This document shows positions 1 to 64,000 of a stretch of 64,000 nt of DNA, piece after piece. The DNA is from Leucoraja erinacea (taxonomy: Eukaryota): the NCBI RefSeq assembly GCF_028641065.1, contig NC_073420.1, forward strand, positions 434,001-498,000. Reading direction: 5' to 3'. A program made the translations under genes and the position numbers. Position 1 is the stretch's first letter. Every line of letters begins with the position of its first letter. Below the pieces are notes generated by a model. The model made no database searches. It saw only the letters and a list, made by a program, of their open reading frames with translations, and was not told the DNA's origin.

Positions 1-11416: not shown

Positions 11417-12403
11417 ATTTCCTTCGCTCCATAGATGCTGCCTCACCCGCTGAGTTTCTCCAGCATTTGTGTTGACCTCAGGAATCATTCCAATGGTTTT
11501 GGATAATCTCTCTGCACAAACGTTGCGTTTACTTTCTTCTTGTCACATGTACCGAGGGACAGTGAAAAGCTGGATCTCTGGAAAGAAGGAATGGGTGATG
11601 TTCCGGGTCAAGACCCTTCCTCATTTTCTTCATACGCATTACAATAGACAATAGGTGCAGGAGTAGGTCATTCAGCCCTTCGAGCCAGCACCTCCATTCA
11701 ACGTGATCATGGCTGATCTTCCCCAATCAGTATCCCGTTTCTGCCCTCTCCCCTGACTCCGCTATCTGTTGTCTGGATGCTTTCAAGAGTGAGCTAGATA
11801 GGGCTCTTAAAGATAGCGCAGTCAGGGGATATGTGGAGAAAGCAGGAACGGGGTACTGATTGGGGATGATCAGACATGATCACATTGAATGGCGGTGCTG
11901 GCCTACTCCTGCACCTATCTGCTATTGTTTCCCTGCAATGTAGATAAACTGCAGCAGATGAGGCCCAATGAGTTGTATTCAAGGTCAAAATGGTGTTTAA
12001 TCACCCAGTAGACTCGCTTCCCATTTCATACGCTAGCAATCATCTTTATTAGCACAACTCACTTTTTATTTAAATATGACAAAACACACATTTTAAAGTG
12101 CAAGAGTAATGTATAAATAAGACCCAGCTGTGGAATTTCAATTCTGGCAGCCAAAGCACCTCTGAGGGAAGATGAAAGTAGTGGTTGAGTAATGAGCTTG
12201 TACTGTGTAGGAAATTGTTCACCCCGGGTTAGTTTTAAAATAAAAATCTATCGTGCAGGATCAGCTCCATAACCAGCTCCATTGAGTTGAATAATATCCC
12301 GGTCTCGACCGGAAAGGTCACCTATTCCTTCTATCCAGAGATGCTGCCTGTCCCGCTGAGTTACTCCAGGATCTCAAGTCATTCCCATCTCTGTGAACAG
12401 CAG

Positions 12404-12404
12404 T

Positions 12405-12482
<78 letters not shown>
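12404..12482. repeat. poly-G run
   Basis: Nearly 80 G with one T. Confidence 0.9.
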
Positions 12483-12483
<1 letters not shown>

Positions 12484-12762
12484 AAAACACCACTGAGAAT
12501 TCATCTTCAACGTGACCAGCCACAGAAACATTGCAGCTCAAACAGAGGTTAACCCGCAAGGAGTTGACTCCTCAAAGTCTTTCCTGCAGCTACTGGGCAC
12601 AAGTCCAGAATCTAATGGGCTATTCTTCCCCCTCCCCCCCCACCCAATTACTTAAATGGTACCTAATCATTCATTCCCTCCACCACTGATGCGTCATGGC
12701 TGTTTAGGAAACCATCTTTCGACTTTCGACTTTAGAGATACCAGCTTTTAGTGTCTATCTAG

Positions 12763-13535
12763 TAGGGTCGCCAACTTTTTTTCACACAGAGAGTGGTGAA
12801 TCTCTGGAACTCTCTGCCACAGAGGGTAGTTGAGGCCAGTTCATTGGCTATATTTAAGAGGGAGTTAGATGTGGCCCTTGTGGCTAAGGGGATCAGGGGG
12901 TATGGAGAGAAGGCAGGTACGGGATACTGAATTGGATGATCAGCCATGATCATATTGAATGGCGGTGCAGGCTCGAAGGGCCGAATGGCCTCTACTCCTG
13001 CACCTAATTTCTATGTTTCTATGTTTCTATGTTTCTCACTCCCAAATATGGGACAAAAGGTCAAAATACGGGACAAATTCTCAACGGCAATTCGTTGACC
13101 GACTCGGCCGTGGCTGGGTGAATGATGAGTTGGCTCCGGGTGCTGGGCTGCACACAAAGTCCAGCCGGTGGGCCAGCTGAGGAGTTTTGGCCCCAGGGGC
13201 CGCTCGCAAAGTCCGGCGCCCTGTCCAACTCGTGAACCGACGATCGGCCGTGAGAAGGAGGGGTGGTGGTGGTGTCGGCGGTAAGCGGAGGTCTGAAGGT
13301 CGGACAGCTAGGCCGGGCTGCCGACCGACCGACGGGGCCACGGGCGAGGCGCTGCTGCTGCACTCCATGGGCTGCACTACGTCGGGACGGGTGAGGCGGG
13401 GGCCGGACGACCCGACAGTCCCCTCGACCCGATAGTAGCAGTCAAATACAGGACAAGGGCAGTCCCGTACAGGACAAACCAATTTAGTCCAATATATGGG
13501 ATGTCCTGGCTAATACAGGACAGTCGGCAACCCGA
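12763..13535. mobile_element. hAT-type non-autonomous DNA transposon with a nested CR1 fragment (~12775-13035)
   Basis: TIRs tagggtcgccaact / agtcggcaacccga; 8-bp TSD ctatctag at 12755-12762 and 13536-13543. Confidence 0.8.
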
Positions 13536-13833
13536 CTATCTAGGGAGGAATATCCTGCTATTTAAACTGTCTCCAAGAGGATGCATGGATTAGTTTGGAA
13601 ATAGATTTTGGGCATCTGTAATGTGTCCCAGATCCAAACATTTTTTTTTACCAGTTACACGGAAACAAGATTATTCTGTAACTTCTTACATTGTCCATAT
13701 GGGGAAAATCCAGTTGAATTTCTTCACCTTTGTGCTGCACGATGATTGAATCCTGCAGCTATTAACGCTGGCTTCTATCATGGTTGATTTGACAGCGTCA
13801 AGGATTCATTCATCACAACCCATTGGGTGAAAG

Positions 13834-13887
13834 TCATCGAGTCCATTCAGATAAGTTGCAGACTTCCTGAAGCCACAAGTCATCCTC
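13834..13887 (-). CDS. TOP6BL: TOP6BL terminal coding exon (conserved C-terminal motif)
   Basis: cag|EDDLWLQEVCNLSEWTR*; human EDVLWLQEVSNLSEWLS. Confidence 0.93.
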   Translation of the reverse strand, partial: EDDLWLQEVCNLSEWTR

Positions 13888-14513
13888 CTGAACATAACAG
13901 AACATGAAAATATGAATATCATTGTCAAAGGAGATTTCTCCAGAGTTGCTGCCTGACCCGCTGAGTTACTCCAGCATTTTGTGTCTATTTTTGGTATAAA
14001 CCAGCATCTGCAGTTCCTTTTTAGTTTAGTTTAGTTTCTAGATATAGCGTGGAAATAGACCCTTTCGCCCAGCTGGTCCACACACCAGCGATTCCCATAC
14101 AGTTCTACACTATTCTACACACTAGAGACAATTTACATTTTTTACCAGAACCAATTTACCTCAGCGAGTCAGACAGCATCTCTGTAGAAACAGAATAGGT
14201 GATGTTTCGGGTCAAGAACTGAAAGTATGAAGGTACCACTGGAGGTATCTTCCCATACCTTCAGACTCTTACTCTGATGAAGGGTCTCGGCCTGAAACGT
14301 CACCAATTCCTTCTCTCCAGAGATGCTGCCTGACCCGCTGAGTTACTCCAGCACTTTGTGTCTATATTGTATTCTAATTTCCTGTCTTTCCTTCCGCTGC
14401 AGTTGTTGGAACTAAACATCTTGGGAGCATTATAATATCTGGTTGATAATCTTCTGCTGGTTTACCAAAGACTGCTTTATACTTGTTATGAAGTTACATA
14501 GGTGATTGCAAAC

Positions 14514-14846
14514 CTGATCTTCAGTTGTTTTTTTACGGTTCGGATCCTGAGTGGCCATTTCACCGCTGGAGGTTGTTGATCTTGTAAGACCAGGTGCTGA
14601 GACCTGTGTGTCTGTTTTCAATGAGGAGACATGGTCCATGCTAACATGTTCTATCCTTGGCTGGTGGGCAAGCTCCATTCATTGTCTGTTTGGAAGGTCT
14701 ACTGCACTGATTCACACAGAGATCTGTTGTGTTTGTTTCCAGTTGTCTTTTCCTGGTTCTTTGATCAAAACTGATTGTGGTTTCTGGGGTCATATATTCA
14801 TTACTGTGACAAGGGATATCCCCGTCCAGTGAAATAAGTGACGAAT
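14514..14846 (-). CDS. TOP6BL: TOP6BL probable coding exon 15 (apparent 1-nt frameshift)
   Basis: cag|(D)SSLISLDGDIPCHSNEYMTPETTISFDQRTRKRQLETN... runs into TAG at 14641-14643. The adjacent frame (...TQDPNRKKTTEDQ|gtttgc) ends in the phase 0 needed for exon 16. Confidence 0.55.
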
Positions 14847-14899
14847 CTGTGTAACACAAATTATGTACTTTATTCAAAATCTTTCATGCATATAGTCGT

Positions 14900-16830
14900 A
14901 ATTTTAAAATTATTGTTAGTGTGTTTTAGAAGTTTGTGTTCATGTTTCTGGTTTGTTTTATGTGGGGGGTGGGGGAAACATTTTTCAGTCTCTTACCTTG
15001 CGATTGTTTTCCGGGTCGTATCTGCGGTCTAACATCATTGAGCTGGAGGCCTCGCTCGGGACTGACTTTGAGCCCCACAAGGGGGCATGGACTTCCCATC
15101 AGAGCCGATCCCTTGCCTGGGATCGACGCTCCAACCGTGGTCTGCGGACGTTAACATCACGCATCCGAGTGGTGGCGCCATAGAGTGTGGCAGCCTCGCC
15201 TGCAGCTGTTCGTACTTTCATCCTTTTTAAATTTTTAATCCATCAAAAGTTTTCTTGTGGAGGTCTTTTAGTCTTTTTATGTGGGGGGGGGGGAACTGTT
15301 TTTCACAGTCGCTACCTGGGTCGAGGATGCGTCTTTCCTCCGAGCCGCATCTTTGCGGCCTACCATCTGGATTGGCGCGGCCTTTCCTGCCAGAGACCGG
15401 CCAGAGCTTCAGCGGCCATAGCAGAGCCGCGTTGGAAGATCCTGAGTGCTCGGACTGCCGACTTTGACACTGTGGAGCTGTGGGCAGCCGGGCCTCCAGC
15501 CGCGGGCAGCGCTGACTTTAACATGGCGGAGGCCTGGGATCTTTTGCCGAGGTCGCCAGTGTTAGAGCTCCGCCCAGCTCGGCCTATGGACTTCGGAAGC
15601 CGCGGCCTCCGGTAGGAAGCGGCCGATTCGGAAACTCCAAGCCGCTGAGAGTGTTCTTCCGACGCCGGAGTTTCATCATCCAGCGAGAGGGCCTGATACA
15701 TCGGGCCGTCCGTAGCGGCGACTGCGGAGGCCTCAAATAGGCCCTGACCATGGGTGAACAAGAGGAAGAGGACTGAACCTCACAGTGGGAAACGTTGATT
15801 TCGCTGTGGAGGATGTTTTATGTTATATGTTCAATTTTAGAGTGTGGTGTTCATCTTATCCTGGTGTCCGAGTTCGCCAGTGTCAGAGGTCCGGCCAGCG
15901 TGGCCTGAGAACTTTGGACATTGCAGTCTTCAGGGAGGAAGCGGCCGCTTCAGTCCTGGCCGCTGAAGAATGTTCACCCGACGCCGATGATCCAGCTTCG
16001 CGGCAGAGGGCCTGAGAACATCGAGTTGGCTGAGGAGGCCACATATAGACCCCGACCTCGGGTGGACTATGAGGGGGAGAACTGGATATTTTTAGTGCCT
16101 TCCCTCACAGTGAATTCTGCTGTGGGGGGACGTTTCATGTTGATTTCTATAGTGTACTGTTCTGTGTCTTTTTTTCTTTTTTCTCTTTTTTGTTTTGTAT
16201 GGATATATTGACATTTGGTCTGTTCTATTAATTTAATCAAACTCTGTAAAGCACTTTGGTTCAAATACTGGTTTTGTTGAAAAGTGCTATATAAATAAAG
16301 ATTATTATTATTATTATTATTATTATTATTTGTGTGCTGCATGGTAACTCCAACTGCACTGCACCAATTGGTGTATGTGACAATAAATGTCCTTTGTCAA
16401 GGGCTCGCAGTCTCGGGAGAGGCAGAGTCGGGAGCTCCAAAGATGCAGAAGGTTCGACCAGCCCCGACCAGCAGGGGTCAGGGATCGCCCGGTTGCGGGG
16501 GAGCTGAGATTCCCCCCCCCCCACCCCGATGCAAGAGCTTGATCGCTCCAACGAGGAGGCCCGCCACCGGCTACGGGAGTCAAGATCGTCCCGTCAACGG
16601 AAGGCTCAAGGCCCCCGACCGCAGGAGAACACAGAAGGGAAGGGATTGAACTTTTTTTTTGCGCCTTCCATCACAGTGAGGAATGTGCAGGAGTCACTGT
16701 GGTGGATGTTTATATTAAAATGTATTTTGTGTGTTCTGTTGTTTTTTATTAGTATGACTTTATGGGAAATGAAATTTCTCGTATGTTGCAAAACATATAT
16801 TTGGCTAATAAAGGAAGTATGAGTATGATA
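14900..16830 (+). repeat. Cluster of an unclassified GC-rich interspersed repeat family (also ~5712-6120, 18600-19470, 20330-20700, 20880-21385, 32830-33070, 52050-52990)
   Basis: Shared modules, including gccttccatcacagtgagga...gagtcactgtggtggatgtt, ending near AATAAA plus a short microsatellite. Confidence 0.7.
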
Positions 16831-17520
16831 TGTCTTCCAGAAACATTGTTAAGCAGTTCAAAGCATGTGTGAGGGACGACATTTAATAGGAACCTGAGGG
16901 TCAACTTTTTCATTCAGAGAGTGGTGAGTATATGAAACAAGCTGTATCAGGAAATGGTCGGGATAATTGGGAACAGCATCTGAAGAAGGGTCTCAACCCA
17001 AAACGTCACCCTTTCCTTCTCTCCAGAGATGCTGCCCATCCCGCTGAGTTACTTCAGCATTATGTGTGTATCTCTAGAATTTAGTTTTAGTTTAGTTTAG
17101 AGATACAGCGTGGAAACAGGCCCTTCGGCCCACTGAGTCTGCACCAACCAGCGATCCCCGCACACTAGCGCTATCTTACACACACTGGGGACAATTTACA
17201 TTTACACCGAGCCAATTAGCCGAAAACCTGCACGTCTTTGGAGTGTGGGAGGAAACCCAAGCGGGTCACGGGGAGAAGGTACAAACTCCGTACAGGATCG
17301 AGCCTAGGTCTCTGACGCTGTAAGGCAGCAACTCTACCGCAGCGCCACTGATGCATGGATAGGAAAGGTTTTACTGTCTCAGGAAGCTGTAATAAATGTA
17401 GACACATGGAACAAATACCTTTTCAGAAATAGGAAAGGGAAAGCATAGGGGTAATTTGCTTCTCCACCCCTTCCCTCACCCTGACAGAGTCTACCATAGA
17501 ATACTTTATATGACCTGTGT

Positions 17521-17905
17521 ACAATAGACAATAGACAATAGGTGCAGGAGTAGGCCATTCGGCCCTTCGAGCCAGCACCGCCATTCAATATAATCATGGC
17601 TGATCATCCCCAATCAGGACCCCGCTCCTGCCTTCTCCCCATATCCCCTGACTCCGCTATCTTTAAGAGCCCTATCTAGCTCTCTCTTGAAAGCATCCAG
17701 AGAACCCGCCTCCACCGCCCTCTGAGGCAGAGAATTCCACAGACTACGCCACTCTCTGTGAGAAAAAGTGTTTCCTCGTCTCTGTTCTAAATGGCTGACC
17801 CCTTATTCTTAAACTGTGGCCCCTGGTTCTGGACTCTCCCAACATCGGGAACATGTTTCCTGCCTCTAGCGTGTCCAAATCTTTAACAATCTTATATGTT
17901 TCAAC
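17521..17905 (-). mobile_element. CR1 3' fragment ((ctattgt)n subfamily)
   Basis: Matches the copies at 581, 8318 and 31340. Confidence 0.85.
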
Positions 17906-18208
17906 GTACATAAAGATATTTACACAAACTCCCTGCTAAGTACCAAGCCGATATTCATGGCTGGAGAAAATTTTGGCATTTAAAGAGCTACAAAGTTGGA
18001 AATGAGATGTAGAAGTGAAAACAACTGACTTCATCAGGAAAATGCAATGCTAGGTTGCTTATCCAAGGTTTACATTGTCAACAGTGTTATCTGGGCTGAC
18101 TCAGAGGTATGGACCAGGGAGCTCTGATTCACATAAACCACATGGAAGATAGGCAGATGCATGGGTGGGGTTTGAACACAGATTAGATGAAACAGATTAG
18201 CCTTGTAC

Positions 18209-18338
18209 CTGACACGGAGCTTTCGAGCTCTGAGTAAATCCTCTGGAAGTTGTCTGTCTCACACAGATTCTCGTGACTGGTTTTGAGCGCAGCTGAGTTA
18301 TTGCTACACTCCGCTTGGACATCATCTCCTGAAAGAAC
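18209..18338 (-). CDS. TOP6BL: TOP6BL probable coding exon 14
   Basis: aag|VLSGDDVQAECSNNSAALKTSHENLCETDNFQRIYSELESSVS-G|gtacaa, phase 0 to 1, in unique sequence. Poorly conserved region, assigned mainly by phase. Confidence 0.65.
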
Positions 18339-20296
18339 CTTAAATTGAAAGACAATCACGTTAATTTAGCGCACCTAGACTCCTTTAGTTTAGAGATGTT
18401 GCGCGGAAACAGGCCATTCGGCCCACAGAGTCCGCGCCGGCCAGCGATCCCCACACATTAACACACAGACCATCCCCACACATTAACACACAGGCCATTC
18501 AGCCCATCGAGTCTTCCCCGCCATTTGATAATGCAGATTTATTTTTCCCTCTCAACCCCATTCTGCTGCCTTCTCCCTGTAACCTTTGACACCCGTACGA
18601 ATCAATAGTCAATAGTCAATAGTCAATTTAATTGTCATTTGGACCCCTTGAGGTCCAAACGAAATGCCGTTTCTGCAGCCATACATTACAAACAAATAGA
18701 CCCAAGACACAACATCATTTACATAAACATCCATCACAATGCTGTGATGGAAGGCCAAAAAAAAACTTCTCTCTGCACTCTCCCCCCCCCCCCCCCCCCC
18801 CCCCCCCCGATGTCAGAGTCAAAGTCAAAGCCCCCGGCTGGCGATGGCGATTGTCCCGCGGACATTAAAGCCACGCCGGGTGGTGCGAGGTCGCACACCG
18901 GGTCTTGGTGTTAGAGCCCCCGGCGTGCGCTCGCAGAGTCCCGCGGCCATTCCAAGCCGCGCGGGCCGGTGATGTCAGGCACAGCTCCAGGAGCTCTTCA
19001 ACCCCGCAACTCGGGCGGGAGAAGTCGCCGTTGAGAGAGCCCTGAAAAGCGGGTCCCCCTCCAGGGACCCGCGGGCTCCCGGTGCCGCCGTCCGCAGACC
19101 CACAGTTGCAGCCTCCGATCATCAGCAGCAGCAGCAGCAGCAGCGCTCCACCACCGCTCCACCCGCTCTGGACTCGGCCAGCTCCGCGACGGTGAGGTGA
19201 GTCGGCACCAGAGTCCCCGGCTTCTTCTGTTGGAGGCCGCTCCTCGTTGCAGCCCGAACGACAACGGAGACCCGACAGGAAAAGGTCGGGTCTCCAGTGC
19301 AGGGAGAGATTTAAAAGTTCCCCCCTCCTCCCACCCACCCCACCCCCACCCCCACCCCCCCACACACACACCCCAACAAAAAATAACAAAAACTACTTAT
19401 AAACATAGACAAAAAATAATAAAAACGCGGACGGGCTGCAGAGGCCGCTGCTGACGAGAGTCGCGTCTCCTACCGGAATCAATCTCCACTTTAAAAATCC
19501 CAATGATGTGGCCTCCGCTGTCATGTGGCAATGACTTCCACAGATTCACCACCCTCTGGCTATAGATATTCCTCCTCATTTCCATTCTAAAGGAACGTCC
19601 TTTAATTCTGAGGCTGTACGCTCTAGTCCGAGACTCTCCCACTCATGGAAACACCCCCTCCATCGACTCAATCTAGGCCTTTCAATTCATGAAGGATTAC
19701 AAATGATGGAAAAATCTTCCTATTAAGGTCAACCATATCCAAGAAGCAAATCTTTTTTTAATAAATTGGGCTTACTCTGTTGCAACTGACTCTCAAGTTA
19801 TTGAAGCTGGACACAGAGTGCTGGAGTAACTCAGCGGGTCAGGCTGCTTCTTTGGAGAAAATGGGTGACATTTCGGATCAGAACCTTTCTTCAGACTGAA
19901 ACCATTTCTTCATTCTGAAGTAAGGTTCCCATTTGAGACAACGAAATGCATTTCTCCCATCCTTTTTCTCCAGGAATGCTGCCTGACCGGCTGAGTTACT
20001 CCAGCACTTTGTGTCTTTCTTCGGTAGAAAGCAGCATCTGCAGTTCCTTCTGACACATCTCAAGTTATTGATGTACTGTACATAACAGCAGAAAATACTG
20101 GAAATAATCAACGGATTAAGCAGCATCTCTAGAGGGTGATACACTCCAGAACTCTTCAACAGAACTAACCAGAGGCCATCCACTGAATACATTATCTCTG
20201 CTTCTCTCTCCAAAGATGCTGCCTGACAGGCCGAATAGTTCTGGTGTTTTCATTTATTTAAATTTCAGATTTCTAGCATCTGCAGCATTTTGCTTT

Positions 20297-20327
<31 letters not shown>

Positions 20328-20742
20328 CCTTTTATTGTCATTCAGACCGAAGTCTGAACGAAATTGCAGCAGTCATACATATAATACCATACAATAAAAC
20401 AACAATAAACACATATTAACATCCACCACAGTGAGTCCACCCAGCATCTCCTCACTGTGATGGAGGCAAAAGTCTTAGGTCTGCAGTCTCTTCCCTCCTC
20501 TTCTCCCCCTGCGCTGGGGCGATATCCCCCCCCCCCCGCCCCCCCCCCCCCCCCCCCCCCCCCCCGGGCGATGTTAAGAACAGTCCCGCGGCTCAAACAC
20601 CGCGGCCCGGGGTGGTTGAAGCTGCCGCCCACCAGTCCTGCAGACGGCCGAACCCCGGACTCAGGCCACCACCGCCAGAACACCGTCCCGGCCACCCTCA
20701 CGTGAGTACTGCGCCGTCTTCAGCCTGGATTGAAGAACATAC

Positions 20743-20841
20743 CTGCTTTCTGTTGCAAACTCTGCTTGGGAGAAACCTGTTCTGCAAAACATTTTGAAGC
20801 AAACTCTGAAGTGAAACTTTAATTTCTTGTGAGTGTGAGAC
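20743..20841 (-). CDS. TOP6BL: TOP6BL coding exon 13
   Basis: tag|VSHSQEIKVSLQSLLQNVLQNRFLPSRVCNRKQ|gtatgt; human .ADTQE...FL..CSCEVKQ. Confidence 0.87.
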
Positions 20842-22635
20842 CTAGAGAAAAGACAAGAATCTTATATTACATCTTACATCGTGTGGCCTAACATCATGGA
20901 GCTAGAGGCCTTGCTTGGGTCTGACTTTGAGCCCCACCGCGGGGCGTGGACTTACCATCGGAGCCGATCCCTTGCCTGGGATCGACCCTCCAACCGTGGC
21001 CTGCGGACTTTAACATCAAGGAGCTCGCAGTCTCGGTTCGAGACCGTAGATGTCGGGAGCTCGGCAAAGGGGAGCTGAGACCTCCCCCCCGATGCAGGAG
21101 CTTGATCGCCCCGACGCGGAGGGCCCAACCGCTGGCTATGGGAGCCAAGATCGTCCCGTCAACGGAAGGCTCGAGGCCCCCGACAAACAAGGGAAGGGAT
21201 TGAACTTTTTTCCGCTTTCCATCACAGTGAGGAATGTGGAGGAGTCACTGTGGTGGATGTTCATGTTAAAATGTATTTTGTGTGTTCTGTTGCTTTTTAT
21301 TGGTATGACTGCATGGCAAATGAAATTCCTCGTATGTTGCAAAACATACTTGGCAAATAAAGTATTATTGTGAATTATGAATTGTGACATTAAATTACAT
21401 CGGACTTTAGCCTTTTATACTTTAGAGATACAGTGCGGTAACAGGGAAGTGGGGGGAGGTTGGTGTCCATTTGGGAAGAAAGATTAATGTAAATTGATGG
21501 TTGAGGGTCAGCATGGAAAGGCCTGTTTCATGGCTTATGTCAGTATCCCGTACCTGCCTTCTCTCCTACCCTCTGATCCCCTTGGCCACAAGGGCCATAT
21601 CTAACTCCCTCTTAAATAACCAAAAGATTGGCAGAGTTCCAGAGAAAGTGTCTCTGTGTGAAAAAAAGTTCTCTCATTGCAAATTTATATCCTTAAGCTG
21701 TGACCCCTTGTCCTGGACTTCCCCAACACGGGAACAATTTTCCTATGCTGTCCAACCCCTTAAGAATTTTGTAAGTTTCTATAAGAGTCCAAATTCTAGA
21801 CAGTATAAACCAAGTCTATCCAGTCTTTCTTCAGAAACAGTCCTGACATCCCAGGAATCAGTCTGGAACCTTCCTCTGCACTCCCTCTATGGCAAGAATG
21901 CTTAGGGTCAAAAGAAAGAATGTAAATTGAGGTTGAGGGTCAGCATGGAAAAGGCCTGTTTCGTGTTGTAAATTCCAAGATGGAAAGCAGGCAACAAAGT
22001 CCAGCATTCTCACTCAGCTACAGAAACAGGGTCAAGGCTGGAGCTGCCGCTGCAGACTGCCAAAGAGACTGCAAGCTGAAGTCAGCGGGCAAATTGGAAA
22101 GCAGGCCGTGCTTCAACTCCCATCTGGTGAATGGAGCTGCAGCAGCCGAGAGAAAACGTGCAGCTCTGCATTTGTTACTCACAACACTGCCAGTAACACT
22201 GACAGAGTGAACTTGTTCTGTCTCCTCCCACCACTCCATTGATTGGTGCCTTATGGTGTGTCACATGGATGCCCTCGCTATTTAACACGGTGTTGCGTAC
22301 CGCGGCACTGTAGAGTTGCAGCGCCAGAGACCCGCGTTCGATCCTGACCACAGATGCCGTCTGTACAGAGTTTATACGTTCTCCCCGTGACCTGCGTGGG
22401 TTTGCTCCGGGATCTCCGGTTTCCTCCCACGCTCTGAAGACGTACAGGTTTGTAGATTAATTGGTAAAATTGTACATTTCTCCTAGCGTGTGTAGGATAG
22501 TGTTTAAGAAGGAACTGCAGATGCTGGAAAATCGAAGGGAGACAAAAGAGCTGGAGAAACTCAGCGGGTGCAGCAGCATCTACGGAGCGAAGGAAATAGG
22601 CCGAAACCCTTCTTCAGACCCTTCTTAAGAACAGC

Positions 22636-23184
22636 AGTCTCCAAATCTGAGGAAGGACATTCTTGCCATAGAGGGAGTGCAGAGAAGGTTCACCAGACTG
22701 ATTCCTGGGATGTCAGGACTGTCTTATGAAGAAAGACTGGATAGACTTGGTTTATACTCTCTAGAATTTAGGAGATTGAGAGGGGATCTTATAGAAACTT
22801 ACAAAATTCTTAAGGGGTTGGACAGGCTAGATGCAGGAAGATTGCTCCCGATGTTGGGGAGTCCAGGACAAGGGGTCACAGCTTAAGGATAAGGGGGAAA
22901 TCCTTTAAAACCGAGATGAGAAGAACTTTTTTCACACAGAGAGTGGTGAGTCTCTGGAACTCTCTGCCACAGAGGGTAGTCAAGGCCAGTTCATTGGCTA
23001 TATTTAAGAGGGAGTTAGATGTGGCCCTTGTGGCTAAGGGGATCAGAGGGTATGGAGAGAAGGCAGGTACGGGATACTGAGTTGGATGATCAGCCATGAT
23101 CATATTGAATGGCGGTGCAGGCTCGAAAGGGCCGAATGGCCTCTACTCCTGCACCTAATTTCTATGTTTCTATGTTTCTATGTT
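22636..23184 (+). mobile_element. CR1 LINE 3' fragment
   Basis: [20 protein letters not shown]... Confidence 0.9.
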
Positions 23185-23507
23185 AGCAGAGGACACCACA
23201 GCTACACTTGGCCAGACCCTGCATCGCCAGGACATCAGACCTTCACGGTCAGATCCAGATCCCTCCACTTACAACAACTGGGACTTGAACATGGCGGCAA
23301 ACTGGCGCCTCTGCCCGCTGTGTAGGATAGTGTTGGTGTGCGGGGATCGCTGGTCGGTGCAGACTCGGTGAGCTAAAGGGCCTGCTTCTGCGCTGTATCT
23401 CTAAACTGAAACCAAAGCTTACTTCCATCTTTGAGCCACCTTCTGACAAACGTTTACCAAATTTAGTGTGCCAGCCACATACATACACTGAGTGTTTCAC
23501 CACATAC

Positions 23508-23618
23508 CTTCAGGAGTTGTAGAGATTTGGTTCGAAAGTCATGATTCGTACTGCATGATATGATAGTCTGAACTGCATCATAGATGATGTGGGTAGCAGT
23601 CTGTACTTTTCTCTGCTT
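23508..23618 (-). CDS. TOP6BL: TOP6BL coding exon 12
   Basis: tag|KQRKVQTATHIIYDAVQTIISCSTNHDFRTKSLQLLK|gtatgt; human AQQKLQ...ILTGST.SSFRKMCLQTLQ. Confidence 0.9.
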
Positions 23619-23671
23619 CTATGGAGAGAAAAACTCAACATATACCTGTATATATATGACAATAAAGTTTT

Positions 23672-23790
23672 CATTCAGTCATTCATTCAATCATCCATTC
23701 ATTCATTCATCATCATCCATTCATTCATCATGATTCAATCATACATTCATTCATTCATTCATTGATTCATGCATTCAATCATTCATTCAT
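23672..23790. repeat. (CATT)n microsatellite
   Basis: Degenerate tcattcattc repeats. Confidence 0.85.
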
Positions 23791-23928
23791 ATATATATCT
23801 GGGAGCACACAATTATAGAAGATCTGTTATTTATCAGAAAGAACAAATACAGTAAAACTTCACAGATGGGTCTATTCAGAAATCCCCATGGCTTGGCAAA
23901 TGGCTCACCTGCAGTAATATTTGCTGCA

Positions 23929-24125
23929 GGTAGACAAAAGTGCTGGAGAAACTCAGCGGGTGCAGCAGCATCTATGGAGCGAAGGAAATAGGAAACGTTT
24001 CGGGCCGAAACCCTTGCCTATAAACGTTGCCTATTTCCTTCGCTCCATAGATGCTGCTGCAACCGCTGAGTTTCTCCAGCACTTTTGTCTACCTTCGATT
24101 TTCCAGCATCTGCAGTTCCTTCTTA
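23929..24125. mobile_element. Fold-back Penelope-derived short element with 13-bp TSD
   Basis: aatatttgctgca at 23916-23928 and 24126-24138. Confidence 0.72.
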
Positions 24126-24698
24126 AATATTTGCTGCACTTCCTGGGACACTGATCTGTCAACTCCAAGAGGCAGAGAGCTGGGACTGGATGTGGCCTGC
24201 AGTGGTGGAGCAGGAGCGGAGGAGACCACCGCTAAGCTTCGCCAGACCCTGCAACGCCAGGACATCAGACCTTCAAGGTCAGATCGAGATCCCTGCACTT
24301 ACAAGCAACTGGGACTTGAAAATGGCGGGAAAACTGACGCTTCTGCCCGCTGTGTAGGAAGGAACTGCAGATGCTGGTTTAAACCAAAGGTGGACGCAAC
24401 ATGCTGGAGTAACTCAGCGGGACAGGCAGCATCTCTGGAGAGAAGGAATGGCTGACGTTTCAGGTCGAGGAAGGGGGAGACGGCTTAGTCGCCAACTATC
24501 CGACCATGGAGCAGATAGCACAGGATTACATGGTACCCGAGGGGGGGGGGGGGGGGACTTGCTAAAAGTTGCAAAATGAAAGTCGTATCTCTCGTCTATG
24601 CTGCTTGAAAATATCTGGCCACGCCACTATGTGGACAGTGGCCACATCCCACAGCTCAATATCACTTTCCTGCATGCCACCTAATAGATTATAATTAC

Positions 24699-24820
24699 CT
24701 TGCTCAGCTGTATATATTCATCAAGGACTTTATGAAGTACAGGTTGAATGCAATCCCTCACAACGTCTTTATTTAAGTTAAGAATTTGGTCCAAATGTTC
24801 AACAACAATTTGTTGTCCAC
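24699..24820 (-). CDS. TOP6BL: TOP6BL coding exon 11
   Basis: tag|(G)GQQIVVEHLDQILNLNKDVVRDCIQPVLHKVLDEYIQLSK|gtaatt; human ...HLNAIL...VVQGSIQFTVDKVLEQH. Confidence 0.9.
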
Positions 24821-24832
24821 CTATTGATGAGA

Positions 24833-25479
24833 GAACATAGAACATAGAACATAGAACATAGAACATAGAAATTAGGTGCAGGAGTAGGCCATTCGGCCCT
24901 TCGAGCCTGCGCCGCCATTCAATATGATCATGGCTGATCATCCAACTCTGTATCCCGTACCTGCCTTCTCTCCATACCCTCTGATCCCCTTAGCCACAAG
25001 GGCCACATCTAACTCCCGCTTAAATATAGCCAATGAACTGGCCTCGACTACCCTCTGCGGCAGAGAGTTCCAGAGACTCACCACTCTCTGTGTGAAAAAA
25101 GTTCTTCTCATCTCGGTTTTAAAGGATTTCCCCCTTATCCTTAAGCTGTGACCCCTTGTCCTGGACTTCCCCAACATCGGGAACAATCTTCCTGCATCTA
25201 GCCTGTCCAACCCCTTAAGAATTTTGTAAGTTTGTATAAGATCCCCTCTCAATCTCCTAAATTCTAGAGAGTGTAAACCAAGTCTGTCTAGTCTTTCTTC
25301 ATAAGACAGTCCTGACATCCCAGGAATCAGTCTGGTGAACCTTCTCTGCACTCCCTCTATGGCAATAATGTCCTTCCTCAGATTTGGAGACCAAAACTGT
25401 ATGCAATATTCCAGGTGTGGTCTCACCAAGACCCTGTACAACTGCAGTAGAACCTCCCTGCTGTTATACTCAAATCCTT
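24833..25479 (-). mobile_element. CR1 LINE 3' fragment abutting the TOP6BL exon 11 acceptor
   Basis: Open ORF2 C-terminus 24938-25479; (ctatgtt)n tail at ~24833-24870. Confidence 0.9.
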
Positions 25480-25950
25480 TGAGAGAATCCGTGTCACTAT
25501 TGAATAGTTGTTTCAAAGACCAGACGTAATGCCAATAGCAATCTCCGTTAGCATAATGACAAGTCCGCTTTCACAGTCAGTATCTTTAGTTGAGTTTAGA
25601 GATACAGCACGGATACAGGCCCTTCGGCCCACCGGGTCCGTGCAGACCAGTGATCCCCGCACATTCACCCTATCCTACACCCACTGGGGACAGGTTTTTT
25701 ACATTTACCCAAGCCAATTAACCTACAAACCTGCACGTCTTTGGAGTGCGGGAGGAAACCGAAGATCTCGGAGAAAACCCACGCAGATCACGGGGAGAAC
25801 GTACAATGTCACCAGTTAACCATCCACAGCACCTCTTTGGCACAGACACCCAGCCAGTTTGAAACAGTGCTTCCAACAAGGTCTCTTGTGTTGCAAGGCC
25901 CAATAAAATACAAGCTGCTAACAAATGTGGCAAATAATGTTGGACCCAAA

Positions 25951-26762
25951 AGAAACATAGAAATTAGGTGCAGGAGTAGAGGCCATTCGGCCCTTCGAGC
26001 CTGCACCGCCATTCAATATGATCATGGCTGATCATCCAACTCAGTATCCCGTACCTGCCTTCTCTCCATACCCCCTGATCCCCTTAGCCACAAGGGCCAC
26101 ATCTAACTCCCTCTTAAATATAGCCAATGAACTGTGGCCTCAACTACCCTCTGTGGCAGAGAGTTCCAGAGACTCACCACTCTCTGTGTGAAAAAAGTTC
26201 TCCTCATCTCGGTTTTAAAGGATTTCCCCCTTATCCTTAAGCTGTGACCCCTTGTCTTGGACTTCCCCAACATCAGGAGCAATCTTCCTGCATCTAGCCT
26301 GTCCAATCCCTTAAGAATTTTGTAAGTTTGTATAAGATCCCCTCTCAATCTCTCTCCTAAATTCTAGAGAGTATAAACCAAGTCTATCCAGTCTTTCTTC
26401 ATAAGACAGTCCTGACATCCCAGGAATCAGTCTGGTGAACCTTCTCTGCACTCCCTCTATGGCAATAATGTCCTTCCTCAGATTTGGAGACCAAAACTGT
26501 ATGCAATACTCCAGGTGTGGTCTCACCAAGACCCTGTACAACTGCAGTAGAACCTCCCTGCTCCTATACTCAAATCCTCTTGCTATGAAAGCCAACATAC
26601 CATTCGCTTTCTTTACTGCCTGCTGCACCTGCATGCCTACCTTCAATGACTGGTGTACCATGACACCCAGGTCTCGCTGCAACTCCCCCTTTCCCAATCG
26701 GCCACCATTTAAATAATAGTCTGCTTTCCCGTTTTTGCCACCAAAATGGATAACCTCACATT
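25951..26762 (-). mobile_element. CR1 LINE 3' fragment
   Basis: KCEVIHFGGKN...RPHLEYCIQFWSP. Confidence 0.9.
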
Positions 26763-26801
26763 TATAATGGATAACCTCACATAAAACAAGTTCAATAGTA
26801 C

Positions 26802-26951
26802 CAATTATATCCGTCAGCTCCGAGTGAAAGTCGTCCCAGTATTTAATGAAGAGAAACAGAAGGATCATCTGCTCCTGGGTTTCAGCGTCTTCGGACCGAC
26901 CATCTTCCAGTACTGATGAAACAAGGTAACTGATATCTGGGTTGGCTAACC
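26802..26951 (-). CDS. TOP6BL: TOP6BL coding exon 10
   Basis: tag|(G)LANPDISYLVSSVLEDGRSEDAETQEQMILLFLFIKYWDDFHSELTDII-G|gtacta; human LVLPDVSYQVES...QTLLLFLFVDF. Confidence 0.92.
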
Positions 26952-28373
26952 CTATAACACAATGCAGAGATATAAAGTGCAATTGGCTTCTGAGATGTGC
27001 TTACCAATTTATATCATCCTGTAATGCAGATATTAGCTTTTAAGATGGGTATAGGAACCAGGAAGATTGTTCCCCATGTTGGGGAAGTCCAGAATAAGGG
27101 GTCACAGTTGAAGGATAAGGGGGAAGTCTTTTAGGTCCGAGATGAGAATTTTCTATTTCACACAGAGAGTGGTGGAATTCTCTGCCACAGAAAGTAGTTG
27201 AGGCCACAGTTCATTGGCTATATTTAAGAGGGAGTTAGATGTGGCCCTTGTGGCTAAAGGGATCAGGGGGTATGGAGAGAAGGCAGGTACAGGATACTGA
27301 GTTGGATGATCAGCCATGATCATATTGAATGGCGGTGCTGGCTCGAAGGGCCGAATGGCCTACTCCTGTATCTATTATCTATTGTCTATTGTTGAGTGAT
27401 GATCATTATTGTTAAATGGCACCAGCACATGCTGCTTTTCTTTATGTCTCTGCTGAATATTTGCTGAAAAGTCCGAGTGTCATTACATTTCATTCCAAAT
27501 TAGACCCCAGAGAAACTGTGGATGTGTTGGACATGATGCATGGGTCATTTTTTAAGGCTTCATATATTTCCTTTTGTAAATGCCCTTATTCACTGAGTAG
27601 GTGGCCTCTTTAAATGAAGCATGATTCAAGTCTCATTCCTGGGCTGTGCGGTCAGCTTATTTAAGCCAAATGGGGTGCAACGGAATTGACCTCCTGAGAG
27701 GAATAAAACGAAAGATCTGCTCTGCCAAGAGAGGGAACATGTGTCGGCCAGCTGTGTATACGATCACCTTGGGACGTAATGGCGCAAGAGTGAAATAATT
27801 TTTAAAATGAATTGTCAGCTTCTAATAGACGTATGGTCGTTTAAGCGAGAACGAGGTCACATCAAAGGGAAAAACTCCACAGGAGAAAAGGTTAATGTTC
27901 CCCGACAAACTAAGTTGAAGTTACATTTCCTCACATCCCTGGAGGAGTGCAAGAGAAACTGCTGGAAAGGAAGGTGCTGAAAAACAAACAAAAAGCCATG
28001 AATATCGAACTGTGTAGGAAGGAACAGCGGATGCTAGTTTAAGCTGAAGTGCTGGAGTAACTCAGCAGGACAGGCAGCACCTCTGGAGAGAAGGAATGGG
28101 TCAAGATCCTTCTTCCGACTGAGAGTCACCGGAAAATGGAAACGAGAGATATGGACGGTGATGTAGAGAGATAGAGAACAAATGAATGAAAGGTATGCAA
28201 TAAAATATAACGATGATAAAGGAAACAGGCCATTGTTAGCTGTTTGCTGGGTGAGAACAAGAAGCTGGTGCGCCTTGCGTGGAGGAAGGATGGAGAGAAA
28301 ATCTAACTACTAAACATTGCTATCGCTGATCATTGCTTACAACTGATGGTATGAGATTGGAATGAGCTTACCT

Positions 28374-29144
28374 TGCAGAAAAAATGTTCCCAACGTTGGG
28401 CGAGTCCAGAACCAGGGGCCACACACACAGTCTTAGAATAAAGGGGAGGTCATTTAAGACTGAGGTGAGAAAAAACTTTTTCACCCAGAGAGTTGTGAAT
28501 TGATGGAATTCCCTGCCACAGAGGGCAGTGGAGGCCAAGTCACTGGATGGATTTAAGAGAGAGTTAGATAGAGCTCTAGGGGCTAGTGGAGTCAAGGGAT
28601 ATGGGGAGAAGGCAGGCACGGGTTATTGATAGGGGACGATCAGCCATGATCACAATAACCATATAACCATATAACAATTACAGCACGGAAACAGGCCATC
28701 TCGACCCTTCTAGTCCGTGCCGAACACATAATCTCCCCTAGTCCCATATACCTGCGCTCAGACCATAACCCTCCATTCCCTTCCCATCCATATAACTATC
28801 CAATTTATTTTTAAATGATAAAAACGAACCTGCCTCCACCACCTTCACTGGAAGCTCATTCCACACAGCTACCACTCTCTGAGTAAAGAAGTTCCCCCTC
28901 ATGTTACCCCTAAACTTCAGTCCCTTAATTCTCATGTCATGTCCCCTTGTTTGAATCTTCCCTACTCTCAGTGGGAAAAGCTTTTCCACATCAACTCTGT
29001 CTATCCCTCTCATCATTTAAAAAACCTCTATCAAGTCCCCCCTTAACCTTCTGCGCTCCAAAGAATAAAGCCGTAAGCCAATGAATGGTGGTGCTGGCTC
29101 AAAGGGCCGAATGGCCTCCTCCTGCACCTATTTTCTGTGTTTCT
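28374..29144. mobile_element. CR1 (+) interrupted by an inverted CR1 of another subfamily (~28657-29068, -)
   Basis: The host 3' UTR breaks at ...gatcacaat and resumes at ...gaatggtggtgctggc. The inner copy encodes RGNFFTQRVVAVWNELP. Confidence 0.8.
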
Positions 29145-29545
29145 AATGAGGGCTCATCAAGCATCTTTATTACAGTATCACTAGTATTTGTGTTCATGCC
29201 CCAGTGCCTTAGTTGACTCAGAAAAGCCGGGAAAATGTGGACTTCTGGTCACTTTGCTTTTTGACATTAAATTGCACCTCAAATAGTTAAGCTTCATGGC
29301 ATCAATATAACCATAGTTCAATAACCACCAGAATACCCTTGGGCTATCCTTGATCGGACTTTGCCCGGCTTTACCTTGCACTAATGTACCTTGCAGTAAA
29401 CGTTATTCCCTTATCATGTATCTGCACACTGTAAATGGATCGATTGTAATCATGTATTGTCTTTCCGCTGAAGCACATGTGTCAATAAACTGAACCTGAA
29501 TAAACTAGACTTAGATAAACAAATAAGCAAACAAGGTAAACTTTC

Positions 29546-29693
29546 CTTCCACCATTGTCCGGTCAGTGTGTTGAGTCAGACACTGTTCATATTGCTTCCA
29601 GTCTGCCAGATGGGATGGATCCATAAAGAACGACAAGGAACATTTACCATCCTTGAATGATAAGGGCAGATCAGCGGGTCCATGTATAAATAT
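29546..29693 (-). CDS. TOP6BL: TOP6BL coding exon 9 (non-canonical splice sites on both sides)
   Basis: tccttaacttgacacat|IFIHGPADLPLSFKDGKCSLSFFMDPSHLADWKQYEQCLTQHTDRTMVE-G|gaaagt; human IFLYGPLGLPL...FFKDTSSLVDWKKYHLC. Confidence 0.88.
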
Positions 29694-29835
29694 ATGTGTC
29701 AAGTTAAGGAGTGCCATTCGGTTAAAGCAAATATCAACATTGCACGCACATACATCTCTCATTCTCATTCACCCGCAGAAACCTTAGTGGATCATTTGTC
29801 AAATAATCATTTTCCATTCATTATGTACCATTACG

Positions 29836-30490
29836 ACCTCGTTGAAACTTACCGAATAGTGAAAGGCCTGGATGGAGTGGATGTGGAGAGGATGTTTCCG
29901 CTGGTAGGAGAGTCTAGGACTAGAGGTCATAGCCTCAGAAGTAAAGGACGTCCCTTTAGGAAGGCGATGGGGAGGAATTACTTTAGTCAGAGGGTGGTGA
30001 ATGTGGAATGAATTGCCTCAGGCGGCTGTGGAGGCCGTCAATGGATGTTTTTAAGGCAGAGATAGCTAGATTCTTGATTAGTACCTCAAGGGGTCAGGGG
30101 TTATGGGGAGAAGGCAGGAGAATGGGGTTGAGAGGGAAAGATAGACCAGCCATGATTGAATGGCAGAGTATAATTGATGGGCCAAATGGTCTAATTCTGC
30201 TCCTCTCATTTATGAACTTATGAACTTATTACATATAGGCAGCACAGGCTGTAGACAATAGACAATAGACAATAGGTGCAGGAGTAGGCCATTCAGCCCC
30301 TCGAGCCAGCACCGCCATTCAACGTGATCATGGCTGATCATCCACAATCAGTACCCCGTTCCTGCCTTCTCCCCATATCCCTTGACTCCGCTATCTTTAA
30401 GAGCTCAGTCTAGCTCTCTCTTGAAAGCATCCAGAGAACCGGCCTCCACCGCCTCTGAGGCAGAGAATTCCACAGACTCACAACTCTCAG
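29836..30490. mobile_element. Two CR1 fragments, tail-to-tail, inside the TOP6BL U12 intron
   Basis: DLVETYRIVKGLD...RTRGH on the plus strand and a (ctattgt)n-tailed copy on the minus strand. Confidence 0.8.
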
Positions 30491-30961
30491 TTTGAAAATA
30501 AACGCGATTATCGCCAAAAATATAAAAGGAGGAAAAAAAAGGGGTAGGGTAGGCCTTAAAGCTTGCTCGGCCATTCAATAATATGGTGTCTGAGGCTGAG
30601 TCTAAACAGGATAACAGTCCATTTAGTAGGGATCTGGACAGTCAGAGTAAGCAATGAGTCACTTGATAGAAATATCAGGCCATTCTTCCTCGGGAAAGCA
30701 GTTCAAACGCAAGATTAGCAAACTCGTTTGAGTAAAGCCAACCTCTGTATATTCAAGAAGAAATAAAAACAGGAATTCCCCTCTCAATGCCAAGGCAAAA
30801 CTTAATTCTTGATGGCATCCATCCCTACAGTCTAAAGATATTGTAACATTTGGTGGACATTATACACCAGTAAATAAAAGTGCAACGGGAACACACGTTA
30901 CAGAGAAAACCAGCTCCCATTTACGTCCACATAAACTGTACACTCTTTTCCTAAAGGATAC

Positions 30962-31157
30962 AGAGACGTTGGATATTCTAGCAGGTTTGTTAGGGTAGTT
31001 CTTCAGGCACGGACAGATTGCAGCTATTGGTAATATCTCCAGCAATCCGCAGACTCCGGCTTCTGCGAGTTGTTTGGGAACGGACAAAGGGAACGACTTT
31101 CCAGCAACGGGGTGGAGTTTGCAGCATTGTGGATGAGTTGCACTTTCATCATCTCTT
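30962..31157 (-). CDS. TOP6BL: TOP6BL coding exon 8 (tandem acceptor 31157/31154; U12-type donor)
   Basis: RDDESATHPQCCKLHPVAGKSFPLSVPKQLAEAGVCGLLEILPIAAICPCLKNYPNKPARISNVS|gtatccttt; human ...RIHPVLG...PAAALCP...NRISSVS. Confidence 0.9.
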
Positions 31158-31339
31158 CTCAGAAAGAAAGTTAATGTAAGTATTTGATTGGCATAATTAA
31201 GTGTTTACTGAGATCATTTCAGTTACAGTTTACAGTTCAGTTTATTGTCATGTGCACCAAGGTACTGTGAAAAGCTTTTGTTGAGTGCTATCCAGTCAGC
31301 AGAAAGACGATACATGATTGTCATATGCAGCGGCTGGAT

Positions 31340-31775
31340 AAAGGAGCGGCTGGGCTTGTACACTCTGGAATTTAGAAGGATGAGAGGATATCTTATTGAA
31401 ATATATAAGATTATTAAGGGTTTGGACACGGTAGATGCAGGAAACGTGTTCCCGATGTTGGGGGAGTCCAGAAACAGGGGCCACAGTTTAAGAATAGAGG
31501 GTATGCCACTTAGAACTGAGACGAGGAAACACATTTTCTCACAGAGAGTTGTGAGTCTGTGGAATTCTCTGCCTCAGAGGGCGGTGGAGGCCGGTTCTCT
31601 GGGTACTTTCAAGAGAGAGCTCGATAGGGCTCTTGAAGATAGCGGAATCAGGGGATATGGGGAGAAGGCAGGAGCGGGGTACTGATTGGGGATGATCAGC
31701 CATGATCACATTGAATGGCGGTGCTGGCTTGAGGGGCCGAATGGCCTACTCCTGCACCTATTGTCTATTGTCTAT
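31340..31775 (+). mobile_element. CR1 LINE 3' fragment
   Basis: RLGLYTLEFRRMRGYLIEIYKIIKG. Confidence 0.88.
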
Positions 31776-31923
31776 TACAATCGAGTCAGTTTTTTTTTTA
31801 ATAAGTCTTTTTTTTCCCCACAGACTTTCCTGCAACAATCTAGAGGTCTTGTCAATATTTGGGTGATTTGCACATTTTGAGCAGTAAAATTAAGATCCAG
31901 GTATGCCATTCCTTCACACTTAC

Positions 31924-31992
31924 ATGATATAATGATCACTGCCACAAAGTATAGATTGTCCACTGATGCAAAACTTCTCTTGTTTCTCATTC
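31924..31992 (-). CDS. TOP6BL: TOP6BL coding exon 7
   Basis: tag|G-NEKQEKFCISGQSILCGSDHYI-AT|gtaagt, phase 2 to 2; aligns to human ...LLVDSQHYV. Confidence 0.85.
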
Positions 31993-32146
31993 CTAAAGAA
32001 AATTAAGTGTAGTTACTGGAGGCACAAAAGACCACAGTGCTGGAATCTGGTGCATCAAACAATATGTTAGACAAGCAGCATTTGGGACAAGCAGCATTTG
32101 TGGGATGGAAGGAATTGTCCATGTAGCCTAATCCCATTTGCCTGTA

Positions 32147-32755
32147 CATAGAAACATAGAAACATAGAAACATAGAAATTAAGTGCAGGAGTAGGCCATT
32201 CGGCCCTTCGAGCCTGCACCGCCATTCAATATGATCATGGCTGATCATCCAACTCAGTATCCCGTACCTGCCTTCTCTCCATACCCCCTGATCCCCTTAC
32301 CCACAAGGGCCACATCTAACTCCCTCTTAAATATAGCCAATGAACTGGCCTCAACTATCCTCTGTGGGTGAGAGTTCCAGAGATTCACCACTCTCTGCGT
32401 GAAAAAAAGTTCTTCTCATCTCGGTTTTAAAGGATTTCCCCTTTATCCTTAAGCTGTGACCCCTTGTCCTGGACTTCCCTAACATCGGGAAAAATCTTCC
32501 TGCATCTAGCCTGTTGAACCCCTTAAAGAATTTTGTAAGTTTCTATAAGATCCCCTCTCAATCTCCTAAATTCTAGAGAGTATAAACCAAGTCTATCCAG
32601 TCTTTCTTCATAAGAAAGTCCTGACATCCCAGGAATCAGTCTGGTGAACCGTCTCTGCACTCCCTCTATAGCAATAACGTCCTTCCTCAGATTTGGAGAC
32701 CAAACTGTACGCAATACTCCAGGTGTGGTCTCACCAAGACCCTGTACAACTGCAG
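32147..32755 (-). mobile_element. CR1 LINE 3' fragment
   Basis: Same family; (ctatgttt)n tail. Confidence 0.88.
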
Positions 32756-33306
32756 TTGGCTGTACTCAGCCAATATCCCTCCGTAAACCTTTCTATCCAT
32801 GTATCTTTTACTTTAGTTCCGTTTCAGTTCAGCGGAGCCTGGGACCTTTTGCCGAGGTCGCCAGTGTTGGAGCTCCACCCAGCGCGGCCTGTAGACTTCG
32901 GGAGCCGCGTTCTCCGGTAGGAAGCGGTCGTTTCGGAACTACAAGCTGCTGAGAGTGTTCTTCCGACGCCGGAGCGAGAAGGCCTGAAACATTGGGCCGC
33001 CGTAGCGGCGACTGCGGAGGCCTCAATAGGCACCGACCACGGGTGAACAAGAGGAAGAGGACTGAACGTTGTTGGCTGTGGAAACTGTGTAGGGGGGGTG
33101 GGGAGCAGGGGAACTGTATGGCATGGGCAGGGCAGCCCGGCCTGGAAGTGGCCGTGGAGTTGGCGCAGTCCAGGGGTGGTGTCGGGAGTCTGTCCTGGCG
33201 ATGAAGGTCAGCAGGTCAGTCCGCTATAACTAAAAAGGTCGGGTTAAAACGAGGGTTTACTGTATCAGCGAATTCAAACCCTGGCAACATTCTGATAAAT
33301 CTTCTT

Positions 33307-33494
33307 GGGTAGACAAAAGTGCTGGAGAAACTCGGCGGGTGCAACAGCATCTATGGAGCGAAGGAAACAGGCAACGTTTCGGCCTGATTTGACCTATTTC
33401 CTTCGTTCCATAGATGCTGCTGCACCGGCTGAGTTTCTCCAGCATTTTTGTCTACCTTCGATTTTCCAGCATCTGCAGTTCTTTCTTAAACACC
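33307..33494. mobile_element. Fold-back Penelope-derived short element with 12-bp TSD
   Basis: ataaatcttctt at 33295-33306 and 33495-33506. Confidence 0.72.
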
Positions 33495-34799
33495 ATAAAT
33501 CTTCTTTGCAGATTCCTGGTTTAATTTATGCTCTACTCATTACACTTTTCCCAAAATGACATTGTTTTTGTGGTGATAAATTGTGATGGCTTATAGTTTC
33601 ATGGTCCTTGTTTATTGAGCAAATTGTGTTCCCTTTGTTGTACAACGGGTACTGGTTGTTCTGAGTCATAGGCTCACTAGGTTGTGTCAGTGTTTAAAAT
33701 AACAGGTTAATGCTTAGTGTTAAATAATGCAGTGCAGCAAAGGCACAGTCATTGGAAATAGGTTCTTTGTCTATTCACTGTACGCAATACTCCAGGTGTG
33801 GTCTCACCAAGACCCTGTACAACTGCAGTAAACCTCCCTGCTCCTATACTCAAGTCCTTTTGCAATGAAAGCTAACATACCATTCGCTTTCTTTACTGCC
33901 TGCTGCACCTGCATGCCTACCTTCAATGACTGGTGTACCATGACACCCAGGTCTCGCTGCATCTCCCCCTTTCCCAATCGGCCACCATTGTTAAATAATG
34001 CAGTGCAGCAAAGGTCACAGTCATTGGAAATAGGTTCTTGGTCTATTCACTGTTGACTATTGCTAGGGGGCTCGTCAGCCTGGGAAGGCGGCCCATCTAG
34101 GAGTGGGAAAACTCTGATTTAAAACCTCCACTGCCTTGTGGCCATATCCAGTCATGGAAAAGGCTCCAGGAGTAAATCTCAAGAAAATCCGGAGTCGGAG
34201 CCCCTAAGGCAGTTCGTCGTTGTCTACAACCTTACTCTGGCAGCTACTCCTCATCTCCTTCCAAAAAGGACATCCTTTAATTCTGAGGCTATGTCCTCTG
34301 GTCCTAAACTCTCCCACTAGTGGAAACATCCTCTCCACGTCCACTCTATCGAGGCCTTTCACTATTCTGTATGTTTCAATGAGGCTCCCCCCCTCATTCT
34401 TCTAAACTCCAGCGAGTACAGGCCCAGCGTCACAAGAGTTCATCATAGGTTAACCCACTCGTTCCTGGGATCTCTTTCTGCCTGTTCAGATCACAGTCTG
34501 CAAGTCAGATGTTGGGTTGTATTAAAAAGGTCAATATTGAGGCAAAACTGTGTGGATTGTGATTGCTCATCTTGGCCATGCCGACCATGATGTTGATCTG
34601 CGCTAATTGCGTTGGCCCATGTTAGACCTGTGTCCCTCTAGTCCTTTCCTATTCCAGAGCCAGCCCAACTGCCTTTTAATCATTGCAATAGTAGTGGCCT
34701 TCACTACCTCCTCTGGCACTTGTTCCAAATATTCACACCCTCTGTGAGAAATACTTCCCCCTTAGATCTACTGATTCCACCCCCTTCTCCTTATAACGA

Positions 34800-35523
34800 A
34801 GGAGTATTGATCATGGACTTTAGGAGGGCACATCATCCGAGGACGTACACTCCATTGAGTATACATGGTGATCCTGTGGATAGGGTGAACTGTTTTAAAT
34901 ATCTGGGAGTCCACATCTCCGAGGATATGACACGCCTCAACACTGGTGAGGCAAGGCAGCGCCTTTACCACCTCAGGCAATTGAGGAAATTCAGAGTGTC
35001 TCCGAGGATCCTCCAGTGCTTCTACGCAGCGGCGGTGGAAAGCATCTTGTCCGGGAACATTACCATCTGGTTTGGGAATTGCTCTGCCAAGGACAAGAAA
35101 GCTCTGCAGAGAGAAGTGCGTTCGGCCGAACGCACTAAGGGAACTTCACTCACCCCCCAGGAAATTGTGCAGGAACTAAAAATAGATGGTAGAGAGTAGA
35201 ACAAAATCATGAGAGACCTCTTCCACCCCTGCAAAAATGTTCCAGCCGCTACGGTCAGAGGCAAACGCCTCCGTTGCCATGCAGTGAGAACGGAGAGGTT
35301 GAATAGTTTCTTCCCAGAGGCAATTCGACTGTAAGGCCTTTCTCACCAGGGACGAATTGTACAGAACGTTTTTCCTTCTATTATTTATTATGTAAAATAA
35401 TATGTGTGTTATGATTGTGTTTATAATTTGTTTGGTTGTTTTGTTGTTCCGCGAGCATTGCCACTTTCATTTCACTGCACATCTCGTATGTGTATGTGAC
35501 AAAAAAACTTGACTTGACTTGAC
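34800..35523 (+). mobile_element. Rex1/Babar-type LINE 3' fragment
   Basis: FKYLGVHIS...ARQRLYHLRQLRKF...FY.AAVESILSGNITIWFG; (cttga)n tail. Confidence 0.8.
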
Positions 35524-35596
35524 TACTTGATATTATTTTTTTAAATGATATTCTACACAATACTCCAGCAATATGATAGTAAATTAATATTCTTAC

Positions 35597-35652
35597 CCAA
35601 AAGTTTGATTCAATAGAACTCCATTTACTTTGATGTGAAACTCATTTTTCAG
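35597..35652 (-). CDS. TOP6BL: TOP6BL coding exon 6
   Basis: tag|LKNEFHIKVNGVLLNQTF(G)|gtaaga; human RFHFSVKVNGILSTEIFG. Confidence 0.9.
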
Positions 35653-36095
35653 CTAAAGGGGAAGAAAATTATTTTACTTATTCATAGTTTTTGGAATTTA
35701 CGTTTAAGAATAAATCGTGCCATTATAATAATAATAATAATAATAATAATAAATTTTATTTATGGGCGCCTTTCAAGAGTCTCAAGGACACCTTACAAAT
35801 GCTTGTTTAAACCGAAGATAGACACAAAATTATGGAGTAACTCAGCGGGACAGGCAGCGTCTCTGGAGAAAAGAATGGGTGCCGTTTTGGGTCGAGACCC
35901 ATCTCCAGACTCTTCAGGACTTCTTCAGAAAAGTCTCAAGTCCAGCGATGCTGCCTGTCCCGTTGAGTTACTCCATCATTTTGTGTCTATCCAAACATCT
36001 TTCTTTGGAGGTTATGACAGTCCAGGTGTACTCCAGTTTGTTTTAATGTTTTATTTCTATCAACATCACTCAGTTGTTAGACATTAATTAAATAC

Positions 36096-36179
36096 CTGTG
36101 GATGGACAATGCTGATCCTATGTAAGAAATGTTTGATTGCTAAGCAGTCTGTTCGAACAGTGCTACTTCTCTCTGAAAT
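36096..36179 (-). CDS. TOP6BL: TOP6BL coding exon 5
   Basis: tag|ISERSSTVRTDCLAIKHFLHRISIVHPQ|gtattt; human ...MTDCLVIKHFLRKIIMVHPK. Confidence 0.92.
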
Positions 36180-38022
36180 CTAATTGAGAAAGACAACAGA
36201 ATTAAAGCCTGAGAGAATGCGATTAACTAGAAATCCACAATTAATCTTGCACATAATTTCTGAGTCATTCGTAACTGTCACTGTATGTCATGGTGTTACT
36301 TGTGGGCGGAGCACCAAGGCAAATTCATTGTATGTGAATACTTGGCCAATAAACTTACTTACTTACTAATATTCATTGAGACTGATCTAGACATTTTGGC
36401 TTCTTTAAAATGCACATTATTGTATCTTGATAAAAACATCAAGACAAAACTAAAATAATAAATGGAAACTCGGTGACCCAGAGAACTTCTAAAAGGTTGT
36501 AGATTTGAAACTTTAGTGCTGTTTCTCTCCCCACATAGACCTGTATTTTTTGATCACTTTAAGTATATGTCAAATTTCTAACATCTGCAGTATTTTACAA
36601 TAGGATTATTAATCTGTAGACAGGGATTCAGTTCTCACTGTGGCATCTAGGTATGCCAATTCAAATGATAAATTATCTTTGAGTAAAGAACAAGTAATAT
36701 GTTCAAGGTGAAGGGGAAAAGATTTAATAGGAATCCGAGGGGGAACCTTTTCACACAGAGGGTGGTGGGTGTATGGAACGAGTTGCCAGAGGAGGTCGTT
36801 GAGGCTGGGACTATCCCAACATTTAAGAAACAGTTAGACAAGTACATGGATAGGACGGGTTTGGAGGGATATGGGCCAAACGCGGACAGGTGGGACTAGT
36901 GTAGAAGGGGCATGTTGGACTGTGGGACTAGTTGGGACATTATTGGCTGGTGTGGGTGAATTGAGCTGAAGGGCCTGTTTTTGCACTGTATCTCTCTATG
37001 ACACTATAAGTAAATGTACTTGGCAATTTTGGTGGTGCATTCAAAACAATTGCATTTTACACGTGTCCTTATGCATAACTCCAAGAAGTGGTCAACATGA
37101 AACTACCAGAGTATTGTAAAAACCCATCTATTTGCTGATTTCATTCAAGGATGGAAAGTTCCTTACCTTACCCGAGGCCTGAGTGTTTCCAGACCTACTG
37201 AAATGTGGTTAAATCTTAACTACCCTACTGAAATCGCTTAGTAACCCGTACAGGTCTAGGGTCGTTTAGTTTTGAGATGTAGTGCGAAAGCAGGCCCTTC
37301 GGCCCACCAAATCTGCGTCGACTGGCAATCCCCGCTCATTAGATAGGGGTCATTTTTACGTTTATACCAAGCCAATTAACTGACAAACCAGTACGTCTAT
37401 GGAGTGTGGCAGGAAACCAAAGTTCTCGGAGAAAACCCACGCAGTCAGGGAGAGAAGGTACAATCTCTGTACAGACAAGCACCCATAGTTGGGTTGGAAC
37501 CCGGGTCTCCAGTGCTGTAAGGCAGCATCTCTACCGCTCGGCCACCGTGCCGCCCTAAAGAAACAATATTTCCTGGCTTTGTTAAAAACATGCAAATTGA
37601 CATAATTCTCTCCTTCCGCCTTCAAGCAGAAGCAGCTACGTTCCAGCTGCTACGGTCGGGCAAACGCCTCCGTTGCCATGCTGTGAGAACGGAGAGGATG
37701 AGAAGGAGTTTCTTCCCAGAGGCCATTAGGACTGTAAACTCCTATCTCTCCAGGGACTAACTTTACTGGGACCATTTTACTGTTGTGTGGTGTCTTTTAA
37801 AAATTGCTATTTTTTTCCTTTTTCTTCCCTCCCACAAATATGTAATATGTGAATATGTGATTGTGTACCATTCTGTTTGTAGTTTGTTTGTTTGTCTTTT
37901 GCACAAAGTCCGCGAGCATTGCCACTTTTCATTTCACTACACATTTCGTATATGTATGTGACAAATAAACTTGACTTGACTTGAATAATTAATCATTGGG
38001 TAGTCTATAGCTTTGTTCATAC

Positions 38023-38132
38023 CTCAAATGTCAACTTGAATGGTGAAGAGATGAGCTGCTCATTTAAATGAGCATTCCCTGTGTCTGGTTGCACTGCAGT
38101 CAAGGACAGCTGGGGTAACAGCTTTTCTATAA
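38023..38132 (-). CDS. TOP6BL: TOP6BL coding exon 4
   Basis: cag|(V)IEKLLPQLSLTAVQPDTGNAHLNEQLISSPFKLTFE|gtatga; human IQSILPGIS...TPFQMIFE. Confidence 0.87.
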
Positions 38133-39974
38133 CTGGACAAATTAAAATGAATGGAACAAACATGCACAAAGCATCTTTATTTTATTTAATCTTTACATTA
38201 TTTTATGTATAGGAAGAAACTGCTGACGCTGTTTTGCACCGAAGGTAGACACAAAATGGCAGAGTAACTCAGCGGGACAGGCAGCTTCTCTGGAGAGAAG
38301 GAACAGGTAACGTTTCGAGTCGAGACCATTCTTCCCATTTCATAGAAACATAGAAAATTGGTGCAGGAGTAGGCCATTCGGCCCTTCGAGCCTGCACCGC
38401 CATTCAATATGATCATGGCTGATCATCCAACTCAGTATCCTGTACCTGCCTTCTCTCCATATCCCCTGATCCCTTTAGCCACAAGGGCCACATCTAACTC
38501 CCTCTTAAATATAGCTAATGAACTGGCCTCAACTACTTTCCGTGGCAGAGAATTCCACTGACTCACCACTGTGGTTGAGACCTTTCGGGTTGAGACATTT
38601 CTTCTATGATACATACGTTTAATCAAGTACAGGGGTGGGGTGGAAGATTGCAACCTTCACGAAACCCTGTTTCGACTAATGCAATCAACTCGACTTGCAC
38701 AAACGGAAGATCAAATAGAACAAGTTGTCCAACAACTTTCGGCTGTGCACGCAACACGCAAGAAGAAGTACAGGGGTGATCTTGTCAGAAAGGAAACGCA
38801 GAGTGCCAGAATCTCGTGATGATATAAATGTTTTACATGTTAAAGAAGTCTATATTGGTGCATTGTCAACCAAGAATAGGAAATTATTTAAGTTGATCTC
38901 CCCACTCAATTCTCGGTTCATAGCCTTTTCCAGACACAAGGAACTGCAGATGGTGGAGTAACTCAGTAGGTCAGGCAGCATCTCTGGAGGACATGGATAG
39001 GTGATGTTTTGGGTCAGGACTCTTATTCAGACTTGCCTTGCCTTATGGGTCATCCAGACACATCCTAAATGTTTAATTAAGAGTTTCTGCCTTTATAGAA
39101 ACTCCAATCAAGCACTGAGATCTGGGACACTCACCATAACTCTTTGGAAGAAAATAAAATGTTTTCCCTATTATTTGCGTGACTTCTGATATTAAATCTA
39201 TGTCCCCTAATTATCAAACTCTAAAGTTTAAAAAAAATTCAGACAGAGTAAAAGTTGTCTCCATTGGCTGAAGAAATCTACAAAATTCTTAAAAAATTGG
39301 ACAGGCTAGATGCAAACTCTAAAGATTGTTCCCGATGTCCTGGAAGTCCATAACAGGAAGCTGAGACAATCTTAAGGATAACCTGAAGAATTTCAATCCT
39401 TTAATTGGAAACCGAGATGAGAAGAACTCTTTTCACGCAGAGAGTGGTGAATCTCTGGAACTCTCTGCCACAGAGGGTAGTTGAGGCCAGTTCATTGGCT
39501 ATATTTAAGAGGGAGTTACATGTGGCCCTTGTGGCTAAGGGGATCAGGGGGTATGGATAGAAGGCAGGTACGGGATTCTGAGTTGGATGATCAGCCATGA
39601 TCATATTGAATGGCGGTGCAGGCTCGAAGGAAACCGAATGACAGACTCCTGCACCTAATTTCTGCATTTTTCTATAAGCAGGAAGCTGAGATTTAAGATA
39701 ATGAGCAAAAGAACCAGAGGCAACATGAAGAATTTCTATCCATTAAGTAATTGGAATTTGAAATAAGAAAGGGTGATGAATATAGTCTCATTTGCAGTTT
39801 TAAAAATGTAACTCAAAGGAACTATTTGGATTAAACTTTGATAGAATAAAGACTTGATGAGTCCAGCAAGCTTCTGTGATACTATTTAATTGTATAATAT
39901 TATGTTATTTTGGGCATATTCTGCCTATTCTACTAGCCTATATTAAATATAATTTAGAGACTGTAGTTTATGAA

Positions 39975-40660
39975 GTGCTGGAGTAACTCAGTGGGTCCGG
40001 CAGCATCTCTGGAGAAATGTGTAGGAAGGAACTGCAGATGCTGGTTTAAACCGAAGATAGACACAATATGCTGGAGTAACTCAGCGGGTCAGAATACATC
40101 TCTGGAAAAAAGGAATAGGTGATGTTTCGGGTCGAGTACCTTTTTCAGTCTGAGGAAGGGTCTTCAGACGGGTCTAGATCCTTCGTTAGGTCGAGAACCT
40201 TCTTCAGTCTGAAGAATTGTCTCGCCCCGAAACGTCACCTATTCCTTTTCTCCAGAGAAGCTGTCTGACCCGCTGAGTTACTCCAGCATTTTGTGTCTAT
40301 TGTCGGTAGACCTATGTGTTTAAGAAGGAACTGCAGATGCTGGAAAATCGAAGGTAGACATAAGTGCTGCTGGAGAAACTCAGTGAGTGCAGCAGCATCT
40401 AAGGAGCGAAGGAAATACGCAACGTTTCGGGCCGAAACCCTTCTTCAGACTGATTCGAAGAAAATAGGCAAGGTTTTGTGCCTTAACCCTTCTTCAGTCT
40501 GTAGACCTATGAAAGGTCTATACATATAAAAGGAATAGGTGATGTTTCGGATTGAGACCTTAATCTCAATCTGAAGAAGGGCTTTGACCCGCAACATCAC
40601 ATATTCCTTTTCTTCAGAGATTCTGTCTGACCCGCTGACTAACTCCAGCTTTTTGTGTCT
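39975..40660. mobile_element. Cluster of nested Penelope-derived short elements
   Basis: Several gctggagtaactcagcggg and ctgaagaaggg...gaaacgtcacc units in both orientations. Confidence 0.65.
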
Positions 40661-40800
40661 GGCATCTGTGGGGAACATGGATATCCATATTGTATACTTT
40701 ATGCTGAGAATTTATATCAGCATTATAGACAACAGTGGATATGAACCAATTTAAAGCTTAAATGGGTTTGGAAGAAATATTTACTGATTAAAAGTCTTAC

Positions 40801-40854
40801 CTTCATTGAAATTATCTTTTTGATTGTTGGCAATCCAAGGTCCACTAGCTGCCA
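40801..40854 (-). CDS. TOP6BL: TOP6BL coding exon 3
   Basis: cag|(V)AASGPWIANNQKDNFNE-G|gtaaga, phase 1 to 1, after a 100 bp intron. Confidence 0.82.
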
Positions 40855-40954
40855 CTGAACAGATTGGAATCATTCACAATTAACATTGGGACTAAATACA
40901 AAATCAATCTATCCAATTTGTGGAATTAATTGTGTTACAGCTTGTTGCACCTAC

Positions 40955-41102
40955 CTGTCACAGTGCAAAAGAGTCCTTCCCTGTGATAACGTAAACTCGA
41001 GCTTACCCCATTAACACACACAAACAGGTGAGCTTCAAGTTCAGCAGGCTTTTGGTATTTCCTGTTGTCATGTTTTATCTTAATAATGAGGTTTTCTATA
41101 AT
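40955..41102 (-). CDS. TOP6BL: TOP6BL coding exon 2
   Basis: cag|IIENLIIKIKHDNRKYQKPAELEAHLFVCVNGVSSSLRYHREGLFCTVT-G|gtaggt; similar to human ILRFLIIHWK...LEGQLVISIEG...LHCVTT. Confidence 0.85.
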
Positions 41103-41744
41103 CTGGAGGCAAAACATGTTTTGTCCATTTCAGTCGTGATCAGCATTGATCAATGTTCTGCATTCAAGACTTTGATTAAAATCTACACTTAGGTGGGTAA
41201 TTTTGAAACGCCTCTTAGTTGGGGAAGATAATCTGTTCTGTGGGATACCAGGGAATAATCGTCTCATAGAAACGATTCCTTTAGAAAGGTGACGAGAAGA
41301 AATGTCTTTAATCAAAAGGTCGTGGAATTCATTGTCTATGCCAAGTCATGGGTATTTTTAAGACGGAGATTGACAGATTCTAGAGTAGTAAGGGTACCAA
41401 GTGTTATGGAGCAAAGGCAGGAGAATGGGGTTGAGAGGGAAAGATCGATCAGCCATGATTGAATGGCTTGATGGGCCGAATGGCCTCATTATGCAGTTGG
41501 AATTAATAAACTTATGAAATTGTTGTCTGGCTATTTCTGTCCACAGATGCTGCCTGATTCCTCCAGCAGATGTTTTTTTGCTGAAGATTGCAGCTTCTAC
41601 AGTTTCTTGCGTTTCCAGCAATAATGCTCCCCTGTTAATGGAAGCATTAATCTCCCAAAGTGCCGAAGACAGGCACAGAATGCTGCAATAACTCAGCGGG
41701 ACAGGCAGCATCTCTGGAGAGAAGGAATGGGTGACGTTTCGGGT

Positions 41745-42260
41745 CATAGAAACATAGAAAATAGTTGCAGGAGTAGGCCATTTGGCCCTTCGAGCCTGCA
41801 CTGCCATTCAATATGATCATGGTTGATCATCCAACTCAGTATCCTGTACCTGCCTTCTCTCCATACCCCCTGATCCCTTTAGCCACAAGGGCCACATCTA
41901 ACTCCCTCTTAAATATAGCCAATGAACTGTGTGGCCTCAACTACTTTCTGTGGCAGAGAATTCCACAGATTCACCACTCTCTGTGTGAATTTTTTTTGTC
42001 TCATCTCGGTCCTAAAAGACTTACAGTCCTTAACCTTAAACTGTGACCTCTTGTTCTGGACTTCCCAAACATCGGGAACAATCTTCCTGCATCTAGCCTG
42101 TCCAACCCCTTAAGAATGTTGTAAGTTTCTATAAGATCCCCCCTCAATCTTCTAAATTCTAGCGAGTACAAGCCGAGTCTATCTAGTCTTTCTTCATATG
42201 AAAGTCCTGCCAGCCCAGGAATCAGTCTGGTGAATTTTCTCTGTACTCCCTCTATAGCAA
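41745..42260 (-). mobile_element. CR1 LINE 3' fragment
   Basis: [25 protein letters not shown]. Confidence 0.88.
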
Positions 42261-43693
42261 GACCTTTCTTCGGATTGAGAGGAGGAAGACAGAGATATGG
42301 ACGGGTCAGGCGTGAAAACTGATCAAAGGGGACGGTGATCAAGGAAATGTAGAATGGTGCATTGTTAGCAGAGGGGAAGCTGGCAACAAAGCATACCATC
42401 AGTAATATTTAACCAGGGGGACATTGAAATTAGTCTGAGAATTAGAATGGGGGAGGGATGGAGAGAGAAGGAAAGCGTGGGTTACTTGGAGTTAGAGAAA
42501 TCAATACTGCTGGGTTTACTTGAAGTTTATATTTTAGATTTCCAGCATCGCAGCCTTTATTTTGACTTTCCTCCTTACATTTTGTGTCAGAAGAGCAACG
42601 CCTACTGGATGAGAGACATGGATGAAAGGAGCTGGCCATCCTTACCTGGTGCGGCTTATGCAATAAAGGGCGGCTTCATTTCACGACAGCCCTTCATTTG
42701 AGCACAGTTAGGGATGGGCAACATATGCTGGAAAGGCACAAAATGCTGGGTAACTCAGCGGGTCAGGCAGCATCCCTGGAGAACGTGGTGGGGAGGAGGG
42801 GCCGGACTTACGTAGCAGGTCATAGGTGAACCCAAAGATCTTATAGCGATATCGCTATAAGATCTTTGGGTGAACCCAGGCTCTGAGGGGGTGGGGTTTG
42901 ATAGGTAGATGGTTGGACACAAGCCGGAGATGAACACACACAATGTGTTAAATGAAATAATCATTGCGAATCGTGAAGCTAGAGGATTGACAAAGTGTGA
43001 ATTGTGCATTTGTGGGTGGAAGGGAAAGATGAGATGTGGACAAGGCCAGCCAGGACTTAGGGGAGAAGGGGGTGGTATATAGAGTTTACCTGAAGTTGGA
43101 GAATTCAATGTTCAGCTAACTAAGTGGAATATACAATGCCGTGTAGAGGTTACCTAAAGTTGAACCGAAGTTGGCTTGACCCAAAAATCGATTAACTTTC
43201 TTCCAAATTGGTCTAAACCCTCCTTGGAATATCAATGTTAAAACATAGTAGTTGTTTCAACCATCCATTGCTGATCTTTGCACCAGAATTGTGGGGGGGA
43301 TGTATAGAAATAGTGGGAAGGCACACCCAGCTACCTAAAACTCTGTCTTATTTTTGGTTATAACTCAACTCTGCAAGGAGTTTTATTTATGGTTATAAAC
43401 AAGAATGAAGAAAGGAGGCTGCTACGACTTCCCTCAATAACTCACTAGTCTGACTAGTTTCAATGAATATTCCAATCAATCAAACGGGTTTGGACATGTT
43501 CACGAGGCTGTGAGTGGCAAAACGCAAAAGTGAGACAGGATCGTTTAAAGTGCATTTGAGAAAAAGGTAATTCAGCCTTTGCAGAATGAAAAACAGATGA
43601 TATTTTGTGTAAATTACTGCGAGATCAGCCTGCGGCTCCATGCATTGTTTATCTGTGCATTTCCAGGGACAGAGCACAGTCTGATCCCATTAC

Positions 43694-43714
43694 CTGCCGG
43701 ACTGCCACCTCCAT
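43694..43714 (-). CDS. TOP6BL: TOP6BL (C11orf80/TOPOVIBL) probable coding exon 1
   Basis: ATG GAG GTG GCA GTC CGG CAG|gtaatg = MEVAVRQ, phase 0, joins exon 2 in frame. Resembles the human N-terminal MEGTAVAVFE. Short, so less certain. Confidence 0.6.
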
Positions 43715-43764
43715 TAACTCCGCGTGGTTTAAGATCTGCCCTGTGACGGAATATCTCCACAAGG

Positions 43765-46700
43765 CTCTCTCTGTCTCTGTGTGTTTGTCTCTTTCTTTCT
43801 GTGTTTGTCACTTCCTGTCTTTCTCTGTCACTGTGTCTGTCTGTGTTTATGCGTGTGTCTCTCGCTCTCTGTCTGTGTCCGTCTCTCTCACTGTGTATGT
43901 CTGTGTACCTCTCTCGCTGTTACTATCTGTGTGTGTGTCTCTCTCTGTCACTTTCACCCTCTCTGTCACTCTGTCTGTCACCCTCTATCTCTCTCTGTCT
44001 CTCTCTTTCTGCCCCTCTCTCTCTCTGTCTATCTCTCTGTCTCTCTATCACTCTCACTCTCTGTCACTGTCTATCTCTCTACCACTCGCTACCTCTCAAT
44101 CTCTGTCTATCTCTCTCTCTCTCTCTATATATCTCTCTTTCTCTACCTCTTTTTTNNNNNNNNNNNNNNNNNNNNNNNNNNNNNNNNNNNNNNNNNNNNN
44201 NNNNNNNNNNNNNNNNNNNNNNNNNNNNNNNNNNNNNNNNNNNNNNNNNNNNNNNNNNNNNNNNNNNNNNNNNNNNNNNNNNNNNNNNNNNNNNNNNNNN
44301 NNNNNNNNNNNNNNNNNNNNNNNNNNNNNNNNNNNNNNNNNNNNNNNNNNNNNNNNNNNNNNNNNNNNNNNNNNNNNNNNNNNNNNNNNNATCTCTCTCT
44401 ATATATATCTATCTCTCTCTCTCTATATCTATCTCTCTATCTCTATCACTCTCTCTGTCTATATATANNNNNNNNNNNNNNNNNNNNNNNNNNNNNNNNN
44501 NNNNNNNNNNNNNNNNNNNNNNNNNNNNNNNNNNNNNNNNNNNNNNNNNNNNNNNNNNNNNNNNNNNNNNNNNNNNNNNNNNNNNNNNNNNNNNNNNNNN
44601 NNNNNNNNNNNNNNNNNNNNNNNNNNNNNNNNNNNNNNNNNNNNNNNNNNNNNNNNNNNNNNNNNNNNNNNNNNNNNNNNNNNNNNNNNNNNNNNNNNNN
44701 NNNNNNNNNNNNNNNNNNNNNNNNNNNNNNNNNNNNNNNNNNNNNNNNNNNNNNNNNNNNNNNNNNNNNNNNNNNNNNNNNNNNNNNNNNNNNNNNNNNN
44801 NNNNNNNNNNNNNNNNNNNNNNNNNNNNNNNNNNNNNNNNNNNNNNNNNNNNNNNNNNNNNNNNNNNNNNNNNNNNNNNNNNNNNNNNNNNNNNNNNNNN
44901 NNNTCTGTCACTCTGTCTCTCTCTCTCTCACACTCTCTCTCTCTCTCTCTCTGTCACATTCTATATTTCTCTTTCTATCTCTTTCTCTCTCTCTATCTCT
45001 CTGTCACACTNNNNNNNNNNNNNNNNNNNNNNNNNNNNNNNNNNNNNNNNNNNNNNNNNNNNNNNNNNNNNNNNNNNNNNNNNNNNNNNNNNNNNNNNNN
45101 NNNNNNNNNNNNNNNNNNNNNNNNNNNNNNNNNNNNNNNNNNNNNNNNNNNNNNNNNNNNNNNNNNNNNNNNNNNNNNNNNNNNNNNNNNNNNNNTCTCT
45201 CTCTGTGTCACACTCTCTCTCTCTCTCTGTCACACTCTATATTTCTATTTCTCTCTCTTATCTCTCTCTCTCTCTCTGTCACACTCTATATTTCTATTTC
45301 TATCTCTATCTCTCTCTATCTCTCTGTTTCACACTCTATATTTCTCTCTATCTCTCTCTGTCTCTCTCTATATTCCTCTNNNNNNNNNNNNNNNNNNNNN
45401 NNNNNNNNNNNNNNNNNNNNNNNNNNNNNNNNNNNNNNNNNNNNNNNNNNNNNNNNNNNNNNNNNNNNNNNNNNNNNNNNNNNNNNNNNNNNNNNNNNNN
45501 NNNNNNNNNNNNNNNNNNNNNNNNNNNNNNNNNNNNNNNNNCTCTCTCTCTGTCACTCTCTATCTCTCCAGGCGCCACCAACGGCATTTCAAATTTTTTC
45601 ACGCGTAACTCTAAATTTTTCCTTTCCCCTCGGCTCTTCTCTCTCGCATCCTCCTCTCCCAGTTTCCCTCCCTCCTTTCCTCTCTCCCTCGCCTCCCCCT
45701 CTCTTCCTTTCCCTTCTCCTTCCCGTCCCTTCCCTCTCTCCCCTCCCCCCTCCTCTCCTCCTCTTTATACCCTCTCTCTCCTCCCCTTCTCTCCCTTTCC
45801 CCTCTCTCTCCTTCTCCCTCTCTCTTCCCCCCTCTCCCTCTCTCCCCTCTTCCTCCCTTCAGGTCTCTCTCTCTCTCCTCTCCCCCTCTCTCCCTCTCCC
45901 TTCTCGTCTCTCCCCCTCTCTCCTCCTCCGTCGTCTTCCTCGTCTCCCCTCTCCTCTCTCCTCTCTCCTCTCCTCTCTCCTCTCTCCCTCCCCTCTCTCC
46001 CTTCTCTCCTCCTCTCGGTCCTCCCTTTCCTCTCCCTCTTTCTTTTTCCCCTCTCCCCTCCCTCTCTCCTTTCCCCCCCCCTCCTCTTTGCCTCCTCTTT
46101 CTTTCTCTCTCTTCTCCTCTCCTCTCCCCTTATTTCTCCTCTCACTCTCTCTTTCTCTCTCTTCTCCTCCTCTCTTCTCTTCCTCTCTTTTCTCTTCTCT
46201 CCCCCTTTATCTCTTACTCCTCTCCTCCCCACCCTCGATTTTCTTCTCTCTCTCCTCCTTCCCCTCTCCCCCTCCCTCTCTCCTCACTCCTCCCNNNNNN
46301 NNNNNNNNNNNNNNNNNNNNNNNNNNNNNNNNNNNNNNNNNNNNNNNNNNNNNNNNNNNNNNNNNNNNNNNNNNNNNNNNNNNNNNNNNNNNNNNNNNNN
46401 NNNNNNNNNNNNNNNNNNNNNNNNNNNNNNNNNNNNNNNNNNNNNNNNNNNTTCCCCTCCTCTTTCCCCTCTCTTCTCCTCTCCCTCTCTCTCCTCTCCT
46501 CTCTCTCTTCTCTCCTCTCCTTTCCTCTTCCCTCCCTCCCCTCCTTCTCTCCCTCCTCTCCCTTTCTCCTCTCTCTCCTTTCCTCCTCATTCCTCCCTCC
46601 TCTCCTCTCCTCTCCCTCTCCTCCTCTCCCCCCTCTCCCCCTCTCCTCTTCTCTCTCCCCTCGTTTCTCCCTTTCCCTCCCCTCCTTCCCCTCTCCTCTC

Positions 46701-49700
46701 TCCCCTCTCCCTCCTCTCCTCTCTCTCCTCTCTTTCTCTCCTCTCCTCTCCTCTTCCCCTCCTCCTTCCTTTCCCCCTTTCCCTCTCTCCTCCTCTCGCC
46801 NNNNNNNNNNNNNNNNNNNNNNNNNNNNNNNNNNNNNNNNNNNNNNNNNNNNNNNNNNNNNNNNNNNNNNNNNNNNNNNNNNNNNNNNNNNNNNNNNNNN
46901 NNNNNNNNNNNNNNNNNNNNNNNNNNNNNNNNNNNNNNNNNNNNNNNNTCTTTCCCCTTCCTCTCCCCTCTCTCCCTCCCCCTCAGCTCCTCTCGTTCTC
47001 CTCTCCGTAATACTCCCTCTCTTCCCTTTTCTCCTCTCATCCGCCCCCCCTCCTCCTCCCTCTCTCTCTCAGTCTCCTCCCTCTCTCTCTCTCCTCTCCC
47101 CTCCCTCTCCTCTCCCCTCTCCTCTTCCTTTCCCTCTCTTTCCCTCCCCTCTCTCTCCTCCCCCTCTCCTCTCCTCCCTTCTCCTCTCCCCTCCTCCCTC
47201 TCTCCCCTCTCCCCCTCTCTTCCTCTCCCTCTCCTCTCCCCCTCTTCTCCTTCCCTCTCTCCCTCTCCCCTCCTCTCCTCTCCCCTCTCTTATCTTCCCC
47301 CCCCTCTCTCTCCCTTCCCCCTCCTCTCTCTCTTCTCCCTCCTCCTCTCCCCCCTCTTCTCTCCCTCTCTCTCTATCCTTTCTCTCCCCCCCCCCTCCCT
47401 CTCCCTCTCCTCTCCCTCCGCTCTCCTTCTGTTCTCCTCTCCTCTCCCCTCCCCCCTGCCTCCTCCCCCCTCTCCTCCCCTCTCTCTTCCCCTCTCCTCC
47501 CCTCTCTCTCTCTCCTCTCCACCTCCCCTCTCTCCATCTCTCTCCCTTTCTTCCTTTCCTCTCCTCTCTCTCTCCCCTCTTCCTCCTCCCCCTCTCCTCG
47601 TCCTTCTAGTCCCCTCCCTCCCTCTCTCTCTCCTCCCTCTCTCTCCCCCTCCTCTCCTCCCTCCCCTCCCCTCTCCTCTCCCCTCCCTTCCTCCCCCCTC
47701 TCCCTCCTCTCCCCTCCTCCCTCCTCCTCTCCCCTCTCCTCCTCTCTCCTCTCCCCTCCCTTCTCTCTCCTCCCCTCTCTCCCCTCCTCCTTTTCCTCTC
47801 TCTCTCCCCTCCTCCCCCTCCCCTCTTTCCCTCTCTCCCTCTCCTTCCTTTCCTCTCCCCCCTTCCCTCCTCCTTCTCATCTCTCCTCTCTCCCTCCCCC
47901 TCTCTCTTTCCCCCTCTCCCTCCCTCCTTTGCCCCTCTCTCTCTCCCTTTCTCTCCTCCCCTCCCCTCTCCTCCCCCTTCCTTCTCTGCCCCCTCCCCTT
48001 CTTCCTCCCTCTCTCTCTCCTCTCCTCCCTTCCTCTCCCTCTCTCTCTGCCTCCTCCTTCTCTCCCTCTAGTCCCTCCCTCCCTCTCTTCTCCCCTCTCG
48101 TCTCCCCCTCTCTTTCTCTCCTGCTTCCTCTTCCCTTCGCCTTCCCTCTCCCCCCTTCCTCCTCTCCTCCCCCATCTCCCCTCTCCCCCTCCTCCCCCTT
48201 CTCTCTCCTTTCTCTCTCTCCCTCCCTCCCTTTCCCTCCCTCTCTCATCCCCTCCCTCTCTCCTCTCCCTCTTCCCTCCCTCTCATCCCCTCCCCTTTCT
48301 CTCTCTGCCTCCTCTCTCTCCTACCTTCCCATCTCTCCCTCCCCCATCTCTCTCTTTCCCCCCTCCCCCTCAGTCCCTGGTTCCTCTCCCTCTCCCCCCC
48401 TCCCCCTCTCCTCCCCTCTCCCTCTCCTTCCTCCCTCTCTTCTCCCTCCCTCTCCCTTCCCTCCTCTCCTCTAGTTCCTTTTCTCTCCTCTCTCTCCCTT
48501 TCTCACCTCTCTTCTCCTCCCCTCTAGATCACTCTCCCCCTCCCTCTCTCTCCCCCGCCTTCCTCTCTCTCCATATCTCCTTCTCCCTCTTCTTTCCCCT
48601 CCTCTCCTCTCCTCCTCCTCCATCTCTCTCGCTGTCCCATCCCTACCTCTCCTCCCTCTCTCATCTCCCCCCTCCCCCTCTACCTCATCTCCCTCCCTTC
48701 CTCTCTCCTCTTCCCAATCCCCTTCCCTCCCCTCTCCTCCCTCTCCCTCTCCCCTTTTCTTCCGGTCTTCTCTCCTCTCTCTCTCCCTCCCTCCCTCCTC
48801 CTCTCTCCTCCTCCCTCCACCCTCGCCTTTTCCCCCATCATCCTCTCCCTCTCCCCTCCCCCCCCTCCCCCTCCTCCCTCTCTCTCCCTCCTCCTCTCTC
48901 CCCTCTCCTGTCTCCCCTCTCCCTCTCCTTCGCCTCCCTCTCCCTCTCCCCTCCCCTCTCTTCTCCCTCTCCCCCTTCCCTCTCTCCCCTCTCCCCTCTC
49001 TCCTTCCCTCTCTTCTCTCTCCTTTCCTCTCTGTCCTCTTCTCGTCTCCCCTCTCTTCTCTCCCTCCCCTCCCCTCCTCCCTCTCTCCCCGCTTCCCCCT
49101 CTCTCCCTCCTCCCCCTCCCTCCCCCTCACCTCTCTCCCTTCCTCTCTCTCTTTCCTCTCCTCCCTCTTCTCTCCTCTCTCCTCTCCCCCTCTCTCCCTT
49201 CTTCCCCTCTCTTCCCCCCTCCCCTCCCCCTCTCCTCTCTTCCTCCCCCTCTTCTATTCCTCCTCTACATCTCCCTCTTTCTCCTGCCCTCCTCCCTCTC
49301 TCCCCTTCCCTTCTCTCCTCCCCTCCCCTCCTCCCTTCCTCCCTTCTCCCCTCCCCTTCCCTCCCCTCTTTCCTCTTCCCTCCTCCATTCCTCTCATTTC
49401 TTCGTCTATTCTCTCTCTGTCTCCTCCCTTTCCCCCTCCCCTCGATCCACGTCCCTCCCTCTTTCCCTTTTCCCCCATCCTGTCCCTGGTCCTCTCCTCT
49501 CCCCTCCCCTCTCCCTCTTATTATCTCCCCTCTCCTCCTCTTCCTCTCTCTCCTCTCCTCCCTGCCTCCGCCCTCTGACTTTCTCCCCTCTCCCTCTCCT
49601 TTCCTTCCTCCTCTCCCTTCTCTCTCTCTCTCCCTCTCCTTACTCCCTCCGCCCCCCTCCTCTTCTGCCTCCTGTTCCCTCTCTCTCCCTCTCCCCTCCC

Positions 49701-51400
49701 CCTTTCCCTCTCCCCCTCTTCCTTTCTTTCTGCTCTCCTCTCCCCCTTTCCCTCCTTTTCTCTTCTCTCTCCCCCCTTTCCCTCCCTTTTCGCTCCCTTC
49801 CTCCCTCTCCTCTCTCCCTCCCTCCTCTTCCTCCCTCTCTTCTCTCTCTCTCTCAGGTCTTTTCCTCTCCCCCTCCTTCCTCTTCTCCCTCTGCCTCTCT
49901 CTTCCCCCTCTTTCCTCTCCTCTCCCCTCACCCCTCCTATTCTCTCCTCTCTCCTCTCTCCCTCGGCCCCCCTCCCTCTCCCCTCCTCTCTCCCCTCTCC
50001 TCCTCCCTCTGCTCTCTCCCTCGCTCCTCCTCCCTCGCTCCCTGCGTTTCCTTTCTCTCCTCCTCCTCTTCTCCCCTCTTCCTCTCCTCTCCTCCCTCCA
50101 CATCCTCCTCTCTCCCTCCGTCTCTCTTGCCTCTTCTCTCCTTATTCCCCCCTTCCCCTCCCTCTCCTCTCGCCCCTCCCTCCCCTCCTCCTCCCTCCCC
50201 CTCCCGGCCCCTCTCCTCTCCTCTGCCTTCCCCATCCCCCCTCTTCATCTATCTCTTTCTCCCTCTCCTGGCTCGCAGCAGGCTCTCCTCTCTCTCCCCT
50301 TCCCTCCCCTCCTCTCATAATCCTCTCAGTTCCGGCCTCTTTCCCTCCTCTCTCTCCTCCTTCTCCCCTCTCTTCTTCGCCTCCCTCTCCCCCTCTCCTC
50401 CTCTCCCTCTCCCTCCTTCTCCTCATTCCTCTCCCCCTCTCCTCCATACTTTCTACATGTCCTGTTCTCTCCCCCTCTCATCTTCATTCTCTCCCCTCAA
50501 TTCTGTCTCTTCCCCCCTCCCTCCTTCCTCCCTTTCCCTCTCCTCTCCCCCTCCTCTCTCTTTATATCTCCTCCCCCTCCTCTCTCTCTCCCTCTCTCTC
50601 CCCCCCTTTCACTCCTCTCTCCTTTTCCTCCCCTCCTTTCCCTTTCTCCCTCTCCTTCCCCCCCCATTCCTCCTCTCTTCCCTCGGCCTCCTCCCTATCC
50701 TCTCTCTCCCCTCACCCTCCCCACCTATCTCCCTCTCTCCCCTCTCTCGCCCTCTTCCTCCTGCCCTCCTGGTCCTCCATCCTCCCCCCTTCCTTCTCTC
50801 CCCCTTTCCCTCCTCTCTCCTCGTCCTCTTCCCCCCCTCTCTCCTCCCTCTCCCTCCCCTTCCCCCTCTTCTCTCCCTCTCCTCCTCTCACCTCTCCTCC
50901 CATATTCTCCCCTGATATCTCCTCCCCCTCCCTCTCTCCCCCTCCCCTCCCCTCTCCTCTCCTCCTCTCCGCTTCTCTCTCTCCCTCTTCTCCCTCTCCC
51001 CTTTCTCTCCTCCTCTCCTCTCCTCCTCCTCCTCCTCTCTCTCTCCTATCTCTCCGAGTCCTTCCTCCTCTCCTCCCCCTCTCCTCTCCCTCTCTTCTCC
51101 TCCCCCCTCCCCCTCTTGTCTCTCCCCTCTCCCTTCCCTCCCCTTTCTCCTTCTCTTTCTCCCCTCCTCTCTCTCCCCTCCTCCATCCTCATTCTCCTCC
51201 CCTCGTCCCCTCTTCCTCCCTTTCCTCTCCCTTTGCCTCTCCCTCCATTTAAAGAAAATCTTCCCCGCTCGCCCCTTCCCCCTTCTCTCTCCTCTCCTCT
51301 CTCCCCCCTCTCTCTCTCTTCTCTATCTAGCGCTCTCTCCCCATAGATGGGTTTTCTTTGGATTATTAGCTCGGGGTTCCTCTCTCTCTTTCTCTCTCCC
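43765..51400. repeat. ~7.6 kb CT-rich (homopyrimidine) low-complexity tract with several N gaps
   Basis: Almost only C and T on the plus strand; source of the giant S/L/P-rich and R/G/E-rich ORFs. Confidence 0.95.
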
Positions 51401-53119
51401 CACACATGTATTCATTGCATTATTAACACTCAGATAACACTAACTCTGGGTTGCTCTCTCCACAGGTGTGTTTCTTCCATTATAATGGCTTTCAGATTCA
51501 CACAAATCGACAATCCTTACCACATTCTAATAAGACACTCTCTCTCAGTGGGCTGAAGGGCCTGTTTCCACATTGTATCTCTAAACTAAACTAAATTATT
51601 TAAAATCCGTGTCCTGCATCCTTGAACTGTCAGCCACACCAGGTTTTCTCTAATGACCCCCTCTGAGCTGATCATTATCTTGTGCATCATCTCCATTAAA
51701 TCTCCTTTCAAATGTTATCTGCCAAGGAGAGCAATCCCAGTTTAATCGTTTAGCTAATGTCCGTCGCCACTGAAAATCATATTAGAGACTCATTTACGCG
51801 GAGTTGGACATGGTTTCCACCTGTTCCAGAAACCTGTTTAATGTTATATCAACCGCTCTGACACCAATAATGTCCTGTGGCTTTTCACAATTTGGGAGAA
51901 CATTCATACAATTTGCAGCATATATCCATGTCATCTGGTTGGGAACATACAAAAGCCATGCTGGACCAGAGTTTTATGGATTGTTAGATAATAACCAATG
52001 TTCATTAGTTTTACATTTAACAGTACAGTGCCCTATCATCAGCAGTACTTTTAAGTGGTGGCGCTGCCATGCAGCTGCGGCTCGCCTGCAGTCCGTCTGT
52101 CTTTTCCTTTTTTGGTGTTTTCTTTTGCCCTGTTGGACGTATGTTTTAGTTTATTTTTAGTTGTGTGTGTGTGGGGGGGTGGGGGTAACTTGTTTTTAGT
52201 CGCTTCCTTCGGGGGGGGGGGGGGGGGGTGCGACCCTTTTCTTTGTTGTATGTTTGTTGTATCTTTGTTTGTTGCTGCCAGAGGGTAGTTGAGGCCAGTT
52301 CATTGGCTATATTTAAGAGGGAGTTAGATGTGGCCCTTGTGGCTAAGGGGATCAGGGGGTATGGAGAGAAGGCAGGTACGGGATACTGAGTTGGATGATC
52401 AGCCATGATCATATTGAATGGCGGTGCAGGTTCGAAGGGCCGAATGGCCTACTCCTGCACCTAATTTCTATGTTTCTATGTATCTCAGTCTGCGCTGAGG
52501 CCTAATCACGGAGCTGGTGGCCCCCAACTGGGACCGACCTCGAGGCTCCAGAGGCAGCGCCAGGACACACCATCGCGAAGCTGGCCGACTTTAGGGCTGA
52601 GGTGGCGCTACCGGAGCCTCGGAGGCTTCAGTGGACGACAACATCGGGAGCTCACAGGTCCCAGGTTGGTGACCGATTCACCGGAGCTCCCGCAACAACA
52701 GCTTTGTCCGCTGGACTGGAGGGTGGCAGCTTCGTCCGCCCTGGGCCGCGGAGTTTGAACCGGCCCGTTCGCGGAGCTCGGATTCGGCCGCGGGACTTAC
52801 CATCACCCGGCGGGGGCCCAACATTGAAAGCCTGGATCGCTTCAATGCAGAGGGAGAACAAGGAAGGAAGAAATAAGGACTTTAAGACTCTTGCCTTCCA
52901 TCACAGTGAGGATGTGACTGGTAGACTCACTGTGGTGAATGTTAAACTGTGTTCATTGTGTGTTCTGTTATTTTATTCTCTGTCATGACTACAATAAAGG
53001 AAACATACTTTATATTGCTGACAATTGTTAATAGAGAGGCCTGCTTTCTAGCAAAAACATTCTTGCCACTGGAATTCTGTCCATTCCTGTTTTACTCTTC
53101 ACATAGACAGGTGGCAGGT

Positions 53120-54677
53120 TTAGACAGATGGAATAGGAATACGTTTGGCAGAGGTGCTGTCATAGTCCTGCATGAAATCTGATGTCTTTGAGATGTGGTA
53201 GTACATTCCAGTGTAGGACTGAGCTGACCCTAAGTTTTGCCTCTTGGGCTGCAGGCGTGTTGGAGTGCTGTTCTCTTGGAGGGCACTGGTATTGTAGATA
53301 CTGTAGTAGGGCTCTGTCCTAGTGTTGATAGGTGTCGAGGAGCTTTGTACTCTTTGTTGAGGCTCGACGGAGGCAAAGACATCCTTTGAATGACTCGGAC
53401 CACAGGCCTGGTCAACGAGCTTTTTCTGCGGTTTGGGAGAGAGGATATACGCCGAGTTGGTGTCGTGGTGAGAAGACTTGTTCCTGTTCGCAACCAGGCT
53501 GCCATCTCCCACTGCTTTCAGCCTCGTTTTCTGCTTGCAGCACAGCAGCAGGGCCACGAGGTGCGCACACCAAGCCACCTTCTTACGCAGGCCAGATTTG
53601 TTTCGTGAATAGATAAACGGGTTGAGGCCTGATCTAAAAAACACCAAGGTTAATCCACACAGCTCAAACTGATAGAGGATAAAACTGTTTTCTGAAGATA
53701 AGACATCATGCACCAGTGCTATACCCAGTGGTAGACAGCAGACCACTGATAGTAGTATCATAATACAAGTCACGACAGCTTTGGAATCCTTTAACAGCGG
53801 AAAGATTCACAGTTTGCTCAAGCTTTTTATTGGAAGTAACAGCGTTTTTACTTTGGATGGGGGCGTGCAGATGTATCTGGACATGGGGTGCTTTGTTGGA
53901 TTTCTGTTTTCTGTATAAAGATGGCCCTGGGCCTTCAGGAGGGAGAAAGGAGTCAAGGTTTTTGGGGTCGACCACGGTAATTACGGGGCACCGGTGTATC
54001 TGTGCATTCTTGTGAAGAGTTTGTGCGATCATTGCATAGGACACGGCCACGATGCCCACACAGAGGGTGAAGTCCACAACGTATGTGTACAGGATGGCCT
54101 TGCCGTCTTCGTTGATCAGCCCCAGCAGTGGCACGCAGATCTTGGAGCTGTGGTACTTGGTCATGGCCGACAAGGTGGCCAAGGTGAAACTAATGACCCA
54201 CAAGATGATGGTAAAAAAGAGTCTGCAGGGGAAGGAGGAGCAGTGGTTCGTCTGTTGTCCCAGCACCATACGCAGGCGGTGGACAGCAATAACCGCCACC
54301 GTTTTCAAGGACATGATCACAAACCCTGTGCTGGTGAGGTGGAAGGTGAAGCAGAAAGTGTCCGACATGCTGCTCCCATCGTTGGAGAACATCACAAAGC
54401 CAAACATGGGGGCGGTCACGAGGCAGATGAAGAGGTCACAGAACGACAGGTTCAGAATCATGAAGTCAAAATGGGTCCGGAATTTTCTGTAAGATGGATT
54501 GAAGAAGGACGAGAAGACAATTAGATTCCCGTAGGAGCCAAGGCAGAATACCAGGATAAGCAAAAGGGTGCAGGTGGCCAGTGTGGCCCTGTGGATGGCT
54601 GTTTGCACTTGCGTTTGATTCTTGCCTGGAGAGCAGTCGGTGAGCACAGGGAAAATACATTCCAGACTTGAGTTCAT
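53120..54677 (-). CDS. GPR75: GPR75-like orphan class A GPCR, single coding exon, +1 frameshift at ~53790 (518 aa if corrected)
   Basis: Two overlapping ORFs with GPR75 hallmarks: [70 protein letters not shown] and terminal [14 protein letters not shown]. Upstream acceptor tttctgttttcag at 54788-54789. Confidence 0.93.
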
Positions 54678-54952
54678 TTTGAAAAGGAGCTTTTATTTTA
54701 TAAAATACGGTTGGGTATCCATTCAGGTAGCGTTTAGTTGTACAAATGGCAATTTCAGAAAGTGTTTGGATGGATTAATTGTGGTTCCTGAAAACAGAAA
54801 TAATATATCATTATGGCAATGCGGGAGAGAAAAAAACCCTTCAGCCCACTGAGTCCATGCTGACCATCAAGCACCCATTCACAGTAATCTCATTCATATT
54901 TTCCTCATATTCTAAACAATCCCCCCTATTCTGCATAGGAAGGATCTACATA

Positions 54953-55046
54953 TCTGAAGAAGGGTTTTGGCCCAAAACGTTGCCTATTTCCTTTGCTCCA
55001 TAGATGCTGTCGCACCCGCTGAGTTTCTCCAGCACTTTTGTCTACC
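54953..55046 (+). mobile_element. Penelope-derived short element with 13-bp TSD, starting at the hammerhead core
   Basis: aaggatctacata at 54940-54952 and 55047-55059; the insert begins tCTGAAGAAGGG...aAAACGTTgcct. Confidence 0.7.
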
Positions 55047-56037
55047 AAGGATCTACATAGGCTGGTTTATACTGAAGATAGACATATAGCGCTGGAGTAA
55101 CTCAGAGGGTCATGCCTTTTCCTACCTCCAGTCGTCGTGTGTCCCCCCCGCCCCCAATTTCAGCCTGAAGACGGGTCCCGACCCAAACAAAACATCACCC
55201 ATTCTTTTTCTCCAGAGATGTTGCCTGACTCGCTGAGTTACTCCAACACTTTGTGTCTATCCCCCGAGATTCGACTAGTGGCATACTGGGAACAATTTAC
55301 AATTGCTATTTAACTTACAACCCCCATTCCTGTAAGATGTGGGAGAAAACCAGAGCACCCATCGCAAATGTTTGCAATCGCAGGAAGGACATGCAAACAT
55401 TACACAGACAGCATCACAGATCAGGCTTGATTAGTTGTGCCACCATTCCACTGCCTTAGTAGGAAAATGGAAACTGGAAGAGATTTGTTTAGTGTCATAG
55501 AAATCATGGCTGATCAGTGACTGAGGAATCTTCTGTTTGTGCACAGGATTTGAGTTGAGGAGCAAAGAGGTCCTAATGCAGTTGTACAGAGCCCTGGTGA
55601 GACGGCACCTGGAGTATTGTGTACAATTTTGCACTCCTAATTTGAGGAAGGACATTCTTGCTATTGAGGGATTGCAGCATATGTTCACCAGGTTAATTCC
55701 CGGGATTGTGGGACTGACATATGATGAAAGAATGGGTCGACTGGACTTGTATTCGCTGGAATTTAGAAGGATGATCTTTAATTAGAACTTTAATTATCTT
55801 AAGGTCGACACAAAATGCTGGAGTAACTCAGCGGTTGAGGCAGCATCTACGGAGAGAAGGAATGGGTGACGTTTCGGGTCGAGACCCTCCTTAAAGCTCT
55901 TTTATCAAGTTGCCTTTCAATCTTCTCACTTCTGTTCATCACTTCTGCTACAAAAGATATATGGTGCACTTGGGAAATACTCTCCAACTGTTAAGAAATT
56001 AATAACAAATCAGTCATTTAGAACTGAAATCCACTTA

Positions 56038-56253
56038 ATGCCCCTGTCCCACTTAGGAAACCTCTGGAGACTTTGCGCCCCACCCAAGGTTTCCGTGCGG
56101 TTCCCGGAGGTTTTCGTCAGTCTCCCTACCTGCTTCCACTACCTGCAACCACTGGCAACCACCTGCAACCTCCGGGAACCGCACGGAAACCTTGGGTGGG
56201 GCGCAAAGTCTCCAGAGGTTTCCATTCAGGTTTCCTAAGTGGGACAGGGGCAT
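56038..56253. mobile_element. Palindromic MITE (possibly PIF/Harbinger-like TIR)
   Basis: Near-perfect fold-back atgcccctgtcccacttaggaaacct ... aggtttcctaagtgggacaggggcat, flanked by TA. Confidence 0.8.
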
Positions 56254-57943
56254 TAGTCTTAAGTCTCTACTTAAGACAGGGCTGCTGTTGCAAGCGGCCT
56301 ACATCATATGTAGGGTCAACATTGTTGCTTTAACCCATCAAAAAGCATAATTTGTCACTAATTAGCTGTTGCACCTTCAACTTGAAGTTGGTTGGGACCA
56401 GCCTTGTAATATTCCCCCTCAATCTGTTTCCTGCACATGGTGCAATCCCACTAGATTAGCTCTCTCACCCTTTCTTTGTGAGAATAATGTGTTATTGTAC
56501 AGTTTAAAATAACATTGATAGGGATTCCAAGAAATGATGGAGAGGAAAGCTTCACGGAGGTGTGTACAGATTGCACAATGCTGACACTGCAGTTGTCATC
56601 CATGGATTTGAAATGTCTTCTTTGTACTGCTGCTGATTGCTACAGAGACACACACAGTTACACATATATAACAGTTACATGCTGTGTCCCAAAAGTGTTA
56701 GTATCATATATATATTTCATTTCAAACATCAAGAATAATTAGTTCAATGTTGTACTGTACTGTATATACGTATAACATTTTCAACACCTTTGGAAGAAAG
56801 GAAAATAAACATTCTGCAGGTCATTTCTAACAGTTTTATGTTCGAAACACATGAAAGAGTAAAGAATAAAATGTACATTCCTGGTACTTTAGATGTCTGA
56901 ATTAAAATAGATTTTACAATGAACTAATGGCATTTAATTCGCAGAATCGTTACTCAAAAACGAATTAAATGCCAATACATACCACTTGGCCTGATTTTGA
57001 TCACAGGCTCACATTTTGATTGTGATCGGTGATGTTCTAAACCTCCATGAGACGACACTTTGGCATTCGGGCTCGGTACTGCAGCATTTGACATTGATGG
57101 TTGAGGGAATCAGAAATTCTCAGGCCCGACAGGTTGCATCAAACTCTGACCAGAAACCCGTCCACCTCGCAAAAAAATGCAAAGCCAGATGTTAACTCGG
57201 AGAGCTAATCAATCAGTCCACTCAATACACAAACATACATTGCGGTCTCAATGTTAAACAAGCTTTTTTTTTCCATCCGATGCTGCAGTCCAGAGCAATC
57301 TCTGGTTTCTAAGGACTGTTACCATGGAAACTACAAGTACGTACGAATTGGAAATGTGTTTTGCTTCCAAGCTGTGGCCGTGAATTTATTGACAGGTTGG
57401 CACAGATTGATGAAGCTTCTCCGACGAATGTGATTGGATGCATGTTTCATTTTTTGTTTTAAAACCCATTATTTTGATGGTAATTTTCAACCAATCTCTG
57501 GGTCCAAATATGTCCTCCTTTTACATCACCCCATATACGTGCATGTACAACGAGTACTTATAAATGCACATCACACTGGTTGGCTGAGGTGTGCAAGCCA
57601 TGTACCATTTATATAAGAGTCATACACCACTCAGAATGGAATATATGGCTGGAGCACATGCAAGTACTGGCAGCTGCAGTTTCTGTGGAACAGGACATAT
57701 ATCTCTGATATCTTCTTCTTAGCGAGTCCACACACAGGATTAGAAGGTACACAAAAATGATGGAGAAACTCAGCGGGTGCAGCATCATCTATGGAGCAAA
57801 GAAAATAGGTAACTTTTCGGCCCGAAACGTTGCCTATTAGGTCCATAGGCCACAGGGGAGGACCCCTTTATTCTGACTAAAGGTTCTGATTGCCCAAATG
57901 CAAGAAGTTGTAGTAGAACAAGGGTTTGGAGAGTGTTATTCTA

Positions 57944-58240
57944 ATGGGCCTGTCCCACTTGGAGATTTTTTAGGCAACTGCCGGCGACTGTCATAGCCGT
58001 ATACCTGTCATACCCACGTCATAACTGTCATACCCACGTCATCTTTGCGACAACCTACGTCAGGAGAAGTCAAGCTACGCTCATTGGCCTCAAACCCACT
58101 GTTGCTGAAAATTTTTCAACATGACCAGAAAGACGCTATGGCTTTTTGCGCGACTGAGGAGACTTCTCCCGTCGAACATGTGGCGACAAACTAGTCGCCT
58201 GCAGTTGCCTAAAAAAATTGTCTAACTGGGACAGACCCAT
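57944..58240. mobile_element. MITE with related TIRs
   Basis: atgggcctgtcccactt ... aactgggacagacccat. Confidence 0.6.
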
Positions 58241-58786
58241 GACAGTGAATAGCAAAACGAACAGCTGACCACCATAGCAAATTGAGAAAATCCTGCGTTT
58301 TATCACCTGTCAACTTTGGGTGAAAAACAATCTGCAATTAAATTAGTACTGTGTGTTCAAAATGACAGTACATGAGAACATTTCTTTGGGGAAAAAAAAT
58401 GTTTAAAAAATCAAATGTTGTGATTAATGTACATGTAATATTCTGTTGCAATTTATTTCACCTGAAATGATAAATTGGTGAACAAAACCGTGCCTTGAAA
58501 TTTCATGTGCAATGTTGTCAGCTCACATAAAATGTATTATAAAGCTCTATAATTAGTTTCTGATGAATATATGTAAATATATTGCAAAGCGAGTTGAACA
58601 TTATATAATACATTTTCACCATTTTGTAAACACCCCTCATTATCATTCTCTCCTGTGTTTCCTTCCTCTCCCTCTGACTGATGGCAGGATTTTGTTCCCA
58701 TTCGGATCCTGTAGAGGCTACAGGCAGAAGCAGTGGCTCAGCTCTCAGACGACAGCGCCCTCGTTTGTATGCATCGGCTTCAGAGG

Positions 58787-58847
58787 ATGAGCTCCACCGC
58801 CACAGGGCTGAAAACCGTGGATTACGAGATCTTCGGAATTGTACAGG
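58787..58847 (+). CDS. Acylphosphatase (ACYP2-like), first coding exon; remaining exons not found in the window
   Basis: MSSTATGLKTVDYEIFGIVQ-G|gttggt versus human ACYP2 MSTAQSLKSVDYEVFGRVQG. A further in-frame ATG lies at 58769. Confidence 0.85.
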
Positions 58848-60474
58848 GTTGGTGTGATGCGGGGGGGGGGGGGGCAAGCATTTTTCCTTTTCTCTGCTTT
58901 TTAATTTCATTTCATCTCCTTTCTCTGGCTGGAGGAAGGGAGTCAGCTGAAAATAGCCCAGCAAAACTCACAAAAAGGCAGAAGCCATCAGAAAAAGGAG
59001 ATGCAAGGGAAATTTATCTGCGTTATAAGCCTATTTTGGCAGGTGTGGCTGACAACTCTTTAAGTCAGAACTTTGCACATCTGTGCAAGGCAGTGAATAT
59101 TTGAATGCCCTTTGCATTTCTAGATTCATCACTTATGCTGTGCTGTAATATTTATTTAAAGGACCGATTTTTGAGCTACAAATACCATAGAGAGTGTTGC
59201 ACTACGGATAATCTGTAGGAAAAATATGGATTGTAACGAATAATTCCAATGTTACCGAATGTTAAAAAGTACCTGTACAGCATTTAACCGTAGCTGACGT
59301 TCCCATAATCCTGTCTGTGTTCAATTGCCTGATGTGAACATGGTACTAAAGATGGCCATGATAGGAACGGACAGGAGGGGAGATAAAATCTGCCTCTCCT
59401 AATGCTATCTAGTTGCTCTGGTGAAAGAAGGAACTGGTTTTCACCGAAGGTAGACACAAAATGCGAGAGTGACTCAGCGGGACAGGCAGCGTCTCTGGAG
59501 AGAAGGAAAGGGTGATGTTTTGGGTCGAAACCCTTCTTCAGACCGGTCTCGACCCGAAACGTTACCCGTTCCTTCTCTCCAGAGATGCTGCCCGTCCCGC
59601 TGAGTTGTTCCAGCATTTTGTGTCTTATCTGCCACCGGATTGAGAAGAACTTTTTTCACACAGAGAGTGGTGAATCTCTGGAACTCTCTGCCACAGAGGG
59701 TAGTTGAGGCCAGTTCATTGGCTATATTTAAGAGGGAGTTAGATGTGGCTAAGGGGATCAGGGGGGTATGGAGAGAAGGCAGGTACGGGATACTGAGTTG
59801 GATGATCAGCCATGATCATATTGAATGGCGGTGCAGGCTCGAAGGGCCGAATGGCCTACTCCTGCACCTAATTTCTATGTTTCTACGTTTCTATGGATTC
59901 ACTGCCAAAATAACATGGGATACAGAATAGAAATTTGTTCGGGTGAGATTTCTGTGCAAAGAAAGTAAATAAATAAACACGCTTATTTTGTGTAAACTGA
60001 CAAAACAGAGACGTGAACAGTCTGCCACATTGCTGAGTCATATGTAGGCCAAGCTGGGTCTACCCTCTCCTGAATACCCATGTTTAACGCGGCACGGTAA
60101 CACAGAGGTAGAGTTGCTGCCTTACAGTGCTTGTGTAAAAAAAACCACACACCCTAGTGTGTGTAGGATAGTGTTAATGTGCGGGGATCGCTGGTCGGCG
60201 CGGCGCGGACTCGGTGGGCCGAAGGTCCTGTTCCTGCGCTGTATCTCTAAACTAAACTAAACTGCACTGTTCACCAGTGAGTAACATGCTGTCTTTTAAT
60301 TTTTTTTTAAATTATCCTGTTTGGTGGGTGTGTGGTCAGAGATGTTAACTATTCCTAAATATTGATTGTGAAGTAATTCTGTGTGTTCTGTTTCGAAACT
60401 TCCCAAAGGAATGCGCTGAAAACTCTCAGACGTCGAGGGTCAGGGTTGGTGCTTTAGAATTTTTTCTCCCTAAT

Positions 60475-60760
60475 GGTGGTGCACTGGTAGAGTTGCTGCT
60501 TCACAGCGCCAGAGACCAGGGTTCGATCCCAACCACGGGTGCTTGTCTGTACGGAGTTTGTACCTTCTCCCTGTGACCTGCGTGGGCTTTCTCCGAGATC
60601 TTCGGTTTCCTCCCACACTCCAGGTTTGTAGGTTAATTGGCTTGGTGAATGTAAAAATTGTCCCTAGTGGGTGTAGGATAGTGTTAACGTGCGGGGATCG
60701 CTGGTCGGCGCGGACCCGGTGGGCCGAAGGGCCTGTTTCCGAACTATATCTCTAAACTAA
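60475..60760 (+). mobile_element. tRNA-derived V-SINE/HE1-like SINE (other copies ~2950-3110, 7207-7630, 17085-17350, 22290-22505, 25590-25805, 37265-37555, 60088-60262)
   Basis: tRNA-like head with B box (gggttcgatcc), central ttctccccgtgacctgcgtggg block, CR1-like tail ending (ctaaa)n. Confidence 0.75.
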
Positions 60761-61206
60761 ACAAGAAAAGAGAATAATACACATTATTTAGGTGTTAGAA
60801 ATGAACTAACGTGATGGATCAGTGGGTGACACAGTAGCAGGAACGATTAGTGCTGCTGCCTCACAGCTTCAGCCACCTGGTTTCCATTCTAAACGTGGGT
60901 GCTGTCAGCGTGGAATCTGCACGCTCTCTCTCTCTGACCACGAGCTTTCCCCACGTGCTTCCGTTTCCTCCTTTGTCCCGAAACGTGCTGGTAAACCGCT
61001 GTAAATTACCGCTTAGGCAAGTATCAAAACAAGGGAGAACATGTGGGAGGAATAATTTACGAGGCTACAGGGAAATAAGAGGGGTAATAATGGGAATGCC
61101 CTGCTGAGAGCCACGAAGGAGCCAGTGAGCCAAATAGCGGCCTGTGTCACAATAAGTAACCACATGAATAAAGATAGAAGTAAATGTCAAACCTGTTTTA
61201 TTTCTA

Positions 61207-61395
61207 GTGTTTAAGAGGGAACTGCAGATGCTGGAGAATCGAAGGTTACACAAAAAAGCTGGAGAAACTCAGCGGGTGCAGCAGCATCTATGGAGCGAAG
61301 GAAATAGGAAACGTTTCGGGCCGAAACGTTGCCTATTTCCTTCGCTCCATAGATGCTGCTGCACCCGCTGAGTTTCTCCAGCTTTTTTGTGTAAC
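61207..61395. mobile_element. Fold-back Penelope-derived short element with 15-bp TSD
   Basis: Inverted halves centred at ~61320, flanked by cctgttttatttcta at 61192-61206 and 61396-61410. Confidence 0.75.
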
Positions 61396-61964
61396 CCTGT
61401 TTTATTTCTATCTTTGTCCAGTTCTGATCTAATGAACGTTAACTCTGCTTTTCTTCCCCCTGGTTTCTGTTTGATCTCTTCAGCAGTCCTGGCATTTTCA
61501 GTTCTTATTTTCAATGCAGAAATGGAAGTGTTGAATTTAAAAGTAGTGCACAGACTATAATTGTGGAATGTGGTGAGGTTAGGTTGGTCGAGGGAACCAT
61601 ATATCATCAACCAACATTTTAAGAACAAAATAAATAGAAACCGGAGTGATTTATAAGGCCTCTTGAGCCTGATCTATCACTCCATGGAGTCATGAGTAAT
61701 CCTCTGCCTCATCCACTTTCCCACTCAATCCCCATATGTCGTGCTTCCCCCTTGATCTCCCACTCAATTCCCATATATCTTGGTTCCCTTAAATCCCTCC
61801 TCAATTCCCAAATATCTTAGTTCCTTTAGAGTTCACAAATCAGTTCTTAGATATGCACACACGCAAATGTTATCCACCATTTTATATACTAGAGAATTCC
61901 AAATATTCCCTCCACGCCCCTAGTTGTAGACCCTCACATTTATCTTGTTAATCCAGCGTTTCTC

Positions 61965-62358
61965 CTGATTCCTGGGATGTCAGGACTTTCATATGAAGAA
62001 AGACTGGATAGACTCGGCTTGTTGTACTCGCTAGAATTTAGAAGATTGAGGGGGGATCTTATAGAAGCTTACAAAATTCTTACGGGGTTGGACAGGCTAG
62101 ATGCAGGAAGATTGTTCCCGATGTTGGGGAAGTCCAGAACAAGGGGTCACAGTTTAAGGATAAAGGGGAAATCTTTTAGGACTGTGATGAGAAAAACATT
62201 TTTTACATAGAGAGTGGTGAATCTGTGGAATTCTCTGCCACAGAATGTAGTTGAGGCCAGTTCATTGGCTATATTTAAGAGGGAGTTAGATGTGGCCCTT
62301 GTGGCTAAAGGGATCAGGGGCTATGGAGAGAAGGCAGGTACAGGATACTGAGTTGGAT
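61965..62358 (+). mobile_element. CR1 LINE 3' fragment (further copies at ~6886, 27059, 36700, 38341, 52275, 55543, 59641)
   Basis: [15 protein letters not shown]...RGDLIEAYKIL. Confidence 0.85.
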
Positions 62359-63005
62359 GCCTTGGGGCCTGTTTCCGTGCTGTATCTCTAAACTAAATAC
62401 CAATTCTTGAGTGTGCTGGGTTTAAAACCAGTGTGTATTTCTGTCCAGTGTTTAAAAAGGAACTGCAGATGTGGGAAAATCGAAGGTAGAAAAAAGTGCT
62501 GGAGAAACTCAGCGGGTGCAGCAGCATCTAAGGAGCGAAGGAAATAGGCAACGTTTCGGGCCGAAACCCTCTCTGTCCTCTTGGTGGTGCTGCAAGCCAC
62601 ATATCCGAAAGGCATGCTATTCTGCCCATAACCCGCACAGGACAGGCATCTCAATAATTGCTGCAGAGGTTTAACTTCAGATCTGCAGCAAAAAAAATAC
62701 AGCAGGATTATTTGTGTGGACTGAGCGTAGTGCAGTTTTATCACCCTTAGCAATCAAGATTAAAGCTTCCTCCGTTAAAAGGGGTCTGACAAGGACTCTT
62801 CTCGTATTGGTGATAACGTTTAGTCTTATCTTTGGTCACCGTTATCTCATCAGATTATTCCCTGAGCAGCAGGGGAACAGATGGATTCATCTCACAAAAT
62901 TGACGATTTATTTTCCAGTGGTGATGGGCGATTGGCTTTGACTGCATAAACGAGGTGTTTATTTATTTTAATGGATTGCTATGCAACGGATGACATATAC
63001 ATGAA

Positions 63006-63213
63006 GTTTTGTTTAAGAAGGAACTGCAGATGCTGGAACAATCGAAGGTAGACAAAAATGCTGGAGAAACTCAGCGGGTGAGGCAGCATCCATGGAGTGC
63101 AGGAAATAGGCAACGTTTCGGGTGGAAACCCTTCAGGGGTTTCGACCCGAAACGTTGCCTATTTCCTTCGCTCCATCGATGCTGCCTCACCCGCTGAGTT
63201 TCCCCAGCATTTT
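63006..63213. mobile_element. Fold-back Penelope-derived short element with 15-bp TSD
   Basis: tgacatatacatgaa at 62991-63005 and 63214-63228. Confidence 0.75.
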
Positions 63214-63734
63214 TGACATATACATGAAAGTAATTTTCAGCGTTTGCCCAGAGTCACAAACTCTTTCTCAAACTAGTCTATTCCCCTCGCAGTCAACTGT
63301 GTGAGATTCAGTCGGATCTCTCACCATCAATGATGTTAAGTTTGATACTAAAATGAACTTTGGACAACATATCTGCTCCATCACCGCCTAATCACTGCCT
63401 AATTTCAGTCACGAGACATTGCCCAATTCCAATTTGGTCAGTTTATCAGTGGGGCCACAGAGGGAGATGCGCATTGCTGGTCTCTGAACTCTAACTTAGG
63501 ATTGAGTCTTGCCATTAATCAGCCCTGCAGAGTAGCAGCCACATTTATCCCACTGCATCTTGCTGTTGACTCTCATCCCAAAACAAACCAACTTCCCTCA
63601 TTCCTTCTCTCCAGAGATGCTGCCTGTCCCGCTGAGTTACTCCGGCATTTTGCATCCACCTCCGCTTCCCTCAATCATTTGCTTGACAGCAAAAATTACT
63701 GGGGCTCCCGCAATTTACATTCAACAGGAGTGTA

Positions 63735-64000
63735 GACAAAAATGCTGGAGAAACTCAGTTGGTGAGGCAGCATCTATGGAGCAAAGAAAAAAGGCAACGT
63801 TTCGGGTCGAGACCCTTCCTCAGACTGATGTGGGGGGACGGGAAGAAGAAAGGAAGAAGCGGAGGCAGTGGGCTGTGGCAGAGGGAAGGGGAGGAGAAAG
63901 CAGGGACTACCTGAAATTGGAGAAGTCAATGTTCATACCGCTGGGGTGTAAACCGCCCAAGCGAAATATGAGGTGCTGCTCCTACAATTTACGGTGGGAC
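63735..64000 (-). mobile_element. Penelope-like element 3' end: degenerate GIY-YIG endonuclease C-terminus plus 3' region with hammerhead motif
   Basis: Minus strand reads SHRKL*EQHLIFRLGGLHPSGMNIDFSNFR* (stop at 63907-63909), followed by CTGAGGA-AGGGTCTCGACCC-GAAACGTT at ~63795-63823. Confidence 0.75.

Follow-up and report, generated by a model that had tools for sequence, protein, structure and literature searches.

A probable GA-AG intron in the TOP6BL gene of the skate Leucoraja erinacea and its relatives

This analysis leads to the proposal, held at a probability of roughly three in four, that in the skate Leucoraja erinacea and its relatives a germline TOP6BL intron of 2594 bases that starts with GA is removed by the major spliceosome, joining position 29546 to position 26951 and yielding a full-length TOP6BL. 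(Positions are those of the window, that is, of the whole 64,000-nucleotide stretch of DNA analysed here.) The GA itself, its presence in other organisms, its near-consensus context, and a join that restores conserved protein spacing with codons present in the genome are all directly seen. GT is the near-universal start of introns, and the TOP6BL intron is probably a further case of a known, rare GA-AG class; what is new is the combination of a GA donor that appears to be obligatory with, ahead of the same exon, an intron resembling the U12 GT-AT type. TOP6BL is a single-copy gene that helps start meiotic recombination through the formation of DNA breaks. The GA intron provides a small, naturally occurring minigene in which to learn if a GA donor depends on a helper GT or on a U-rich enhancer, and how exon definition works with a U12 acceptor on one side and a non-GT donor on the other. 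It would also account for the two partial models into which most shark and ray annotations divide TOP6BL, and which work on meiosis genes can mistake for gene fission or loss.

The gene lies on the minus strand, its 27.4 kb running from about 41105 to 13837 (Table 1). The exons on either side of the GA intron match consecutive positions (131-176 and 185-224) of the DUF4554/PF15091 profile, and genome-wide the PF15091 family is matched once and the exon 9 DNA is present as a single copy. Membership in TOP6BL/TOPOVIBL is borne out by the PF15091 family, the W-K-x-Y motif and a TopoVI-B-like fold, the last taken from the model of the catshark orthologue. A paper on TOPOVIBL evolution places the W-K-x-Y motif with the transducer region (PMC9665070); the portions of its main text drawn on here mention neither Chondrichthyes nor Callorhinchus. 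Two RefSeq proteins of L. erinacea match exons in the window, the N-terminal one at 92-100% per exon with differences at exon edges. A one-base frame break occurs at about 14670-14664 on the minus strand, inside a late exon (about 14846-14514), and may be either an assembly indel or a real change and sign of a damaged copy. The C-terminal W-L-Q-E motif is still encoded at 13887-13835 but is lost from the predicted protein through this break, and the RefSeq half-model ends early, without the motif. Upstream of the gene, window positions 44000-52000 hold a strongly strand-skewed low-complexity tract with several stretches of N.

Table 1. Positions of the features discussed, in window coordinates except for the last row; a solidus marks a splice boundary.
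Feature	Position	Strand	Remarks
TOP6BL exon 8	30962..31154	-	phase 0 end at ...N-V-S; start at 31154 inferred; PF15091 match
U12-type-like intron upstream of exon 9	29694..30961	-	U12 motifs; predicted GT-AT
TOP6BL exon 9	29546..29693	-	148 nt, phase 0 to phase 1; has W-K-x-Y motif
GA donor	29540..29549	-	GAAG/GAAAGT; first intron base 29545
U-rich stretch after donor hexamer	29511..29540	-	first 30 intron bases past the hexamer
Predicted GA-AG intron	26952..29545	-	2594 nt, mostly interspersed repeats; U2-type acceptor
TOP6BL exon 10	26802..26951	-	150 nt, phase 1 to phase 1
Rival phase-1 GT	29580..29581	-	4/11 U1 matches; use would remove 12 residues; AT in organism G
In-exon GT of Val codon	29551..29552	-	7 nt upstream of GA donor; immediate stop if joined to 26951
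Skate FGFR exons	L032:1501-1518, L034:1501-1518, L036:1501-1518 (C1, C15, C35)		end in Val-Thr codons, then GAAAGT

Exon 10 opens as tag/GG TTA at 26951 and thus requires a phase-1 donor; read from 29693 to 29546, exon 9 ends in that phase. An earlier note on this DNA had argued that the sequence at this very point departs from the donor consensus at +2 only, and this is what the minus strand gives at 29549-29540, with G at 29545 and A at 29544. The site matches the U1 complement at 8 of 11 bases; the gene's 12 ordinary donors, every one of them GT, match at 5-9. Given the exon end, the chance of finding G[ACG]AAGT as the next six bases is about 0.001 under a first-order Markov model of the gene, within whose 27.4 kb AGGAAAGT is present 3 times. 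At the other end of the intron, the acceptor at 26952 (tag) follows sequence with a pyrimidine fraction of 0.65-0.68, as for a U2-type intron. There is no U12 branch motif TCCTTAAC near the exon 10 acceptor, and neither an RTATCCTT donor nor a TCCTTAAC branch site within the GA intron, both being confined, on the window's minus strand, to the upstream intron. Bases +6 to +35 of the GA intron have a T fraction of 0.57, the highest of 14 donors (others 0.20-0.50). Three further features of the site were set aside. A hairpin holding the donor in its loop and the upstream GT in its stem is no better than shuffled sequence (z +1.24; 183 of 200 shuffles fold as well); A-to-I editing at the donor was rejected by reasoning, the product being GG-like and not GT or GC; and an 11-base word common to the start of the intron and to exon 10, where the encoded residues vary among sharks, was treated as chance.

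The position of the join is constrained by protein spacing. Among 123 aligned homologues, 53 have W and Y/F anchors flanking the junction, and in 39 of these the W...Y block is 27 residues long (the other 14 span 13 to 47). Splicing at the GA produces a block of 27 residues, with 18 residues between W-K-x-Y and P-D. The protein of the catshark Scyliorhinus canicula (XP_038643297) reads V-E-G/L-A, its junction falling in the same codon as the predicted join; in the catshark itself the donor may be a GT or a GC. A model of this protein, with pLDDT mostly 80-98 over residues 11-330, places the junction in a loop flanked by strands 175-179 and 194-200, within the part that aligns to topoisomerase VI-B (Z 8.4, rmsd 4.1, 194 aligned); the ten best structural matches are all TopoVI-B, with Z of 7.2-8.4. 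Foldseek returned nothing for the catshark model at E 0.001 or better (best E 1.3e-3), and sequence searches found no TOP6BL among solved structures. The read-through half-protein of the sawshark, folded from a 7-sequence alignment, reached a pLDDT of 33, too low to be informative.

An improbable alternative is that the GA goes unused and that either a weak canonical donor (GT at 29581, 29583, 29552 or 29541) or an unseen micro-exon is spliced. Pairs of GT or GC donors and AG acceptors that keep the frame open do exist, as became apparent when 21 donors (20 GT/GC and the GA) were joined to every AG in 27100-26860; these nearby sites, however, match U1 at 3-5 of 11 positions as against 8 for the GA. 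All but one of the alternative pairs alter the spacing, and that one (29583 to 26989; 3/11 U1 matches), the sole canonical pair of equal length, swaps 13 residues that align to shark exon sequence for intron sequence. From 29620 to the in-frame stop near 29511 the sole phase-1 GT is 29581; those at 29583, 29541, 29532 and 29520 are in phase 2 and that at 29552 in phase 0, which agrees with the earlier note's statement that the remaining nearby GTs are in the wrong phase. That note had also dismissed 29581 as weak and as cutting a conserved Cys: it is indeed weak, and it is AT in organism G (one of the coded organisms described below), but the residue is C, H, Y and Y in the four shark and ray proteins that cover the site, and Tyr in organism G. 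The GT at 29552 is the nearest upstream, only 7 nt away, and the Val codon that holds it is kept in all four of these proteins as well as in the window; against its use, it is out of frame, matches U1 at 3 of 11 positions and runs at once into a stop when joined to 26951, and the catshark protein retains V-E-G followed by L-A. Under the preferred reading, then, the GA donor would be obligatory because no nearby GT or GC can replace it.

The other side of exon 9 is likewise unusual. The upstream intron has a donor GTATCCTT at 30961 and a branch-site motif TCCTTAAC at 29710-29703, and a GTATCCTT-type donor and TCCTTAAC are each unique on the window's minus strand. These U12 motifs, together with the S/I junction in the catshark and beaver proteins (P0005, P0007), predict that the intron ends in AT at 29694 and hence that it is of the U12 GT-AT type; the earlier note's description of exon 9 as non-canonical on both sides thus holds for the sequence. 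For organisms D and G, no difference is listed at the branch motif or at the final AT. At the upstream junction, V-Y-[IV] appears in three shark and ray models, which would fit a junction shifted by two bases; shark models either read through this U12-like intron or shift it by two bases. With its U12 donor and branch motifs and its predicted AT end it resembles known U12 GT-AT introns, of which 4 are listed for human and 3 for mouse (PMC1557818, Table 2); mouse Top6bl is named among minor-intron genes in the cited part of PMC12956336.

Gene models of other sharks and rays bear on how widely the unusual donor is shared. Twelve such species appeared among the homologue searches, and S. canicula alone has a joined model, the remaining 11 having none that links exon 9 to exon 10. 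In the sawshark, S. torazame and the electric ray Narcine, the N-terminal model passes the upstream intron, includes exon 9, continues as E-G-K into the GA intron and stops 10-14 residues later, and a second, separate model begins just before exon 10. Models of the skate and of Chiloscyllium plagiosum break off at the upstream intron and resume within exon 10; for Rhincodon, Stegostoma, Heterodontus, Heptranchias, C. punctatum and Hemitrygon only C-terminal models, without exon 9, were returned; and a GenBank model of S. torazame skips exon 9. Exon 9 is in none of the returned C-terminal halves, which begin at unrelated points. Because a plain AG/GTAAGT is easy for gene finders, these failures suggest a non-GT donor at exon 9 throughout sharks and rays, and the GA state is probably common to both, a view that outside skates derives from the models. 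E-G-K in the read-through models fits a GT as well as a GA, and the upstream U12 intron may lie behind some of the split models. A paddlefish model (P0053) also begins just before exon 10; being cut at the same place, it implies that split models are specific neither to the GA donor nor to sharks, and the intron may be hard to annotate beyond sharks too. A sturgeon fragment (P0083) ends soon after E-G; the homologue searches returned no chimaera protein by name.

Taken at face value, these models would mean a genuinely divided gene in sharks and rays, with one transcript that runs from upstream into the intron, where it ends in a short hydrophobic tail, and another that begins near exon 10. 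This would account for the 11 of 12 species without a joined model and for a read-through tail that, relative to the skate, is alike in the electric ray (9/10 residues) and the sawshark (7/10). It is nevertheless very unlikely: the S. canicula model is joined, the tail of S. torazame differs (3/10), the C-terminal models share no starting point, and the cut would part strands of a single predicted TopoVI-B-like fold. The divergent tail of S. torazame fits conservation of bases, not of a peptide. Per 30 bases of the skate intron, the tail has at least 2 changes in Narcine, at least 4 in the sawshark and, aligned without gaps, 11 in S. torazame; for comparison, the last 30 exon bases have 4 changes in Narcine and 2 in the sawshark, and the bamboo shark has 7 per 30 after the U12 donor. 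As judged from the read-through models, the U-rich stretch appears unusually similar in the electric ray and the sawshark.

It is just as hard to believe that the GA abolishes splicing and became fixed in skates alone, in a TOP6BL that is damaged or decaying. Such a history would fit the one-base frame break in a later exon of the assembly, and the GA has been read directly only in close relatives. Yet a single locus was found in the genome, the other exons align to homologues without internal stops, the 12 other donors are GT, and in shark models, too, it is at this intron that annotation fails. Nor is a dead single copy likely, since mice that lose only C-terminal residues have sterile females, as reported in the part of the preprint used here (bioRxiv 10.1101/2021.11.30.470517).

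The A at 29544 is germline, shared with relatives, and no assembly error. A search of read runs over 29500-29760 covered 24 runs from eight coded organisms, none of them on record as RNA. Organisms D (X9, depth 25) and G (X18, depth 23) each gave one contig running from 29511 across the donor, with no difference listed at 29559-29541; within 29560-29782, 7 of 10 differences are listed for D and 9 of 11 for G. Unlisted differences are expected near the ends of aligned pieces, and 29544 sits 34-35 bases from such an end; in a wider read alignment, differences 31-32 bases from an end were listed. For organism C (X5), 5 of 7 differences are listed and none is at the donor, so that C, too, probably has no difference at 29544. 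That the A is an assembly error or a variant private to the sequenced animal, as the earlier note had allowed, is hardly credible: a possible indel error does lie 15 kb away, but D and G agree with the window at the site, and 23 words sampled from 29500-29760 are present at a fraction of 0.96 in the best DNA run, possibly the assembly's own source. Near the donor the related organisms show only about 3-4 substitutions per 100 relative to the window, and in relatives this close an unchanged A excludes an error but does not demonstrate selection. In D and G, about 14 extra bases relative to the window (loose ends) occur at 29511-29510, just past the U-rich stretch. One run considered as possible RNA (X20) behaves like low-depth DNA, its contig ending 3 bases past the donor, and a metagenome scan found no relative among its 244 pattern matches. 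Two single-cell RNA runs of organism A, of which about 1 and 3 in 100 were sampled, gave 0 reads on 29506-29825. The GA-AG intron offered as one option in the earlier note gains indirect support from homologue spacing, the catshark junction and the split gene models, and its spliced junction is a prediction.

Mechanistically, normal U1 would pair with 8 of the 11 bases around the mismatch at +2, as at GC and known GA donors, and the major (U2-type) spliceosome would then splice 29546 to 26951. Introns can carry U-rich enhancers of a kind bound by TIA-1. The U-rich stretch just downstream of the donor may help to recruit U1, conceivably as a TIA-1-type enhancer at +6 to +35 (a guess by analogy), and the GT 7 nt upstream could act as a helper or as a competitor. 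A compensating U1 was sought among the skate's U1 matches: of 42 matches the 5' ends were examined in 30, and none of the 29 readable ones has a T at position 7, which would pair with the A at +2; one weak copy has a C there. The skate genome holds at least 13 near-full-score U1 snRNA matches, with several sequence types after the 5' end. A more ambitious proposal, which must be called doubtful, is that an obligatory GA has been kept since the ancestor of sharks and rays, on an exon defined by U12 and U1 with neither end normal, together with a conserved U-rich enhancer and a competing out-of-frame GT 7 nt upstream that diverts some of the transcript to decay, the whole forming a splicing bottleneck; if true, such a bottleneck would limit the DNA-break-forming complex outside meiosis.

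Known GA-AG introns offer several points of comparison. One is that of ITPR1, likewise a U2-type GA-AG intron in a coding region misplaced by annotation tools, and found also in the consulted part of the TOGA2 preprint (10.64898/2026.06.30.735536). Unlike the predicted TOP6BL junction, that of ITPR1 was confirmed by RT-PCR, and the labels GA-AG[2210] and GT-AG[12] in the corresponding figure give a dominant GA donor a precedent (PMC4176328, in the parts seen); only in TOP6BL does the same exon also have a predicted U12 acceptor ending in AT. Intron 12 of SYMRK in Trema orientalis is GA-AG, about 95% spliced and a local allele derived from GC, according to the relevant section of PMC10668435; it is a single required GA donor in an otherwise ordinary gene, as that of TOP6BL appears to be, but the TOP6BL GA is common to several species, perhaps to sharks and rays. 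Eurytemora affinis and Oikopleura dioica have thousands of GA donors, for which a U1 variant was proposed (PMC7072748, as excerpted); they share the AG/GA-A donor context with TOP6BL, whose GA site, by contrast, stands alone among the donors of its gene, without a compensating base in any of the 29 readable U1 5' ends. A U12-type GA-AG intron is described for zebrafish actr10 in the passage cited from PMC2831892. The literature searched, outside which most subscription journals lie, yielded no report of a non-canonical donor in TOP6BL or of a U12 GT-AT intron and a GA donor on one exon, and C11orf80 was not found in the searched portion of the PMC4176328 supplements, which included 30 of 62 GA-AG rows.

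The GA-AG introns of the FGFR genes were reportedly described by Twigg (1998) and Brackenridge (2003). FGFR1-3, like ITPR1, have established U2-type GA-AG introns, and in FGFR the GA donors serve as alternative sites, reliant on a GT in frame 6 nt upstream (PMC4176328, in the parts seen); as far as the consulted parts of the cited papers go, vertebrate cases are mostly of this alternative kind. FGFR1-3 and TOP6BL have in common a GA donor in a U2-type context and an AG acceptor. The TOP6BL donor, however, lacks an in-frame GT 6 nt upstream, its nearest upstream GT being 7 nt away, weak and out of frame, and its GA appears to be obligatory, unlike those of FGFR. An FGFR-type pattern matched the skate genome 5 times, against 0 for a reversed control. 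Two of the five matches were rejected as lying outside open frames; the other three, followed by the GAAAGT also seen after TOP6BL exon 9 and so a precedent for it within the skate genome, are FGFR juxtamembrane exons (Table 1), which a PDB search identified and a Pfam search did not. The FGFR pair of GT and GA donors thus appears, from these sequences, to be present in a cartilaginous fish.
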